In this document: piece after piece, positions 1 to 64,000 of the stretch
Position numbering within the stretch: the stretch's first letter is position 1
How the letters are laid out: every line of letters starts with the position of its first letter
DNA from: Spirochaetia bacterium
Lineage (GTDB): Bacteria > Spirochaetota > Spirochaetia > SZUA-6 > Bin103
Assembly: GCA_965203905.1 (NCBI GenBank)
Contig: CBDBDQ010000005.1
Location: 5,088,001 to 5,152,000 of the forward strand
Length of the DNA stretch: 64,000 nt
Direction of reading: 5' to 3'
Position numbers and translations under genes: made by a program
The notes under the pieces: model-generated
The model's database searches: none
What the model saw: the letters and a program-made list of their open reading frames with translations, nothing else
What the model was told of the DNA's origin: nothing

Positions 1-165
1 CGTTCCGGGCGCGCCTCCGGAGCGGCCGACGGGCTCCCAGCCCACGACGTCCCTGTCGAGGTCTGGGGAGCTACATGTCACCCGTGGGGCGATGGAGGGC
101 GCCATCGGGTGGAGGTCACCGTGCATCCGGCGTGAGACCGTGGGAGGTGCCGGTCGGCGCCGCGA
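1..165. repeat. Dispersed repeat X with CACCCGTGG...CCACGGGTG-type hairpin; inverted homologues at ~7235-7415 and ~20060-20245
   Basis: cgttccgggcgcgcctccgga and gggtggaggtcaccg(t/c)gcatccggcgtga match the reverse complement of 20085-20182; perfect hairpin ccacccgtggcgcc...ggcgccacgggtgg at 7244-7277. Confidence 0.75.
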
Positions 166-764
166 ACCTCGTTCGCGCGCACCCACGGGTTTCCTACGGG
201 TCGGCGCTGTTCACAGGGTGGCCGCGCTCGCGAGAGAGTGCACCGTTAGGGGTTCGGCGAATGTGGATGACGCGTCACGAGGACCGCCAACGCAGTGGTC
301 GGTTGGCGGTCACGGTCGGTGACCTCCGAGTGGTTGACAGGGTGCCCGCGTCCATAGCAAGCTCGCATCGCTTGGGTTCCCACGGATCGCTGATGAACCG
401 CCGCGACGACAGTCAGCGCAGTGACCGGTTCCACTGTGACGCGACCGGTGCACCCCCCCCCCCCCCGCAACTCTTTATTAGAAAAAGCATTAACCGCTCA
501 GGCTGATCGCCCCCTACGCGACCCCGTTCACACCGTCGCCTTCACCACCGCCGTAGCTATCGGTGGCGCCGGCTCGGTCCATCGCCGAACCGGCATTAAG
601 ACCGCCCGCACCCTTCCCGTCGACCGCAACGGTGCCGGATCCCCGCCTGCGACCAACTGCGCGCAAAACCCACCACCTGCGTTGGCGGCCATTCAGACTC
701 ACTGCTGTTCAGACCACCGCCACGCGTGGCGTTGTAACGCAGATCCCGACGTAGGTCTAGATTT

Positions 765-978
765 CGCCCCGGGTGTGGCCTTCCGCATCCTCCTACGGCG
801 TCGGCACCCCAAAGTAATTCCTTTCGCGGCTCGATACCCGGCCCGCACGTACCCCCTGTCAACGCTTCACCCCCGCCCTCGCGGGCGACGGCGCATGACT
901 CGGGGCCGCCGTGGGTCGCTAGCCCTTCGACGTATGACTCTTCCATTCACAACACCTTGCCGGTTTGTGCCGGCGCAC
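765..978 (-). mobile_element. 5' remnant (~214 nt, domain I) of the group II intron found intact at 12529-14546
   Basis: Near-identical to 14334-14546; begins GTGCGCCGG after exon ...GACCTCCT; includes EBS1 AGGAGG (789-794). Confidence 0.9.
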
Positions 979-989
979 AGGAGGTCAAG

Positions 990-1025
990 ATGATACTCAA
1001 AGAACCGCACGCGCGCGCGGCGTGA
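990..1025 (+). CDS. Putative leader peptide MILKEPHARAA
   Basis: AGGAGG, 5 nt, ATG; stop lies in the 5' arm of a GC hairpin; homologous uORFs before other SBP paralogs. Confidence 0.55.
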   Translation: MILKEPHARAA

Positions 1026-1168
1026 GCCGGGGTGAACCCGTTGAGTCACACGCCGCGCGCGTCCGAGAACTTGACTCAGACTGGCCGCCCGCGTTGCGGG
1101 CCCGAGAGTAGCCAGGGAGCGGCAAGTCGCTCCGCAATGCTCTCAAAATCCAAGCAAGGATACTAACG

Positions 1169-2986
1169 ATGATGAAAATCCTATTTAGAATGACTAGAAT
1201 GACCTTCGCGTTTGCGTTGGTCCTCGTAATGACCGCAACCGGCCTGTGGGCCACTGGCGCAGACGAAGAGGAGGCGGCCGCCGCCGCTGACAAGAAGTAT
1301 GTGACCGACCCCACCACCGGCAAGGTGGTGGCGGCGCCAGAGTATGGCGGGACTTTCACCTTTGCCAATCAGCTCGAGCCTCCGCATTCTGACACCGCGC
1401 TCCATGGGCTTCCGGGACTGGCCGTCAGTGGCGTTGTAGAGAGGCTAGGAATCATGAACTGGGCAATAGATAGGGACGAATTTGCCTTCAGTAGCACGTT
1501 CGTACCTTCATTTACCCTAAGACCGCACCTGGCGGAAAGCTGGGATACCGAGGACGGCCTCACCTATACCTTCCACATCCGCAAGGGAGTTTACTGGCAC
1601 GATAAACCACCGATGAACGGTCGAGAGCTAGATGCCTATGACGTCGAATATAACTATCACCGCTATTTGGGTATGGGCAGCGGCTTCACCGAACGTTCCC
1701 CAGTAGGAGAGTACGTAGCTTTGCCTTTCGAATCGGTAACGGCCACCGACAAGTGGACGGTTGTTATGAAGATGACGGAGCAAACCGTCGCTCCGCTGGC
1801 AACTATGGTTTCGCCCTTCATATCCCCCCCCGAGGTAATCAAGGAACACGGCGACGTTCAGGACTGGAGGAACCTGGTCGGCACCGGGCCCTATATGCTG
1901 ACTGACTGGGTCGATGGCAGCTCTATGACCTATGTCAAGAATCCTGACTACTGGGGCTACGACGAAAAATACCCGGAGAACCGCTTGCCCTACTTTGACG
2001 AGTTACAGCACCTGATTATTAAAGAGGAAGCGACATATCTGGCGGGACTGCGCGCCGGTAAGATTGATTTCCTGGGTTTCACTGCTGGTGTATCTGACCT
2101 AACCGATAACGATACGATCGATAGCCTCCGGCGGACCAACCCTGAAATCGTGCTGGAGCCGTGGTGGGACCGTTCGGAAACGTCTTATGGCCTTGACGCG
2201 ACCAAGCCGCCCTTTGACGACATCAGGGTGCGCAAGGCAATGCAGATGGCACTGGACCTTGAGGGCATTAACAATACCTACTACAAGGGCACTGCAATGT
2301 GGCAGCCTCAGGGTATATTAGGGGAAGCTGTCACCGGGTATTCCACCCCATTTGAAGAGTGGCCCGAAGAGGTCCAGAAGGGCTATATGTATGACCCGGA
2401 AGGGGCGGAAGCGTTGCTTGATGCGGCTGGATATCCCCGCGGCGCCGACGGCACTAGATTCAAGACCGTGTTGAACCATTTCTGGCGGTTTCCTTTAGCC
2501 TATAGTGAATTAGCTGCCGCCTACTTTAAGGCAATTGGCGTTGATGTAGAGATTAACGTAATCGACGAAGCTACGGCTGGCGCTATGAGAGTTGATACCC
2601 ATGCGGAACGTACTTGGGAAGGTATGATGATGACCGTTCTGGGCTGGAACATTAACCCTGTGTGGGGTATGTTCTGGGTTGCTCACTCGACCGGCTCCGG
2701 ACAAAACTACCACGGAATCGGGTACCCTGAGTTGGACGCCCTTATTGACGCCGCCGAAGCCGCTACCTCCTTGGAGGAGCAGCAGAGGCTGCTTAAAGAG
2801 GCAGATATGTACACTATAGAGAACCACTGGCATGTATGGGGTCCTAAAGCTGGAAAGTTCATGTCGATCCAGCCGTGGGTCATAGGTTTTAACGGTGAAA
2901 TCTGGCTTCATTCAGGTCAGGACCGCTTGCTCATCTTCGCCCGCCTCTGGTTTGACCAGGAGCTGAAGGAAGCAATGGGTCATTAG
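1169..2986 (+). CDS. ABC transporter substrate-binding protein, family 5 (locus A)
   Basis: Signal-like N-terminus; PEYGG, LAESW, HDKPP.NGRE, GTGP, PPFDDIRVRKA motifs; followed by two permeases. Confidence 0.93.
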   Translation: MMKILFRMTRMTFAFALVLVMTATGLWATGADEEEAAAAADKKYVTDPTTGKVVAAPEYGGTFTFANQLEPPHSDTALHGLPGLAVSGVVERLGIMNWAIDRDEFAFSSTFVPSFTLRPHLAESWDTEDGLTYTFHIRKGVYWHDKPPMNGRELDAYDVEYNYHRYLGMGSGFTERSPVGEYVALPFESVTATDKWTVVMKMTEQTVAPLATMVSPFISPPEVIKEHGDVQDWRNLVGTGPYMLTDWVDGSSMTYVKNPDYWGYDEKYPENRLPYFDELQHLIIKEEATYLAGLRAGKIDFLGFTAGVSDLTDNDTIDSLRRTNPEIVLEPWWDRSETSYGLDATKPPFDDIRVRKAMQMALDLEGINNTYYKGTAMWQPQGILGEAVTGYSTPFEEWPEEVQKGYMYDPEGAEALLDAAGYPRGADGTRFKTVLNHFWRFPLAYSELAAAYFKAIGVDVEINVIDEATAGAMRVDTHAERTWEGMMMTVLGWNINPVWGMFWVAHSTGSGQNYHGIGYPELDALIDAAEAATSLEEQQRLLKEADMYTIENHWHVWGPKAGKFMSIQPWVIGFNGEIWLHSGQDRLLIFARLWFDQELKEAMGH

Positions 2987-3088
2987 GGGTTTTAGCCCTT
3001 GTGGCTGAGCTCAGGGAAAAAGGGAGCTGGGTGGTTCAAACCTCCCGGCTCCCATACTCCTCAAATAATGAGAAGGGCGCTTTCTCAC

Positions 3089-3408
3089 TGTCATTCCGGC
3101 GGTCCGCCGAAGCGGCGAAGACGCGGAATCCAGAAAACGCAACCATTTGAAATTACTCTGGATTCCGCCTTTCGGCGGAATGACAGGAGGGAATCAGGGG
3201 GACACCCCTCTGGACTCCCCAAAACGGTGAGAGGCCAGCCATCAGCCCACCGGAATTCATGCACCGATTTGTGTGACGAACCCTTAAAGAGTGCCGCGCC
3301 AGTCGGGCAAGGGGATGGTCTAAGTGGATTGCGGTTTTCACCGCAATGACGGGGGGAGAGAGGGCGAAGAGATTGCCACGCCCCGATAAATCGGGACTCG
3401 CAATGACG
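3089..3408. repeat. REP-like palindromes (GTCATTCC...GGAATCC / GGATTCC...GGAATGAC; GAGATTGC...CGCAATGAC)
   Basis: Inverted repeats 3089-3185 and 3368-3407; homologous cluster at 17570-17900. Confidence 0.7.
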
Positions 3409-3422
3409 AGGAGGGGTGTAAC

Positions 3423-4421
3423 ATGAGAGCCTATATCATCAGGCGGTTATTACTCATAATCCCCACCCTGTTTATATTGACCATCCTGGTCTTTCTCTCG
3501 GTACGCTTCATCCCCGGCGATGTCATAGACGTAATGGTTGGAGAGTTGGACTACATGGCTGGGCCCATCGACCGTGAAGCTCTTGAGCGTAGGCTGGGAT
3601 TGGACCAGCCTGTGTACGTGCAGTATGGACGCTGGATAGGAGTGTTGCCGACCCCTGACTGGCTTACCGGTGAGTCACGCTACAACGGTATCCTCCAGGG
3701 CACCCTTGGCGAATCACTGATGGGCGATTGGTCGGTAGAGGACAAGATAATAGGTAGATTGCCGGTAACCATTGAGCTCGGTGTCATAGCAATCGTAATC
3801 GGGCTTCTGATAGCGCTGCCAGTCGGCATCTACTCGGCGATTCGCCAGTATACTGTCGCCGACTACCTGGGGCGCTCCATCGCCATCATCGGTCTGGCAA
3901 CGCCTAACTTCTGGCTGGCCTTGATGGTCATGATCTACCCGGCAATCTGGTGGGGCTGGTCGCTACCGATGCGGCTGATTACTTTCTCCGAAGACCCTCT
4001 GGAGAATCTCGGGATGTTCCTCATTCCAAGCGTGATTCTCGGAACCTACCTTGCCGCAGCCACCATGCGGATGACACGCACTATGATGCTGGAGGTGCTG
4101 AGGCAGGACTATATCAGGACAGCCTGGGCCAAGGGTCTCAAGGAGAGAGTAGTTGTTCTGAGACACGCCGTAAAAAATGCCCTCATCCCGGTAGTTACCC
4201 TGATAGGCCTGCAGTTGCCTGTCCTGGTAGGTGGCGCCGTTATCATGGAGAACATATTTAACCTGCCGGGGCTAGGTCGTCTTCTGCTGAAGGCACTCGA
4301 ACAGAGAGACTACCCGGTGGTCTCCGGAGTAAACCTCTTTTTCGCCATCGTGGTTATGGCGAACAATCTATTGATCGACCTGATTTATCCTTATTTGGAT
4401 CCCAGGGTCCGCCACAGATAA
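3423..4421 (+). CDS. ABC permease DppB/OppB-like
   Basis: MRAYIIRRLL; EVLRQDYIRTAWAKG (EAA loop); LDPR end. Confidence 0.93.
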   Translation: MRAYIIRRLLLIIPTLFILTILVFLSVRFIPGDVIDVMVGELDYMAGPIDREALERRLGLDQPVYVQYGRWIGVLPTPDWLTGESRYNGILQGTLGESLMGDWSVEDKIIGRLPVTIELGVIAIVIGLLIALPVGIYSAIRQYTVADYLGRSIAIIGLATPNFWLALMVMIYPAIWWGWSLPMRLITFSEDPLENLGMFLIPSVILGTYLAAATMRMTRTMMLEVLRQDYIRTAWAKGLKERVVVLRHAVKNALIPVVTLIGLQLPVLVGGAVIMENIFNLPGLGRLLLKALEQRDYPVVSGVNLFFAIVVMANNLLIDLIYPYLDPRVRHR

Positions 4422-4439
4422 AGGGGGAGAATCACGAGT

Positions 4440-5366
4440 ATGAGTGATGGCATACCGTCACCAGTAAGTGAGCCAAGGAGACGTAACGCGCTGCCTGATT
4501 TCTTTACCAGGTTGTGGAAGGAGCAACCACTTGGCACTATCTGCGGGATTATGGTATTGATACTGATTTTGGTTGCTATCTTCGCCGATGTTCTGGCTCC
4601 TTATGGCTTTAGTGAAGTACACCTTCCAGACAGATTGCAGAGCTCATCAGCCCGGTATCTCCTGGGTACCGACCACCTGGGGCGAGACTTCTTAAGCCGC
4701 ATTATCTACGGGGCTCGCATTTCGTTGCTTGTCGGCCTGGCGGCGACTAGTGTTAATGTTGTGGTGGCTACCCTGATAGGCGGCATCTCGGGATTCTTTG
4801 GCGGTAAACTGGACTTGGCTGTGCAGAGATTTGTCGATGCCTGGATGGCTTTCCCGGGACTGCTCCTGTTGTTAACCGTAATGTCCATAGTGGGGCGGGG
4901 TGTGCCACAGATAATATTGGTCCTGGGGATATCAGGAGGCATCGGCGGCTCAAGAGTAGTCAGAGGCGCCGTGATTGGGGTCAAAGAGAAAGTCTATTTT
5001 CAGGCGGCGGAGGCAATTGGCAGCTCAAGATGGAGAACACTTATCCGACATGTCCTTCCCAATATTGCGGCGCCCATAATCATCATATTCAGCATCAACA
5101 TCGGGGGGGTGATTATCAGTGCGGCTTCTCTGAGCTTCCTCGGATACGGTCTGCCAGTCCAGATTCCCGACTGGGGTGCTATGCTCAGCCGGGAAGGACG
5201 TCAGTACATGGAGACGGCGCCACGCCTGGCTCTCTGGCCGGGTCTTTGCCTGACTATTGTCGTCTACAGTCTGAACATGTTCGGCGACGCCGTGAGGGAC
5301 CTGCTCGACCCGCGGCTGCGTGGCGGCGGGGGCCGCCTCGGAGCCGATGCCGCCAGGTCGGTCTAA
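4440..5366 (+). CDS. ABC permease DppC/OppC-like
   Basis: LLGTDHLGRD, RHVLPN, LSFLG, GDAVRDLLDPR. Confidence 0.93.
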   Translation: MSDGIPSPVSEPRRRNALPDFFTRLWKEQPLGTICGIMVLILILVAIFADVLAPYGFSEVHLPDRLQSSSARYLLGTDHLGRDFLSRIIYGARISLLVGLAATSVNVVVATLIGGISGFFGGKLDLAVQRFVDAWMAFPGLLLLLTVMSIVGRGVPQIILVLGISGGIGGSRVVRGAVIGVKEKVYFQAAEAIGSSRWRTLIRHVLPNIAAPIIIIFSINIGGVIISAASLSFLGYGLPVQIPDWGAMLSREGRQYMETAPRLALWPGLCLTIVVYSLNMFGDAVRDLLDPRLRGGGGRLGADAARSV

Positions 5367-5379
5367 TAGGGCCCGCCTG

Positions 5380-5690
5380 GGGTCGAAGGTCGGAGGCCAC
5401 CACCCGGCAGTAGCCGGCGGCTGGGAGGCCACGACGAAGATTGGCTAAGATGGCGGAGCCCGGAGCGAACACGAGCCGTGAACCCGCTCCCCACCGACCG
5501 TCGGCAGGCCGCTCGGGGAACAACACCACTGACCTCGGGGTGAGTCCCGCAAGGAAGCCGGGCACCAGGTAAACTCGGCAATCCGCCGCGCATCTGACGC
5601 GGTCCCCCGCGCGTACACGACAGGCGCACCGCGCCAAGGATGGCGAGCGTGCGGCTGCCCTGTGGACAGCTTGGGGCGCGGCGTCCGGAG
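5380..5690 (-). pseudogene. Degenerate copy of the SLOG/DprA-like gene at 7437-7990, plus a segment shared with 20340-20430
   Basis: VVLFPERPADGRWGAGSRL vs VVLFPERPADRQWGPGSRL. Confidence 0.6.
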
Positions 5691-6033
5691 TCCGCGACGA
5701 TTCAGCCCAGCGGCCGCCGGGCCCTCGGGAAATCGCCACGGCTCCTGCCAATGTGCCCACGCCTCTCGTCGGTCGCTTCGCACGAAGCCGTTGCCGAAGC
5801 GGCGCGACCAGGGATTCTGGCATCATTCGGCCTCCGTCGGAGCGTAACTTGAGCGTGTGTGCGGACTTTTGAAGTGCAAGTCCGAGTGTTCAGGGAGTTT
5901 CGCTTCCGGAAATACGCCTGTGCTAGCTTCACGTCCGCCGTGTGATCGGCGTAATCGGCGCCGTCAGCAGAACGCACCCGTTGAGTCGTACTGCTCACTT
6001 GATTGATATTCACATTATTGCTAACTTCCGCCG

Positions 6034-6388
6034 GTGCGACGAACGATCGAGTTCTACAGGACGAAAAGCGGAGCCGTCCCGACGGAAGCGTTTTTCGACA
6101 CGCTGTCGGACAAGGTCGTGCAGAAGGTCATCACAGTGATCGAACTCGTCGAAACAGAGCGAATCGTCCCAGCAAAGTTCTTCAGGAAGCTTGTCGGCAC
6201 CGAGCTGTTCGAGTTTCGCATCCGGTGGGAGTCGAACTTCTATCGATTGCTGTGCTTTTCGACCGAAACGACACGGTGGTGATTACGCACGGATTCGTGA
6301 AGAAGACCCAAAAGACGCCGCAAGGTGGAAATCAATCGAGCGGAACGATATCGCCAAGACTATTTCGCACGGAGGAAACCATGAGTGA
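6034..6388 (+). pseudogene. RelE/HigB (Gp49-like) toxin with two frameshifts
   Basis: FRKLVGTELFEFRIRW...YRLLCF then, in a shifted frame, VVITHGFVKKTQKTP; directly upstream of an HTH antitoxin. Confidence 0.75.
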
Positions 6389-6656
6389 TCTCGAGAGATA
6401 CATACAGAAGCGAGAGAGGAAGAACCCGAACTTCCGGAAGGGGCTGGAGGAGGAGCGGCGCAATCTGCGGATCGGCCTCCTGATCAGAGAGCTCCGCCTC
6501 GAGAAAGGCATGACGCAGGACCAGCTCGCGCGGGAGATTCGCACCACCAAGAGTGCAATCTCCAGACTCGAGAATCACTCCGAGAGCATTACGCTTGCGA
6601 CACTCGAGAAGGTAGCCCACGCGCTCGGGAAAGTGGTCCACATCGAGCTGTCATAA
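6381..6656 (+). CDS. HigA-like XRE HTH antitoxin
   Basis: GGAGG SD; MTQDQLAREIRTTKSAISRLEN HTH. Confidence 0.85.
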   Translation: MSDLERYIQKRERKNPNFRKGLEEERRNLRIGLLIRELRLEKGMTQDQLAREIRTTKSAISRLENHSESITLATLEKVAHALGKVVHIELS

Positions 6657-7436
6657 TCCACGCCTGCACGAATCCTCCACCGCGACCACCGCGGTGTGAG
6701 CCCTTCGTCGACCACCCCCTCCACGCTGCCGATCTTCGGCGCCTGTCCCGCACTGCGGGCACGACCTCTTTGCACTCGTCATCCAGCGCGCTCCAGTCTG
6801 GCTGCGCGCCTGCGCGCTGGCCGCTGTCCACCCTCACCCAGAAATGTTCGAACGGGTCGGCTTCAGATGTCTTCGCGCTCGATCACGTCGGGCCGCCGCC
6901 ATTTTGCGTCGCCACCGCCGCGCCGATCCGTCGGTGCGGCGGACGAAGTTCGCGCCGCCGAAAGCGGCGCTCGTGGCCGAGCGACGCTGACCAATGACGT
7001 CGGCACGCGACCAGCGCTGGCGCCACCGGGCCGTCTCAATCAACCGAGACACGGTCGGTCGTGTCCAAGGGGCCTTCGCGCTCCCTCTGAATCGGCCAAT
7101 GGGCCCTTTTGCCGGATCACAGGTATCGCCATTGTGCTGATGTCGCGGGCGCACCTTTAGTGACAGTTGGCCGGTGGTGCCGGCGCGGATCACGGTGGTG
7201 CCGCCGCTTCATCGGCCGCGGCAGAGTCCGTAACCGGTGACCTCCACCCGTGGCGCCCTCCCTGGCGCCACGGGTGGCATACGGCCCACAGACCACGACA
7301 CGAGGTCGGGGGCTGTGGGTTGCTTCGCTGGTCCGGAGGGGGGGCCGGAAGGCGACCGAGCAGGTCGGCGAGCGCCGGGCTGTGCGTCGGCGTGGCCTTG
7401 CCGGTCAGCGGGAAGCCGATGCTCCGATCTGGACCC

Positions 7437-7990
7437 TCAGTACTCGTCGTCGCAGAGGCCGTCGCGGAAGGTGTGCGGCACCACCCAGTAGCCGTCGACC
7501 GTGGCGAACAGGTCGGCGGCCGCCACCCGGCAGAACGCCGGAGCAACAGGCGGCCGTGAGGCCACCACGAAGGTCGGCTTGAGGTGGTAGAGCGCCGAGC
7601 GATAGGCAAGCCGCGAGCCCGGACCCCACTGCCGGTCGGCAGGGCGCTCGGGGAACAGCACCACCAGCGAGCTGCGCTTGACCAGCCACAGGGTGCGCCG
7701 CGCCAGCGCCGCCCGGGGCGGGATGCCCTCGGGCACCACCGCCGAGGCGAACTAGCCCCTCGGCCCGGCAGCGCCGTACGCGCTTGCCGAACGCGCAGCC
7801 GACGAACACCTCGTCGGGGCCGCACGCTGAGTGGGCCAGCGCCGCGCGGAACGCCGCATCGACGCCGGTCGCGCAGCTCACGAAGAACCCGAACCCGTGG
7901 CGGCGGAACCGCTCGACCAGCGCACGGCAGACCGGCTGCTCCACCTGCCCGCGGCGGCTGCCGGCAAACAGCACCGCGCGCGCCGCCACC
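7437..7990 (-). pseudogene. SLOG/DprA-like protein, frameshifted and 5'-truncated
   Basis: VLFAGSR...FVSCATGVDAAF...AALARRT...GPGSRLAYRSA...KPTFVV resembles SLOG-fold motifs. Confidence 0.5.
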
Positions 7991-8847
7991 TTGAACCGCA
8001 GCGCCGGCTGACCGGAAACCTGAAAGTGGAGAGCGTCAGCGACTTGTCGGCCCAGGCGCTCTACTACTACGGCAAGGACGACCTGAAGCACTGCTTCATC
8101 GTCATCGGCGAGAAGCACGGCAGCGAGGGCTCTGACTACCCGCTGCGCGAGCTCATCTCGCGGCGCTCGATCACCAAGGCGGTGCCGATGAAGGACCCGG
8201 TCACCGGCCAGGTGAAGACCGAGACCATTACCGTGAACGGGCCGATCTCGCTGGCCGAGACCACCACCAAAGGCGACGTGAACCCCGAGAACCTCAGCCG
8301 CAGCTTCGTCGTGGGCATCGACGAGTCAGAGGACCAGACTCGGCTCATCCACGACCGGCAGCGCACCAACTACACCGTCGACGGCTTCCTCGAGCGACGG
8401 AGTCTGGATCGAATCGCCGAGCGCCACCACTTCGCGCAGCGGTTGCTCGAGCCGGTGCTGGTCTTCAACCCCTATGCGGAGGTGTTGACCTTCCCGGCCT
8501 CCACACTGAAGACCCGGCGTGACCACGAGAAGTTCCTGCGGCTCATCAACGCCATCTGCTTCCTGTACCAGTACCAGCGCAGGCGCAAGCAGCTGACGTT
8601 GGACGGCGGCGAGACCCTCGAATACATCGAGTGCACCGTCGCCGACTACCGGCTCGCTCACGAGCTGCTCTCCGACGGCGTGCTGGACAACACCCTCGAT
8701 GACCTGCCACGGCCGGCCAGAGAGCTGCTGGAGCTCATCAAGAAGTACGTCACCGACAAAGCCGATGCGGAGGGCGTCGTTGCCGAGCAGGTGGTCTTCC
8801 GTACCCTCGCCGACTACGAGTACATCCAGCTCATCAAGGCGCGCAGT

Positions 8848-10647
8848 GAGGAAATTGCGCTGTCCGTAAGTGCAATGCAGGCAATGAAATAGCGAGGCAG
8901 GGATTTTTCTTTACCCCACGGCCCACCGGAGCGCCACCGAGGCAGCTCCCGGGCCCCGGATGATACATCGTAACTATTTATCTACAAAGTAATTGACGGC
9001 TCTCCTGTCGCTTGCCATAATGGCCTGAGAACCACCTCACAACAGGAGAACCGCCGGTGGCTACTATACCAGAACCTTCTCTGTTTTGCTGGGACAGCGT
9101 CGAGCAGTTGGGCGATCTCGAACGCCTGAGCCTGGTCCTCGACGCGCTCCCCGACGAACCGCTGATGCAACTGCTGGAAGCCGATCGCGGCCACGGCCGC
9201 AACGACTACCCGGTGCGCCCGATGTGGAACTCTCTCATCGCTGCCTTCGTCTTCCAGCATCCCAGCATCGCCGCTCTGCGGCGTGAGTTGCTGCGCAACG
9301 GCCAGTTACGAGACAGCTGCGGGTTCGACCCGTTCGCGGGCGCGGCAGCGGTGCCGACCGAATGCGCTTATACCCGGTTCCAGCGCCGGCTGCGCAAGTA
9401 TCAGCCACAGATAGAGGAACTGTTCCATAGCACGCTCGATGAACTGCAGATCGAACTGCCGGATCTGGGACAGGTACAGGCCCTGGACGGCAAGGAGTTG
9501 CATTCGCTGGCCAAGGGCGAGAGCAGCTATCCGCTGCCGGAGGATGACACCCAGCAAGACAGCGACGGGCGCCGCGACCGGGATGCCGATTGGGGCGTCA
9601 AGGGCTCGGGCAAGAAGAAACGCTACTGGTACGGCTACCTGCTGCACTTGGTGGTGGATGCCACCTACGAGTTGCCGCTGGCGTTCGAGGTCACCGAGGC
9701 CTCGCGTGGGGAGCAGCCGCAGGCGCAGTGGCTGCTGGATCAGATGCAGGAGCGCCATCCTGAGTTGCTGGAACGGTGCAGTCGTTTGAGCGCCGACAAG
9801 GGCTACGACGACCACAAGCTGATCAACCGGCTGTGGGATGAGCATCAGATCAAGCCGATCATCGCGATTCGCAACTGCTGGAAGGATGCGGATGCGGAGG
9901 ACAATGGCGTCCGCACCAAGCTGGTGAACGGACAGGAGAACGTGATCTACACCTACAACGGCGAAGTCTCCTGCATGTGTCCGCTCAGCGGTGAGGTGCA
10001 TAGCATGACCTACGGCGGCTTCGACGCGATCGCGAGACGCTGAAGTACCGCTGTCCGGCGCGCTACTCGGGGATCACCTGCAAGGGCATGGAGCAGTGTC
10101 CGCTGGCGGGCAAGGCGGTGCGCATCCCGCTGGCGGAGGATCGACGGGTGTTCACGCCGGTGGCGCGGTCCAGCTACCGATGGCAGGACTACTACGACGA
10201 GCGCAGCGCAGTGGAGCGGGTCAACAGCCGCTTGGCGGGCGGCTTCGGGTTCGAGCGACCGGGCATCCGCGGGCTGGCGAAGATGCAGTTGCGCATCACC
10301 ATGGCCCTGACGATCATGCTGGCGATGGCCTTGGGGCGGATCCGGGCCGGCCAACCTGAGCACCTGCGGAGTCTGGTCAAACCCGCCGCCTGAGCGGCGC
10401 CTCCTCGCCGGTCACCAACGAGAAACACAATCCCACCGGCTGCGCAGCGCCACCGGTCTGTCCTGAGCTGGCCGCGGAGCCACGATGAAGCCCGATTCAA
10501 GCGCTGAGGCATCCTCCAGCACACTCCGGATGGCCACTATGTGGCGCTGCGGTGTGCGCCCAGCGAGGCCATGCGCGAGCCCGCCCCACGCGCTTGGCCC
10601 CCGACGTTCGTTCGCCGACCCAAAACCCTATACAGCGCAATTGCCTC
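8848..10647 (+). mobile_element. 1800-bp insertion sequence (DDE, IS4/IS5/IS1182-like) with 16-bp TIRs and 5-bp TSD GCAGT
   Basis: GAGGAAATTGCGCTGT (8848-8863) and ACAGCGCAATTGCCTC (10632-10647), 15/16 match; GCAGT at 8843-8847 and 10648-10652. Confidence 0.92.
9057..10393 (+). pseudogene. DDE transposase with a 1-nt frameshift near 10028
   Basis: YWYGYLLHLVVD, ADKGYD, ERSAVERVNSRL motifs split across two ORFs. Confidence 0.85.
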
Positions 10648-10947
10648 GCAGTGGTCTTGCCAATCAGTACCGGCTGTCGGCACACTATAGCGACCTCGAT
10701 TTCCTCACCACGATCCTCAGCCCCGAGGATCTGACTGCCAGGATCAAGGCCCAACCTGCCGCTGCGGGCGCGGCGACCTGAACGAGCTGAACAAACCCGA
10801 ACATTCAGGTTCGGATGCGGTAACCAACTCTCCTGCAAGGAGATAGCCGCACCCGGACCCCCGAACCCCGTATTTGAACGTATACCCTGTTTAGACTGTG
10901 CCCGAAGGTGTCTCACCGGCAGCGGACGGCAACGGAAAGGAGCAAGC

Positions 10948-11823
10948 ATGAAGTTCCAGCGCCACCTGGACGGTTTTCGCGACTACCTGCGCGCCCATCA
11001 CTTCGCCGCCCGCACCCTCGAGACCTACGGGGCTAACACCAAGCGCTTCCTGGCATTCCTCGAGGAGCGCTACCCACGCATCGACACGGTCGAGCAGGTC
11101 ACCAAGGACACGATCCTCGACTATCAACGGCATCTGGCCGAGCATGAGCATGCCACGCAGAACCTGATCCTGCGGTCGGTGCGCAAGTTCTTCCATTATC
11201 TACTGCGCGGCGACTTCATCCTCCGGGACCCCACCAGCGTGCTGGAGTTCCCCAAGGAGGAGCAGAAGCTGATTCGGAATGTGTTGTCGGAGGACGAGGT
11301 CTCAGGCCTGCTCGAGCAGATCAAGCCGATCGGCCCCGAGGGGCTGCGCAACCGCGCCATCGTCGAGCTGCTGTACGCCTGCGGCATCCGCACCACCGAG
11401 CTGTGTCGGCTCCGGGTCGCCGACGTGGACCTCAAGGAACAGACGGTCACCATCATGAAGGGCAAGGGCGGCAAGTCGCGCGTGGTCCCCATCGGTCAGT
11501 ACGCCTGCCACTACATCGCCGAGTATCTGCGCAAGGGTCGCAAGTACTTCCTGCGCGGACGCACCGACGATCCGGGCCTGTTGTTCCTATCGGGCTGGGG
11601 CAACCCCTTCAACGCCAGCACTATCAACCGCTCGGTGATGTGGAAGATCGCCACCGAGGCGGGGCTCAAGAAAGACCTGACCTGCTATACGTTTCGCCAT
11701 TCGGTGGCGACCCATCTTCTGCGAGCCGATGCGAACGTGATGCACATCGCCAAGCTGCTCGGCCACGCCTCGCTGAATAATGTTGCGTTGCCCGTTATGT
11801 TGCGTTGGGCCGGTTCTCCTTAA
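10948..11823 (+). pseudogene. XerC/D-like tyrosine recombinase, C-terminus replaced before the catalytic Tyr
   Basis: RNRAIVELLYACGIR, KGKGGKSR, FRHSVATHLL, LLGHASL then unrelated sequence. Confidence 0.8.
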
Positions 11824-11862
11824 CGAGTGAGGAGCGTCGGCTCGATCAACGCAACATAACGG
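11776..11862. repeat. Recombinase-binding-site-like repeats (TAATGTTGCGTTG, CCGTTATGTTGCGTTG ... CAACGCAACATAACGG)
   Basis: Direct repeat plus perfect 16-bp inverted repeat starting at the integrase breakpoint. Confidence 0.65.
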
Positions 11863-11994
11863 CGTACGCTTACAGCGTTCGCAGGAACGCCATCAAGCCG
11901 GTGTCCTCCCGCCACGGGGTAGTCGCTTGCGGTTCGGTTTCGTCGCACAGAGCGATTGCCTTGGCCTTCGTCTCGAGGTCGATTTCGACGTCGC

Positions 11995-12430
11995 GCCATG
12001 ACGACGCGCCAGGATGGCGTCAGCGCAGTGACCGGTTGGCGCTCACGTTTGGTGAGCTCCGAGTGGTCCGAGTGGTTGACAGGGTGCTCGCGTCCATAGC
12101 AAGCTTGCCTCGCTTGGGGTTTCGACGGATCGATGATGACGCGCCATGACGACAGCCAGCGCAGTGACCGCTTCGCTGTGACGCGACCGGTGCATCCCCC
12201 CCCCCCCCACTTTTTCGAACCGAGAAACAACTAACCGCTCCGGCTGATCGGCCCGTACGCGACCCCGCGCACGCCGTCGCCTTCAGCACCGGGGTAGCGG
12301 CCGGCTACGACCGCAACGGTCCTGGATCCCCGCCCCCCAACTCACCGTCACAGAACCGACCGCCGACGTCGCCGGTCAACCACATTCGTTGCTCGGCCGA
12401 CCACCGCCCCGCGTGGCGTTGTGACGCAGG
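11995..12430 (+). promoter_or_regulatory. Distal part of the upstream module of SBP locus B (motifs 12021-12037 and 12157-12173, TTGACA 12076-12081, C13 12196-12208)
   Basis: Homologous to 265-745. Confidence 0.75.
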
Positions 12431-12528
12431 TCCCAACGTCCGCCGAGCGGTGGGCGTTTGCATGATGGGGCGCGCACGCGGATCCCATCTTACGTCAGCC
12501 ATCTGGCAGGGCACCCTGTGCCCCAAGA

Positions 12529-14546
12529 GTCGGAGTAGGAATGACCATCGCTGATCACCCCCTCCACAGATCCCGGCGAGCGGAACTACCGCACCGGGCT
12601 CCTGCCTCAGGTATGACGCCAAGGCGGTACAAGGGATAGGGATGGCACACGCGGGGCGGTGGCAACCAGTGGCCGATCAGACGGCTCAGCCGCTCCCAGG
12701 TAAGCCGGGGCTTCTGACTGCGCCGCCGCATCGACCGATACCAGAGCCGACCTACCCGCAGGCGGAACAGGCGCAGTGCGCGGGAGTTCGTGGGCACCCC
12801 GTAGTACCGCAGGTGCCCACCCACAACCGAGCGCAGCCAGCTTCCCACCTCCGGGACCGGATCGTGCAGGCGCCGCCGGAGCTCGGTCTTCACCTGCCCC
12901 AGCTTGGCCTGCAACCGCTCCCGCATCGTCTGCCTGAGCACCGTAAACCGTCCGTCACTCCACTTCGTCCCGCAGATGTGCGTGAACCCGAGGAAGTCGA
13001 AGGTCTCCGGCTTCCCCTGACCTCGACGCCTGCGGTTCTCGGCCGCGAACGGCCCGAACTCGATCAAGCGCGTCTTGTCAGGATCCAGCTCCAAGGCGAA
13101 CTTGCTGAACCTCTCGGTCAGCTCCGCCCGGAACCGCTCGGCATCCGAGCGGTTCCGGAATCCGCCGACGATGTCATCCGCGTAGCGCACGACGATCACC
13201 TCGCCACGCGCCTGCGTCTGCCGCCAGCGCCGGACCCACAGGTCGAACACGTAGTGCAGGTAGATGTTGGCAAGAAGCGGCGAAGCGCTGCCTCCCTGCG
13301 GCGTCCCCTGCTCGCTGCGTGTCCGCGTCCCGTCTTCCAGCACGCCGGCGTTCAGCCATTTCTGGATGAGCCGCACGACGCGCCGATCCCCGATCCGATG
13401 CTCGGCGAACTTCACCAGCCAGCCGTGGTCGATGGCGTCAAAGAACCCACGGATGTCCACGTCGAGCACCCAGTTCACCTTCCGTGTCAGCAGGCCCACA
13501 TAGAGCGCGTCCAACGCATTGTGCTGGCTGCGCCCCGGCCGGAACCCGTAACTGAACCCGAGAAAGTCGGTCTCGTAGATGGTGTTCAGCACCTCGACTG
13601 TCGCACGCTGGACGATCTTGTCTTCCAGCGCCGTCACGCCGAGCGGTCGTTGCCGCCCGTCGCTCTTGGGGATGAACACCCTCCGCACCGGCTTCGCCCG
13701 GTACGCTCCTCGCTGCAGCCGTCCACAGAGGTCCAGGAGGTTGCCCTCCAGGTCCCTGCCGTACTGCCGCCACGTCACCCGGTCCACCCCCGGCGCGGCT
13801 TCCCGCCTGAGGCTGAAGTACGCCTCCCGGAGCATCGCAGGGTTGTCGACGTGGTGCATGAGCGCGGTGAACCGCAGCGTCCTATCCCGTCGCGCTGCTT
13901 GACGTATCCGCTCCAGCGCACTGAGCGCGCCCTCCCGGCGCAGTGTCCGGGGCGCGTTTTGCTGGCGCAGATTCCCTTTGGCCAGGCCCCTTTCCTCCAC
14001 CCGCTCCGCGGCCCGGTTGCTGCCGGCCGGCGTGACCGTAGGTTCTCCCTTGGCTGTATCCGGCGTTTCCGCCTGCGTGCCCGTGTAGGGTTCACCATAG
14101 CCGCGCCACCTGCGGCAGCCCCCGTCCTTGTTCGCGGGTTTCCCAGGTACTATGGGCCTGTCCGACTTCCCAGCTCCGTTCATCGTCGGCGTACGTCCTT
14201 GGACTTCCCGACACGGCCTGCGGCGCCATCCGCCACAGGCGAAGCTGGGATCTCCCGGCTCCCGCGCAAGGTGTTTCCGTACGTGCCCGGGGTCTGTGAC
14301 CGCGCAGGGTCCCGTGGCGCCTCGCGATATCGGCGCCCCGAGTGTGGCCTTCCGCATCCTCCTACGGCGTCGGCACCCCAAAGTAATTCCTTTCGCGGCT
14401 CGATACCCGGCCCGCACGTACCCCTGTCAACGCTTCACCCCCGCTCTTGCGAGCGACGGCGCATGACTCAGGGCCGCCGTGGGTCGCTAGCCCTTCGACG
14501 TATGACTCTTCCATTCACAACACCTTGCCGGTTTTTACCGGCGCAC
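12529..14546 (-). mobile_element. Group II intron (~2018 nt), RT-encoding, no En domain (bacterial class E-like)
   Basis: 5' GTGCGCC; domain V GAGCCCGGTGCGGTAGTTCCGCTCGCCGGGATC; domain VI ending CCTACTCCGAC; EBS1 AGGAGG (14358-14363) complementary to exon CCTCCT. Confidence 0.93.
12555..14183 (-). CDS. ltrA: Group II intron reverse transcriptase/maturase
   Basis: FSYGFRPGRSQH, GTPQGG.ASPLLANIYLH, RYADD, FDFLGFTH, C-terminal HPYP; start codon inferred. Confidence 0.92.
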   Translation of the reverse strand: MNGAGKSDRPIVPGKPANKDGGCRRWRGYGEPYTGTQAETPDTAKGEPTVTPAGSNRAAERVEERGLAKGNLRQQNAPRTLRREGALSALERIRQAARRDRTLRFTALMHHVDNPAMLREAYFSLRREAAPGVDRVTWRQYGRDLEGNLLDLCGRLQRGAYRAKPVRRVFIPKSDGRQRPLGVTALEDKIVQRATVEVLNTIYETDFLGFSYGFRPGRSQHNALDALYVGLLTRKVNWVLDVDIRGFFDAIDHGWLVKFAEHRIGDRRVVRLIQKWLNAGVLEDGTRTRSEQGTPQGGSASPLLANIYLHYVFDLWVRRWRQTQARGEVIVVRYADDIVGGFRNRSDAERFRAELTERFSKFALELDPDKTRLIEFGPFAAENRRRRGQGKPETFDFLGFTHICGTKWSDGRFTVLRQTMRERLQAKLGQVKTELRRRLHDPVPEVGSWLRSVVGGHLRYYGVPTNSRALRLFRLRVGRLWYRSMRRRSQKPRLTWERLSRLIGHWLPPPRVCHPYPLYRLGVIPEAGARCGSSARRDLWRG

Positions 14547-14558
14547 AGGAGGTGCGAA

Positions 14559-14594
14559 ATGATACTCAAAGAACCGCAACCCCGCGCGGCGTGA
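14559..14594 (+). CDS. Putative leader peptide MILKEPQPRAA
   Basis: AGGAGG (14547-14552), 6 nt, ATG; same length and stop position as 990-1025. Confidence 0.55.
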   Translation: MILKEPQPRAA

Positions 14595-14753
14595 GCCCGG
14601 CTAAACCCGGTGAGTCACACGCCGCGCGCTTCACAATTCGACTCAGACTGGCCGTCCGCGTTGGCGGGCGCGCCCGCGTTGCGGGCGTCAGAGTAGCCAG
14701 GGAGCGGCAAGTCGCTCCGCAATACTCTCGAGAATCAAGATCCGGAGTTACGC

Positions 14754-16544
14754 ATGAACTTTGCAAAAATTAGAATGACCTTCGCGTTTGCGTTGGTCCT
14801 CGTAATGACCGCAACCGGCCTCTGGGCCGCTGGCGCAGAAGAGGAGCCGGCAGCCGCTGCCGACAAGAAGTATGTGACCGACCCCTCCACCGGCAAGGTG
14901 GTGGTGGCGCCAGAGTATGGCGGGACAATAACCTTCGCCCGAAAAGACGAGCCGGCGGGTCCTGACACCGTGATCAGTGGTATGTGGGCGCAAGCCTACG
15001 TCGCTGGCGTTAATGAGAAGCTCGCCTGGCCGGACTGGGCAACGCCTAGGGACGAATTTGACTTCGTGTATCACAACGTTCCAACTAACACGATAGGGAG
15101 TCTGGCGGAAAGCTGGTCGCAGCCCGACCCACTGACGTATATCGTCAAAGTCCGCCAGGGCGTTTACTGGCATGATAAGCCACCGATGAACGGTCGGGAG
15201 CTGATTGCCGACGATATCGTATATAACTATCACCGTATTACGGGTACGGGCAGCGGTTTCACCGAACGTAGCGAATGGGCCCAGGCACTCAAATCTGTGC
15301 CACTCGAATCGGTAACGGCCACCGACAAATGGACGGTTGTTTTTAAGCTGAAGTCGCTACACCTCGATGCGCTGGCTGCTATCCTCGACGGCACGATCGC
15401 TTGGATATATCCCCCCGAGGTAATCAAGGAACACGGGGACGTTACGGATTGGAGGAACCTGGTCGGCACCGGACCCATGATGCTGACTGACTTGGTCGAA
15501 GGCGTCTCTATTACCTGGGACAAGAATCCTGACTACTGGGGATACGACGAGAAATACCCGGAGAACCGCCTGCCCTATATTGACCGGCTGAGGGCCCTGT
15601 TTATGCCAGAAGACCCAACGTATCTGGCGGCACTGCGCACGGGTAGGATTGATTACATAGGTCCGATCAGCGGCAACGCAATCATGAGTCAAGACCAGTT
15701 AGAGAGCCTCAAGAGGACCAACCCCGAACTCGTGATATATCCGTATATCGATCGGTCAGATAATGCTATTGGTATGAACACGCAGAGGCCGCCCTTTGAC
15801 GACATCAGGGTGCGCAAGGCAATGCAGATGGCACTAAACCTCGAGGAAATTAACGACGGCTTGTATGGAGGTTTTGCAGATGTGACACCTCAGGGGGTGA
15901 TAAACCGGTCTTTAACATGTTGTGTCACCCAATTTGAAGAGTGGCCCGAAGAGGTCAAGAAAGGCTTTATGTATGACCCGGCAGGGGCCGAGAAGCTTCT
16001 TGATGAGGCGGGGTATCCGCGCGGGGCCGACGGCATTAGATTTAAGACCGAGTTGATGCACCTCGTGTTTAGACCTTTGAGCTATGTAGAATTACTCGCT
16101 TCATACTGGAATAAGATTGGCATTGATGTAGAGATTGATTCACCACCAGTACCTTCCTTTGCCTCTAGAAGAGGTGAGAGGGATTTCGAAATGATCAGTG
16201 CGGAAGCGGCCATGCGGTGGAACCCATTGGTATTAGAATCTCGCTATCTACCGACCACATCATATAACAGCGCCAATGTCAACGACCCGGTTTATACAGC
16301 CATGCATGAAGCCGCCGCAGCCGCTACCACCATCGAGGAGTATAACAGTATAATTAAAGAGTTGGATCAGTATGGGATAGAGAAGTTCTGGGAGATATGG
16401 GGTGGTATGGCCCCACAGTATGTCGCGATCCAGCCGTGGCTCGTCGGTTTTAACGGTGAAACGATGTTGGGAACGGGTCAATATACCACCATCTTCAGCC
16501 GCCTCTGGGTTGATAGTGAGCTGAAGGAAGCAATGGGTCATTAG
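14754..16544 (+). CDS. ABC substrate-binding protein, family 5 (locus B)
   Basis: Paralog of 1169-2986 with the same motifs. Confidence 0.93.
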   Translation: MNFAKIRMTFAFALVLVMTATGLWAAGAEEEPAAAADKKYVTDPSTGKVVVAPEYGGTITFARKDEPAGPDTVISGMWAQAYVAGVNEKLAWPDWATPRDEFDFVYHNVPTNTIGSLAESWSQPDPLTYIVKVRQGVYWHDKPPMNGRELIADDIVYNYHRITGTGSGFTERSEWAQALKSVPLESVTATDKWTVVFKLKSLHLDALAAILDGTIAWIYPPEVIKEHGDVTDWRNLVGTGPMMLTDLVEGVSITWDKNPDYWGYDEKYPENRLPYIDRLRALFMPEDPTYLAALRTGRIDYIGPISGNAIMSQDQLESLKRTNPELVIYPYIDRSDNAIGMNTQRPPFDDIRVRKAMQMALNLEEINDGLYGGFADVTPQGVINRSLTCCVTQFEEWPEEVKKGFMYDPAGAEKLLDEAGYPRGADGIRFKTELMHLVFRPLSYVELLASYWNKIGIDVEIDSPPVPSFASRRGERDFEMISAEAAMRWNPLVLESRYLPTTSYNSANVNDPVYTAMHEAAAAATTIEEYNSIIKELDQYGIEKFWEIWGGMAPQYVAIQPWLVGFNGETMLGTGQYTTIFSRLWVDSELKEAMGH

Positions 16545-16550
16545 GGGTTT

Positions 16551-17465
16551 TGAGCAGCCGACAAGACTGCATTCCAGCCGGGGAAGGACCGGCCGTACCA
16601 ATTGCCCGGTTCGGGTACGTAGTGATGCCACAGTTCGTGTTGGGTAACCGCACGATAGCTGCGTGGTGTATAAGGCCCTGCCGCTTTGTCAGGCACAGGA
16701 CTGCAAGGTGGGGGCATCCAGAGGGTCGAGCGAGCACAGGAGCCTGAACATAAAGGAATGTCTGCAGCCCCGAAATATGACCCCCGGCGAAAGCTGCTGT
16801 CCGGGACCTTTTGGTGTGCCGAGCACGTAAGCCCTATTGCGAGGCCGACGCTCTTCGTGAAGAAACGGGTACATGCAGCGAAGAGACACTACGGGGTAGG
16901 GGACCAAGCGACTGTGCAAGGAATGCAGGGACAAAGTCGGGAAGGACCATCTCCCAGCAGGGGCTGGCAGCAACCTGCAGGGACCTGTCGTATAAGGCGG
17001 AGAGCTGAAGTCGTCAGGAGGGATTTGGTCTGGCGCCTGAGCCAGTATGAGCTATGAAGGTGGAGTAATGCCCTCTGACGTGACGCTCGATGTCACGCTG
17101 CAACGGGTAACGACCGCTGCAGGCGAAGGGGCTCTCGGTGCATGTCGGATGCCTGACGGGCACACGCCGGGGCGCTGTACCCGGGTAACGTGAGAAGTCG
17201 CAGCGGGCATCGAGCCGGTGGTATAACCGGCCGGGTTAGGGGCGTATGCGTGCCAGCGCTTGAGCTTCGGCCCCGTCGGGAAGGTCCATCGGGTAAAGTG
17301 GGCATGGCCGCCAACCGGACTCGAGAAATTCGACCGTCCGGGATGAGAGGGGGGCTTCGCGGAAACGCGGACTATGGTGGAACTAGGATCCTGCCTCGCA
17401 ATCGAAAGAGCGAGGTGGTTATGAATCTCTGCCTAAGGCTTGCGCGCGCCGCGATTCTACCCGGC
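16551..17465 (+). ncRNA. ORF-less group II intron-like ribozyme (~915 nt; boundaries +/-1)
   Basis: Absent at the paralogous site 2984-3004; domain V-like AACCGGACTCGAGAAATTCGACCGTCCGGGATG (~17313-17345); long domain VI ending CTACCCGGC; EBS1-like AAGCCCT (16829-16835) pairs with exon GGGGTTT (16544-16550). Confidence 0.8.
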
Positions 17466-17569
17466 CACCCCTTGTGGTTGACCTCAGGGAAAGAGGGAGC
17501 TGGAGGGCTCAAGCTCAAGCCCCCCAGTTTTCCCATACTCCTCAAATAATGAGAGGAGGGCTTTCATAC

Positions 17570-17900
17570 TGTCATTCCGGGCGGAGACCCGGAATCCAGA
17601 AAACGCAACCATTTGAAATTTCGCTGGATTCCGCCTTTCGGCGGAATGACGGGGAGAATCAAGGGGGACACCCCCTTGAACCCCCGTTTCAAAAGGGGTT
17701 TCACCCCTCTGGACTCCCCAAAACGGTAAGAGGCGAGTTTCTTGGCAGGGGTCATTCGCACCTTAGAGAGTGCCGCGCCCTTCAGTGGAAGGGGCCGGAA
17801 AGACGTGGAAGGTGGATTCCGGCCCCGGATCTAGTCCGGGGCCGGCTTTTCGCGGGAATGACGTGGAAGGTGGATTCCGGTTTTCACCGGAATGACGGGA
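17570..17900. repeat. REP-like palindrome cluster
   Basis: GTCATTCC...GGAATCC and several GGATTCC...GGAATGAC units; homologous to 3089-3230. Confidence 0.7.
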
Positions 17901-17993
17901 GCCTGCCCCGTACCTGATACGGGGTTGGGATATATACCGCAATGACCAAAGAGGGGTGGCAATGACGGGGTACATCGCGATGAGGAGTGTGAT

Positions 17994-18947
17994 ATGAAAG
18001 CCTATATAATCAGACGGTTATTGCTGATAATCCCCACCCTGTTTATATTGAGCATCCTGGTCTTTCTCTCGGTCCGCTTCATCCCGGGCGATGTAATAGA
18101 TGCAATGTTGGCTCAGATGGAAATGTACGGGGGGATTGACCGTGAAGCTCTTGAGCGCCGGCTGGGATTGGACGTGCCTGTCTACGTGCAGTATGGACGC
18201 TGGATAGGAAATATTTTCCGGCACGGTAGCCTTGGCGAATCACTGATGGGCCGTGGGGCGGTGGAGGAGAAGATAATAGATAGACTGCCGGTAACCATCG
18301 AGCTTGGTGTCATGGCAATCGTAATCGGGCTCTTGATAGCGCTGCCAGTCGGCATCTACTCGGCGATTCGCCAGGATACGGCGGCCGACTACGTGGGGCG
18401 CTCCGCGGCCATCATCGGCCTGGCAACGCCTAACTTCTGGCTGGGAACTATGGTCATGATCTTCCCGGCAATCTGGTGGGGCTGGGCGCCACCGCTGGAG
18501 TGGGTTTCTTTCACCGAAGACCCGCTGGGGAATCTCGGGGTGTTCATCATTCCCAGCCTGATTCTGGGGACGGCCTCGGCTGCAGCCACAATGCGGATGA
18601 CGCGCACCATGATGCTGGAGGTGCTCAGGCAGGACTACATCAGGACGGCCTGGTCCAAGGGTCTCAAGGAGAGGGTAGTTATTATGAGACACGCCGTCAA
18701 GAATGCCCTCATCCCGGTAGTTACCCTGATCGGCCTGCAGGTGCCTCTGCTGGTAGGCGGCTCGGTTATCATGGAGAAGATATTTGCCCTGCCGGGGTTA
18801 GGTCGTCTCATGCTGGATGCACTCAATAACAGAGACTACCCGGTTGTCTCCGGAGTAAACTTGGTTTTCGCCACGGCGGTTGTAGGGATCAATCTAATTA
18901 TCGACCTGATTTATCCTTATTTAGACCCCAGGGTACGATACAGCTAA
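17994..18947 (+). CDS. ABC permease DppB-like
   Basis: Paralog of 3423-4421. Confidence 0.93.
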   Translation: MKAYIIRRLLLIIPTLFILSILVFLSVRFIPGDVIDAMLAQMEMYGGIDREALERRLGLDVPVYVQYGRWIGNIFRHGSLGESLMGRGAVEEKIIDRLPVTIELGVMAIVIGLLIALPVGIYSAIRQDTAADYVGRSAAIIGLATPNFWLGTMVMIFPAIWWGWAPPLEWVSFTEDPLGNLGVFIIPSLILGTASAAATMRMTRTMMLEVLRQDYIRTAWSKGLKERVVIMRHAVKNALIPVVTLIGLQVPLLVGGSVIMEKIFALPGLGRLMLDALNNRDYPVVSGVNLVFATAVVGINLIIDLIYPYLDPRVRYS

Positions 18948-18965
18948 AGGGGGGAAATCGGGGAT

Positions 18966-19894
18966 ATGAGTGACGCCACAGGGATACCATCAGCAGAAAT
19001 TGCGCCAAAGAGACGTACCGCGCTGGCTAATTTCTTGAGCAGACTGTGGAAGGAGAAGCCACTGGGTACTGCCAGCGGGATTATCATATTGATATTGATT
19101 TTTGTGGCTATCTTCGCCGATGTTCTGGCCCCTTACGGCTTTCTTGAAGTACACCTGGCAGACAGGCTTCAGGGCTCATCAGCCCGGTATCTGCTGGGTA
19201 CCGACCAGTTGGGGCGAGACTTTTTCAGCCGCCTTATCTACGGTGCTCGTCTTTCGATAGTTGTCGGTCTAGCGGCGACCAGTCTCAATGTTGTGGTGGC
19301 GGCCCTCATAGGCGGCACTTCAGGATTTTGGGCGGCAAATTTGACCTGGCAGTGCAGAGATTTGTCGATGCCTGGATGGCTTTTCCGGGACTGCTCCTGT
19401 TGTTAACCGTAATGTCCATAGTGGGGCAGGGTCTGTTACAGTTAATAGTGGTCCTGGGGGTAACAGGAGGCATCGTTGGCTCAAGAGTAGTCAGAGGCGC
19501 CGTTATCGGTGTAAAAGAGAATGTGTATTTTCAGGCGACGGAGTCGATTGGCTCTTCAAAATGGAGAACATTTATCCGACATGTCCTACCCAATATTATG
19601 CCTACCGTAATCATCATATTCAGCATCAACATCGGGGGGGTGATTATCAGCGAGGCGTCCTTAAGCTTCCTGGGATTCGGTCTGCCGCCGAGTGTACCCA
19701 GCTGGGGTGGGATGCTCAGCCGGGAGGGGCGTGAGTTCATGGAGATGGCGCCATGGCTGGCTCTCTGGCCTGGTCTTTGCCTGACTATTACCGTCTATAG
19801 TCTAAACATGCTCGGCGACGCGGTGCGGGACCTCCTCGACCCGAGGCTGAGGGGCGGTGGTAGTCTCGGTGCCGGAGCCGCCGGGTCGGTCTAA
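18966..19894 (+). pseudogene. ABC permease DppC-like, single frameshift at ~19325-19332 (possible sequencing error)
   Basis: Two overlapping ORFs join to a full paralog of 4440-5366. Confidence 0.8.
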
Positions 19895-20922
19895 GGAGAG
19901 CGCGCCTGCGGCGGCCTGGGGGCCACGCGCCTGCTGCGGGGCCGTGCACCCCACCGAGCAAGGCAAGGTGCGACGGGTCGGCCCCAGATGTCTTCCCGCT
20001 CGATGACTCCGACGGGGGCATCCTTCGGCTTCGCCACCGCCGCGCCGACCCATGGATGTGCGGCCGACCGGGAACCCCCGCGGGTTCACGCCGGATGCGC
20101 GGTGACCTCCACCCGTGGCGCCATCCCTGCCGCCACGGGTGTGCATGCGCCGGCGGCAGTTCCGGAGGCGCGCCCGGAACGCGGCCGACCAGGTCAACCA
20201 GCGCCGGACTGTGGATGGGCGTGACCTGGCCGGTCAGCGCGAAGTGGCGCCCGGGCACCGCAGACCGAGTGGGCGAAGTGTCAGGTACCTCTCATCACAC
20301 GACTGACGCGTCGTCCGTTCGTGAGCCCCGTCCATGGGGCCCACCACAGGCGTTCCCGCGCCATGGAGGGCAAGCGTGCGGCTGTCCTGTGGACAGCGGC
20401 TGTTCTTTGGACAGCCTGCGGCGCGTCCGGAGGGAGTTGCATTACCGGCATCGCGACGCCGAAACTGGCTCGACCACCGCTCCAGGTATTCACCGGGCCA
20501 ACCGTCGACGAGAGACTGCACACGAAGCGGCGCGCCCGGGGACTTTGCCTGACTCATAGGTTATGCCCCAGCCGAATCGCGCTGACCACGGTCGTCCGGT
20601 GGGGTGATATGTGCCGACAACCACAGATACCGCCAATGCGATCTCCTCCACGCTCGAGGGGGACCCGCGAGGTACCGCAAGCAGTCGGCATACGTTTCCA
20701 TCATTCTCGCCGCACGGATTGCGCTGCAATCGACGGTGTCGAACCCCATTCCGCTGACCAGCTCTAACGGGTTGCTCGGTGCGCTCGTCGTCACCGGCTG
20801 TGTAGTGGCCGCCCGAACACTAGATGTGCTTGTAGCGATGTCAATTGAGAGATTCAGTCAGCTTTCGCGAACCCCCCAGGTTCAGAAATGACCGTCACCG
20901 GCTAGTTGGTTATACTCATGGT

Positions 20923-21162
20923 ATGAAGACTGCCGTGTCGGTCCCGGATGAGATCTTCCTTGCCGCCGAACGCCATGCGCAACGGACGAGGAAGTCTCGA
21001 AGCCAGCTATACGTTGACGCTCTCGCTGAGTACCTGGCAAGACACACGCCTGACGACGTTACGGCTGCGATGGATCGGGTGGCGGAAGCCGTCGGCGAGG
21101 CGTCACCGGACGAGTTTGTGTCTCGAGCGTCACGTCAGACTCTCGAACGCTCCGAGTGGTAG
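20923..21162 (+). CDS. RHH antitoxin (ChpI/MazE-like)
   Basis: MKTAVSVPDEIF...SRSQLYVDAL; overlaps the toxin start. Confidence 0.8.
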   Translation: MKTAVSVPDEIFLAAERHAQRTRKSRSQLYVDALAEYLARHTPDDVTAAMDRVAEAVGEASPDEFVSRASRQTLERSEW

Positions 21163-21503
21163 ACATCGCGCAGGGCGAGGTCTGGTGGGCGGAGCTACCG
21201 CAACCCCTTGGCTCGGGGCCCGGTCTGCGGCGGCCGGTTGTGGTGGTTCAGGGCGACCATCTGAACCGGAGCCGAATCTCGACCGTGGTCTGCGTTCCAC
21301 TCACCAGCAACCTGATGTGGGCCGACGCTCCGGGCAACACGTTGCTGCCCGCCAAGGCGACCGGATTGCCGAAGGACTCCGTAGCAAACGCAGCTCAGAT
21401 CGTGGCGCTCGACCGCAGCATCCTGGTGAAGCGCATGAGGCGACTCGCGGCGCGGCAGGTGGCACTCGTCGTGAGCGGGATCGACGTCGTGCTCGGCCGG
21501 TGA
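21156..21503 (+). CDS. mazF: PemK/MazF toxin
   Basis: GEVWWAEL..P.GS.PG.RRPVVVVQ, VPLTSN, GLPKDSVAN. Confidence 0.88.
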   Translation: MVDIAQGEVWWAELPQPLGSGPGLRRPVVVVQGDHLNRSRISTVVCVPLTSNLMWADAPGNTLLPAKATGLPKDSVANAAQIVALDRSILVKRMRRLAARQVALVVSGIDVVLGR

Positions 21504-21907
21504 GAATAGAAGATGGCGGCCAGGCCAATGCTGCGCATCTCCACTCGTCGTTAGCAGAAGGTCGGCCGCCTTTCACTGGTCAACGCTCCGCTCCGCCGAA
21601 CGACTAAACTCGGCTGACCGGGATCATGGTCACGACTAGCATCCTCGTTACGCACCAACGTCGGATTCACCATCAACCCTACAATCGCGAACAAGGGGCC
21701 TTGGGGCACATTAGTCCTGACAGCAGTCGGCCCGATCTTCATCCACCGCTGGCGAGATGCTCGCCGCCACCTGGACCAGTCCGGCGCAAACCCCGGTAGG
21801 TAGCTCGTCGATGCGCTGGGCAGCGACTGGGAGGAGACCGCCCTTCGACAGGGAGTCAGGTAACCACGGGAACGAGATGATATGATTGCGGGAGTGGGGA
21901 AGGACGC

Positions 21908-22318
21908 GTGGGCCACGTATTTGCGGAACTGGAATTGAGCAATCCCCGGCGCCCCGACTTCGTACCGGTACAGGTGGACGCGCTGGTTGATACGGGGGCT
22001 CTGATGCTGTGCATTCCGGAGCACGTCGCACGGCAGCTCGACCTCGAAACGGAGTCGGTGCGGGTGGTGTCGGTCGCGGACGGCAGGACGGCGACCGTGC
22101 CCTACGTCGGACCGGTGAAGGTCGCCTTCGGCAAGCGGTTCTGTTACGTCGGCGCGCTGGTGATCGGCGACGAAGTGTTGTTGGGGTCCGTTTCCATGGA
22201 AGACATGGACTTGGTCGTGAACCCCGGCCGCCGGCAGCTCACGGTCGATCCCGCCAGTCCCAACGTGCCTCACGCCCGCGTGAAGCGCCACGCCACCACG
22301 CCTGCTACCGGCGAATGA
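21908..22318 (+). CDS. Clan AA (retropepsin-like) aspartic protease
   Basis: ALVDTGA, VADGR, VLLG motifs. Confidence 0.85.
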   Translation: MGHVFAELELSNPRRPDFVPVQVDALVDTGALMLCIPEHVARQLDLETESVRVVSVADGRTATVPYVGPVKVAFGKRFCYVGALVIGDEVLLGSVSMEDMDLVVNPGRRQLTVDPASPNVPHARVKRHATTPATGE

Positions 22319-22340
22319 GATCCTGATGCCGGAGATCCAG

Positions 22341-22871
22341 TCACGGGGACCGGTGTTGAACCGTGGCGGGGACGTCTACGTCGTCCACGATGACGACACT
22401 CAATTCGTCGATTCCCTCGAAGCCCGAATCGGTGGTCACCAGGTGATCGGCGCGGATACGCAGGGCCGTGGCGAGTATCACGGAGTCGATGGTGAGCAGA
22501 CCGTACGCGGATTGTAGTTCCAGGCAACGAGTATAGTCCGCCACGCGATGTTCCTCGACGCGAATACCCATCTCCAGCAGTGCGTCGACCTTGGCCCGAT
22601 AGGCATGCAGCCCCTTGACGACCTCCGGCTGGGCGGACAACTTGCGGGCAGGGTTCGACCCCGAGATCCTGTTCCCGGCGCGCGCCTCGATCAGCATGAG
22701 CTTATGGCACACCTCCAGGAGTGCTGCGAAAGGGAGGATTCCGCTGACCGCACCCTCGGCACACCGCGCCAGCAGGGCCGTCGCCTGCTTCGAGTGTCCT
22801 TCTTCTGCGTAAATCAGGACGTTGGCATCCAGCACGCACCGAGAGCCGTCGGCGATGTCCGTATCCTTCAC
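22341..22871 (-). CDS. vapC: PIN-domain toxin
   Basis: VLDANVLIY, D.VILATA, LVTTDSGF; GTG start overlaps antitoxin stop. Confidence 0.82.
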   Translation of the reverse strand: MKDTDIADGSRCVLDANVLIYAEEGHSKQATALLARCAEGAVSGILPFAALLEVCHKLMLIEARAGNRISGSNPARKLSAQPEVVKGLHAYRAKVDALLEMGIRVEEHRVADYTRCLELQSAYGLLTIDSVILATALRIRADHLVTTDSGFEGIDELSVVIVDDVDVPATVQHRSP

Positions 22872-23119
22872 CGCGCCAGCAGGTCGTCGTCGACGATCTC
22901 GCGCAGGTCGTCCATGCCCGCGTTCATGCCGCCTATGGGGTTGCTGCAGAAGCGGCGATACGCCTGCATCGCGCGGCGAGGCTCCGGAGCACGCTCCGCG
23001 AGGTATCCGGCAAGTGCCTCGGCGAACAGATCGCACAGCCGCTTCCCGTCCTCCGCCGCGGCGCGCTTCACGTCCCTGAGCAACTCCGTATCGATCAAGG
23101 TCCCAACTTTCGTCTTCAT
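22868..23119 (-). CDS. RHH antitoxin
   Basis: MKTKVGTLIDTELLRDVKRAAA; upstream of the PIN toxin. Confidence 0.75.
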   Translation of the reverse strand: MKTKVGTLIDTELLRDVKRAAAEDGKRLCDLFAEALAGYLAERAPEPRRAMQAYRRFCSNPIGGMNAGMDDLREIVDDDLLAR

Positions 23120-23164
23120 CGTCTTTCGAGAATAAGGAAGAATTCTTCCCTTGTCCAGACAAAC

Positions 23165-23400
23165 GGTCCTCGGAGAGAATGATCACCTCAAGCGAGGCCA
23201 GAGCGGTGGTTGAGTTGGGCGAACTCGTGGATGACTATCCCGATGATGCGCGCGGGCACAGCTGTCTACTGCTCGGTCGAGTGGGTGAGCGGGGTGTTCA
23301 TGTCGTTTGCGCACCTAAAGAGGACTACTTGGCGATCATCACGGCCTACATCCCTACGGCTGACGAGTGGGAGCCCGATTTGCGAACCGAAGAGAAAGAA
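23165..23400 (+). pseudogene. DUF4258 toxin-like protein, N-terminus lost, reads in frame into the next gene
   Basis: ELVDDYPDDARGHSCLLLG, HVVCA, IITAY.P...W. Confidence 0.7.
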
Positions 23401-23613
23401 GTGAACTGTGTCCATTGCCAAGGCAAGATGAAGCGTTCGACCGCGCCGTTTCATGTTGATCGCAACGGCTACCATCTGGTAGTGGATACGGTGCCGGCGT
23501 GGGTGTGCAAACAGTGCGGCGAGGCCTATTTCGATGAGTGCGAAGTCGACGCCATCCAGCAAGCGATCCGGAGTCTCGATGACCACACCCGCAAGCTGGT
23601 GATACCGGCCTGA
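23401..23613 (+). CDS. YgiT/MqsA-type zinc finger protein
   Basis: CxxC...VPAWVCKQCGEAY. Confidence 0.8.
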   Translation: MNCVHCQGKMKRSTAPFHVDRNGYHLVVDTVPAWVCKQCGEAYFDECEVDAIQQAIRSLDDHTRKLVIPA

Positions 23614-23653
23614 GGTCAGCGGCGGCACTACGTTGAACCGCGCCATCGCGCCT

Positions 23654-26500
23654 CTACAGGCGGATCAGGTCCTGTTCGAGGTCGTCGAGCCGCTTGTTGC
23701 CGGGCGGGCGCGGCATCGACTGCAGCGCTTCGCGCAGCGACAGTGCGGGTATCTCGTCGCCCTGGATGCGGATCAGCACGCCGAAGGCGCGGTGGCGGAC
23801 GAGGACCTGGCGCGCCGCTTGGTCCGCGAGCACGTCCGCCAGCGGCGAATCGAGGTGCAGGCGTGCCCCCTCCCGGCTCGGCAGGTAGCGGCGGCGCTGC
23901 GCTTCGCTCAGATCCAGCGACAGTTCGTGTTCGCCCGAGCCGACCTCCACGGCACTTGTAGCTCCAGGTAGCCACAACTCGGCGGTGGTGTTGGCGGGTA
24001 CCACGGCGCGCAGTGTGAACGTGGCCGGCGCGTTGGCGGGGTGATCGATGCGCCAGCTCGATTCGGTGCGGCCGTAGGGCGTGTCCACCGCCGCGCGTGC
24101 GTGCCGGATCCCGCCGCCCGGGTGCGGCTCAACCACGAACCGCCGCCATCCGCGCTCCGCGTCGTGTTGCCGCAGGCCGGCCATGCGTTCGTACAACCAG
24201 GCGCCCACGGCGCCGTAGGCGTAGTGGTTGAACGAGGTCATCTCGCCGGGATTGATCGAGCCGTCGGGCAGCATGGCGTCCCAGCGTTCCCAGATGGTGG
24301 TGGCGCCCATGGTGATCGGATACAGCCACGACGGCAGCTCGGTCTGCTGCAGCAGCCGGAACGCCATGTCGTCGTCGCCGATGCGGGTCAGCACCTCGCA
24401 CAGCCAGGGGGTGCCCAGGAAGCCGGTGGAGAGCCGGTGGCCCTCTTTCTCGATCAGCTTGCGGAGGCGGCGCGCCGTGGCCGGGCGCTGCTCGGGAGTG
24501 ACCAGGTCGAACGCCAGCGCCAGCAGGTGGGCGGTCTGGCTGTCGTTCACCACGCGGCCGTTCGGGGCCACGAACTCGGCGCGGAAGCCGGCGGCCACCT
24601 CGGCGGCGAGGCGGCGGTATGCGGCGGCATCGCCCGTCTCGCCCAGCAGCTCGGCCGCTTCGGCCAGGATCTGCGCGGAGCGCGCGAACCACGCCGTGCC
24701 CACCAGCGACGAGTCGGTCTGGGCGTCTCCCGGCGCGTCGGGTGGCGACTTTGGGTCTACCCAGTCACCGAACTGAAAACCGTCGCCCCACACGCGGTGC
24801 TCGTCGCAGATGCCCTTCACGTGCTCCACCCATGCCTTCATGGAGGGGTATTGGCGGCGCAGCAGCTCCAGGTCGCCATAGCGCGCGCCGAGAGTCATCG
24901 GCACCACGGTGGCGGCGTCGCCCCAGCCGGCGGCGGTGAACGACGACGGCAGGATGGAGGGGATGACGAACGGCACGTTGCCGTTCGGTTCCTGCTCGGC
25001 AGCCAGGTCGATCAGCCACGAGCTCAGCAGGGCGGCGGTGTCGTAGAGCAGGGTAGCGGTGGGGGCGAACACCTGGATGTCGCCGGTCCAGCCCAGCCGC
25101 TCGTCGCGTTGTGGGCAGTCGGTGGGTACGTCCAGGAAGTTGCCGCGCATCCCCCACACGATGTTCTGGTGGAGCTGGTTGACCTGCCGCTCCGAGCACT
25201 CGAACCAGCCGGTGCGCACCATGTCGGAGTGCAGCACCACCGCGGTGATGTGTTCGGGGCGCAGCTCGCCGGGCCAGCCGCTCACGCCGGCGTAACGGAA
25301 GCCGTGGAAGGTGAAGCGCGGCTCCCACACCTCGCTGCCGCCGCCGCTGGCGACGTAACGGTCGGTGGCCTTGGCCGAGCGCAGCGGGCGCACGCCCAGT
25401 TCGCCGTCCTCCAGTACCTCGGCGTGGCGCACGGTCACTTCCGTGCCCGCCGGCACCTCGGTGCCCGGCTCTGCCGCCAGGCGAATGCGCAACCGGCCTA
25501 CCAGGTTCTGGCCGAAGTCGACCAGGGTCTCGCCGGAGGGCGCGCGCCAGATCGACGCGGGAGCCACCTCCTGGACGGCGCGCACCGGCGGCACCGCCGC
25601 CGGCGTGAGGGTGGCCAGGTCGTGCTCGATCACCGCGACCGGCTGCCAGCCGCCGGCGTCGTAACCGGGCCGCGACCAGCCGCCCAACTCGAGCCGTGCA
25701 TCGTACGTCTCGCCGTCGTACAGATCGGAGCCGCGCTCGGGGCCGACGCCGGAGCGCCACTCGCCGTCCGTGGCCAGGGTACGGACGGTGCCGTCCGCGA
25801 GTGCGATGTCGAGTTGCGCCAGCAGTGCCGGCCGGTCGGTGTAGAAGTTGCGCGCGCCGCTGAACCCGAGGCGCCCGCGCGCCCAGCCGTCGCCCACGAT
25901 GGCGCCGATGGCATTGTCGCCGTCACGCAACAGGCCGGTGACGTCGTGGCTGGCGAAGCGCAGGCGGTGCCGGTAGCTGGTCCAGCCCGGCGCCAGTTCC
26001 TCGTCGCCGACCCGGCGGCCGTTGATCTCCACCTGGTACACGCCCAGGGCGGTCACCGACAGCACGGCCCGCTGCCACGGTTGATCCAGGGCGAACTCGC
26101 GCCGGAAGTAGGGGCAGGGTTCCGCCTCGCTCGCCGCGGTGGCGCCGGCCGGCGAGATGAACCGCGCCGACCAGTCGCCGGCCTCCAGCAACGGCGCCCA
26201 CACCGGGAGCGGCTGGCTCCAGTCGCTGGCCACCCCGTCGCGGCCGGTGACCCGCACCCGGCAGGTCACACTCTGGTGTGACGCCAGCGGCGGCGCCGGC
26301 CACGGCACCAGTACCGAGTCGCCGGAGGCGACCGCTGCGCCGCGGTACTCCAGATCGCCGGAAATCTCCATTTCGTAGGAGGCCTGGTACCAATTCGGCG
26401 TGCTGGTGGCGACGCGCCACGAAAGACGCGGCGTGGCGGTGGCGACGAACGGGCCGGAGCCGCGATGCTCGGCGGTCAGATCGACAACGGTGAGTGACAT
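23654..26500 (-). CDS. Alpha-L-rhamnosidase (GH78)
   Basis: DFGQNLVG, FTFHGFRY, PTDCPQRDERLGWTGD, GATTIWERW, SFNHY; start set at MSLTVV. Confidence 0.93.
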   Translation of the reverse strand: MSLTVVDLTAEHRGSGPFVATATPRLSWRVATSTPNWYQASYEMEISGDLEYRGAAVASGDSVLVPWPAPPLASHQSVTCRVRVTGRDGVASDWSQPLPVWAPLLEAGDWSARFISPAGATAASEAEPCPYFRREFALDQPWQRAVLSVTALGVYQVEINGRRVGDEELAPGWTSYRHRLRFASHDVTGLLRDGDNAIGAIVGDGWARGRLGFSGARNFYTDRPALLAQLDIALADGTVRTLATDGEWRSGVGPERGSDLYDGETYDARLELGGWSRPGYDAGGWQPVAVIEHDLATLTPAAVPPVRAVQEVAPASIWRAPSGETLVDFGQNLVGRLRIRLAAEPGTEVPAGTEVTVRHAEVLEDGELGVRPLRSAKATDRYVASGGGSEVWEPRFTFHGFRYAGVSGWPGELRPEHITAVVLHSDMVRTGWFECSERQVNQLHQNIVWGMRGNFLDVPTDCPQRDERLGWTGDIQVFAPTATLLYDTAALLSSWLIDLAAEQEPNGNVPFVIPSILPSSFTAAGWGDAATVVPMTLGARYGDLELLRRQYPSMKAWVEHVKGICDEHRVWGDGFQFGDWVDPKSPPDAPGDAQTDSSLVGTAWFARSAQILAEAAELLGETGDAAAYRRLAAEVAAGFRAEFVAPNGRVVNDSQTAHLLALAFDLVTPEQRPATARRLRKLIEKEGHRLSTGFLGTPWLCEVLTRIGDDDMAFRLLQQTELPSWLYPITMGATTIWERWDAMLPDGSINPGEMTSFNHYAYGAVGAWLYERMAGLRQHDAERGWRRFVVEPHPGGGIRHARAAVDTPYGRTESSWRIDHPANAPATFTLRAVVPANTTAELWLPGATSAVEVGSGEHELSLDLSEAQRRRYLPSREGARLHLDSPLADVLADQAARQVLVRHRAFGVLIRIQGDEIPALSLREALQSMPRPPGNKRLDDLEQDLIRL

Positions 26501-26529
26501 GATGGGCCTGCTCGTCGGGGTATGTCTGG

Positions 26530-26844
26530 TCAGTCGAGGTGGAACACTTCCGGCAGCTCGCGCATCACCGGTGAGTTGTCCGGATTGGTCTCCATGAGGT
26601 CGGCCATGTAGGCCCACCACTTCTTGACCACCGGACTCTCCGGCAGTTCCCCGGCGGTGTGGTCCGGGCTCAGCTTCTGCACCGCGAACAGGGTCAGGGA
26701 CTCCGGGTCGAGGTAGATCGAGTAGTCGCTGACGCCGGCCTCGCGAATCTCCCTGGCAAGCTCGGGCCAGATCTCGTCGTGGCGCTTCTGGTACTCGGCC
26801 TCGAAGCCGGGCTTGAGCTTCATGGCGAAGGCGAATCGTTGCAT
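26530..26844 (-). CDS. rhaM: L-rhamnose mutarotase
   Basis: EYQKRHDEIWPEL, DYSIYL, KWWAYMADLMETNPDNSP, EVFHLD. Confidence 0.93.
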   Translation of the reverse strand: MQRFAFAMKLKPGFEAEYQKRHDEIWPELAREIREAGVSDYSIYLDPESLTLFAVQKLSPDHTAGELPESPVVKKWWAYMADLMETNPDNSPVMRELPEVFHLD

Positions 26845-26856
26845 TGCGGAGCTCTC

Positions 26857-27984
26857 CTAACGTGAGTATGGATCGGCGGCGTCGCGCAGTCCGTCGCCGA
26901 GGAAGTTGAACATCAGCACGGTGACGATGACGAACAGGCAGGGGATCAGCAGCCAGCCGTGGTGGGCGATCGCCTGCACGTTCTGGGCGTCCTGCAGCAG
27001 CACCCCCCAGCTCACCACCGGCGGCTGCAGCCCCAGGCCGAGGAAGCTCAGCGCCGTCTCGCCGAGGATGGTCTGCGGTATCGCCAGCGTCAGCGACACG
27101 ATGATGTAGCTGGCGAAGGAGGGCAGCAGGTGCTTGCCGATGATGGCGCCCTGCGTGGCGCCGGCGATGCGCCCCGCCATCACGAAGTCCTCCTCGCGCA
27201 GGGCCAGCAGCTTGCCGCGAATCACCCGCGCCAGGCCGGTCCAGCCGATCACGGAGAAGATGATCACGATGCCGAAGTAGATCCGCACCGGCGGCCAGTC
27301 GCGCGGCAGCGCCGCCGCCAGCGCCATCCACAGCGGAATGGTGGGAATCGAGATCAGCAGGTCCACCAGCCGCTGGATCACCGTATCCACGAAGCCGCCC
27401 AGGTAACCCGACAGCCCGCCCAGGATCATGCCGAACACGAAGGTGAAGAAGATCCCCACCAGCCCCACGGACAGCGAGATGCGGGCCCCGTACAGGATGC
27501 GGCTGAACACGTCGCGGCCGAGGCGGTCGGCGCCGAACAGCAGCACCGGCCCCTCGTCCGACCCGAACAGGTGGAGGTCGCTCTGGAACAGGCCCCACAG
27601 CCGGTACTCCTCGCCGCGGACGAAGAAGCGCACGTCGAAGCGCTGCTCGGGGTCGACGGTGAAGGTGCGCCGGAACGTCTCCGGGTCGCGCCCGCGCACC
27701 AGGCCGTAGACGTGGAGCCCGATCCGCTCGCCGGCCGCCAGCAGGCGCAGGCGCTGCGGAGGCGCATACAGGTACTCGGTAAAGCGGGTGCCCGGGAGAT
27801 AGGGGCTCAGGAACTCGCAGAACGCGGCGATGAAGTACATGACCGCCAGCACGACGCCCGCAACCAGGGCCATCTTGTGCTTGCGGAACTTCCACCACAC
27901 CAATTGCCACTGGGAGGCGACGAAGTAGCGTTCGGCGGCCGCGGTCTCCTGGGCGGTCGGCTCGACCGCCTCGACGGTGCTCAC
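26857..27984 (-). CDS. ABC permease OppC-like (rhamnoside locus)
   Basis: ASQWQLVWWKFRKH, GADRLGRD, GDGLRDAADP. Confidence 0.92.
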   Translation of the reverse strand: MSTVEAVEPTAQETAAAERYFVASQWQLVWWKFRKHKMALVAGVVLAVMYFIAAFCEFLSPYLPGTRFTEYLYAPPQRLRLLAAGERIGLHVYGLVRGRDPETFRRTFTVDPEQRFDVRFFVRGEEYRLWGLFQSDLHLFGSDEGPVLLFGADRLGRDVFSRILYGARISLSVGLVGIFFTFVFGMILGGLSGYLGGFVDTVIQRLVDLLISIPTIPLWMALAAALPRDWPPVRIYFGIVIIFSVIGWTGLARVIRGKLLALREEDFVMAGRIAGATQGAIIGKHLLPSFASYIIVSLTLAIPQTILGETALSFLGLGLQPPVVSWGVLLQDAQNVQAIAHHGWLLIPCLFVIVTVLMFNFLGDGLRDAADPYSR

Positions 27985-28979
27985 CTGGTGGCTCCCTGGT
28001 AGCGGATGCGCGGATCCACCCACGCCAGCAGGAGATCGGAGATCAGGGTGCCGATCACGGTGAGGATGCTCAGGATCATCACCAGGCTGCCGGCGAGGTA
28101 CATGTCCTGGAACAGCAGCGCGCGCAGCAGCACCGGCCCGGTGGTGGGCAGGTTCAGCACGATCGAGACCAGCGCCTCACCCGAGACGATGAACGGCAGC
28201 AGCCAGCCGATGGTGCTGATCAGCGGGTTGATGGCGATGCGCACCGGGTACTTGAACAGCAGGGTCCGTTCGGCCACGCCCTTGGCGCGCGCGGTCACCA
28301 CGTACTGCTTGCGCAGCTCGTCCAGCAGCATGCTGCGCATCACCCGGATCAGGCTGGCGGTCCCGGTGAGCCCGATCACCACGATCGGCACCCACAGGCG
28401 CGGCAGCATGTCCAGCAGCCTGGCGAAGCTCCACGGCGCGTCGGCGAACTCCGGCGAGAACAGCCCGGTGACACTGATGCCGAGTTGCGTGAATGCGAGA
28501 TACATCACCACCAGGGCGAGCAGGAACCCCGGCACCGAGATGCCGATAAAGCCGAAGAAGGTGAACACGTAGTCGCCGAGCGAGTACTGGTGGGTGGCGG
28601 CGTAGATGCCGATCGGGATCGCCACCACCCAGATGAAAATGAGCGTCAGCAGCGAGATCGACATGGTGAGTGCGATGCGTTCGCCGATCACCTGGGTCAC
28701 CGGCTGCTCCCACTGGAACGAGCGTCCCAGGTGGCCCCGGCTGATGATGTTCCAGGCCCACAGCGCGTAGCGCTCCACCAGCGTCTTGTCCAGGCCGTAC
28801 TGCTCGGTGAGCCGCGCAATCTCGTCTTCGTCGACGCGGGTACCGGTCTGCTCCAGCTCGACGATGCGCATCGTCACGTAGTCGCCGGGCGGCAACTCGA
28901 TGATCGCGAACGAGAGCACCGAGATGATCACTATCAGCGGGATGATCTGGAGGGTGCGCCGGAGGATGTAGTCGAACAT
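27981..28979 (-). CDS. ABC permease OppB-like (rhamnoside locus)
   Basis: ELPPGD, DELRKQYVVTARAKG, DPRIRY. Confidence 0.92.
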   Translation of the reverse strand: MFDYILRRTLQIIPLIVIISVLSFAIIELPPGDYVTMRIVELEQTGTRVDEDEIARLTEQYGLDKTLVERYALWAWNIISRGHLGRSFQWEQPVTQVIGERIALTMSISLLTLIFIWVVAIPIGIYAATHQYSLGDYVFTFFGFIGISVPGFLLALVVMYLAFTQLGISVTGLFSPEFADAPWSFARLLDMLPRLWVPIVVIGLTGTASLIRVMRSMLLDELRKQYVVTARAKGVAERTLLFKYPVRIAINPLISTIGWLLPFIVSGEALVSIVLNLPTTGPVLLRALLFQDMYLAGSLVMILSILTVIGTLISDLLLAWVDPRIRYQGATR

Positions 28980-29054
28980 GGGGCCTGCAACAGACAACAC
29001 GGGTGCCGGAGCGAGGCTCCGGCACCCGGTGCGGTCATGAAAGGGCGGACCGCC

Positions 29055-30980
29055 CTAGTTCTTGAAGAAGAGCTGCTCGCCGGCGAAGTTAGCGGCGATG
29101 GCGAAGCCGCCGGTGGGCACGTTGCCCAGGTTCTTGTTGACGATCAGCGGGTACTTGACGTCTTCGACGTTGAGGATGATGTAGACGTTTTCCATCATGC
29201 GCTCGCGCACCTCCTCGATCGCCGCTTCCCGCTCGGCACCCGACCGGGCGATGGAGCGGTCCATGGCGGCCATGAATGCCTTCACGTCCTCGGGCGGCTC
29301 CTCGCCCTCGGCGCCCGCGGTGTTGAACCACGTGAACCAGGCGCGGCCGAACGCACTCGGCACGAAGTCCCACAGGGCGCCCCACCACAGCTCGGGACCG
29401 TGGTGCCACAGCAGGTCGGCCTTCAGCTCGTTGGCGTTGCGTCGGGTGGCCTGCAGGCCGGGCTCGATGGTCTTCATCGTGGTCTTGATGCCCACGTCCT
29501 GCCAGTGCTCGGCGATCATCTCGGTGACCGGCACCTGATCGGTGGCGTGCATGGCGATCTCGAACGGAATCTCGAAGGTCTTGCCGTCCGGCCCGAGCCG
29601 GAAGCCCTGGTCGTCGCGCTGGTCCAGGCCCATCTCGTCCAGCAGGCGGTTGGCCATGTCGGGATCGTACTCCGACGGCACGTAGGTGGAGGCGGTTGCG
29701 AAGCCGAAGTAGATGGCGTCGATGATCTCGTCGCGGTTGATGGCGACGCTCAGCGCCTTGCGGAAGCGCACGTCGTTCACGACTTCGCGCCACACCGGAT
29801 CGTCGTAGGTCAGGTTGAGCCGCGGATCGGTCGGGGTCACGTGCATGTCGAGCAGCACGACCTCGTAGCCGGCGCGGTCCTCGTTCTCCTTGTACAGGTC
29901 GAGCTTGTCGAGGGTGGCGTCCTCACGCAGGAAGTCCACCTCACCGGCCAGCACCTTCAGGTTGGACATCTCCACGTCCGCCACCACCTGCGAACGCAGG
30001 CCGTTGATGTAGGGGAGCTGCTGGCCGGCGCTGTCGACCTTGAAGTAGTAGGGGTTGCGGTCGAAAACCGCGGTGGTGGGGCTCTGCTCCACCAGCATCC
30101 ACGGGTTGAGCACCGGGAAGCCCAGCGCCTTGGGCCGGGTCAGGTCCCAGTTGCGGGCGTCGCGGTTGTTGAACAGCGTCCACCACTCGCCCTTGCTGAG
30201 CCCTTCCTCGGCGATCTCGTCCTCCAGGTCGGCGAGCGCCGTATAGTCGGCGTGCCACTGCTTGAGGTGGTGAGCCGGCTTCACGAACTCGGTGTAGCCC
30301 TTCCACTGCACGATCGACAGGTAGGCGGGAAAGCCGTCGTAGCGCTCGGCGAAGCTGATGCGAAAGGTGTAGTCGTCGATGATCTCGATCTTCAGCGGCT
30401 CACCGTCCGACTTGCTGGCCGACCGCATCCAGCGCGGGAACACCTTGGTGAGGTTCTCGTTGAGCAGGAAGTCCTCGTAGGTGAAGCGGACGTCCTCGGT
30501 GGTCACCGGCGTGCCGTCCGACCACTTGATCCCCTCGCGCAGCGTGAGGGTGAAGTTCTGGCCGTCGGGGGTGACCTCGAAGCTCGAAGCGACGTTGCCG
30601 CCGATGCCGTCGGCCAGGATGCCGGGGGCGGCGAGCAGGGACTCGTCGTTCATCACGAAGATGTCGGGATTCCAGGTCGGACTGGGCTGTACCGAGCGCA
30701 GGATGCCGCCGTACTTGCCGACCTCGAAGTCCAGGTCGCTGGCGGGGATGTCGTTGCGCTCCGCGCTGAGCACGCGCGGCTCCAGCGGCAGGCGCTCCTC
30801 CACCGGCGGCAGCTCTCCGGCCGCGACGAGGGCGGCCAACTCGGGCGCCTCGCTGTACTTGCCGCTGGATGTCATGGCAGCGGCGGTATCTGTGTCGCCG
30901 CTTTCCTCTTCTTCGCCACCGGCGAACAGCAGTGCCGGCAGCGCCATCAGCGAGACGGCGATCAACCATCGAATACTCAT
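29055..30980 (-). CDS. ABC substrate-binding protein, family 5 (probable rhamno-oligosaccharide)
   Basis: FAGGEEE N-terminus, EAPELAALVAAGELPPVEERLP, KWSDG; GGAGG SD; operon context. Confidence 0.92.
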   Translation of the reverse strand: MSIRWLIAVSLMALPALLFAGGEEEESGDTDTAAAMTSSGKYSEAPELAALVAAGELPPVEERLPLEPRVLSAERNDIPASDLDFEVGKYGGILRSVQPSPTWNPDIFVMNDESLLAAPGILADGIGGNVASSFEVTPDGQNFTLTLREGIKWSDGTPVTTEDVRFTYEDFLLNENLTKVFPRWMRSASKSDGEPLKIEIIDDYTFRISFAERYDGFPAYLSIVQWKGYTEFVKPAHHLKQWHADYTALADLEDEIAEEGLSKGEWWTLFNNRDARNWDLTRPKALGFPVLNPWMLVEQSPTTAVFDRNPYYFKVDSAGQQLPYINGLRSQVVADVEMSNLKVLAGEVDFLREDATLDKLDLYKENEDRAGYEVVLLDMHVTPTDPRLNLTYDDPVWREVVNDVRFRKALSVAINRDEIIDAIYFGFATASTYVPSEYDPDMANRLLDEMGLDQRDDQGFRLGPDGKTFEIPFEIAMHATDQVPVTEMIAEHWQDVGIKTTMKTIEPGLQATRRNANELKADLLWHHGPELWWGALWDFVPSAFGRAWFTWFNTAGAEGEEPPEDVKAFMAAMDRSIARSGAEREAAIEEVRERMMENVYIILNVEDVKYPLIVNKNLGNVPTGGFAIAANFAGEQLFFKN

Positions 30981-31179
30981 AGGGTCCTCCTTCCTTGAGC
31001 AATTGGAGATGTAGTGCGTCGTCGAGCGCAGCGAGAGCTGCGACTGGCCCTCCGCACGGGTAATCGTGCCGGTTATATAAGGAAACAGGATGCGTGACAA
31101 GCCGAGGACCTTGCCCTCTGCAAATAAGGTGGCGGTAACGGGGACGGGGGTCCGGGGGCGGGGGGTGTCTGTCCCTGTG

Positions 31180-31385
31180 GATGGCCGAGTGCGGTCGCAC
31201 CTCGTTGTAGAACTCCATCCACTCGTCGATCACCCGCCGCGCCACGAAGCCGTCCGCCAACTCGTGCAGGTACACCGCCTCGTACTTCATCGAGCGCCAC
31301 AGCCGCTCGATGAACACGTTGTCCAGACACCTGCCGCGCCCGTCCATCGAGCACCGTATTCCCGCCGCCTCCAGCAGCTCGCTTC
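31180..31385 (-). mobile_element. IS3-family transposase C-terminal fragment
   Basis: SMDGRGRCLDNVFIERLWRSMKYE...FYNEVRPHS. Confidence 0.85.
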
Positions 31386-31590
31386 GGGCTGGCCGACCAC
31401 GGTGCCGAGCTGGGGCGGCATGCTGAGCCGCGAGGGGCGCCAGTACATGGAGATCGCGCCGCGGCTGGCGGTGTGGCCGGGGCTGTGCCTGACGGTGGTG
31501 GTGTACTGCCTGAACATGGTCGGCGACGCGGTGCGCGACCTGCTCGACCCGCGCCTGCGCGGCGGCAGCGGCCGCCTCGGCGCCTACGGC
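31385..31590 (+). pseudogene. dppC-like 3' fragment
   Basis: VPSWGGMLSREGRQYMEIAPRL...GDAVRDLLDPRLRGG. Confidence 0.85.
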
Positions 31591-31724
31591 TCCCAGGCAG
31601 TCGGAAAGGGCGGAGGAACCACACGGTCGGCACCGACGTGAGGCTGCTTCCGCGTCCCGGACATCTTGTCGCATAGGGTGCGGGGAGCGGTCTTGGTTCC
31701 GCAACGCGAGGCGTGGCCCGTCAA

Positions 31725-31908
31725 TCTCTGACTCGAATTCTTGACTCTTCGACGATGAAGAGCCGACCACTGATCTCGTCGGTAATACCCCGAGTAGCTT
31801 CCTGCCAACTTCCAGGATATGGTCGCGCGCCTGGTCGTTGAGGCGCAACACGACGATGCCTGAATACCTGCGAGGCGGGTATGTCCGGATGTCCATCTTG
31901 AAGCGCAC
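31725..31908 (-). pseudogene. DUF5615 PIN-like toxin with internal deletion
   Basis: MRFKMD joined directly to IRTYPPRRYSGIVVLRL. Confidence 0.65.
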
Positions 31909-31918
31909 GCCGCCGGCC

Positions 31919-32146
31919 CTATCGTGACAACGACAGTATTCGCTCCTTGGCCAAGTCCGCCGCGTAGCCTACGGCGGCTTGGACCGACTGCCGGCTGATC
32001 GACGGATAGCTCCTGACGATGTCCTCCACTCGCATTCCGGCTGCCAAGCTATCGAGGATCGTAGTCACGAGCACCCGCGTGCCTGTGACACACTCCCGGC
32101 CATGGCAAATCATCGGATCGACAGTTATATGGTCGCGCCAGTCCAT
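31919..32146 (-). CDS. DUF433 antitoxin
   Basis: ITVDP.ICHG..CVTGTRVLV..ILD.LAAG. Confidence 0.85.
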   Translation of the reverse strand: MDWRDHITVDPMICHGRECVTGTRVLVTTILDSLAAGMRVEDIVRSYPSISRQSVQAAVGYAADLAKERILSLSR

Positions 32147-32289
32147 GGGGTCCTCCACAACCGCCGTTGACCGGGGACTACCGCCCCTTGCCGGACAGAT
32201 CGAACAGCTTGCTCATGGGATCACGTTACGCGGCACCGGTGCCTGGATCAAGTGTCGAGGCTGTCGAGGCGGGGGCGTCTGGACATGGC

Positions 32290-33165
32290 GCCGCGCACCG
32301 CCGGCCACGTCTACCTCCAGCGCGATGTCCGCGTATCCTTTTCCCAGCTCCGCCTCCGAGCGGAACACGTAGTAGTCGGTCACGCTCAGATAGGCGGCCA
32401 GGAAGCCCTGCACCACCTTCTCGCCGCTGATGTAGTCGCGGATGCCGGTCTGCGGCATGATCGCCTCGTCCAGGAAGTCGAACACCGGTCGCCACTCGCC
32501 CCGGTTGGCCATCGCCATCAGCAACTGCTCGACCCGGAACAGGTTGACCGAGAACACTCCCACGTCGCGGATGCTGAGCAGCCCGAAGTAGTGCAGCAGG
32601 GAGAGGAAGTTCTCGGGATCGGTGAGGCGCTCCAGCGGGAAGCTCGGCTGGATGCGGGTATCCACCTGCTGCTCGCCGATAATGTCGCGCAGCAGGTCGA
32701 AGTTGCCGTTCAGTTGCCGGCCCACCACCAGCAGGTGGCGCAGCTTGCCGTAGTCGATGCGCACGTTGGTGTCGATCAGGTAGGTCGGCACGTCCCGGTT
32801 CGGGATGGAGTTGTCGAGGTAGTAGAGCACCATGTCGGTGTTGTGCAGATCGGTGGCGGCTTCCTTGGCGAAACGGTAGCCGTTGTACCACTCGCTCATG
32901 ATGCCCATGGCGGTCTCCACGTCCTGGTTGAACACGCCCAGGTCGCGGTACGTCTCGACCAGGCGCCGCACCTCCGGCTCGGTGAGCCGACCATCTCGTT
33001 GAAGTCCGGGTGCAGGCTGATGTTCTTGCCGATGTTGAAGCCGCTGGTGACGTCGTCCATGGTGACCGGCGACACGCCGGTGATGAACAGGCGCTCCAGG
33101 CCGCCGCCGCCGCTGCGGTCGGCGCCGGACCTCAGGATGGCGAAGAAGTTGCGTAGAAGCCGCCG
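32290..33165 (-). pseudogene. AAA-ATPase / PD-(D/E)XK (DUF1703-type) protein fragment
   Basis: LFITGVSP, WYNGYRF, YFGLLS, SEAELGKGYADI; frameshift and internal deletions. Confidence 0.75.
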
Positions 33166-34533
33166 CCGTCGTGTAGCCAGAAACGGACGCTTCTATTTGC
33201 CGAGCATCTCACTGACGAGGTGCTTCTGAACTTGCCGCATCGCCAGTTCGTGTTCGCCCTGCCGAACGCGCTGCGCATCTGCTTCCGCCACGACCGTCGG
33301 CTGTTCGGCCATGTCTCGCGGCTGATCTACCACATCATCCAGGAGTTCTATCATCAAGCTGCCGGTAGGCCGATTCGGACCGGTGTCGTAATCGCTCACC
33401 AGACATTCGGCGACATGTTGCGCTGGAACCCTCATTTCCACGCTATCGTCTTGGAAGGCGGTTTCGACGAGCAGGGTACCTTCGTGTACATACCGCTTGG
33501 CCACCTGCAGGCCATGACCGAGCTGCTGCGTCGCCGGGTGGTCGCGTTGCTGGTGGATCAGAAGCTACTCGACCGCCGCTTCGCGCGTAACATGCTGTCC
33601 TGGCGGCACTCCGGCTTCAGCATTGACAATTCAGTTCGCATCCTCGATCGAGGTGTGCAGCGATCTCTGGCTGAATACGTCTCGCGCCCTGCGATCTCCG
33701 CGCAAGCGCTGGAACAAGATCCGCTATGAACCCTTCAAAGGTCGTGTGTTGTTCCACACCACATACTCGGACTATTTCAAGCGCTGGGAAGCCAGCGCCA
33801 GAAATCGTGCACCTCTTCGACGCTCTGGACTTCCTTGCCGAGCTCGGAGATTGCCTGCGGCAACTCTCCAGCACATCCCACCGGCGCGGGTGCAACTCAT
33901 TCGTCGTTATGGTTTGTACTCCTCGCGGATCAAGGGTCACTGGACCCGCATGCCCTACGTTCTGCAGCGGGCGCCATCAGGTTGCACGAGCTCAGAGGTG
34001 CCTGCAACGGAAACCGACGCTCCAGACGCGCGTGAACGTCGCCATGCGTGGGCCCGCCTGCTCGCTCGAGTCTACGAAATCGACCCACTTGTCTGCCCCC
34101 GCTGCGGAGCTCGGTTAGAGGATTGCCGCAGGCAATCCCGTGATCCGCAGTGATCCAGAATCCCGTGCAAATCATAAAGATCCTGGACCACCTGGTGAGA
34201 ACCGGTCGAAACGACGAGCTATAGCTCGTCGTCCGCCTCCGGGGCTCGATCCGACCACCCTCGACTGAACAGGTTACTCGGCGTTGAGCCGAACTGCCGC
34301 TCGGATTGCGGCGGCGGTTCCACCCAGGGCAAGGTGCGAACGCCCGCGTCGGCGGCAGTCTTCACCGAGCCTCATCGCAGCCCCTATGCGCGGCATTCTC
34401 ACCGGCACGCGCCGCCGTCAGCGGTCGTTATCGCTGCTTCAGCCAGCCGTTCGCCATCGTGCCGATCAGTTACCATCCCGATGCTGCTCGCGGTGCTTTT
34501 ACGCTCGTTCGCTCTCGATTACTCTTCCTATCA
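33165..34533 (+). mobile_element. IS91-family (Y2 HUH) transposase remnant with putative terminus ...TTCCTATC
   Basis: PSCSQKRT, PHRQFVF.LP, QTFG..LRWNPHFH, WRHSGFS, RRYGLYS, DPLVCPRCG; several frameshifts. Confidence 0.8.
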
Positions 34534-34535
34534 TT

Positions 34536-34908
34536 CACCGCCACCACGACGTTGAGGGCGGTGGCGGCCAGCCCCACCGTCAGCGACAGCCGCGCCCCGT
34601 GGATGAGGCGACTCAGCAGGTCGCGCCCGACGTGGTCGGTGCCCAGCAGGTACTGGGCCGAGGGGGCCTGCAGGCGGTCGCGCAGGTGGATCTCCTGGTA
34701 GCGGTAGGGCGCCAGCGAATCGGCGAAGATGCTGACCAGCACCAGGATCAGGATGACGATGCCGCCGGCGGTCCCCAACGGCTGCTCGCGCACCAGCCGC
34801 CCGAAGAACTTCCTCAGCCCGGCCTGGCCGGCCGCAGCCGCCCCCGCGACCGGCTCGGCGACGGCCGGCGTCAACGGAGATACGTCACCCATGGGCTTCC
34901 CTCATTGC
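34536..34908 (-). pseudogene. dppC-like 5' fragment, apparently identical duplicate of 41021-41393
   Basis: ~373-bp match, no mismatch seen by eye. Confidence 0.9.
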
Positions 34909-34910
34909 GG

Positions 34911-35256
34911 CTACTGCCGGATCCTGAGCCTTCCTGGTTCAGCGGTGACGATCGCTCCTGCTTCAAGCTCGGCCCCATGAGCTTCGAGGACTTGGTCGCG
35001 CACTACCGTCTGCTGGCGAGCGGCAAAGCCGACCAAGCGTAGAATTCCATGATGCGGCCGCTCGTGCACGACAGCCAGTTCGCCGAAGTCCTTGTCCAGC
35101 GTCACGAGGACGCGACGCTCGCCATGGGCTCTGGTGAGAATCTCGTCGTCGCCAGGGTCTTCGGGCGAATCGCCAGCGAACTCAACATCGTGGCCAGCGG
35201 CCCTCAGCCCACCGACGGCACCACCCCAGACGCACGAATCCCAGGAGCAGCCTCAT
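34911..35256 (-). pseudogene. DUF5615 PIN-like toxin, one frameshift near the start
   Basis: LRAAGHDV...DPGDDEIL...LVTLDKDFGEL...HHGILRL. Confidence 0.75.
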
Positions 35257-35510
35257 CCATCCCCGGGGACGAGGAGAGGTTCTACTCGCTCGCGACCGAC
35301 GACGCGGCGGGCGTACGCCAGACAGGCGAGGATGTCTTCAGGCTCGAGCCACGGATAGCCCTGCAGTATGGTCTCGTGATCGTCGCCTGCCGCCAGCATT
35401 CCCAACACGTGCTCGACGGCCAGACGACGGCCTCGCACGATCGGTTTGCCGCCGTAAATCCGCGGATCGGCAGAGATTCGCTCAAGGAGGTTTATTTCGT
35501 CTATAGTCAT
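35253..35510 (-). CDS. DUF433 antitoxin
   Basis: RISADPRIYGGKPIVRGRRLAVE. Confidence 0.88.
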   Translation of the reverse strand: MTIDEINLLERISADPRIYGGKPIVRGRRLAVEHVLGMLAAGDDHETILQGYPWLEPEDILACLAYARRVVGRERVEPLLVPGDG

Positions 35511-35694
35511 TCAATCTTATCTTACTGGTAGAGCGCGAGGAGCGCTACGATTGGTCGCGGCGCTTCCACCACCGGTCGATCCAGCGTTGCTCGGCGGAGA
35601 GGCCAGCCGCCATCGGCGCGGCGGCGTGACCTGACGGCGGCTTCGGCCGGCTCGGCGCCAGCCGGCGTCAACTGTGATACATGACCGTGCCGCC

Positions 35695-36651
35695 TCATTC
35701 GTAGCGAATCCGCGGGTCCAGCGAAGCATACAGCAAATCGGTGAGCAGGTTGACGAACACCACCACCGTGGCGAAGAACAGGTTCACCGCCGATACCACC
35801 GGGTAGTCGCGGTCGTTGAGCGCGTCCAGCATCAGCCGCCCCAGCCCCGGCAGGTTGAAGATGTTCTCGATGATCACCGAGCCGCCCACCAGAATCGGGA
35901 GCTGCATGCCCACCAGCGTCACCACCGGGATGATGGCGTTCTTGAGCGCGTGGCGCAGAATCACCGACCGCTCCAGCAGCCCCTTGGCCCAGGCGGTCCT
36001 GATGTAGTCCTGCCTCAGCACCTCCAGCATCATGGTGCGAATCATGCGCATGGTGCTGGCCGCCAGGTAGGTGCCGAGGATCAGGCTCGGGATCAGGAAC
36101 ATGCCGAGGTTGCCCAGCGGGTCCTGGGCCAACGGAATCAGTTCCATCGGCGGCGACCACGCCCACCAGATGGCCGGGTAGATCATCACCATCGTTCCCA
36201 GCCAGAAGTTGGGCGTCGCCAGCCCCATGATGGCGACCGACCGTCCCAGGTAGTCGGCGGCGGTGTACTGGCGCACCGCCGAGTAGATGCCCACCGGCAG
36301 CGCGATGACCAGGCCGATGAGGATGGCCAGCAGCCCGAGCTCGGCGGTGACCGGCAGTCGTCCCAGCATGCGCTGCTCGATCCGCCAGCCGCCCAGCAGC
36401 GACTCGCCGAGGGTGCCGCGCAGGAGGATGCCACCGATCCAGCGGCCGTACTGCACGTGGATCGGCAGGTCCAGGCCGAGCCGCTGTTCGATGGTCGCGC
36501 GGTCGATCTGGCCGCCCACGAATGCCGTGCGACCGACCATGATGTCGATGACGTCGCCGGGGATGAAGCGGACGGACAGGAACACCAACACGCTCAGGAT
36601 GAACAGGGTCGGGACGACCAGCAGCAGCCGGCGGATGATGTACGCTCTCAT
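35695..36651 (-). CDS. ABC permease DppB-like (locus C)
   Basis: Full-length paralog with high-GC codon usage. Confidence 0.92.
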   Translation of the reverse strand: MRAYIIRRLLLVVPTLFILSVLVFLSVRFIPGDVIDIMVGRTAFVGGQIDRATIEQRLGLDLPIHVQYGRWIGGILLRGTLGESLLGGWRIEQRMLGRLPVTAELGLLAILIGLVIALPVGIYSAVRQYTAADYLGRSVAIMGLATPNFWLGTMVMIYPAIWWAWSPPMELIPLAQDPLGNLGMFLIPSLILGTYLAASTMRMIRTMMLEVLRQDYIRTAWAKGLLERSVILRHALKNAIIPVVTLVGMQLPILVGGSVIIENIFNLPGLGRLMLDALNDRDYPVVSAVNLFFATVVVFVNLLTDLLYASLDPRIRYE

Positions 36652-36815
36652 ATCTTCGTGGTAATAGGGCGCCGGGAAGCTTGAGGCTCCCGGCGCCCTG
36701 CTCAACAGCAAACAGAACGAGCGCGAAAACGCTCGCGGACCCCACCGCTAGGCGTGGCCCCGGCATGTGGAGTCGCGCAGCGACTCCCGTTTCAGTCGCC
36801 CCAGGGGCGATGAAT

Positions 36816-38633
36816 TCAGAATCCCATTTCTCGCTTCAGATCCTGGTCGATCCAGAGGCGGGCGAGGACGGGATGATACTGCAGGTCTCCCAGCGAGTAT
36901 TCACCGTTGTAGCCCTTGACCCACGGATTGTTCGCCTGAAACTGTGGCGCCAGAGGACCCCAAATCTGATTGTGTTGCTCGATCACGGACATATCATATG
37001 CTTTCGATGCCTCCAACTGCTCCTCCAAGGTCGTGGCGGCGTAATAGGCATCAGAGGCCGCGTCCAGCACGGAGGTGTCGATTGCGCACGGGTCGCTACA
37101 GGCCAAGTACTCCCGGCTAAATGGGTTGTCACTGCGATGAGCGTCCAGCCAGAAGCCCGTATGGGCCATGTCGCCAGTGGCCATCTCATACGTGAGGTCT
37201 GCTTTCGCAGCAACCCAAGTCGCCGTGTCAGCAATCTTGGTCGTTACCTCAACGCCAATATCAGACCAGTAGCCGGCAGCGATTTCTGTATAGCCCAAAT
37301 CAATGACGTCTCGGTGCAAATACTCTGCCGTGAATCGGATTCCGTCCGCGCCGCGCGGATAGCCAGCCTCATCAAGGAGTTCCTCGGCACTCTCCGGATC
37401 GTACCGGTAGTATCGTTTGAGCTCGTCTGGCCACTCTTCAAATGGTGTGTAACCCCCCTTGATGCCAATCCACCGAGGGTTTTCCCAGTCTGCAAAACCG
37501 CCAAAGTAGGTATCGTTAATCGTCTCGAGATCCAGTGCCATCTGCAGTGCATGGCGCACCCTGATGTCGTCAAATGGCGCGTTGCGAATGTTCAGACCAA
37601 AGACCTGAAACGCCCGCTGGTAATAACTGTGCACCTCGATTTCGGGGTTGGTCCTTTGGAGGCTCCTTATCACGTCCATGTTTCCTATGTCAACGACGCC
37701 GGCGTGCTGAATGATATCAACCTTGCCCGTACGCATTGCCGATATACGTGTTGCTTCGTCTGCCATAAGGAGAGCCCTTATCTCGTCAACATAAGGCAAG
37801 CGGTTCTCCGGGTATTTCTCGTCGTAGTCCCAGAAGTCAGGATTCTTGGTAAAGGTTTTTGAGACGCCCTCGACATAGTCAGTCAGTATAAGGGGCCCGG
37901 TGCCGACCACGTTCTTCCAATCCTCATAGTTGCCGTATTGCTCGATTACGTCAGGGGGTAGTATCCAATTCTGAGCTTCGTTGAGGATCGCCCATAGCGC
38001 ACCGAGGGATAGCCTTGTCATCTTCATGACGACCGTGTATTTGTCGGTGGCCTCTATCGATTCCCATGGCAGGTTGAACGTGGTGCCAGGCCTAAGGGGA
38101 GGTTCGGTGAAGTCACCCTGAGCGGTACTGCGCTGATAGGTATAGACGACATCATCGGCAGTTAGCTCCCGACCATTTACTAAGCGACTGGCCTCACTGT
38201 CTGGATTAAGAGCGTAGTGAACGCCCTGACGGATGTGAAAAACGTAGGTCAGCGGGTCGGGCGTCTCCCAGCTTTCCGCCAGATTCCCTGTCAAGAAGCG
38301 CGCAGGGACGTAATTGTCTGTCCAGTCAAATTCCTCCCTATCCAGTGCCCAGTCCCCGAGCGCGAGCTTCTCATTGACACCGTCTATGAGCCAGCCCGCT
38401 TCGAAGCCAACAGCAAAGGGGTCTACATTATTGCTTACTCTGTTATAGGGATAGGTTAATGTCCCGCCGTACTCCGGCGCGGTCACCATCTTGCCGGTGG
38501 CGGGGTCCATCACCATTTCCTTCTCCATCGCCGCTGCCGGCTCCTCTTCTGCGCCGGTCGCCCAAAGGCCGGTTGCCGTCAGGACGAGCCCGAACAGTAC
38601 CGCCAGCAATTTTCGCGAGATTGCGTAGTGCAT
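36816..38633 (-). CDS. ABC substrate-binding protein, family 5 (locus C)
   Basis: Paralog motifs; AGGAG SD before MHYAIS. Confidence 0.93.
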   Translation of the reverse strand: MHYAISRKLLAVLFGLVLTATGLWATGAEEEPAAAMEKEMVMDPATGKMVTAPEYGGTLTYPYNRVSNNVDPFAVGFEAGWLIDGVNEKLALGDWALDREEFDWTDNYVPARFLTGNLAESWETPDPLTYVFHIRQGVHYALNPDSEASRLVNGRELTADDVVYTYQRSTAQGDFTEPPLRPGTTFNLPWESIEATDKYTVVMKMTRLSLGALWAILNEAQNWILPPDVIEQYGNYEDWKNVVGTGPLILTDYVEGVSKTFTKNPDFWDYDEKYPENRLPYVDEIRALLMADEATRISAMRTGKVDIIQHAGVVDIGNMDVIRSLQRTNPEIEVHSYYQRAFQVFGLNIRNAPFDDIRVRHALQMALDLETINDTYFGGFADWENPRWIGIKGGYTPFEEWPDELKRYYRYDPESAEELLDEAGYPRGADGIRFTAEYLHRDVIDLGYTEIAAGYWSDIGVEVTTKIADTATWVAAKADLTYEMATGDMAHTGFWLDAHRSDNPFSREYLACSDPCAIDTSVLDAASDAYYAATTLEEQLEASKAYDMSVIEQHNQIWGPLAPQFQANNPWVKGYNGEYSLGDLQYHPVLARLWIDQDLKREMGF

Positions 38634-39200
38634 CTTTGACTCCTGATACTCGTGATATTTGAGAGTGCCGATGCCACTGGCCATCCCTCGCCCACTCTCG
38701 CGGTACACCTGGTATCGCCGGTGCCCGGGAAAACGAGGGGGGACAGCCTCGAGCTACATCTACATCCGGCACCTCCTTGAACGCGTGCGCGGACCTGAGC
38801 CCGGAGCGTCGCGGGGGGCGGTGGTCCGCGACCGTTCGGTCGGCGCTGCAGCGCGGGTGAGTGACCGGCAACGCCGGCGGCCCGCCAGGCAGGCGGTCGG
38901 AGTAGCGGTGGTCCAGGAGAAGTGGCGCGCGGGGCGCGCTGCGCGTTCAGCCTGAGCGCTTACGCTTGGGGGGGGGGTAGGCGAGGATAGGACGCGCCGG
39001 TGGCGTTGCCGCTAGGAGCGTGTCGGCTGCGCCGACGAGGTCCGAGCGGATCGGCGGAATAGACCGCCCCGGCGCCTCGGGCGTCGGTTTATGGGGCGCC
39101 AACCGGTGGCGGCGCTGAGTAGTGTCATCAGGCATCGTTCGCATCCGTTCGTTACCCGAGACACGACCCTCGGACACCTGGGCAAACACGTCAAGCGGCA
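38634..39200 (-). promoter_or_regulatory. Diverged upstream module of locus C (stem 38661-38699, SD 38772-38777 then ATGTAGATGTAG, C10 38968-38977)
   Basis: Shared blocks GGGGCGGTGGTC, CCGGCAACGCCGGCGG, TCAGCCTGAGCG, AACCGGT...GCGCTGA on the + strand. Confidence 0.6.
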
Positions 39201-39466
39201 ATTGACGATTTTTTTTTCGATTTCTTTCGGGGCCGTCGCGGCCGCCGTGAGCGCCGTCCCGGCGCCGATCCGGGCGCATCGCCCTCTCCAGAGCCGTCAT
39301 TCGCCGCAGTTTGGCCGTCCGCAGGCCGTTCACCGTCCGCGTCGGCCTCACAGCGGCCCGCTGAGGGCCTTCCAGCGCCTCCGGGCTAGCCTGGGGTACC
39401 CCTGAGAAACACCCGTCACCCGCGAGCCTGCCTCGTCCGACCATGGCGGGCGGCCAGGCCGCGGTG

Positions 39467-39539
39467 CCGCCGAGGGTGCCGCGCAGGAGGATGCCACCGA
39501 TCCAGCGGCCGTACTGCACGTGAATCGGCAGGTCCAGGC
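39467..39539 (-). pseudogene. ~72-bp dppB fragment, copy of ~36405-36477
   Basis: One mismatch seen; RLDLPIHVQYGRWIGGILLRGTLG. Confidence 0.85.
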
Positions 39540-39594
39540 GTTGACTGTACATAGCTAGGTCGAGGTGCGTATACTCAAACTTGAGAGATGGCAG

Positions 39595-39867
39595 ATGCCA
39601 CCGGTGTCGCATCCCTTCAAGCAAGGTGCTCTGGTCGTCCTGATGAACTACAATGACCATGCGCCGCCACACGTACACGTCAGGTATCAAGGCGATGTCC
39701 GCAGCTATCGGCTCGACATCAGAACCAGAGAGTGGCTTCGGCCCGGCGTGGCATTGCCACCCCGTCTGCGAAGAATGATCGAATCATGGGTAGAAGCACA
39801 CGAGGAAGAACTGCTGGAGCAGTGGGATAGATCCCGGCGGGGGCAGCCGGTTTCCGTAGTGGGATGA
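39595..39867 (+). CDS. DUF4160 protein (TA-like)
   Basis: YNDHAPPHVHVRY...HEEELLEQW. Confidence 0.82.
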   Translation: MPPVSHPFKQGALVVLMNYNDHAPPHVHVRYQGDVRSYRLDIRTREWLRPGVALPPRLRRMIESWVEAHEEELLEQWDRSRRGQPVSVVG

Positions 39868-40250
39868 AGACCATGCGATGGAGCGAATGGCGAGCCGTAG
39901 CCGATGACCCGAGAAAGTGGACGAACCGATGGGAGCGAGGCTTGCTGAAGGTTGAGTACGTGACCGACTACATGTTGCGACTCTGGTTTGAGGAAGAACT
40001 GGACGTCTCCATCTACGAGTTGGACTTTCGGCCGCTCCTGATCGAGGAGAATCCCGGCGTCGTGTTTCAATCGCTGAGGGACAAGAGACGATTCCGTATG
40101 GTTCGAGCCGACTACGCCTTGGTTTGGCCCAATCCCGAGACCGGCGAACAGGATGAGCAAACGATTGATCTGGCCCCCGAGTGTGTTCGCTTCTTCTGTG
40201 AGCGATACGGTAAGCTGCGGTCGCACGCCGCGGCGGCGCGGCCCCCGTAG
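39864..40250 (+). CDS. DUF2442 protein (TA partner)
   Basis: DYMLRLWFE, VFQSLRD...F, LVWPN, IDLAPE. Confidence 0.78.
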   Translation: MKTMRWSEWRAVADDPRKWTNRWERGLLKVEYVTDYMLRLWFEEELDVSIYELDFRPLLIEENPGVVFQSLRDKRRFRMVRADYALVWPNPETGEQDEQTIDLAPECVRFFCERYGKLRSHAAAARPP

Positions 40251-40429
40251 GGCCAGGTGTGGCGCGATCTCCCGTTGCCGCTGCGATGGTTCGGCACTTC
40301 TCGAGCATCTGCCCCCGTTCGACGGGGGGGCATGCTACACTACCGTCATGATCAGCCGTGGCATTCGCGGTTATATGGCTCGCGAGTGGCGAACGGCGCG
40401 GGCTGCCAAGGACGCGTATTGGGCCGCTG

Positions 40430-41377
40430 TCAGGTTCTGTCCCGGCCGGCGCCGTAGCGCCCGAGGCGGCCGCGGAGGCGGGGGTCGAGCAGGTCGCGCA
40501 CCGCGTCGCCGAACATGTTGAGGCTGTACACCACCACGGTCAGGCACACGCCCGGCCACAGCGCCAGGTGCGGCGCGATCTCCATGTACTGCCGCCCCTC
40601 CCGGCTCAGCATGCCGCCCCAGCTCGGGATGTCCGGCGGCAACCCGAAGCCGAGAAAGCTCAGCGCCGCCTCCGCCATGATCACCCCGCCGACGTTGATG
40701 CTGAAGATGATGATGATCGGCGCCGCGATGTTGGGCAGCACGTGGCGCAAGAGCGAGCGCCGGCGCGAGCTGCCGATCGCCTGCGCCGCCTGGAAGTAGA
40801 CGTTCTCCTTCACCCCCAGCACCGCGCCGCGCACCACCCGCGAGGCCGGGATGCCGCCCGACACCCCCAGCACGATGATGATCTGCGCCATGCCGCGGCC
40901 GGCAATCGACATGATGGTGAGCAGCAACAGCAGCCCCGGGAACGCCATCCAGGCGTCGACGAAGCGCTGCGTCACCAGGTCCAGCCGGCCGCCGATGAAG
41001 CCGGTGGTGCCGCCGATCAGCACCGCCACCACGACGTTGAGGGCGGTGGCGGCCAGCCCCACCGTCAGCGACAGCCGCGCCCCGTGGATGAGGCGACTCA
41101 GCAGGTCGCGCCCGACGTGGTCGGTGCCCAGCAGGTACTGGGCCGAGGGGGCCTGCAGGCGGTCGCGCAGGTGGATCTCCTGGTAGCGGTAGGGCGCCAG
41201 CGAATCGGCGAAGATGCTGACCAGCACCAGGATCAGGATGACGATGCCGCCGGCGGTCCCCAACGGCTGCTCGCGCACCAGCCGCCCGAAGAACTTCCTC
41301 AGCCCGGCCTGGCCGGCCGCAGCCGCCCCCGCGACCGGCTCGGCGACGGCCGGCGTCAACGGAGATACGTCACCCAT
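40430..41377 (-). CDS. ABC permease DppC-like
   Basis: Full-length paralog. Confidence 0.92.
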   Translation of the reverse strand: MGDVSPLTPAVAEPVAGAAAAGQAGLRKFFGRLVREQPLGTAGGIVILILVLVSIFADSLAPYRYQEIHLRDRLQAPSAQYLLGTDHVGRDLLSRLIHGARLSLTVGLAATALNVVVAVLIGGTTGFIGGRLDLVTQRFVDAWMAFPGLLLLLTIMSIAGRGMAQIIIVLGVSGGIPASRVVRGAVLGVKENVYFQAAQAIGSSRRRSLLRHVLPNIAAPIIIIFSINVGGVIMAEAALSFLGFGLPPDIPSWGGMLSREGRQYMEIAPHLALWPGVCLTVVVYSLNMFGDAVRDLLDPRLRGRLGRYGAGRDRT

Positions 41378-41498
41378 GGGCTTCCCTCATTGCCTCAATA
41401 CCTCAATACCTCGTTGCCTGGTCCGAAAAGCGGACCAGCGGGCGATGCCTGTGCATCGCTTTTCACGGTCTTCCGTATCACGGAGTGACGGTGCTGCC

Positions 41499-41856
41499 TC
41501 ATTCGTAGCGGATCCGCGGGTCCAGCGAAGCATACAGCAAATCGGTCAGCAGGTTGACGAACACCACCACCGTGGCGAAGAACAGGTTCACGGCCGACAC
41601 CACCGGGTAGTCGCGGTCGTTGAGCGCGTCCAGCATCAGCCGCCCCAGCCCCGGCAGGTTGAAGATGTTCTCGATGATCACCGAGCCGCCCACCAGGATC
41701 GGGAGCTGCATGCCCACCAGCGTCACCACCGGGATGATGGCGTTCTTGACCGCGTGGCGCAGGATCACCGAGCGCTCCAGCAGGCCCTTGGACCAGGCGG
41801 TCCTGATGTAATCCTGGCGCAGCACCTCCAGCATCATGGTGCGCGTCATGCGCATG
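41499..41856 (-). pseudogene. dppB-like 3' third, near-identical to 35695-36052
   Basis: MRMTRTMMLEVLRQDY...LDPRIRYE; 5' part replaced by a TA-like fragment. Confidence 0.85.
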
Positions 41857-42206
41857 AAGGGTATGGCGACTGTACAATTGGCCGACGGCGTGTTCTGCGA
41901 AGCCGAGATCCACTGGTATGAAGCGCACGGCGTCGGCCGCAAGGAGTTCAAGACAAAGAGGGTGATTCGATGACCGACTATGTGCTGTGCATCAGCAACG
42001 CCACCAACCCAGCCAGTCTGATGCTTGGCAAAGTCTACCGGAGGTTGCCCGATGCAGAGGCCGAGGGGCACCAGATGCTTCGTGTAGTCGATGAGGACAG
42101 GTCAGAACCAGGCGGCTACCTTTACCCTGAGTCACACTTTGTTGCGATTGAGCTTCCCGAGGCGGCAAAAAACGTTCTGCGGACAGCCGGCGAACGACAG
42201 GGCTAG
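41857..42206 (+). other. TA-like two-gene module: truncated first gene (...EIHWYEAHGVGRKEFK) plus intact 41970-42206
   Basis: ATGA overlap; VLCISN...ASL..GKVY..LPD..AE...MLRVVDE...YLYP. Confidence 0.55.
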
Positions 42207-42289
42207 CATCGATCTCAGGGTCGGCCAGTCCAGGTGCGGCGGCTGCGGATCCCGCTCGAGAGCGTTCGCACTACACCGACGTGCACGCC

Positions 42290-42412
42290 CGGCGGCACCC
42301 AGACGCCCCCACCACCCCCCAACCTTGGGTCGAGCAGGTCCCGCACCGCGTCGCCGAACATGTCGAGGCTGTAGACGACCACGGTCAGGCACAGCCCCGG
42401 CCACAGCGCCAG
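42290..42412 (-). pseudogene. dppC-like 3' fragment
   Basis: LALWPGLCLTVVVYSLDMFGDAVRDLLDPRLGGGG. Confidence 0.85.
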
Positions 42413-42479
42413 AACTGCCCACCTTGTAGAGAATGATCGACAGCCGGAGCGCCCGCGACTGCGCAGCTGCCCTGATGAC

Positions 42480-42782
42480 CGGTTTCCGGCGCCCAACAAG
42501 TGCGTGACCATTGCCGGCGTGAATCGGGGCGCCCTGCCGGGCGCCGCCGCGATGCTCGCCGATTGCAGCACCTCGTCCATCTTCTTCAACGCCGCCAATT
42601 TTCAGCGTTTCGAGCTGAAAGCCGACGGCAAGCTGGTCCTCAAGAATTCCAACCTGTGCCTCGCGGTCGGTGCCGTCTCCGCCGCCACCTACTCAAGCTC
42701 CGACCGCTGGCGAACCCTGTTTGTGGACGATTGCGATAGGGCGGATGCCAAGCTTTCCCGCTGGGAGTTCATTACGCCGTAA
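42480..42782 (+). pseudogene. Ricin-type beta-trefoil fragment
   Basis: KCVT...LADC...QRF...GKL...NLCLAV...C...SRW. Confidence 0.5.
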
Positions 42783-42857
42783 GGTGGCTTGCCGCCCGAA
42801 GCCGGCCTGCGCCGTCCGAAAGTCGGCTTCGGCCGACTGAAGGCCGGAGGCGTAGGG

Positions 42858-42946
42858 TGGCGGTGAGGGTGGGATTCGAACCCACGGTACCCATAAGGCA
42901 CAACGGTTTTCGAGACCGCCCCGTCCGACCGCTCCGGCATCTCACC
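42858..42946 (-). tRNA. tRNA-Ser(CGA)
   Basis: GGTGAGATGCCGGAGCGG...GCGGT-CTCGAAA-ACCGT, long variable arm, GGTTCGAATCC, encoded CCA. Confidence 0.95.
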
Positions 42947-43090
42947 TGGGAGCGCGAGTGTTAATGGATTTCGCCCCGGTCCGAAAGGGCAAATTGGCGG
43001 CCGCCCGGAAACGCCTGAAACTGCGCCCCTAAACCATTTGACAGTGATTCTCCCCCATCGGATTGGTCCACCCCTAGGTTTCGGACTGGG

Positions 43091-43605
43091 GTAAGCGCCG
43101 CGTCACGGCCCACTGTGTGACAGCGCGTGGCGGCGACAACAGTACGTCGGTGACGGTGTGACTTACCGGGAGAAGTTCCACGGCATGAGGTCGTCGATAC
43201 GCGACATGGGGTGCATGTCGACGATCCGTCGGAGGGTCACGGTCAGGTATGTCTGGGGGGTTATGTCGTTGAGCTTGCATGTGCCGGGCAGAGAGGCGCA
43301 ACCGGCCCAGGTCCTGGCGCCGTCATCGCTGCCGGCGAAGAGCGCATTCTTGCGCGTCAGAGGGATCGGGCGGATTGCGTTCTCGACCGGGTTGGTGTCC
43401 ATCTCGACGCGGCCGTCCCGGAGGAACCGGGTCAGCCCGTTCCAGCGCCGGAGCGCATATTTGATGTGCCTTGCCAGTTCCGAGGCGTCGGACAGGCGCG
43501 CGAGCTGGGCGTCGAGCCAGGCGCGCAGGGCCTCGACGATCGGAGCCGAGAGTTCCCGGCGCGCTTCGAGGCACTGCTCCGGCGTCCTGCCGCGCACCTC
43601 TTGCA
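43091..43605 (-). mobile_element. IS66 remnant: TnpC C-terminus and terminal IR
   Basis: TRFLRDGRVEMDTNPVENAIRP...RKNALFAGS...DLMPWN; GTAAGCG terminus at 43091. Confidence 0.88.
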
Positions 43606-43648
43606 CCCGAGGTTCCCTTGGCCGCAGACTTCGGGCACCGAGGTGACA

Positions 43649-44542
43649 ATGCCGAAAACCAACGCGAGGCCGACCACCCACGCGGGTCTCAGACCCGAGC
43701 AGGTCAGCGCCTTTCAGCGCGACGGGTTCCTGAACGCCGGCCGGCTGCTGGACGACGCTGAGCTGGATGAGCTGTCGCACGAACTGGACCGCATCATCGC
43801 CACCGGGCCGGACGGTTTCGCCGACGGTGGTCCGCGGCCGGTGGTGTACCGTACCTTCGAGCCGGAACGCCCGGTCTGGCAGATCATCAACGTCTGGGAG
43901 GCGTCGACGGCTTTCGAGCGGCTGATCTACCATCCCGCCATCGTCAGGGGCATCAGCCAGCTCACCGGCTTTTCCGACCTGCAGGTGTGGCACGACCAGG
44001 TGCAGTACAAGCCCGCCCGGTCCGGCGGCGCCACGGGTTGGCATCAGGACGCACCGCTGTGGCCGAGCATCGATCCGATGACTCCGGTGTCGGCGTGGAT
44101 GCCGTTCGATGACGCCGACGTCGACAACGGCTGCATGTGGATGGTGCCGGGCTCGCACCGCTGGGGGGACCAGCAGCGGGAGTACCTCGCTTCCCTGGAC
44201 GCTCGGCGCAGCCTCGCGGACTTCGCGAGGATAGGAGAGGGGTTCACCCCACCGGAGGACGCCGAGATCCGTGAGATCATGGCGGTACCGCGGCCCGTCA
44301 AGCGCGGCGAGGTGCACTTCCACCATTCCCTGACCTGGCACGGGTCGCCGGAGAACGACTCTGCACGACGGCGGCGGGCGCTGGCCATCCACTACATGAC
44401 CAGCGAGGCGCGGTTTACCGGCCGCGACCACCTGATGCGGGAATTCATCGACCTGGCCGTGGGCGAGCCGATGGCGAAGGCGGGCCCGCACTTCCCGGTG
44501 GTGTGCCGGGACGGCACGCCAGTGGCGCCGCCGGCGGCGTGA
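43649..44542 (+). CDS. PhyH-family Fe(II)/2OG dioxygenase
   Basis: WHQD, DNGCMWMVPGSH, FHHSLTWHGS..N.S...RRA. Confidence 0.9.
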   Translation: MPKTNARPTTHAGLRPEQVSAFQRDGFLNAGRLLDDAELDELSHELDRIIATGPDGFADGGPRPVVYRTFEPERPVWQIINVWEASTAFERLIYHPAIVRGISQLTGFSDLQVWHDQVQYKPARSGGATGWHQDAPLWPSIDPMTPVSAWMPFDDADVDNGCMWMVPGSHRWGDQQREYLASLDARRSLADFARIGEGFTPPEDAEIREIMAVPRPVKRGEVHFHHSLTWHGSPENDSARRRRALAIHYMTSEARFTGRDHLMREFIDLAVGEPMAKAGPHFPVVCRDGTPVAPPAA

Positions 44543-44654
44543 TCTGACGGCTGAGCGGCGCGCCGGGGCCAGCCTGCGGGCGCGCCGTTACCTGGCGCGA
44601 TCCGCGGCGAGCCGGGCGCCGCCACCGCGGAGCGTGGCTCAGCTACCCCTGAGC

Positions 44655-44930
44655 AGCGTCCCGAGATTCTCCAGCGGGTCTTCGACGAACGGAACAAACT
44701 TCATCGGCGTGACCAGCGCCACCAGATCGGCGGGCAGATCATCACCATGATGCCGTTCCAGAAGTTCGGCGTTGCCAGGCCGATGACGGCGGCGGTGCGG
44801 CCGGCGTAGTCGACGGCCGTGTCCTGACGGACCGCCGAGTAGATGCCGACCGGCAGCGCCAGCAACAGCCCAATGAGGATGGCCATGATGCCGAGCTCGA
44901 TGATGAGCGGCAATCTACGCAGTATCTCGG
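44655..44930 (-). pseudogene. dppB-like internal fragment
   Basis: RLPLIIELG...ALPVGIYSAVRQDT..DYAGR...GLATPNFW. Confidence 0.85.
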
Positions 44931-45024
44931 CCTCTATCGGGCAGTGTCCGTATTTCCGCCTATGGTGCCCTCGCCGTAGTAACCCATGGATTCGACTCAC
45001 TGATGTCGCGTGCTGCCGCGGCAG

Positions 45025-45270
45025 TCAGGCCGCCACCGGTTCCCACTGGATAACCTCGACCACGGTGTGTTTCCGGCGGGCCTCGGCGACGATGGTCTCC
45101 AGGCGCGCCGCCACGGCATCTTCGATCCAGGCCTCGCCGCACTGCGAGCAGACCCGGGCCGGAACTCCGCGGACGACGACGACTCCGGTCTTCAGATCCA
45201 CGGCAAAGACCGTCGTGCCCGGTTCCTGCGGCCCCCCGCACAGGGCACATCTGCCCTCGTTCGACTTCAT
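45025..45270 (-). CDS. YgiT/MqsA-type zinc finger protein; DUF4258 fragment upstream (~45270-45410)
   Basis: CALCGG...GVPARVCSQCGE; upstream PSCLLL...PLHVV...YVITA. Confidence 0.8.
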   Translation of the reverse strand: MKSNEGRCALCGGPQEPGTTVFAVDLKTGVVVVRGVPARVCSQCGEAWIEDAVAARLETIVAEARRKHTVVEVIQWEPVAA

Positions 45271-45454
45271 GAAGTCCTCCTTCGCGTCTTGTAGTCCGCC
45301 TCGAAATGCTCCGGATCCGGCCGCTAGGCGGTGATCACGTAGCCGATGCCCGCTTCCACATCGACGGCCGCGACAACGTGGAGGGGTTGCTGTCCCATGT
45401 GCAACAAGAGGCAGCTTGGAAGCGGCCTGTAAACGAGTGGTCGGTCAGGTTGGC

Positions 45455-45889
45455 TCAGTGGGGTTCGGCTCGAAATACAGGAATCCGGCGCTCGGTCTTG
45501 TTCTGATAGTCGGCGTAGGGAGGGAAGGCGGCCACGGCGAGGTCCCATAGCCTGGCGCGCTCCGGGTCATCCTGCACCTCACGCGCCCGCATCTCCTGCG
45601 TCGAAGTTCCGTCACGGATCGTCACCGTCGGGTTGGCCCGCAGGTTGTGCACCCACACCGGATCGGTTGGCGCGCCGCCCCGGGATCCGACCAGCACGTA
45701 GCCGTCACCATCCGCTACCCGCATCAGCGGCGTCTTGCGGATGGCGCCGGTCTTGTTGCCGATGTGTGTCACCACGATTACCGGCAGCCCGGTGTCGCGC
45801 AGGGTGGTCCCCTCGTTGCCACCGCTCCGTTCATACAGCTCCACCTGGTCACGTACCCACTGCACCGGACTCGGAATGTACTCAGCCAT
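45455..45889 (-). CDS. Deazaflavin (F420)-dependent nitroreductase family (Ddn-like)
   Basis: GNKTGAIRKTPL, VGSRGGAPTDPVWVHNLRANP, YADYQNKTERRIPV. Confidence 0.9.
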   Translation of the reverse strand: MAEYIPSPVQWVRDQVELYERSGGNEGTTLRDTGLPVIVVTHIGNKTGAIRKTPLMRVADGDGYVLVGSRGGAPTDPVWVHNLRANPTVTIRDGTSTQEMRAREVQDDPERARLWDLAVAAFPPYADYQNKTERRIPVFRAEPH

Positions 45890-45996
45890 CACGTCGCACC
45901 CCCATGGCAGCGATGCTACCGCAATCCGGGTCCGCGCGTCCGCTTCACGCCGCGGCCGGGACCGAACCTGCATGTTCGAGCAGTGCTTCCGGCAGG

Positions 45997-46884
45997 TCAG
46001 GCGGTCGCTGCATCGATCCGGGCGCGGTCGCCGGCATCCAGCTCGAAGTCGGCAGCGCGTGCCGAGTCCGCGATGGTGGCGGTGCGGCTGGCGCCCACGA
46101 TTACCAGCACGTGCGGCCCCTTGGCCAGCAGCCAGGCGAGCACCAGTCGCTGCGGGCTCACGCCATGGCGCTCGGCCAGCCTCGCAACCGCGGGGTGCCG
46201 TCGAGCAAGATCGCGCGCCCCATGCGGCGGGGCAGCGATGCCGCCCAATGGGCTCCAGGGGATGAATGCCAGTCCCCGCGTCTCGGTAGCCGCCAGGGCG
46301 CCGTCCCGCTCGGGTTGCCGGTGCGCCAGCGAGTACTGGTTCTGGGTGCTGGCGATCGCGGTCACGGACTGGGCCTCGTCGAGTTGCGCGACCGAGTACT
46401 CGCTGACCCCGATGAAGCGCACCTTTCCTTCTTCGCGCAGGCGGGCAAGCGCGCCGATGCTCTCGGCGATCGGCACCTCGGGATCGGGCCGGTGGTGCTG
46501 CAGGAGGTCGAGCCGCTCGACGCCGAGGTTGCGCAGGGAAGCCTCGCACTGCCCACGCAGGTACTCCGGGCGGCCGTTTGGAACCCAGGCTCCGCCGGGG
46601 CGCATGTGACCGGCCTTGGTTGCCACCACCACCCGCGCGCGCACGTCTGCGGAGAGCTGCGCCAGGGCGGTACGAAACAGGCGCTCGTTGTGGCCCATGT
46701 CCGATTCGCCGCGGCCGTAGCTGTCCGCGGTGTCGATGAAGGTCACGCCCTGGTCTACGGCATGATGGATGACCTTGATCGCGGTTGCCTCGTCGGGGCG
46801 CGTCTCAGGGACGGACAGTGGCACGCCGCCGAGACCGACGGCGCTGACCGACAGGCCGGTGTTGCCAAGTGGACGGTATCGCAT
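45997..46884 (-). CDS. Aldo/keto reductase
   Basis: GLG, FIDTADSYG, ATKAG, SLRNLG...DLLQHH, GKVRFIGVS, PWSPLG. Confidence 0.92.
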   Translation of the reverse strand: MRYRPLGNTGLSVSAVGLGGVPLSVPETRPDEATAIKVIHHAVDQGVTFIDTADSYGRGESDMGHNERLFRTALAQLSADVRARVVVATKAGHMRPGGAWVPNGRPEYLRGQCEASLRNLGVERLDLLQHHRPDPEVPIAESIGALARLREEGKVRFIGVSEYSVAQLDEAQSVTAIASTQNQYSLAHRQPERDGALAATETRGLAFIPWSPLGGIAAPPHGARDLARRHPAVARLAERHGVSPQRLVLAWLLAKGPHVLVIVGASRTATIADSARAADFELDAGDRARIDAATA

Positions 46885-47113
46885 GCCGCCCAGGGTAGCC
46901 AAACTCCCGCCTGGACGAAAGCAAGTCCCTCCATCTACGTGCGCAGCTCTCCCATCGGGCGGAGCCCGTGGTAGTCACGGAAGAAAAGCGGCGGTTCTGG
47001 GATTCCGCAGCCGCCGGCGCGGTGCGGGCGCCCTGGCCCGCCAGTGAGCGCCGGCAGCCGGCAAGCTCACGACCTGACCACCAACCGCCGCGCATCGCCA
47101 GCGCCGGCCGGCG

Positions 47114-48661
47114 TCAGCCGTCGGCCACCTCGAACGCCGTGACGTTGCGCCGGTCGCGGCTGAACTCTACCCCGATCAGGTGGATCGGCTCACCGCGCCC
47201 CCGGTACTTCGCCGCGTAGTCCCGCTCCCGCAACTGCGCCAGCGCCGACCCCGGCGCCGACAACTCCACCACCTTGAACTCGAACAGGTACACGTGCCCG
47301 CCGGTACGGACCGCCATGTCCAGCCGCCCGTGGGTGCTCGATTCCTCCACTGCGATCTCGTACCCCAGCGCTGCGAAGTAGGAGTAGAACACGCTCGCGT
47401 AGAATCCCTCGTACCGCGCAATGTCGTTGTTCGTGTACCATTCGTACGGGATGCTGGCGAAGAAGGCGTGGAACAACTCCTTCAGCCCCGCACAGTCGCG
47501 CGCCGCAAGCAGCCGTTGCAGGCGGATGCTGTTCGCCGTCTGGCGTTCGCTGTCCCGCACCAGATGCAGCAGTAGACACTCATTCAGGCCCTGCCGCACC
47601 TCGCGGTTTGGATAGCCCAGCCGGTACAGCGCCTTGCCGCCCAACTCCTCCTCCCCGGTGATCGTCAAGTAGCCGGTCTGGAACAGCAGCGCCTCGGTGC
47701 CGATGTGCTCCACGTCGAACGCCGACAACAGCGCCTCGGTGCTGACCGTCTGGTCCAGTGACACCGACGTTACCCGCCGCTCGAACAGCGTGTCCACCAG
47801 AAACGCCGGCGTGCCCGTCTCGAACCAGTGGGCGGCGAACTTGCGGCGGCGCAACAGCAGCAGCACGTCGTACGGGTTGTACACCTTCTCCGCTCCCAGC
47901 CAGCTATAGCCGTTGTACCACTCACGGATTCGCTCCCGGTCCAGACCGGCCAGCTCCGGGGCGAACACCGTCTCCAGGTCGCTCTCCGTGTAGCCGCAGA
48001 CCGAGGAGTAGACCGGATCCAGCGTGATGTCCGTGAGGTTGTTCAGTTGGGAAAACAGGTTCACCTTGGAGAACTTGCTGATGCCCGTCAGAAACGCGAA
48101 CCGCACGTGCGCGTCGCTGTCTTTGATGACCCCGTACAGCCCGCGCAGGTAGCTGCGGTTGGCGAGTGCCACCTCCGCCGTCTTCAGCGCGTCCAGGATC
48201 GGCTTGTCGTACTCGTCCACCAGCACCACCACCCGCCGCCCGGCGCGCGCATGCACGGTCCTGAGCAGATGCGCGAACCGCTCCGGCGCAGTGGCGTAGC
48301 GCGGGCTCACGCCCTGTTGTTCCGCCACCCCCTCCAACTGCGCCATCACGTTGGCGTGCAGATGTGCGGGCTCGGTAAAGCTGCTGCCGCCGAAGCTCAG
48401 CCGCACCACCGGATGCCGCTCCGACCAGTTGTGGCCGGCGTGGATGTGCAGCCCTTCGAACAGCTCCTCGCTCCCTTCGAACAGTTCCTTGAGCGTGTCC
48501 AGGAACAGGCTCTTGCCGAACCGCCGCGGCCGCGACAGGAAGTAGTGTTTGCCTTCGTGGCGCAGCCGCTCGATGTAGGCGGTCTTGTCCACGTAGTAGC
48601 AGCCCTCCTCGCGCAACTCGCGAAAGGTCTGGATGCCGATGGGCAGCCGACGCCGTGTCAT
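47114..48661 (-). CDS. AAA-ATPase with C-terminal PD-(D/E)XK nuclease (DUF1703 type)
   Basis: LPIGIQTF, YYVDKT, SRPRRFGKSL, VDEYDKP, GRLDM...FEFK. Confidence 0.92.
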   Translation of the reverse strand: MTRRRLPIGIQTFRELREEGCYYVDKTAYIERLRHEGKHYFLSRPRRFGKSLFLDTLKELFEGSEELFEGLHIHAGHNWSERHPVVRLSFGGSSFTEPAHLHANVMAQLEGVAEQQGVSPRYATAPERFAHLLRTVHARAGRRVVVLVDEYDKPILDALKTAEVALANRSYLRGLYGVIKDSDAHVRFAFLTGISKFSKVNLFSQLNNLTDITLDPVYSSVCGYTESDLETVFAPELAGLDRERIREWYNGYSWLGAEKVYNPYDVLLLLRRRKFAAHWFETGTPAFLVDTLFERRVTSVSLDQTVSTEALLSAFDVEHIGTEALLFQTGYLTITGEEELGGKALYRLGYPNREVRQGLNECLLLHLVRDSERQTANSIRLQRLLAARDCAGLKELFHAFFASIPYEWYTNNDIARYEGFYASVFYSYFAALGYEIAVEESSTHGRLDMAVRTGGHVYLFEFKVVELSAPGSALAQLRERDYAAKYRGRGEPIHLIGVEFSRDRRNVTAFEVADG

Positions 48662-48819
48662 TGGCCTCATCTTACCGCGTCGCCGGCAATGCACAAATCC
48701 GTCACCTGTCGTTGGCGCTGCTGAGCGGCGCCATCGACACCCGCGTAGGCGACTCGCTGCTATCGGTGCTCCAGTGACGAGGTCGGTCGTGTGAAGCCGC
48801 GCGCGGTACGTCGCACCGG

Positions 48820-49689
48820 CTACGTCGCGCGGTCGGTACCGAGACGCCCGCCACCGCCTCTGAGCCGCGGGTCGAGCAGATCCCGCATCGCGTCGCCGAA
48901 CATGTTCAGGCAGTAGACGACAATCGTCAGGCAGGCACCGGGCCAGAACGCCAGCCAGGGTGCCTGCTGCATGTACTCACGCCCTTCCCGACTGAGCATG
49001 GCACCCCAGCTCGGCACGCCGACCGGCAGACCGAATCCGAGAAAGCTCAGAGAAGCCTCGGCGATGATTGCCCCGCCGACGTTGATGCTGAAGATGATGA
49101 TGACGACCGGCATGATGTTGGGCAGGACGTGACGGATGAAGGTTCTCCACTTCGAGGCGCCGATCACTTCGACCGCCTGGAAGTACGCATTCTCCTTGAT
49201 GTCGATGACGGCGCCTCTGATGAGTCTGGAGCCACCGATGCCTCCGGTTACCCCCAGGACCACGATGAGCTGTGGCAAACCCCGTCCCACGATGGACATG
49301 ATCGTCAACAACACCAGCAGTCCCGGGATAGCCATCCAGGCATCGACCAACCTCTGCACGACCAGGTCTACCCGGCTACCCAAGAACCCTGACGTGCCGC
49401 CGATCAGGGTGGCGACCACGACATTCAGAGCGGTCGCCGCCAGACCGACGGTCAACGAGAGCCGGGCCCCGTGGATGAGACGGCTCAACAAGTCTCGCCC
49501 CATCTGGTCGGTACCGAGGAGATAGCGGGCTGATGAGCCGGTCAGCCGGTCTGCCAGGTGCATCTCGAGATAGTCATACGGGGCCAGAGCATCGGCAAAG
49601 ACAGCCACCAGAATCAGTATCAGAATGATGATCCCGCTGATAGCACCGAGTGACTTCTCTTTCCACATCCTGACAAGGAAAGCAGCCAT
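48820..49689 (-). CDS. ABC permease DppC-like (locus D)
   Basis: Paralog motifs. Confidence 0.9.
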   Translation of the reverse strand: MAAFLVRMWKEKSLGAISGIIILILILVAVFADALAPYDYLEMHLADRLTGSSARYLLGTDQMGRDLLSRLIHGARLSLTVGLAATALNVVVATLIGGTSGFLGSRVDLVVQRLVDAWMAIPGLLVLLTIMSIVGRGLPQLIVVLGVTGGIGGSRLIRGAVIDIKENAYFQAVEVIGASKWRTFIRHVLPNIMPVVIIIFSINVGGAIIAEASLSFLGFGLPVGVPSWGAMLSREGREYMQQAPWLAFWPGACLTIVVYCLNMFGDAMRDLLDPRLRGGGGRLGTDRAT

Positions 49690-49694
49690 GTTCA

Positions 49695-50651
49695 CTACTG
49701 GTAGCGGACCCTGGGATCCAGATAGCCATAGAGCAGATCGACGACGAGATTGGCCCCCACCACCGCCGTGCCGAAAACCAGGTTCAGTCCGGAGACGACC
49801 GTGTAGTCTCGGTCGGTGAGCGCGGACACCATGAGAAAACCCAGCCCCGGCAGGTTGAATACGTTTTCCATGATGACGGAGCCGCCGATCACGATGGGGA
49901 GCTGCAGGCCTACCAGCGTAACGATCGGGATGAGGGCATTCTTGACGGCGTGTCTGAGAACCACCGCCTGTTCCTTCAGACCCTTGGACCAGGCCGTCCG
50001 GATGAAGTCCTGCCGGAGCACCTCCAACATCATGGTGCGCGTCATCCGCATGGTGGCGGCAGACATGGCCGTGCCCAGAATCAGGCTGGGAATGATGAAC
50101 ACCCCGAGATTCCCCAGCGGATCTTCGGTGAAGGGAATCAGCCGCAGCGGCGGCGACCAGCCCCACCAGATTGCCGGATAGAGCAACACCATGAGTGCTA
50201 TCCAGAAATTCGGCGTTGCCAGGCCAATAATGGCGACCGAGCGCCCCAGGTAGTCGGCGGCAGTATCCTGGCGAATCGCCGAGTAGATGCCCACCGGCAG
50301 GGCTATCACGAGCGCAATCACGATTGCCATGACACCAAGCTGAACGGTCACGGGCAGTCTGCCTACTATCTTCTCCTTCACCGAGAAACGGCTGACCAGT
50401 GATTCGCCCAGGCTCCCGTGGAGGACAATATCCCTTATCCAGCGTCCATATTGCACATAGACAGGCACGTCCAATCCCAGCGTATGCTCGAGAGCTTCAC
50501 GGTCGATCGTGCCCTCCGTGAACACCATGTCTTTCGCCATTGCGTCTATTACATCGCCCGGGAGGAAGCGGACCAAGAGAAAGACGATGACGCTCAACAT
50601 GATGAGAGTGGGGATGACCAGCAGCAGCCGCCGAATGATATACGCTCTCAT
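49695..50651 (-). CDS. ABC permease DppB-like (locus D)
   Basis: Paralog motifs. Confidence 0.92.
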   Translation of the reverse strand: MRAYIIRRLLLVIPTLIMLSVIVFLLVRFLPGDVIDAMAKDMVFTEGTIDREALEHTLGLDVPVYVQYGRWIRDIVLHGSLGESLVSRFSVKEKIVGRLPVTVQLGVMAIVIALVIALPVGIYSAIRQDTAADYLGRSVAIIGLATPNFWIALMVLLYPAIWWGWSPPLRLIPFTEDPLGNLGVFIIPSLILGTAMSAATMRMTRTMMLEVLRQDFIRTAWSKGLKEQAVVLRHAVKNALIPIVTLVGLQLPIVIGGSVIMENVFNLPGLGFLMVSALTDRDYTVVSGLNLVFGTAVVGANLVVDLLYGYLDPRVRYQ

Positions 50652-50659
50652 AATCAAAT

Positions 50660-50700
50660 GAGACGGGAGCGGGGAGGCTGACCCTCCCTGCTCCCGTCTC
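50660..50700 (-). terminator. Intercistronic hairpin after the SBP gene (similar hairpins at 29000-29029 and 36667-36699)
   Basis: GAGACGGGAGCGGGGAGG...CCTCCCTGCTCCCGTCTC. Confidence 0.6.
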
Positions 50701-50727
50701 GTTCAAAGTCAGCAGTTGGAACTGAAT

Positions 50728-52533
50728 CTAATAGCCCATTTCTCCCTTCAGCTCCTGGTCAATCCAGAGGCGGGCCAACGTGGCATTGCTGTTACCGTGT
50801 CCCATGTGGGAATCACCGTCAAAGCCTATGACCCACGGCTGGGTGACGTTGAAATGCGGAGGCACAGGACTGATGAGGTGCCAATGCTGTGAGATGGCGT
50901 ACATTTCTGCCTCCCTGGATATCCTTTTCAGCTCCTCCACGGAGGAAGCGTCGCGCGCGGCGTCAACCAGGGCGTCGTAGTGCGGGTCACTGATGCCGCC
51001 GCGATTATGGTATTGATTGGGGAGACCGCGCGTGTAACCAAAACCTAGCGCAGCCAACGGCGCGTATGGTGTGGCCGAAATGAAAGCCGCAAATCCTTCA
51101 GTATCACGCTCGCTGAAGCGGCGGAAGAATTCAGGCCATTCATAGAGTACGGCCTTTACCTCGACGCCGATCTCGCGCAAATACGCCGTGACAATTTCTG
51201 CATAGGTTACGTCGCTGCCCATGAGATCCAAACCGGTCTGGAATCGAATGCCGTCCGCGCCGCGTGGGTACCCCGCCTCGTCAAGGAGCCTTTCGGCCCC
51301 TTCCGGGTCATAGGTATAGCCCTTCTTGACCGCTTCGGGCCACTCATCAAACGGAACGGTGTACCCGGCCTGCCAGTTAGCGATCATCCCCTGTGGAGTA
51401 CTATTGGCAAGACCCTTATAGTAGGTATTGTTGATCGTCTCGAGGTCGACTGCCATCTGCATCGCCTTGCGCACGTTGACGTCGTCAAAGGGCGGCTTGT
51501 CTACTGCCAGGGTATACGTTTCGTTCGCCCTGAAGTAGAAAGGATTCAACCTGAGCTCGGGATTGGTCTGCCGCAGACTGTCGGCCGCGTCCACGGTTCG
51601 TACCAAAGCACCGACATTGAGGCCGTTGTAATCCACCTTGCCCGTGCGCACTGCCGACGCAAACGTCGCTACCTCCGGCATGTACAGGCCTACCAACTGA
51701 TCAACGTAGGGCAGGCGGTTCTCGGGGTACTTTTCGTCGTAGCCCCAGTAGTCGGGATTCTTGGCAAAGGTGATTGAGCTGCTCTCGACCCAATCGGTCA
51801 TCATGAAAGGACCGGTCCCGACCAGGTTCCTCCAGTCGGTAACGTCGCCGTGTTGCTTGATGACCTCGGGGGCGTTCATGAAGGCATAGATGTCGTCGAG
51901 CAGTACCACCAGCGCATCGAGGGGTGGCTCCCTCAACTTGAAGACGACCGTATATTCGTCGGTGGCCGTTATCGATTCGAATTGCATCCCGGCGAATCGT
52001 GCCGCTTGGGCGGGAGGTTCGGTGAAGCCGCTGCCCGTACCGCTATAGCGGTGGAAGTTGAACACGATATCCTCGGCAACCAGCTCGCGCCCGTTCATAG
52101 GGGGTTTGTCGTGCCAGCGAACGCTCTCGCGGATGTGGAAGATGACGGTGCTGGGATCAGGCTGTTCCCAGCTTTCCGCCAGAGCCCCGGCATAGTGTTC
52201 TTCGAGCAGAAATTCATTTGCAAGGTCATTCACGCTTCTATCTATTGCCCAGTTCGCGTGGCCTAGTTTCTCTATGACGCCACTGACCGCTTTTTATGCC
52301 CCGTACCCCGCGATCGACATGTCAGCATTCGGAGGTTCGTACTGGTAGGCGAAGGTCAATGTCCCGCCATACTCGGGCGCGGTCACCACCTTGCCGTTGC
52401 TGGGGTCGGTGACATATTTCTTGTCGGCAGCGGCTGCCGGCTGCTCTTCTTCGCCGGCGGCCCAGAGGCCGGTCGCGGTGAGGACAAGGACCACCGTAAC
52501 CGCGAAGGTCCTGGTAATTTGTGCAATATACAT
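50728..52533 (-). pseudogene. ABC substrate-binding protein, family 5 (locus D), with one in-frame TAA at 52294-52296
   Basis: ...AGYGA*KAVSGVIEKLG... continues in the same frame into 50728-52233. Confidence 0.85.
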
Positions 52534-53095
52534 ACGCAACTCCGTATGTTGGTTTTCTTGAGAGTATTGCGGACCGGCTTGCCGCTCCCTGGCTACTCTC
52601 GCGCCCGCAACGCAGGCGGCCAGACCGAGTCAGATTCGTGAAGCGCGCGGCGTGTGACTCCCGAGGCTCACGCCGCGCGCGTGCGGTTCTTTGAGAATCA
52701 TCTTGCGCTCCACAACGCCACGGGGCGGTGGTCGGCGGAGCACCGAAGGGTAATTGACCCGGCAACGCCGGCGGTCGGTTCTGCGACGGTGAGTCGGGGG
52801 GCGGGGATCCAGGACCGTTGCGGTGGTCAGTGAACGAACGCGAACTGAGCCGGTACCGCCCGGAGCCGGCGTTACGCCGCTGCTGAAGGCGAAGGCGCCC
52901 GCGGGGCGATCAGCCCAAGCGGTTAGTGATCTATAGGTAGTATCAAGAGTGCGGGGGGGGACGGGAGTGGATCGGGCGCACCGGCTGCGTGATCGCTAAC
53001 CGGTCACTGCGCTGACTGTCTTCGTGGCGCTTCACCCGCATCGGGTCGATGTTCCGGACGTTGTATCCTCCCACGCGGCCGGCATACTGTCAAAC
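52534..53095 (-). promoter_or_regulatory. Upstream module of locus D, intron-free (TTGACA 53088-53093, motif 52998-53014, C8 52953-52960, uORF 52630-52701)
   Basis: Homologous to 12160-12425 joined to 14555-14735. Confidence 0.75.
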
Positions 53096-53199
53096 CCGGA
53101 TCGCCACGACTCGACGGACTCGACTCGGCGTTTCGGCGCTCGTGGAACGAGTGGTCGGTCGGGGTCGCTCAGTGGGGTTCGGCACGAAACACCGGCGGA

Positions 53200-53925
53200 C
53201 TATCGAGCGGACGCCGTTCCCAGTTTGGCGACGAACGCGGAATGCTCAGGGGTGGCGATGCCGTTGCTCAACTCGGACAGCACGCCGGCGAAGTCGCCGG
53301 CGAGGAGCGCGTTGGAGGCAAGGCGCAGACCGGCGAACGTCTGGCTGTACAGAATCCCGGCGGCATCCGGCGCCAGGGGCCGGTACTCGTCTTCGGTAAG
53401 CACGAACCAGTCGATTACGTCATCGTATACCCGCCAGACCAGGTACTCCAGCACCCCGTTGCGGCGGTAGGCGTGCAGCTTGTCATGCAGGTCGTAGGCT
53501 GCGCTGCTCGCCACCACCTCTACCACCAACTCGGGCGCGCCGCTCACGTAGTCGTCGGCGTCGAGTCGCGACCGGCCGATGGCGGCCGGCTTGATGCGCA
53601 TGAGCACGTCGGGCTGCGGCTCGTTGTCGAGGTCCAGACGCACGGTGGCGTTGTCGAGCACCGAGACGCCGGGGGTCGATGCGCTGTAAACGCGCAGCCA
53701 TGCCAACAGGTCGCCGTGCTTCTCGGCATGGGTCGCGCGGACGGGCGACGGCACGTGGACTACCCCCTCGATCAGTTCCGCCTTCTTGATGTCGGGCTGG
53801 GCGAGATAGCGCCGCTCAAACTCGCAACGCGGCAGCCGATCTCCATTCTCCAGCGGAATGACCGGAGCGACGGGCGCCGCCATCGCGCCTTTTGCCGAGT
53901 CGGTCGGGAGAGCAGCGTGGCTCAT
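53200..53925 (-). CDS. Uma2 family endonuclease
   Basis: LENGDRL...FERRY, AELIEGVV, EPQPD, APELVVEV, GVLEY. Confidence 0.9.
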   Translation of the reverse strand: MSHAALPTDSAKGAMAAPVAPVIPLENGDRLPRCEFERRYLAQPDIKKAELIEGVVHVPSPVRATHAEKHGDLLAWLRVYSASTPGVSVLDNATVRLDLDNEPQPDVLMRIKPAAIGRSRLDADDYVSGAPELVVEVVASSAAYDLHDKLHAYRRNGVLEYLVWRVYDDVIDWFVLTEDEYRPLAPDAAGILYSQTFAGLRLASNALLAGDFAGVLSELSNGIATPEHSAFVAKLGTASAR

Positions 53926-54112
53926 GAACGAGACTCTACGCACAACCCCGGGATGCTGCAAGCCATGGAACCGGCCGGCGACCGCAGAGTGGGTGGTTTC
54001 GCGGCGGCGCTGCGCCGGTCAGCCGGCCCACGGCGCCACGACCGACCGGTGCAAGAGGGACGCAAGCAAGTCCCTCCAACCTGCCTGCGCCGCACGCGGT
54101 ACGTCGCCCCGG

Positions 54113-55084
54113 CTACGTAGTGCGGTCGGTACCGAGACGCCCGCCACCACCCCTGAGCCGCGGGTCGAGCAGGTCGCGGACCGCGTCGCCCACCATGTTC
54201 AGGCAGTACACCGTCACCGTCAGGAACAGACCGGGCCACAGCGCCAGCCGCGGCGCCAGCTCCATGTAGCGGCGGCCCTCGCGGCTCAGCATGCCGCCCC
54301 AGCTCGGCACGTTCACCGGCAGGCCGAAACCGAGGAAGCTCAAGCTGGCCTCGGCGATGATCACGCTGCCGACGTTGATGCTGAAGATGACGATCAGCGG
54401 CGCGGCGATGTTGGGCAGCACGTGGCGCACCAGGATCCGGCGCCGGCGCGCGCCGGCCGCCTCCGCGGCCTGGAAGTAGGCGTTCTCCTTGACGCCGATC
54501 ACCGCGCCGCGGACTACCCGCGACGCCGGAATCCCGCCGGTGACCCCCAGCACCACGATCACCGTGACGATGCTGCGATCGACGAACGACATGATGGTGA
54601 GCAGCAGCAGCAAGCCGGGGAACGACATCCACGCATCGACGAAGCGCTGGGTGTAGATGTCGACCCGGCCGCCGATGAAGCCCGTGGTGCCGCCCACCAG
54701 CAGCGCCACGATGGTGTTCAGCAGGGTTGCCAACAGCCCCACCAGCAGCGACACCTGAGCGCCCTTGAGGATCCGCGCCAGCACGTCGCGGCCGGCGTGA
54801 TCGGTGCCGAGGGGGTGCTCGGCCGAGGGCGCCTGCAAGCGGTCCTGCACGCGGCCGATGTCGTACTCGTGCGGCGTCAACTGCTCGGCAAAGACGGCGA
54901 CGAAGATCAGCCCCAACAGGACCACGCCGGCCGCGGCGCCCAGCGGCTGCTGCCGCAGCAATCGACCGAAGAAGTCAGTCAAGGGGCGGCGCCGGCCGCC
55001 GTCCGGGTCACGCACCGCCTCACCCACCGGAGCGCCGCCCGCGTCAACCGAAAGCGGCGCATTCGACGCATTCGACTCATTCAT
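54113..55084 (-). CDS. ABC permease DppC-like (locus E)
   Basis: Paralog motifs. Confidence 0.92.
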   Translation of the reverse strand: MNESNASNAPLSVDAGGAPVGEAVRDPDGGRRRPLTDFFGRLLRQQPLGAAAGVVLLGLIFVAVFAEQLTPHEYDIGRVQDRLQAPSAEHPLGTDHAGRDVLARILKGAQVSLLVGLLATLLNTIVALLVGGTTGFIGGRVDIYTQRFVDAWMSFPGLLLLLTIMSFVDRSIVTVIVVLGVTGGIPASRVVRGAVIGVKENAYFQAAEAAGARRRRILVRHVLPNIAAPLIVIFSINVGSVIIAEASLSFLGFGLPVNVPSWGGMLSREGRRYMELAPRLALWPGLFLTVTVYCLNMVGDAVRDLLDPRLRGGGGRLGTDRTT

Positions 55085-56045
55085 AGCGGATCCTCGGATC
55101 CAGGTAGGCGTACGCCAGATCGGTGGCGAGGTTGATCAGCACCACCACCGAGGCGAAGAACAGGTTCACGCCGGACACCACCGGGTAGTCGCGCAGGTTG
55201 AGCGCGCTCAGCATCAGGCGTCCGAGCCCGGGCAGGTTGAAAATGGTCTCGATGATCACCGAGCCACCGGCGATGATCGGCAGTTGCAGGCCGATCAGCG
55301 TGACCACCGGGATGAGGGCGTTCTTGACGACGTGCCGGAGCACCACCCTGCGCTCCTGCAGGCCCTTGGCCCAAGCCGTCCTTACATAGTCCTGGCGCAG
55401 CACCTCCAGCATCATGGTGCGGGTCATGCGCATCGTGCTGGCCGCCAGGTAGGTCCCCAGGATCAGGGCGGGAAACAGGAACATGGTGAGGTTCGCCAGC
55501 GGGTCGACAGCGAAGCGGACGTGCGTCAGCGGCGGCGTCCACCCCCACCAGATGGCCGGATAGATGATGACCAGCAGCGCGAGCCAGAAGTTCGGGGTCG
55601 ACAGGCCGACGATCGCCGCCGAGCGGCCAGCGTAGTCGGCCACCGTGTACTGCCGAATCGCCGAATAGATACCGATCGGCACCGCGATGATCAAACCGGT
55701 CAGGATCGCCAGCAGCCCCAGCTCCAGGGTCACGCCTATCCTGGAGGCCATCATCGCCTCCACGGTGTAGCCGCTCGAGCCGCCGTACAGCGAGCTGCCG
55801 AGGGTGCCACGCACGACGATGTTCCCGATCCACCGCGCGTACTGCACGGGAACGGGGACGTCGAGCCCAAGCCGCTTTTTCGCGGCAGCAATGTCGATCG
55901 CGCCGCCGCCTTCGTAGCCCATCCGGGCGACCATCACCTCGATGACGCTGCCGGGAATGAAGCGCACCGACAGAAACACCAGGATGGTGACGATGAAGAT
56001 GGTGGGGATGACCAGCAGCACCCGCCTGATCAAATACGCCCGCAC
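55077..56045 (-). CDS. ABC permease DppB-like (locus E)
   Basis: Paralog motifs; GGAGGT SD and GTG start. Confidence 0.92.
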   Translation of the reverse strand: MRAYLIRRVLLVIPTIFIVTILVFLSVRFIPGSVIEVMVARMGYEGGGAIDIAAAKKRLGLDVPVPVQYARWIGNIVVRGTLGSSLYGGSSGYTVEAMMASRIGVTLELGLLAILTGLIIAVPIGIYSAIRQYTVADYAGRSAAIVGLSTPNFWLALLVIIYPAIWWGWTPPLTHVRFAVDPLANLTMFLFPALILGTYLAASTMRMTRTMMLEVLRQDYVRTAWAKGLQERRVVLRHVVKNALIPVVTLIGLQLPIIAGGSVIIETIFNLPGLGRLMLSALNLRDYPVVSGVNLFFASVVVLINLATDLAYAYLDPRIRYE

Positions 56046-56073
56046 GTCAACTCACCTCCACACTCCGTTGCGC

Positions 56074-56109
56074 AAGAAAACGGGGTGGCAGGTCGTCCCC
56101 GCCACCCCG
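56074..56109 (-). terminator. Intrinsic terminator-like hairpin between SBP and dppB
   Basis: CGGGGTGGC...GCCACCCCG followed by TTTTCTT on the minus strand. Confidence 0.65.
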
Positions 56110-56137
56110 CGTTGGTTCGACCCTCTGCCGGCCGGGG

Positions 56138-57973
56138 TCAGAAGCCCATTTTCGCCTTCAGGTCCTGGTCGATCCAGACCCGCACCAGAATCTCGTTGTT
56201 GCTCATATCCGTGAGGAACGTCTCGCCGTTCCAGCCCTTGACCCAGGGGTTGGCCAGCTGGAACGCCGGCGCCTTGTGGCCGTAGACCTGGAAGTGCTGG
56301 CGCATGATGTAATCGTCGAACTCTCGCATGATCGGGATCCGCGCTTCCTGGCTGGTCGCAGCCTGGAACGCCTCGTAGAGCCGACTCATGGTCGCGTCCT
56401 TGAGCCCGCCGGTGTATTCGCCCGCCTGGTTCGCCTGCCCTTCGCCCTGGTAGTTGTGGACGTAGCCGTAGTAGCTCATGATGTGCGCGGGACTCAGATC
56501 CCAGCCGGAGTCGCCGGTCGTCATCTCGTAGAGCCCGCGGGCGCGGCGATCGACCCAGGCGCCGGTGTCCATCACCGTGATCTCCACCTCCACGCCGATC
56601 GCCTTCCAGTAGCCGGCCACGATCTCGACCCATCCGAGGTCGATCACGTCGCGGTGGTCGTAGGTGACCTTGAACCGCACCCCGTCCGCGCCGCGCGCGT
56701 AGCCGGCCTCGTCGAGCAAGCGCTCGGCCTCCTGCGGATGGTAGGAGTACTCAGCCTGCAGATCCGCGGACCGCTCCGCGAACGGAGTGTGCATCTCGCC
56801 GAGCGCGGCGCCGACCCAGCCCTGCACCGTCGGGTAGGCATACCCGCCGTAGTAGCTCTCGTTGATGGCATCGCGGTCGATCGCCATGTTCATCGCCTTG
56901 CGCACGCGGATGTCGTCGAACGGCGGCCGGCGGATGTTCAGGCCGGACACCTGCAGTGCGCGACTGTAGAACGGGACTGCCTGCATGTCGGGGTTGGTCT
57001 TCAGGATGGCATCCACCGCTTCGACGGTGGCCAGCGCGATGCCGCCGCCGACAGTAAGCATGTCTACCTGGCCGGTGCGCAGCGCGGCAGTGTAGGTCGC
57101 CTCTTCCTTCATATGGAGAGCCACCAGCTCATCGACGTAGGGCAGCCGGTTGTCCGGGTACTTCTCGTCGAAGCCCCAGTAGTCGGGATTGCGCACCCAC
57201 TGCTTGCGTACCTCGGGTTGGAAGTCAGCCAGCATGAACGGCCCGGTGCCGACCACGTTCCGCCAATCGGAGTAGTTGCCGTGCTGCTCGATGACCTCCG
57301 GTGGCAGGATCCAGACGCCGACCTCGGTGAGCACCTGGTTCTGCAAGTCCAGGCGCGGCTCGGTCAGCTTGAACTCGACCGTGTACCGGTCGGTGGCCTC
57401 GATGGATTCCCACGGAAAGTTGCGCAGGGCGTAGGTATACTCCGGCTTCCAGTCGAGCAGGCCGCCGATGCGGCGGTAGGTCCAGGCGACGTCTTCGGCG
57501 GTCAGCTCCCGTCCGTTCACCGGCGGCTTGTCGTGCCAGTGAACGCCCTGCCGGACCTTGACGATGAGCGTCCGGGGATCGGGATTCGACCAGCTCTCTG
57601 CCAGCCACCCGGTGAGGTGCTGGGGCGGCGTGTACCAAAAGGTCAAGGGGTACTCGTCCCGCGGCGTGGCCCAGTTGACGTATGCCAGCTTCTCGTTCAC
57701 CCCCATGATCTGAAAGCCGGCCCAGTGTCCGCCGATCGATGGATCCTGGTCCAGGAGCTCGTTCCTGGATGCGATGGTGAGGGTGCCGCCGTACTCGGGT
57801 GCGGTCACCATCTTGCCGGTGGACGGGTCCATCACCATCTCCTTCTCCATCGCCGCGGCCGGCTCCTCTTCTGCGGCCGGGCTCGCCCAGATGCCGGTGG
57901 CGATGAGGGCGAACACGAGCACAAACCCGAATGTGGGTGCGATTCTCAGAGTGTTCATAACCAATCTCTCCAT
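56138..57973 (-). CDS. ABC substrate-binding protein, family 5 (locus E)
   Basis: Paralog motifs; start may be 57958. Confidence 0.93.
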   Translation of the reverse strand: MERLVMNTLRIAPTFGFVLVFALIATGIWASPAAEEEPAAAMEKEMVMDPSTGKMVTAPEYGGTLTIASRNELLDQDPSIGGHWAGFQIMGVNEKLAYVNWATPRDEYPLTFWYTPPQHLTGWLAESWSNPDPRTLIVKVRQGVHWHDKPPVNGRELTAEDVAWTYRRIGGLLDWKPEYTYALRNFPWESIEATDRYTVEFKLTEPRLDLQNQVLTEVGVWILPPEVIEQHGNYSDWRNVVGTGPFMLADFQPEVRKQWVRNPDYWGFDEKYPDNRLPYVDELVALHMKEEATYTAALRTGQVDMLTVGGGIALATVEAVDAILKTNPDMQAVPFYSRALQVSGLNIRRPPFDDIRVRKAMNMAIDRDAINESYYGGYAYPTVQGWVGAALGEMHTPFAERSADLQAEYSYHPQEAERLLDEAGYARGADGVRFKVTYDHRDVIDLGWVEIVAGYWKAIGVEVEITVMDTGAWVDRRARGLYEMTTGDSGWDLSPAHIMSYYGYVHNYQGEGQANQAGEYTGGLKDATMSRLYEAFQAATSQEARIPIMREFDDYIMRQHFQVYGHKAPAFQLANPWVKGWNGETFLTDMSNNEILVRVWIDQDLKAKMGF

Positions 57974-58511
57974 TCATCTTCTGATTTGAGAGTGCTTCGG
58001 TGGGGAGTTGCCGGCCCGGCCCACTCTCGCGCCTGCAACGCAGGCGACCAGGCAGGGAGGGCAACCTCAGGTGGTCACACGCGCGGCATGAGCGTCATGC
58101 ACTCGGGCCGCGCGCGTGGTGCCATTCATTGAGTATCAGCTTGCACCTCCCTGTTGCGCGGATTCCGGGACTCGACGCCGAGAACGCGGCCGCGAGGCAC
58201 GCGCAGGGTGGCGGCTGTCCCGGTACTCGACGGAGTGATCTGGTATTGGACGGAGTGCTGCCGTAAGCGCAGGGCGGGCGTAATCGGTGGTGCGGTGCAC
58301 TCTGGCCCGGTTGGCCGGCGCGGTTAGTTACTTCTCGGATGAATCGAGAGTTAGATGTTATTCGCGTCCCGGGGGAGGGGGGGGGATGGATCGGGCGCAC
58401 CGGCTGCGTGATCGGTAACCGGTCACTGCGCTGACTGTCTTCGTGGCGTTTCACCCGCATCGGTTGATGCTCCGGACGTTGTATCCTCCCACGCGGCCGG
58501 CATACTGTCAA
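57974..58511 (-). promoter_or_regulatory. Upstream module of locus E (TTGACA 58506-58511, motif 58417-58433, C9TC5 58371-58385, uORF 58095-58139)
   Basis: 58388-58513 nearly identical to 52969-53095. Confidence 0.72.
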
Positions 58512-58654
58512 ACGCTCCTGCCTCGCTGCCTCGCCTCGGTACACCGTGACCGCCACGCCAGCTCCCGAAGTCGCGCGGCGGAGGATTGTGTGGACTCTGA
58601 GCACTCCGAGCACACGCGCTTGAACTGACTCGAAAGTTGGTTTACTTTTTGGTC

Positions 58655-58918
58655 ATGTCGGAGAAGAGCCTGAACATACATGAAGCCAAGACGCATCTGT
58701 CCGAGCATCTCGCGGCCCTCGGCCCGGGAGACCGCATCGTTCTGTGTCGGCGCAACCGGCCGATCGCGGAGATTCGCCCGCTGGCGGCCTCACGCTCGAC
58801 TCCCCGGCCGGTGGGCCTCGGCAAAGGGCTCGTTACCATCCCGGAGACCTTCTTTGCGCCGCTGCCGGATGAGGTGCTCGACCTGTTCGCCGGCAGCGCT
58901 CGGACGGATGACCGCTGA
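58655..58918 (+). CDS. Phd/YefM antitoxin
   Basis: NIHEAKTHLS...RRNRPIAEIRP. Confidence 0.88.
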   Translation: MSEKSLNIHEAKTHLSEHLAALGPGDRIVLCRRNRPIAEIRPLAASRSTPRPVGLGKGLVTIPETFFAPLPDEVLDLFAGSARTDDR

Positions 58919-59304
58919 TGCGCCTCCTGCTGGATACCTGCACGTTCCTGTGGCTGGTCGATGACCATCCAAGGCTCGCGGCACGGGCTCGCGACGCGAT
59001 TGTCGATCCTGCCAACGACGTCTACTTGAGCGCCGCGTCGGCGTGGGAGATCGTCATCAAACATGCGCTGGGGCGCCTCGAACTGGCGCTCGCCGTGGAC
59101 GACTACCTTCCTCGCCAGCGAGAGTTGCACGGCATCGAGCCGCTGCCGATCGGCGAGGACGCTACTCTCGCATTGGCAAAGCTTCCCGCCCGCCACAAGG
59201 ATCCGTTCGACCGCATCCTGATTGCCCAAGCGATTGTCGGTGGCTGCTCTCTGGTTACGCCCGATCCACTCATCAAGGCCTATCCGGTTTCGATCCTCTG
59301 GTAG
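58918..59304 (+). CDS. vapC: PIN toxin
   Basis: MRLLLDT, SAASAWEI, HKDPFDRILIAQA. Confidence 0.92.
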   Translation: MRLLLDTCTFLWLVDDHPRLAARARDAIVDPANDVYLSAASAWEIVIKHALGRLELALAVDDYLPRQRELHGIEPLPIGEDATLALAKLPARHKDPFDRILIAQAIVGGCSLVTPDPLIKAYPVSILW

Positions 59305-59357
59305 ATCTGGTAGAAGCTCCGGTGGCGACGACACGCGGGCGCGGCTATAGTTGCACG

Positions 59358-60776
59358 GTGCGTGAGACCATCCGCGAGCCGGCGCGCGATACGCCGGTGT
59401 ACGGACACTGCGATGTGCTGGTGCTGGGCGGTGGCCCGGGCGGTACGGCAGCGGCCATCGGTGCCGCCGCGGCCGGGGCGGACACCGTGCTGGTGGAACG
59501 CTACGGCCATCTCGGGGGGCTGGCCAGCGGCGGGCACGTCTGCTACATCGACCGCATGACCGACTGGGACGGGCGGCTGGTGGTGGCCGGCGTGGGGCAG
59601 GAGTTCATGGACCGCTGCGGCGTGGAGGCGGGCGGCATCATCGGCCCGGAGCGCGAGTACTGGGGTAGCCGCGACGCGGAGCTGGTAGAGTACTGGGGGC
59701 CGCGCTGGAACGCCCACCGCGGCGTCGTGTGCTGGTCGCCGACCATCGATCCCGAGATGCTGAAGCTGGCCTCCAACGACCTGGTGCGCGAGCGCGGGGT
59801 GCGTACCCTGTTCCACTGCTGGGCGGTGGCGCCGGTGATGCGGGAGGATCATGCAGCCGTGCCCGCGGTGGGCGGCGCGCTGTTCGAGAGCAAGGAGGGC
59901 CGCTTCGCGATTCGCGCCGGTGTCACCATCGACTGCACCGGCGACGGCGACATCTTCGCGGCCGCCGGCGCCGCCTTCGAGACCAACCGCGATCCCGACA
60001 CGATCCACTCCTGCGTCAACACCTCGGGGCGTTTCGGCGGCGTCGACACCGAGCGCTTCTGGCACTTTCGCACCTACGACGTGGAGGGCTACAAGGCCAA
60101 GCTGCAGGAGGCGCGCGAGGTGGGTGCCGTGATCCGCGCCTCGGTTCTGCCGCGGGAGGGGCAGGTGCTGAGCATGCACCCCAAGTACCAGGGCTACTCG
60201 GCGATCAAGGTGGCCGATCTGAGCGAGGTGGAGTTCCGCTCGCGCGACGACCTGCGCCGCGGGGTGGCGTGGTGGCGCCGCCACATGCCGGGCTGGGAGC
60301 ACGCCTACCTGCTGGAGACGGCGGACCAGATCGGCGTGCGCCACAGCCGGCGCCTGGTGGGGGAGGTGCAGATCACCCTCGACCAGTGGAAGCGCAGCGG
60401 CCGCCACGCCGACTCCATCGGCCTGTGCCCGGGCGTATCGCCGGAGTATCCCACGCTGGAGATCCCCTACGGCAGCCTGGTGCCGCGCGAGCTGGAGGGG
60501 CTGCTGGTCGCCGGACGCAACCTGAGCTGCGACGTGCGCTCCCACAACCCGCTACGCGAGATCCCGGAGTGCTGGGTGATGGGCCAGGGAGCCGGCGTCG
60601 GCGCCGCGCTGGCGGTGAGCCACGGGGTTGCCGCACGGGCAGCGCCGGTGGCGGAGATGCAGGCCGAGCTGCGCCGCCAGGGCGCCATCGTCACGGCGCC
60701 GGGGTCGGCCGAACTGGCACCGGGCGGCGCCGAATCCCCGGGCGCGAGGCGAGGCTCCCAGGAGGTAACCGCATGA
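59358..60776 (+). CDS. FAD-dependent oxidoreductase
   Basis: DVLVLGGGPGG..AAI.AA, LVERYGHLGG, IDCTGDGD, IPYGSLVP...LLVAGR. Confidence 0.88.
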   Translation: MRETIREPARDTPVYGHCDVLVLGGGPGGTAAAIGAAAAGADTVLVERYGHLGGLASGGHVCYIDRMTDWDGRLVVAGVGQEFMDRCGVEAGGIIGPEREYWGSRDAELVEYWGPRWNAHRGVVCWSPTIDPEMLKLASNDLVRERGVRTLFHCWAVAPVMREDHAAVPAVGGALFESKEGRFAIRAGVTIDCTGDGDIFAAAGAAFETNRDPDTIHSCVNTSGRFGGVDTERFWHFRTYDVEGYKAKLQEAREVGAVIRASVLPREGQVLSMHPKYQGYSAIKVADLSEVEFRSRDDLRRGVAWWRRHMPGWEHAYLLETADQIGVRHSRRLVGEVQITLDQWKRSGRHADSIGLCPGVSPEYPTLEIPYGSLVPRELEGLLVAGRNLSCDVRSHNPLREIPECWVMGQGAGVGAALAVSHGVAARAAPVAEMQAELRRQGAIVTAPGSAELAPGGAESPGARRGSQEVTA

Positions 60777-61012
60777 TCGACTGGTCAACCTGCCCGGCGG
60801 TGGAGCAAGTCCCCGGCAAGGTCAGCGGCGCCTGGGTGTTCACGAACACAAGGGTGCCTCTCTCACACCTGTTCGCCAACCTGGAGGCCGGCGCAACCAT
60901 CGAGGAGTTCCTCGACTGGTTCGAGGGTGTCGAGGACTGGCAGGTTAGGGCCGTTCTGACGCACCTGGAGTCCAGCCTGTTGAAAGATCTCAAGCGTGAG
61001 ACTCCTGTTTGA
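60773..61012 (+). CDS. DUF433 antitoxin
   Basis: MIDWSTCPAVE..PGKVSGAWVF..TRVP. Confidence 0.85.
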   Translation: MIDWSTCPAVEQVPGKVSGAWVFTNTRVPLSHLFANLEAGATIEEFLDWFEGVEDWQVRAVLTHLESSLLKDLKRETPV

Positions 61013-61316
61013 CAACGGCACACCGGCGCCTCTTCGGCGTCATCTTGGGGATCACACGATTCATACGGCGGCACAGCTCGGGTGGGCCACCTTGTCCAAC
61101 GGTGAACTGCTGGACAGAGCGGAGACGGCTGGCTACGAAGTCCTGATTACCACCGACCAGAACATGAGGTACCAGCAGAACCTGTCGGACAGAGGCATCG
61201 GCATCGTGGTGCTCATGGATTCGCGGTGGCCCCACGTCCGGCTGCGCACTGCGGACATTCGCGCAGCCATCAACGCAGTGACGCCTGGGGAGACAACGGA
61301 AGTGCCCATTCGGTGA
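60996..61316 (+). CDS. DUF5615-like PIN toxin
   Basis: MRLLFD..TPAPLR, GW..LSNGELL, LITTDQN..YQQN. Confidence 0.82.
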   Translation: MRLLFDNGTPAPLRRHLGDHTIHTAAQLGWATLSNGELLDRAETAGYEVLITTDQNMRYQQNLSDRGIGIVVLMDSRWPHVRLRTADIRAAINAVTPGETTEVPIR

Positions 61317-61317
61317 T

Positions 61318-62658
61318 GTGAGACACGACGTCGGGCCGCAGGTGCCGCCGTGTTCCGCCGGCCGGGCGCGCGCTGCCTGGCGCTTCATCCCCGGTGTGTG
61401 TATCGTGGTCACCGTGCTGGCTGACAACGAGCGGCCGTTCTTCAGTCGCGTGCGGGTGTGGGATGAAGACCCGGATGTCGCCGCCGAAGGGGTCTATCTC
61501 GAGGTGACGCCATCCGGCGACGTGCTGGGGTTTGGCCACAAGCTGGCCCGGGCGCGCATGCCCGGCGGCGCGGACCACGGCTTCCCGTGGCTGCATCTGC
61601 GCGTACGCAGCCGGGATGGCGGCCGTACCTGGGTTACCGAGGAGACCAAGTGGTGGGAGCCGGAAACCCGGGCAGCCCGAGCCAGCGTCGTGGACGCCGC
61701 AACCGGCGAGATCTTCCTGTTCAATCAAGGCACCTACCCATTGCAGGACGACGCCGGCCAGCCCATGTCCGAGTCGTGGCTGATTCGAAACCATGAACTG
61801 GCCCGCGGGCGCGGGTCGCGCCTGGTCATGGAGCGCAGCCGGGATGGTGGCAGCAACTGGGACACGGTTGATGTGACCGATCAGTTCTTCACCTATCCGG
61901 GGGCCGGGCTGGCGTGGTTCATCGGTGGCGGCATCCAACTCCAACGTGGCCGCCACGCCGGCCGGCTGTTGGTGCCCGCCCGCTACTTCACCGGCAATTG
62001 GCAGGAGGTGGACCCCGAGCGGCACCGGATCCTGTACTACCACCCGGCGCTGGGCCAGGTCTACGACGACGGCGAAGGGCAGATCGCCCAGGTCCTCGAC
62101 AGCGAGGCCCACAATGCCGTGATCTACAGCGACGACCATGGCGAGACCTGGCACTGGGGCGGCAGCTCCCAGGGCTATGTGGGTGAAGCCTGCATCGTGG
62201 AGCTGGCCGATGGCGCCGTCTACCTGAACAACCGCAACCACGACCCGCGCAGCCTCGGGTACCGGTCGTGGTGCATCAGCCGCGACGGCGGCGAGAGCTT
62301 CACCGAGTTTGGCGTCGACCGGACGCTGATCGAAGGACGGTGCCACGCCGCGCTGACGCGTTACTCGGCTGCTGCGCAGCAGGCCGACGGTCCGATTCTG
62401 TTCAGCAACCCGGCCTCGTTCGAAGGCGTCAACCAACTGCATACCCGCGAGATCGGCAGCGCCGCGCGGCGCGACCTCACGGTGCGGGTGAGCTACGACG
62501 AGTGCCGGACCTGGCCGGTCGCACGGCGTATCGACGAGTACGCCAGCTACTCGTCGCTGGTGGTGCTCGACGATGGCACCATCCTGTGTGGTTACGGGCC
62601 CTGGGTGTGTCGCTTCAACCTTGCCTGGCTGGAGGGCCAGGCTGACGGGGACGCATGA
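61318..62658 (+). CDS. Sialidase-like BNR/Asp-box glycoside hydrolase
   Basis: Five Asp boxes (SRDGGRTW, SRDGGSNW, SDDHGETW, SRDGGESF, SYDECRTW); YSSL; start uncertain. Confidence 0.85.
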   Translation: MRHDVGPQVPPCSAGRARAAWRFIPGVCIVVTVLADNERPFFSRVRVWDEDPDVAAEGVYLEVTPSGDVLGFGHKLARARMPGGADHGFPWLHLRVRSRDGGRTWVTEETKWWEPETRAARASVVDAATGEIFLFNQGTYPLQDDAGQPMSESWLIRNHELARGRGSRLVMERSRDGGSNWDTVDVTDQFFTYPGAGLAWFIGGGIQLQRGRHAGRLLVPARYFTGNWQEVDPERHRILYYHPALGQVYDDGEGQIAQVLDSEAHNAVIYSDDHGETWHWGGSSQGYVGEACIVELADGAVYLNNRNHDPRSLGYRSWCISRDGGESFTEFGVDRTLIEGRCHAALTRYSAAAQQADGPILFSNPASFEGVNQLHTREIGSAARRDLTVRVSYDECRTWPVARRIDEYASYSSLVVLDDGTILCGYGPWVCRFNLAWLEGQADGDA

Positions 62659-62664
62659 AGCTGG

Positions 62665-62940
62665 CTACTTGTAGGGGTCGGCCGCGTCGCGCAGCCCGTC
62701 ACCCAGGAAATTGAACGCCAACACCGGCGGCCGATGACACTTCCCTCGGTGGCGCCGGATACAATGGCCGCCATCACGTAGTCCTCCGCGCGGAGCTGCA
62801 GGACCTTCCCCCGCACGATTCGTGCCAGACCGGTCCAACCCTTGATCGACAGGATGACGGTAATCATGAAATAGATGCGAAGTGGAGGCCAGGTGACCGG
62901 GATTGCTGCTGCCAGTGCCATCCACATGGGGATGTCGGGC
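62665..62940 (-). pseudogene. oppC-like fragment with internal deletion
   Basis: IPMWMALAAAIP..WPP...WTGLARIVRGK...EDYVMAA, then FNFLGDGLRDAADPY in another frame. Confidence 0.8.
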
Positions 62941-63104
62941 TGGGATTCCAGGATGACATCCAACGGGTCGAAGACTACCTGAAGAAAATCGGCGGTCCGC
63001 CGGTCGACATCAGCGACCAGACCTCTGATGAGCTGCGGCGGAAGTTCCCCGCCGCATTCGTCGGCGAGGCCGCGCCCGTGGCTGCGGCGCCGGCGCCACA
63101 GCCG

Positions 63105-64000
63105 ATGCTGCAGATGGATTGGTCGAAACGCCGGCCGATGACGCAGAAAGAGCTCGCCGCGCACGTCCCGCAGCGCGTCCAGCGCGCCGGGTATCCGTTC
63201 CGGGAAAGCAAACACCTCCTTGGCGCACCGGATCAATTGAGAGAACGGGCGCAGCACGACGGCTACCTGTTCGTGCACGATGTGGTGAACCACGACTCCA
63301 TTCTTCGCCTCCGCCGGGACGTTACCGACATTCTCCAGGACGCCGGGTGGCTCGACGACGACACCGACCCCATGGACGCCATCTCCACGCTCGATGCGAA
63401 GGTCATGGGCACGCCCGAGTTCAACCCGGTCTACGATGCGATGCAGCGGCTGGAGTCGTTTCACACCATGGCTCACGACAAGGAGTTGCTCCGGATCGCC
63501 GAGAGCCTGCTCGGTGCGCCGGGAATGCCCCAGCCAGGCATTCGTGCGCGCGTGATGTTCGCCAGTGGCATCGTCCATACGACGCCGCCACATCAGGATT
63601 TCATCTTCGTCCAGGGGACACCCGAGGTGTGGACCTGTTGGACTCCGCTCGGGGCGTGCCCCCATTCCATGGGCGGTCTGGCCGTTCTGCGTGGCTCGCA
63701 CAGGCGCGGGGTACTGCCGGTGTTCCAGGTGAATGCGGACGGGGCGCTGAGCATCGAGGGCGACGCCCTGGACGGCGACTGGCACTCGAGCCCATTCGAG
63801 CTGGGCGACGTGCTGTTCTTCCACAGCAAGACGGCCCACCAAGGCCTGCCAAACGTGTCCGGTGATCGCGTCCGCCTCTCCGTCGACTATCGCTATCAGA
63901 AGAAGACCGACCTGATGATGGAGAAGAACCTCCGTGTTCATGGAGGGCGGCTCACCTGGGAGCAGGTATACGCGAGCTGGGAGTCCGATGAGCTCCAGTA
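63105..64000 (+). CDS. PhyH-family dioxygenase (start uncertain, runs off the window)
   Basis: DGYLF, TPPHQDF, WTPLG...MGGLAVLRGSH, GDVLFFHS.TAH.GLPN...RLSVDYRYQ. Confidence 0.85.
   Translation, partial: MLQMDWSKRRPMTQKELAAHVPQRVQRAGYPFRESKHLLGAPDQLRERAQHDGYLFVHDVVNHDSILRLRRDVTDILQDAGWLDDDTDPMDAISTLDAKVMGTPEFNPVYDAMQRLESFHTMAHDKELLRIAESLLGAPGMPQPGIRARVMFASGIVHTTPPHQDFIFVQGTPEVWTCWTPLGACPHSMGGLAVLRGSHRRGVLPVFQVNADGALSIEGDALDGDWHSSPFELGDVLFFHSKTAHQGLPNVSGDRVRLSVDYRYQKKTDLMMEKNLRVHGGRLTWEQVYASWESDELQ

Follow-up and report, generated by a model that had tools for sequence, protein, structure and literature searches.

The window, the whole 64,000-nt stretch of Spirochaetia bacterium DNA that was analysed, contains five copies (A to E) of a compact leader element of about 190 nt, and the genes 3' of these leaders encode SBP_bac_5 solute-binding proteins (SBPs). 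Leader A, on the plus strand, opens with the sequence AGGAGG (979-984), the SD of a mini-ORF at 990-1025 (MILKEPHARAA-stop), and is followed by SBP A, a 605-aa protein (1169-2986, plus strand), with two ABC permease genes further 3' at 3423-4421 and 4440-5366. Leader B (14547-14753, plus strand) has its mini-ORF at 14559-14594 (MILKEPQPRAA-stop) and a duplicated P3 hairpin, and SBP B starts at 14754. The three other copies are on the minus strand. Leader D (52534-52712) has a mini-ORF at 52701-52630 that is lengthened by a 2-nt deletion, with the ATG of SBP D at 52533, and leader E (57974-58150), of what we call the E subtype, has a CUG start at 58139 and a TGA stop at 58097-58095, with the ATG of SBP E at 57973. 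Leaders A, B, D, and E are of one type (type I). Leader C (38634-38777; SBP C ATG at 38633) scores 90.4 bits with a covariance model, R2, of a second type (type II); its SD at 38777-38772 is followed by a start-stop ATG TAG at 38765-38760, within the sequence ATG TAG ATG TAG at 38765-38754. The mini-ORF start lies 179, 195, 132, 168, and 166 nt from the SBP ATG in leaders A, B, C, D, and E, respectively. All five leaders are present as a sequence-only reading of this DNA had described them. That reading had also grouped copy C with the others; it is indeed related to them, but it belongs to the second leader type and its conserved feature is the start-stop mini-ORF.

Two other features of the window were recorded. 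In SBP D, codon 80 counted from the ATG at 52533 is an in-frame TAA (52296-52294, minus strand), past which similarity to SBP A extends, and SBP D is either a pseudogene or the product of an assembly error. A tRNA-Ser (CGA) gene at 42858-42946 (minus strand) is the only tRNA gene in the window.

Copy number, distribution, and exchange of the leader

The genome from which the window derives (7.99 Mb, 66% G+C, 98.7% complete) contains 40 leader matches at E ≤ 1e-3 in an iterated nhmmer search, 30 of them full length (E between 1e-28 and 1e-49), which places the family far beyond chance. In 33 of 40 blastn clusters, an SBP paralog starts no more than 600 nt downstream on the same strand. A tblastn search identified 50 close paralogs of SBP A at ≥250 bits in the same genome. 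A full type I leader is found at 27 of the 49 close paralogs whose match reaches the N terminus, and 13 of the remaining 22, copy C among them, have the related type II leader. No riboswitch or cis-regulatory family of Rfam 15 reached its gathering score in the window, and at E ≤ 10 leaders A and C gave chance-level Rfam matches alone. The linkage of the leader clusters to SBP genes, together with the absence of an Rfam match, bears out the earlier proposal that this is a new family of leaders associated with an expanded set of SBPs. A search of the literature on sponge spirochaete SBPs, uORFs, Rho, and start-stop sites, supplements excluded, yielded no description of the leader.

A covariance model built from 51 type I leaders (model R1, alignment A2) finds the leader in 8 of the 92 genomes of the order, all from the same genus. 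There are at least 30 matches in each of five genomes (the genome under study and four others of the genus) and 5, 2, and 1 matches in three more. R1 found no type I leader in three further genomes of the genus, in the 13 of the sister genus, or in the remaining 68 of the order, the last two groups making 81 in all. With model R2, the genome under study yields 14 type II copies, two relatives yield 39 or more each, and four others have 26, 18, 8, and 5. Six of the 13 sister-genus genomes each have one weak R2 match as well, and the five alignments shown retain the P4 helix and its loop; one of these matches, at locus L126, lies before an SBP_bac_5 gene without a mini-ORF. A strict two-motif pattern searched against one genome per species in 185,579 species returned three records, all named 'MAG: Spirochaetia bacterium'. 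RNA sequencing runs containing parts of the region are mostly labelled sponge metagenome, and a metagenome scan for the type II core gave a match on a single contig. The leader is a real, lineage-restricted, multi-copy family with a new design that combines a mini-ORF with a pseudoknot.

The SBP_bac_5 subfamily itself is enormously and patchily expanded. In addition to the 50 close paralogs in the genome under study, there are 117 in genome G001, 26 in G007, and one each in G009 and G010, both of which are leaderless; sister-genus genome G019 has none at E ≤ 1e-60. Leaders and SBPs do not appear to have descended together: leader and SBP distances are not significantly correlated (Mantel r = 0.096, reached by 469 of 2000 permutations), and co-descent was rejected. 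On an SBP tree used for clearly typed leader copies only, the leader types are scattered, and the closest paralog of SBP A has a type II leader. At one locus (L002), leader A and a copy from another species share 92% identity, compared with 66% in the adjacent coding sequence. From the Mantel result, the scattered types, and this difference in identity, it follows that leaders have been exchanged or homogenised among paralogs, and part of their similarity may come from recombination or recent spread rather than from constraint alone. Plain conservation of the leader is consequently a weaker argument for function, while the codon-phase signal and the compensatory base changes described below are unaffected.

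The leader is also a target of group II introns, which home antisense at its SD. A truncated 5' piece of such an intron occupies 762-978 on the minus strand, and its GUGCG 5' end directly adjoins the leader A SD, which is on the other strand. A full intron at 12440-14546 on the minus strand, with an approximate 3' end, abuts the SD of leader B by its 5' end in the same way and contains a reverse-transcriptase ORF (12555-14417) of 620 aa in which RVT_1 was found. The D1-D4 model RF02005 matches these introns in the window at 181.7 and 124.6 bits, above its cut-off. Six group II intron matches occur in the genome, those beyond the window being at C5:7566090, 3405300, 4845114, and 1918683. For four of the six, the 5' end abuts a leader SD on the opposite strand (A, B, 7566051, and a leader remnant at ~3405620); of the other two, one is sense-oriented inside a truncated leader and one lies elsewhere. 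The sequence GGCGCAC is found directly 5' of the SD in six further copies, which were not counted as intron ends. Read on the intron strand, a hairpin and T-rich run resembling a terminator precede the insertion point by about 27 nt.

Mini-ORF and RNA fold

For the mini-ORF counts, 131 full-length type I instances were collected from the genome under study and from loci of seven relatives, leaving out partial and locus-end matches, and removal of exact duplicates gave 78 distinct leaders. The consensus mini-ORF is M-I-L-K-E-P-x-A-R-A-A-stop. Starts are ATG in 56 leaders, GTG in 11, TTG in 3, CTG in 4, GTA in 2, and AGG in 2, so that 70 of 78 have a canonical ATG, GTG, or TTG; the four copies with a CUG start are of the E subtype, and four further copies are without a start codon. 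The ORF has 11 codons in 57 leaders, 14 in 7, 6 in 3, and other lengths in 11. ILKEP follows the start in 61 of the 78, and a GGAG, GAGG, or AGGA motif is found 4-16 nt before the start in 57. Both start codon and frame are accordingly conserved in the larger set. The conditions under which the sequence-only reading was to be refuted, loss of start and frame among them, for the most part did not hold.

Substitutions in these leaders were counted by parsimony on a FastTree phylogeny, itself built from the same short alignment of leader copies that recombine, and across codons 2-6 of the 78 leaders they number 8, 10, and 35 at codon positions 1, 2, and 3. In the real frame, 30 of the changes are synonymous and 23 non-synonymous, compared with 4:49 and 8:45 in the other two frames. 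Given that 10 of the 45 possible single changes in codons 2-6 are synonymous, a binomial test gives p = 6e-8 in the real frame, as against 0.93 in each control frame. The observed third-position sum is reached by 14 of 3003 choices of five columns. Codon 7 is variable at all three positions, and the codons after it, which double as an arm of helix P1, were left out of the coding judgement. A synonymous excess confined to the real frame makes the mini-ORF of the type I leader look translated, as judged from this substitution pattern; the mini-ORF of leader A carries this codon-phase signature as one of the family.

A form that may be intermediate between the two leader types occurs elsewhere in the same genome at C5:4259240-4259266 (plus strand), where an SD and the ORF MILRTAHD-stop precede a distant SBP paralog with 35% identity to SBP A. 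Its peptide begins like that of type I and ends like that of type II.

The RNA fold of the type I leader begins within the mini-ORF. P1 (1013-1060 in leader A, plus strand, as are all coordinates of this fold) is a 12-bp GC stem in which 1013-1024 pairs with 1049-1060, and it contains a small, variable apical hairpin, P1b, at 1030-1039. The leader A stop codon at 1023-1025 tops the 5' arm of this stem, as the sequence-only reading had it. P1 is paired in 96.1% of cells, changes on both sides in three pairs, and was seen in all 14 folds inspected. The 5' arm of P2, UGAGUCA (1042-1048), lies inside the P1 loop, and its 3' arm, UGACUCA (1072-1078), downstream of P1. P2 is paired in 80-86% of cells, with both sides changed in three pairs and compensatory variants such as CGAGUCA with UGACUCG and GCAGUC with GACUGC. 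Next come the 5' arm of PX, CUGGC (1081-1085; PX is 91.7% paired in type I), the P3 hairpin GCCCGC-GUU-GCGGGC (1087-1101; 98% paired), and the 5' arm of P4, GAGAGUA (1104-1110). Because the 3' arm of PX, GCCAG (1111-1115), directly follows the 5' arm of P4, the two helices cross as a pseudoknot. P4 encloses the P5 hairpin (1116-1133; 86.7% paired, two pairs changed on both sides) and closes with its 3' arm UGCUCUC (1138-1144), 12 nt before the SD of SBP A; the usual type I pairing is GAGAGUA with UACUCUC. The two hairpins noted earlier thus exist, but they form only part of a larger fold with P1, P2, and the pseudoknot core.

Across the 51-leader alignment, standard pairs make up 92.2% of cells, and shifting the partners by one to three columns lowers this to 28-55%. 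Both sides change in twelve pairs, a number reached by none of 500 shuffles. Frequent alternation of U-G and C-G in P3 and P5 indicates that the folded strand is the sense strand. No covariation of PX was seen among type I leaders; what supports this helix is its covariation in type II, together with the exchange of helix sequence from one type to the other.

The core of PX, P3, P4, and P5 is common to both leader types, and type II leaders have neither P1 nor P2. The type II core runs from the PX 5' arm through a hairpin, the P4 5' arm, the PX 3' arm, and a loop bearing a conserved GGCA to the P4 3' arm, with a different PX sequence (CCCUCGC with GCGAGGG) and a longer P4. In leader C (minus strand), PX is formed by 38739-38734 with 38690-38685 and P4 by 38699-38693 with 38667-38661. 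The 13 type II copies from the genome under study have 95.6% of PX and 87.6% of P4 paired. In 37 type II copies aligned to a model holding P4 alone, PX is 93.8% paired, with one position occupied by CG in 22 copies, GC in 4, and UA in 4, and P4 is 85.9% paired, with AU/GC, GC/AU, and UA/CG exchanges. There are 36 cells changed on both sides in this set, and none of 500 shuffles reaches its covariation score. Some unpaired nucleotides of the core, for example GGCA after the PX 3' arm, are nearly invariant, and P4 ends 5-22 nt before the SD of the SBP gene.

At their 5' ends, type II leaders have a strong SD followed by a tiny ORF of 8 codons (MQPKTGYD, MAPKTGYD, or MPPKTGYD, with CAA/CAG and GGA/GGT variants), 3 codons (MSK, MSM, MQK, or MQN), or a start-stop, in which the SD, start, and stop alone are kept.

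Several further sequence features were observed near these structures. The mini-ORF start (993-1005, AUACUCAAAGAA) and the P4 3' arm with its tail (1137-1149, AUACUCUCAAGAA in most copies) nearly repeat one another. Each is complementary to GAGAGUA, the P4 5' arm, and two related copies have an identical A-to-U change in both. In many copies, as at 52552-52531 in the window (minus strand), a small hairpin holds the SBP start codon in its stem and, mostly, the SD in its loop; its form is CAUACG...CGUAUG, with variants that preserve pairing (such as UAUGG...CCAUG and CAUAGG...CCUAUG). Runs of 6-10 C bases occur ~200-300 nt upstream of several type II mini-ORFs (L110:1-9, L111:11-20, L117:1-8, and the upstream parts of L120 and L145); in L122 the run is CCCC interrupted by T and then CCC. 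These runs are mostly followed by an A+T-rich stretch and vary in length between copies, and could be a variable homopolymer near the promoter.

Transcription and alternative explanations

Contigs from four RNA libraries of three studies cross the SD from upstream into the mini-ORF, a result for which DNA carry-over is possible and which derives from related strains or paralogs. Some of these contigs represent the intron-less form, with 761 joined to 990 and 29-47 letters on the shorter side, and others span 979 from 892, 913, or 923. Contig depth and uncovered stretches were left out as evidence, since multi-copy sequence makes both unreliable. The contigs give a weak hint that transcripts include the mini-ORF. 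A further conserved element is found 5' of the SD in both leader types, at about 600-761 (plus strand), at 52715-52850 (minus strand), and in many other copies. It contains a CCGGC-GUU-GCCGG hairpin and a GACCACCGCC...GCGUGGCGUUGU stretch. Identity in this element between leader A and another species' copy is 82%, so that the functional leader or promoter region may reach over 100 nt further in the 5' direction.

The crossing contigs also bear on the idea that GATACT in the apparent mini-ORF is a -10 box, with transcription starting just downstream and the SD and ATG serving as promoter spacer. The hexamer resembles TATAAT and sits in an A+T-rich region of a 66% G+C genome. Against this reading, no promoter-like site was found there and no -35 is conserved 16-18 nt upstream; conservation of the block starts at the SD; the hexamer has no invariant A at its second base, which is G in several copies (GGTACT); substitutions follow codon phase; and TTGACx-17-TAxxxT promoters are recognisable further upstream in several copies. 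With the RNA contigs weakly opposing it as well, we rejected GATACT as a -10 box and consider this explanation highly improbable. It is similarly hard to credit that the element acts on the opposite strand, either as an antisense terminator or as a mere homing site for group II introns. This explanation would account for the sole terminator-like pattern in leaders A and D being antisense, formed by part of P1 followed by a T-rich run, and for the insertion of four of the six intron copies at this site. However, on the other strand the frequent U-G pairs of P3 and P5 would become A-C mismatches, the position and orientation of the element before SBP genes are fixed, the coding signature is on the sense strand, and most copies are without an intron.

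Two other explanations deserve more weight. The pseudoknot core could be the real sensor, a new riboswitch or a protein or sRNA site beside the SBP ribosome-binding site (RBS), with the mini-ORF an accessory that, for example, aids co-transcriptional folding or shields the long leader from Rho. Of the parts of the leader, the core alone is common to both types, its single weak matches in 6 of 13 sister-genus genomes include the one before an SBP_bac_5 gene at L126 that lacks a mini-ORF, its unpaired GGCA is nearly invariant, and both PX and P4 covary. Yet the core matches no known RNA family and no ligand or partner can be named for it; one signal would have to serve over 100 SBP paralogs whose specificities presumably differ; and the coding constraint on ILKEP would need further explanation. 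We judge the core-as-sensor explanation unlikely, if still a serious candidate. Much the same weight goes to the possibility that the leader is a constitutive cassette for high expression and stability, containing no switch and copied among SBP paralogs by recombination during their recent expansion. In such a cassette the strong SD and mini-ORF, together with stable hairpins at the 5' end, would protect a heavily used mRNA. The scatter of leader types on the SBP tree and the uncorrelated Mantel test fit such copying, leader copy number tracks SBP expansion from the 117 paralogs of G001 and the 26 of G007 to the single ones of leaderless G009 and G010, the 5' UTR of the lone SBP in G009 is short and plain, and the start-stop subtype preserves only an SD, start, and stop. 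A plain stabiliser, however, needs no selection on the ILKEP peptide, and a covarying, conserved pseudoknot exceeds the needs of a stabilising hairpin. RNase J is the 5'-to-3' exonuclease that is blocked by SD-type stabilisers in Bacillus, and it was not found in this 98.7% complete genome; a 5' stabiliser directed against RNase J was rejected on these grounds.

Possible mechanism and known systems

In the attenuators of trp, his, leu, and pheA, a leader ORF with an SD runs at its 3' end into the first arm of a stable hairpin. The type I leader resembles them in that the 3' end of the mini-ORF overlaps the first P1 arm; the leader ORF of type II does not overlap the first arm of its structure. 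Unlike those attenuators, the spirochaete leader has no runs of regulatory codons, no U-tract terminator in the sense direction, and no clear 1:2, 2:3, and 3:4 alternatives. On their sense strands, leaders A and D showed no terminator-like site, and no clustered regulatory codons occur in MILKEPxARAA, MxPKTGYD, or the ORFs of 1-3 codons. Together with the absence from type II of the stop-in-hairpin arrangement, these results speak against ribosome-mediated attenuation in the classical sense. The core idea of the sequence-only reading therefore survives in part: there is support for a translated leader ORF linked to RNA structure, but not for the attenuator mechanism.

Start-stop sites have been reported from ribosome profiling in E. 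coli. Upstream ribosome-binding sites and tiny uORFs are described in Sinorhizobium meliloti (PMC13285730). Type II leaders are like such minimal ORFs in retaining an SD, start, and stop within 1-3 codons, which suggests an effect of the ribosome rather than of the peptide. They differ in that the spirochaete mini-ORF lies 130-200 nt from the main start and belongs to a multi-copy structured family. Because of this distance, it is unlikely that the mini-ORF directly occludes or couples with the SBP start. In M. tuberculosis, metE and ppe2 have a B12 riboswitch and a translated uORF whose translation modulates the downstream gene (PMC11260477). The likeness is the presence of structured RNA and a short translated ORF in one leader. 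The metE and ppe2 aptamer is of a known class with a known ligand (PMC11260477), whereas the spirochaete core has no Rfam match and its mini-ORF is 5' of the core.

The closest parallel is with the toiL uORF of topAI-yjhQ in E. coli, for which it is proposed that ribosome position on the uORF remodels RNA near the main RBS, with Rho secondary (PMC12121999). Both systems have a short translated uORF in a long structured 5' region without an intrinsic terminator. In contrast to toiL, a single locus (PMC12121999), the spirochaete leader exists in dozens to more than 100 copies per genome before importer SBPs. The spirochaete leader also has a pseudoknot core, several mini-ORF classes including a start-stop, and no sequence relation to toiL, and it is known from sequence alone.

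In a simple switch, the 3' arm of P4 would act as an anti-SD toward the SD of the SBP gene; this model was rejected, as such pairing occurs in 10 of 25 folds alone. The SBP start codon lies in a local hairpin stem in 6 of 25 folds. Refolding with the mini-ORF masked as ribosome-bound gave no consistent alternative structure, with P2 forming in 7 of 24 cases and the others pairing GC repeats with one another. The genome encodes rho (700 bits) and RNase Y, and RNase E/G, like RNase J, was not found in it. Because the anti-SD model fails, masked refolding is inconsistent, and Rho and RNase Y are encoded, we favour by analogy a toiL-like scheme for the spirochaete leader.

This scheme would have two modules, a strong SD with a translated mini-ORF and the pseudoknot of PX, P3, P4, and P5. 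The last codons and stop of the mini-ORF form the 5' arm of P1, and a ribosome on the mini-ORF and P1 are therefore mutually exclusive. Ribosome occupancy of the mini-ORF could set how the P1/P2 region folds, the state of P1 and P2 could in turn influence folding of the adjacent pseudoknot, and pseudoknot folding would then determine SBP output through access to the SBP RBS. Rho-dependent termination or RNase Y decay might provide secondary outputs, and an intrinsic terminator would not be involved. We infer the coupling of the modules, the output, and the signal, and give an even chance to the reading in which a structured leader is coupled to the ribosome and works through RBS access, Rho, or mRNA stability. 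No sensor based on one peptide can account for every leader, since the peptide varies among subtypes and the start-stop subtype has none. The bolder proposal is distinctly doubtful: that a conserved nascent peptide (MILKEP...) or a start-stop gates a new pseudoknotted RNA, as a master switch for 50 to more than 100 paralogous nutrient importers of sponge symbionts, whose whole scavenging repertoire would be tied to translation status or to one host-derived signal bound by the pseudoknot.

A new, well-supported pseudoknotted RNA joins the catalogue of bacterial leaders. The natural series of mini-ORFs with 11, 8, 3, and 1 codons before the same core offers a comparison for the role of a leader ORF beyond ribosome loading. 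If the reading of a ribosome-coupled leader is true, one cis-acting design would govern most of a very large importer family in uncultured sponge symbionts, and would provide a handle on how these symbionts control nutrient scavenging.

What the first reader, a model, noticed from the sequence alone, without database searches (positions are those of the whole stretch)
12529..14552. Group II intron whose EBS1 is the Shine-Dalgarno consensus, inserted antisense exactly 5' of AGGAGG
Seen: the domain I loop GCCGT-AGGAGG-ATGCGGAAGGC (14358-14363; also 789-794) is complementary to the 5' exon end CCTCCT, which is the reverse strand of the leader-ORF SD. The same junction occurs twice: intact at 14546/14547 and as a 214-nt remnant at 978/979. 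Loci C (GCACCTCCT, 38769-38777) and E (GCACCTCC, 58143-58150) show the intron-free site. Established: EBS1-IBS1 pairing defines the target, and CACCUCCU is also the 16S anti-SD. Inference: targeting anti-SD sequence gives an abundant intergenic safe harbour that spares ORFs. An antisense intron cannot splice from the SBP mRNA, so it separates the distal TTGACA/poly-C part from the leader and could rewire or silence that operon.
Basis: partly seen in the sequence, partly recalled or inferred. Interest (0 to 1): 0.78.

Follow-up and report, generated by a model that had tools for sequence, protein, structure and literature searches.

The report
Group II intron that targets ribosome-binding sites
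This is an intact mobile group II intron whose target-recognition loop mimics a ribosome-binding site, so it lands backwards just upstream of a gene's ribosome-binding site, and its relatives in many bacterial phyla do the same, which looks like a target choice not described for these elements in the papers I could search.

Summary
Window 12529-14546 (minus strand) is a complete 2,018-nt group II intron: Rfam RF02005 domain I at 181.7 bits, domains V/VI, and a 542-aa RT/maturase with no endonuclease domain. AGGAGG (14358-14363) lies in the 9-nt terminal loop of a hairpin supported by covariation. It pairs with the 5' exon end CCTCCT, the complement of the Shine-Dalgarno (SD) sequence of a small leader ORF upstream of an SBP_bac_5 gene.

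Related copies show that this loop is EBS1. Its first base covaries with exon position -1 (A:T here; U:A, C:G and G:C in a sister genus). In 53 of 60 family members, at least 5 bp pair in a run anchored at -1.

Eleven of 11 sites in a sister genus lie antisense, directly 5' of SD plus ATG (10 with ATG at normal spacing). So do 80 of 108 unique sites from Acidobacteriota, Burkholderiales, Planctomycetota, Myxococcota and others.

In this genus, however, all 30 junctions lie in one repeated leader. About 90-150 other perfect SD-type sites and the 16S anti-SD are empty. Intron copies (96-98% identical) are younger than their flanks (71-81%).

Eight literature searches found no description of this specificity. 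Effects on the operon are untested.

The parts
12529..14546 (-). Complete group II intron, 2,018 nt (5' GTGCG ... 3' CCTACTCCGAC)
   Evidence: Sequence. RF02005 and RF00029. Genome BLAST copies end at the same bases. Empty-site joint 12528|AGGAGG in RNA-library contigs of two studies.
14358..14363 (-). EBS1 core AGGAGG. The full 7-nt EBS1 is AGGAGGA (14357-14363), in a 9-nt loop GU+N7.
   Evidence: Rfam alignment. Covariation with exon -1 and -6. Register statistics.
14347..14374 (-). EBS1 hairpin with its outer 3-bp stem (GCC GA CGCC-loop-UGCG GAA GGC)
   Evidence: 39 distinct homologues, 96.3% paired, compensatory changes in all 4 inner pairs.
14290..14509 (-). Domain I core matched by Rfam RF02005 (group-II-D1D4-6)
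   Evidence: 181.7 bits, gathering score 49.
12555..14183 (-). Intron-encoded protein, 542 aa plus stop: RT (YADD present) and maturase, no DNA-binding/endonuclease domain. The ORF runs through domain V into domain VI.
   Evidence: translation. TIGR04416 336 bits, cut-off 300. Pfam RVT_1 only. PDB group II RTs; colinear with the multicopy G020 protein.
12529..12603 (-). Domains V and VI (AGC triad, 2-nt bulge; bulged A 7 nt before the 3' end)
   Evidence: RF00029 37.1 bits, E 4e-5, below the gathering score of 40. Read from the sequence.
14547..14552 (-). IBS1 CCTCCT. On the + strand this is AGGAGG, the SD of the leader ORF.
14559..14594 (+). Leader ORF (11 codons plus stop), start of the repeated 5' leader of SBP genes
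14754..16544 (+). SBP_bac_5 solute-binding protein gene served by the leader
12300..12528 (-). 3' exon (distal part of the operon's upstream region). Begins TCTT; homologous to the empty site at G000:C5:4249839.
765..978 (-). 214-nt 5' remnant of the same intron at a paralogous leader (junction 978/979; EBS1 at 789-794)
   Evidence: RF02005 124.6 bits.
980..1120 (+). Paralogous leader carrying the remnant
   Evidence: nhmmer, E 4.6e-33.
58015..58151 (-). Empty leader (variant type with CTG in place of ATG; site reads CCTCCC)
52584..52710 (-). Empty leader (SD region GTGGAGCG)

Best explanation
The element is an intact, probably still mobile, group II intron retroelement of the Rfam RF02005 type, with a compact domain I and an RT/maturase that lacks an endonuclease domain.

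How it finds its target. Its exon-binding site 1 is a 7-nt stretch (AGGAGGA) in a 9-nt hairpin loop and has the sequence of a Shine-Dalgarno element. The intron RNP therefore pairs with the DNA strand complementary to a ribosome-binding site (CCTCCT). It reverse-splices right after it, so the intron ends up antisense to the gene, exactly at the 5' edge of the SD, leaving SD and start codon attached to the gene.

Target size. Recognition needs little more than IBS1 (6-7 nt) and the first base of the 3' exon. No EBS2-IBS2 pairing is required in the sister-genus copies.

Inferred steps. cDNA priming is inferred to use nascent strands at replication forks, as in other endonuclease-less introns.

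This genome versus relatives. In this genus the landing site is the SD of an 11-codon leader ORF in a roughly 200-nt leader repeated 33 times upstream of SBP_bac_5 genes. The intron colonised paralogous leaders independently and most copies have since decayed to 5' stumps. In related lineages from many phyla the same type of intron lands at the SD of unrelated genes.

Shown versus inferred. Shown: anatomy, EBS1-IBS1 pairing, insertion contexts, relative age of copies and flanks. Inferred: the retrohoming mechanism, priming, current activity, and any effect on the operon.
For: Anatomy.

EBS1:
- Hairpin covariation.
- Here the loop is AGGAGG with exon CCTCCT|.
- In G020 the loop is UGGAGG, with exon CCTCCA| in 5 of 7 sites (the others are CCTTCA and CCTTCG).
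- In G023 and G018 the loop is CGGAGG with exon CCTCCG|.
- In G018 the loop is GGGAGA with exons TCTCCC| and CCTCCC|.
- 53 of 60 family members have at least 5 bp anchored at -1, against 21.6% with shuffled partners.

Context:
- Sister genus: 11 of 11 sites are antisense to an SD-like sequence, and 10 of 11 have CAT 5-9 nt upstream. The opposite ORFs include IU_nuc_hydro and Hydantoinase_B starting at profile position 1. The background in G000 is 8.15% of 24,761 CCTCCN sites.
It gave 108 unique sites: 89 SD-like, 85 with CAT 7-16 nt from the junction, 80 with both.
- Of 82 SD+ATG sites, 57 face ORFs of at least 100 aa.
- 15 of 15 tested loci are RF02005 at 154-191 bits.

Mobility:
- G020 has 12 copies of 2,016 nt (11 identical) at 7 different gene starts.
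- In G000 the introns are 96-98% identical, against 79-81% for the leaders and 71-76% for the SBP genes.
- Spacers next to the junction differ between copies.

No EBS2 requirement: the 7 G020 sites share nothing at -8..-13, and the best J-loop pairing is no better than with shuffled partners.

3' exon: +1 is T in 11 of 16 full-length cases and G in 6 of 7 G020 sites.

Breadth of the SD-type EBS1: it is present in 26 of 39 distinct hairpins and in every major clade of a domain I tree built with the loop masked.
Against: - In this genus the intron is found only in the leader (30 of 30 junctions). 152 other CCTCCT|T sites with CAT upstream and the 16S anti-SD (CACCTCCT|TTT) are empty. Something beyond IBS1 therefore restricts it here, and I did not find what.
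- Only one full-length copy exists in G000. Activity today is not shown.
- RF00029 is below its gathering score.
- 28 of 108 wide-scan sites are not SD+CAT. Several sublineages have other EBS1 and target sequences.
- Enrichment at gene starts could come from selection after insertion.
- The crude gene model used to judge this calls only 69% of the genome coding.
- RNA data are contigs: no strand, no level, and no proof of splicing.
Confidence: 0.82

Rival explanations
1. The association with ribosome-binding sites is not targeting. The intron inserts wherever a 6-8-nt IBS1/IBS3 match exists, and only insertions just outside coding sequence survive. Because GGAGG-like words in intergenic DNA are mostly SDs, survivors pile up there.
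For: The target is very short and needs no EBS2. The distance from junction to CAT varies from 7 to 15 nt, so the start codon is not read at a fixed register. About 70-90% of the genome is coding, so most random hits would be lost.
Against: - Among sites with an SD-like exon end, 80 of 89 have CAT in range.
- A rough estimate for G000 puts RBS-antisense sites at 9% of CCTCC sites outside called genes. After scaling for the under-called gene set I guess about 30% (rough).
- In the flanks of the same loci, 110 of 650 same-5-mer control sites are in a CAT context.
- The recent G020 burst is 7 of 7 at gene starts, with repeated hits at 5 of them.
- EBS1 varies in 26 forms yet keeps a GGAG core in 26 of 39 distinct hairpins. 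This suggests the SD-like word itself is maintained.
Confidence: 0.3
2. In this genome the element is simply a homing-site intron specific for the repeated SBP leader. The SD-likeness of EBS1 is inherited baggage with no role in its spread here.
For: 30 of 30 junctions in the genus are in the leader. 93-152 other perfect SD-type sites and the 16S site are empty. Partial pairings are possible between the J-loop (GGAAU, GGCAA, CGAGA variants) and leader spacers.
Against: Spacers between CAT and IBS1 differ in length and sequence among occupied leaders (TTCGCA, TCGAA, CTTGA, CTTCA, CTTGG, TTTGCA). No consistent second pairing was found. The sister clade, with about 85% identical introns, uses unrelated genes.
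Confidence: 0.35
3. The copies spread with duplications of the operon, or by gene conversion between paralogous leaders, not by retrohoming.
For: Both flanks are repeated sequence. The first 120 nt of the 3' flank of copies 1 and 2 are nearly identical, and 529 nt are 89% identical.
Against: The intron is 96-98% identical against 79-81% (leader) and 71-76% (gene). Bases 3-8 nt from the 5' junction differ between copies. An empty site has the same distal flank. Two types of distal flank carry the intron. There are 11 non-paralogous sites in the sister genus.
Confidence: 0.06
4. The intron or its 5' stump has been co-opted as part of the leader's regulation (for example a stable hairpin just upstream of the SD), which would explain why 5' stumps persist.
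For: At least 7 G000 leaders keep only the first 30-300 nt of the intron next to the SD. The stump always includes the GCGCCGG...CCGGC hairpin.
Against: Retention of the 5' end is expected anyway, because deletions that reach the SD would be lost. The stumps are diverging in sequence. Many leaders work without one: 22 of 33 nhmmer hits are empty. No expression data by locus.
Confidence: 0.08

Closest known systems
Class C (IIC) group II introns that insert after intrinsic terminators
   Same: They target a functional sequence motif present at many genes rather than one long homing site. Pairing is short (EBS1 and EBS3), EBS2 is not needed, the protein lacks an endonuclease domain, domain I is compact, and there are many sites per genome. 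The PDB proteins most similar to this IEP are IIC RTs (6ar1 2.4e-40, 5hhl, 7uim). The review passage on IIC specificity was read, and the introduction of PMC12584367.
   Different: The motif here is the complement of the ribosome-binding site, not a terminator hairpin with a T run. No hairpin lies upstream of IBS1: target 5' exons are less structured than controls (-3.2 against -5.5 kcal/mol). The RNA matches RF02005. EBS1 is 6-7 nt.
IIC-attC introns (S.ma.I2 type) at integron attC sites
   Same: A motif-level target recognised with short pairing (named in the review passage read).
   Different: A different motif and a different genomic setting. No integron is involved here.
[quoted passage not shown]
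   Same: Introns associated with translation signals of protein genes (introduction of PMC12584367 read).
   Different: Those lie in the sense strand, within or beside the codon, and are spliced from the mRNA. They carry a 300-700-nt insertion near the 5' end and belong to IIB1. This intron is antisense, lies 5' of the SD, and has no such insertion (RF02005 starts at intron position 38).
RmInt1 (class D), an endonuclease-less homing intron
   Same: An RT/maturase without an endonuclease domain. Many copies and decayed fragments occur in one genome. Priming at replication forks is assumed by analogy (recalled; abstracts seen).
   Different: RmInt1 uses EBS1, EBS2 and EBS3 on a long site inside an insertion sequence. 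Here EBS2 pairing is not evident and the site is an SD complement.
Rfam RF02005 (group-II-D1D4-6)
   Same: The window's intron and 15 of 15 tested relatives match it at 154-191 bits over the whole model.
   Different: Rfam describes only the RNA fold. Its consensus shows the EBS1 loop as variable and says nothing about targets. I could not map RF02005 to a Zimmerly/Toro ORF class.

Membership tests
Group II intron (mobile, ORF-containing) | Conserved 5' GUGYG and 3' AY boundaries | tested here: met
   GTGCG at 14546 and ...GAC at 12529. The boundaries are the same in other copies, in an empty site and in joined contigs.
Group II intron (mobile, ORF-containing) | Domain I fold | tested here: met
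   RF02005 181.7 bits, model positions 1-225 of 225.
Group II intron (mobile, ORF-containing) | Domain V (AGC triad, 2-nt bulge) and domain VI with a bulged branch-point A | tested here: met
   RF00029 37.1 bits, E 4e-5, below the gathering score of 40. AGC, the bulge and the A 7 nt from the end were read. Relatives score 43-55 bits.
Group II intron (mobile, ORF-containing) | RT/maturase ORF in domain IV | tested here: met
   TIGR04416 336 bits (cut-off 300); RVT_1; YADD present.
Group II intron (mobile, ORF-containing) | EBS1-IBS1 pairing between domain I and the 5' exon end | tested here: met
   6 bp here. Covariation across lineages and 53 of 60 loci.
Group II intron (mobile, ORF-containing) | Self-splicing and retrohoming activity | not testable with these tools
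   Indirect evidence only: identical copies at 7 sites in G020 and copies younger than their flanks.
Class C (IIC) introns | Insertion downstream of a terminator or attC stem-loop | tested here: not met
   The 5' exons are complements of gene starts, with weak predicted structure.
Class C (IIC) introns | Short EBS1, no EBS2, endonuclease-less IEP | tested here: inconclusive
   Endonuclease-less. No EBS2 requirement in G020. But EBS1 is 6-7 nt, and some non-SD sublineages show 5-8-bp J-loop pairings.
Class C (IIC) introns | IIC RNA structure and class C ORF phylogeny | not tested
   No class-labelled reference set was at hand. The best PDB hits are IIC RTs by a small margin.
IIB1 start/stop-codon lineage (Avi.groEL type) | Sense-strand insertion within or next to the initiation or termination codon | tested here: not met
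   Antisense, 10-14 nt upstream of the ATG.
IIB1 start/stop-codon lineage (Avi.groEL type) | 300-700-nt insertion near the 5' end of domain I | tested here: not met
   Domain I core begins 38 nt from the 5' end, and the IEP start is at intron position 364.

The most novel reading that the evidence does not exclude
The RF02005 lineage represents a fourth kind of group II intron target choice, beside long homing sites, terminators and attC sites. Under this reading it homes to the complement of functional ribosome-binding sites. The SD-like EBS1 is kept by selection because its target is present once per gene, lies just outside coding sequence, sits in DNA with little secondary structure, and is the same in nearly all bacteria (it mirrors the 16S 3' end). 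That would explain the lineage's presence in at least six phyla. Choice among IBS1 matches may use the accessibility of translation-initiation regions as single-stranded DNA.
Probability: 0.5. Interest if true: 0.85.

Novelty: new variant of a known kind. Interest (0 to 1): 0.78.

Why it matters
Reviews list three target specificities for bacterial group II introns: homing sites, terminators and attC sites (PMC4424553, passages read). A 2025 paper names only IIC introns as specialised for an intergenic context (PMC12584367, introduction read).

A widespread lineage aimed at the complement of the ribosome-binding site would add a fourth. It would show how a retroelement can use a universal, once-per-gene signal as a landing pad without destroying the gene's SD or start codon.

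It would also:
- give a natural model for minimal-specificity (7-8 nt) retrohoming;
- account for antisense group II introns and their stumps in 5' untranslated regions, which annotation pipelines do not explain;
- raise testable questions about polarity on the invaded gene.

For this genome, it shows that a highly repeated SBP leader has been a recurrent target.

Tried and rejected
EBS2. I first took GCGAAA (about 14394-14399) as EBS2 pairing with exon TTTCGC. I rejected this because CGAAA is conserved in the Rfam consensus and other copies with the same GCGAAA have different spacers. A search for J-loop pairing with positions -7..-22 was no better than with shuffled partners overall.

Promoter scan of 12000-15200: 0 promoter-like sites on either strand. 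It says nothing about how the intron or the operon is transcribed.

Replication strand. GC skew puts the origin near 1.48 Mb and the terminus near 5.76 Mb. By my reading, 8 of 11 G000 copies lie on the leading-strand template. This is too few, and confounded with gene orientation, to use.

Accessibility. The unpaired probability of IBS1 itself does not differ between targets and controls (0.76 against 0.72, p 0.11). Only the whole 45-nt window does. This fits translation-initiation regions in general and does not show cause.

The crude gene model covers only 69% of the genome. Its 9% figure is a lower bound, and my scaling to about 30% is a guess.

Reads. All four runs laid were contigs, so there is no strand, level or splicing evidence. 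Low cover of the intron interior in RNA libraries and high cover of the leader cannot be interpreted per locus, because the depths of 33 paralogues are summed. Joints other than 12528->14559 look like paralogues or deleted copies.

Intron class (A-F, g1-g6) could not be assigned. PMC3552965 (sections and passages read) gave no usable markers.

Literature:
- Searches found no paper on SD- or RBS-complement targeting.
- Passages were read in PMC8643678, PMC4424553, PMC3552965, PMC8919778, PMC3245105, PMC4028801 and PMC4615759.
- The outline, introduction and two passages of PMC12584367 were read.
- Not held, so unseen: Simon et al. 2008 (RNA 14:1704), Toro et al. 2002 (Gene 299:245), Dai and Zimmerly 2002, Lambowitz and Zimmerly 2011. 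A prior mention there, in the Zimmerly intron database or in supplements (closed) cannot be excluded.
Full report
WHAT IS THERE

On the minus strand of the window, 14546 to 12529, lies a 2,018-nt group II intron.
- It begins GTGCG and ends CCTACTCCGAC.
- Rfam RF02005 (group II D1-D4 type 6) matches 14290-14509 at 181.7 bits, against a gathering score of 49.
- RF00029 (domains V/VI) matches 12529-12603 at 37.1 bits, E 4e-5, just under its gathering score of 40.
- The ORF from 14183 to 12558 gives a 542-aa protein with YADD. It matches TIGR04416, group II intron RT/maturase, at 336 bits (cut-off 300).
- Pfam finds only RVT_1, with no HNH or endonuclease domain even at E up to 1.
- The nearest solved structures are group II RTs, with IIC enzymes first (6ar1 2.4e-40).
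- The reading frame runs through domain V into domain VI. The same is true of the multicopy relative in genome G020.
- A 214-nt 5' stump, 96% identical, lies at 978..765.

THE OBSERVATION

The 5' exon ends GCACCTCCT, and its complement AGGAGGTGC-N3-ATG is the ribosome-binding site of an 11-codon ORF (14559-14594). That ORF heads a conserved leader upstream of an SBP_bac_5 gene (14754-16544).

The Rfam alignment puts AGGAGG in the terminal loop of a hairpin whose loop is variable in the family consensus. I collected 39 distinct versions of this hairpin from relatives. With the structure (((..((((.........))))...))), 96.3% of cells pair. All four inner pairs show compensatory changes, and none of 500 shuffles reaches the observed values. 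The rows were picked by a regular expression that fixes the flanks and the 17-nt length, which favours a clean alignment.

PROOF THAT THE LOOP IS EBS1

The intron occurs in four other genomes of the same genus at 92-97% identity, and in a sister genus at about 85%. The first loop base after GU covaries with exon position -1:

| Lineage | EBS1 loop | 5' exon end |
|---|---|---|
| This genus | AGGAGG | CCTCCT\| |
| G020 | UGGAGG | CCTCCA\| in 5 of 7 sites (others CCTTCA\| and CCTTCG\|) |
| G023, and one G018 copy | CGGAGG | CCTCCG\| |
| Two other G018 copies | GGGAGA | TCTCCC\| and CCTCCC\| |

In a wider set, 53 of 60 loci that have both loop and flank show at least 5 contiguous Watson-Crick pairs anchored at exon -1. 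Of those, 52 of 53 use the same loop register. With partners shuffled among loci the figure is 21.6%. EBS1 is therefore the 7 nt that follow GU in a 9-nt loop.

Sister genus. The introns sit at 11 unrelated sites (7 in G020, 3 in G018, 1 in G023).
- All 11 5' exons end in an SD complement.
- Ten have CAT 5-9 nt further upstream.
- On the other strand an ORF starts at that ATG. For three of six tested, Pfam matched: IU_nuc_hydro and Hydantoinase_B from profile position 1, and Alpha_L_fucos.
- In G000, only 8.15% of 24,761 CCTCCN sites have CAT 4-9 nt upstream. On that background, 10 of 11 has a binomial probability of about 1e-10. The background comes from a different genome than the sites.

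Wider scan.
- There were 116 matches, and 110 had at least 30 nt of flank.
- One was a tandem junction and one a duplicate, leaving 108 unique sites.
- Of these, 89 end in an SD-like complement, 85 have CAT 7-16 nt from the junction, and 80 have both (74%).
- A recount that included two more leader loci gave 82 SD+ATG sites. Of these, 57 face ORFs of at least 100 aa, 12 face 50-99 aa, 6 face fewer than 50 aa, and 7 run to the end of the held flank.
- Record titles name Acidobacteriota, Burkholderiales and other Pseudomonadota, Planctomycetota, Myxococcota, Nitrospiraceae, Gemmatimonadales and Candidatus Eisenbacteria.
- Fifteen of 15 loci tested are RF02005 at 154-191 bits.
- The 28 sites that are not SD+CAT include sublineages with other EBS1 and target pairs: loop UCAGCAU with exon ...GCTGA|, UGAGCGA with ...GCTCA|, and GGACACA with ...TGTCC|.
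- Three wide-scan sites are the same as sites already counted in the genus or its sister (L079, L154, L159).

TARGET SIZE

The 12 full-length G020 copies are 2,016 nt. Eleven are identical and one differs at one base. They occupy 7 different gene starts that share nothing at -8..-13, so EBS2-IBS2 pairing is not needed.

Across 38 unique sites, the best pairing between the 13-nt joining segment and exon -7..-22 is no better than with shuffled partners. A few non-SD sublineages do show 5-8 bp there.

The 3' exon begins with T in 11 of 16 full-length wide-scan cases and with G in 6 of 7 G020 sites.

Five of the 7 G020 sites, and one Caballeronia locus, carry exact head-to-tail arrays of 2-3 introns. 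Two explanations fit:
- Re-invasion of an occupied site. IBS1 stays intact there, and the resident intron's first G supplies position +1.
- Template switching by the RT.
I cannot tell which applies, and assembly error in repeats is also possible.

THIS GENOME AND GENUS

The leader is repeated: nhmmer finds 33 copies in G000, plus one degenerate copy. Eleven carry the intron or a piece of it at the same position and orientation:
- one full copy;
- one with a 443-nt deletion in the ORF;
- stumps of about 30-300 nt;
- two loci with RT fragments.

All 19 further 5' junctions in four congeners are in the same leader.

By contrast, G000 holds 5,314 CCTCCT sites. Of these, 888 are followed by T, 152 of those have CAT 4-9 nt upstream, and 93 of them face an ORF of at least 100 aa. 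Apart from 4 leader-type sites, none of them is a leader, and BLAST and the RF02005 search found this intron nowhere outside leaders. The single 16S gene ends CACCTCCT|TTT, a perfect IBS1 plus +1 T, and is empty.

So in this genus the intron behaves as a leader-specific element. I did not find the extra determinant.

INDEPENDENT INSERTION OR CO-DUPLICATION

Several lines point to insertion after the paralogues diverged:
- Between copies 1, 2 and 3, the first 214 nt of the intron are 96.3-97.7% identical. The adjacent 210-nt leaders are 78.6-81.4% identical and the next 1,800 nt (SBP gene) 70.7-75.5%.
- Spacer bases 3-8 nt from the junction differ between copies.
- An empty leader (C5:4249839) has the same distal flank as copies 1 and 2.
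- Contigs from RNA libraries of two studies join 12528 directly to AGGAGGTGAAG-ATGATAC (depth 101 and 203, shorter side 27 nt). This is an intron-less leader with exactly the predicted boundary, most likely from a paralogue or another strain.

The near-identity of the first 120 nt of the 3' flank of copies 1 and 2 leaves some room for conversion.

TARGETING OR SELECTION

The junction-to-CAT distance varies from 7 to 15 nt, with modes at 10, 12 and 13. The start codon is therefore not read at a fixed register, and the link to start codons runs through the SD being a real one.

Observations that lean towards real preference for ribosome-binding sites:
- In the flanks of the same loci, 110 of 650 control sites sharing the exon's last 5 nt are in a CAT context. 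Among SD-like insertion sites the figure is 80 of 89.
- A crude gene model for G000 puts RBS-antisense sites at 9% of CCTCC sites outside called genes. The model calls only 69% of the genome coding, so the true share is higher, perhaps around 30% by my scaling.
- The 45 nt of 5' exon at targets fold more weakly as single-stranded DNA than controls (-3.2 against -5.5 kcal/mol, Mann-Whitney p 5.6e-12). The IBS1 bases themselves are not more exposed.
- The SD-like word is kept while EBS1 drifts. There are 26 different 7-mers among 39 distinct hairpins, and 26 of the 39 contain GGAG.
- In a domain I tree built with the loop masked (67 rows; 52 SD-type, 15 other), the label needs 6 changes and SD-type rows occur in every major clade. 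The tree is rooted at the midpoint only, so the ancestral state is not shown.

These do not exclude selection after insertion.

COMPARISON WITH WHAT IS KNOWN

A 2015 review lists three target specificities: homing sites, after terminators, and attC (PMC4424553, passage read). A 2025 paper names IIC introns as the lineage specialised for an intergenic context. It also describes a IIB1 lineage at start or stop codons that lies in the sense strand and carries a large 5' insertion (PMC12584367, introduction read).

The present lineage works like IIC in targeting a motif with short pairing and an endonuclease-less protein. It fails the defining IIC feature, a stem-loop before IBS1. It also fails both features of the IIB1 start/stop lineage.

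Eight full-text searches found nothing on targeting of the SD complement. Several key older papers and all supplements were not available, so priority is not settled.

WHAT IS NOT SHOWN

- That the window's copy is active today.
- How an intron antisense to its neighbour gets transcribed. No promoter-like site was found.
- Whether the SBP operon is silenced, read through or rewired.
- What restricts the intron to leaders in this genus.
- The intron's ORF class.

VERDICT

The finding extends well beyond the window. RF02005-type introns from many phyla sit antisense at ribosome-binding sites, with EBS1 mimicking the SD.

Noticed in passing
window 14547-14753 (+), 980-1120 (+), 52584-52710 (-), 58015-58151 (-); 33 copies in G000: A repeated leader of about 200 nt lies upstream of SBP_bac_5 genes. 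It has an SD, an 11-codon ORF (MILKEP...), a long hairpin whose 5' arm is the end of that ORF, and two further conserved hairpins before the SBP gene's own SD. There is no Rfam match at gathering score. Contigs from RNA libraries cover it at summed depths of 770-2,540, against 0-205 for intron-only bins. It looks like a translation-coupled regulatory leader. Little covariation is seen because the copies are so similar.
   Followed up: partly
G000:C5:4845070-4846360 (outside the window): A second RF02005-type intron (131 bits) sits in the sense strand inside another leader, right after GACTCAGA. Its EBS1-position loop reads UCUGAGA, complementary to that exon end. Its 5' end reads TCGCG rather than GTGCG, so it may be dead. 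This is a different target within the same leader family.
   Followed up: partly
G000:C5:1918683-1918938 (outside the window): A third RF02005-type intron (57.9 bits) has loop GUAAUUG and 5' exon end CAGTTAT (7 pairs including 2 G-U). It is not an SD-type target.
   Followed up: no
L037-L041 (G020), L130: Exact head-to-tail arrays of 2-3 identical introns lie at one site, with the 3' end of one copy abutting the GTGCG of the next. This could be re-invasion of an occupied site, RT template switching or an assembly artefact.
   Followed up: partly
same-genus genomes G001, G004, G005, G006, G007: There is very large paralogy of SBP_bac_5 genes.
   Followed up: no
window 12555-12603 (-): The RT/maturase reading frame continues through domain V and stops inside domain VI. 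The same C-terminal residues are kept in the multicopy G020 intron.
   Followed up: partly
window 12076-12081 and 12195-12210 (+): TTGACA and a run of 14 C lie about 320-450 nt upstream of the intron's 3' junction. Similar C runs stand upstream of loci C and E. Function not examined.
   Followed up: no
G000:C5 leaders at 3480265, 6516693, 6673814, 7676816, 7687557: Only the first 30-50 or so nt of the intron (GTGCGCCGG...CCGGC hairpin) survive next to the SD. This is expected if deletions cannot cross the SD, but it could also mean the stump is tolerated or useful in the mRNA leader.
   Followed up: partly
window 38769-38800 (-): Locus C has AGGAGGTGCCGG followed by ATG TAG ATG TAG (start-stop pairs) instead of the leader ORF, upstream of another SBP-like gene. 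nhmmer does not detect it as a leader.
   Followed up: no
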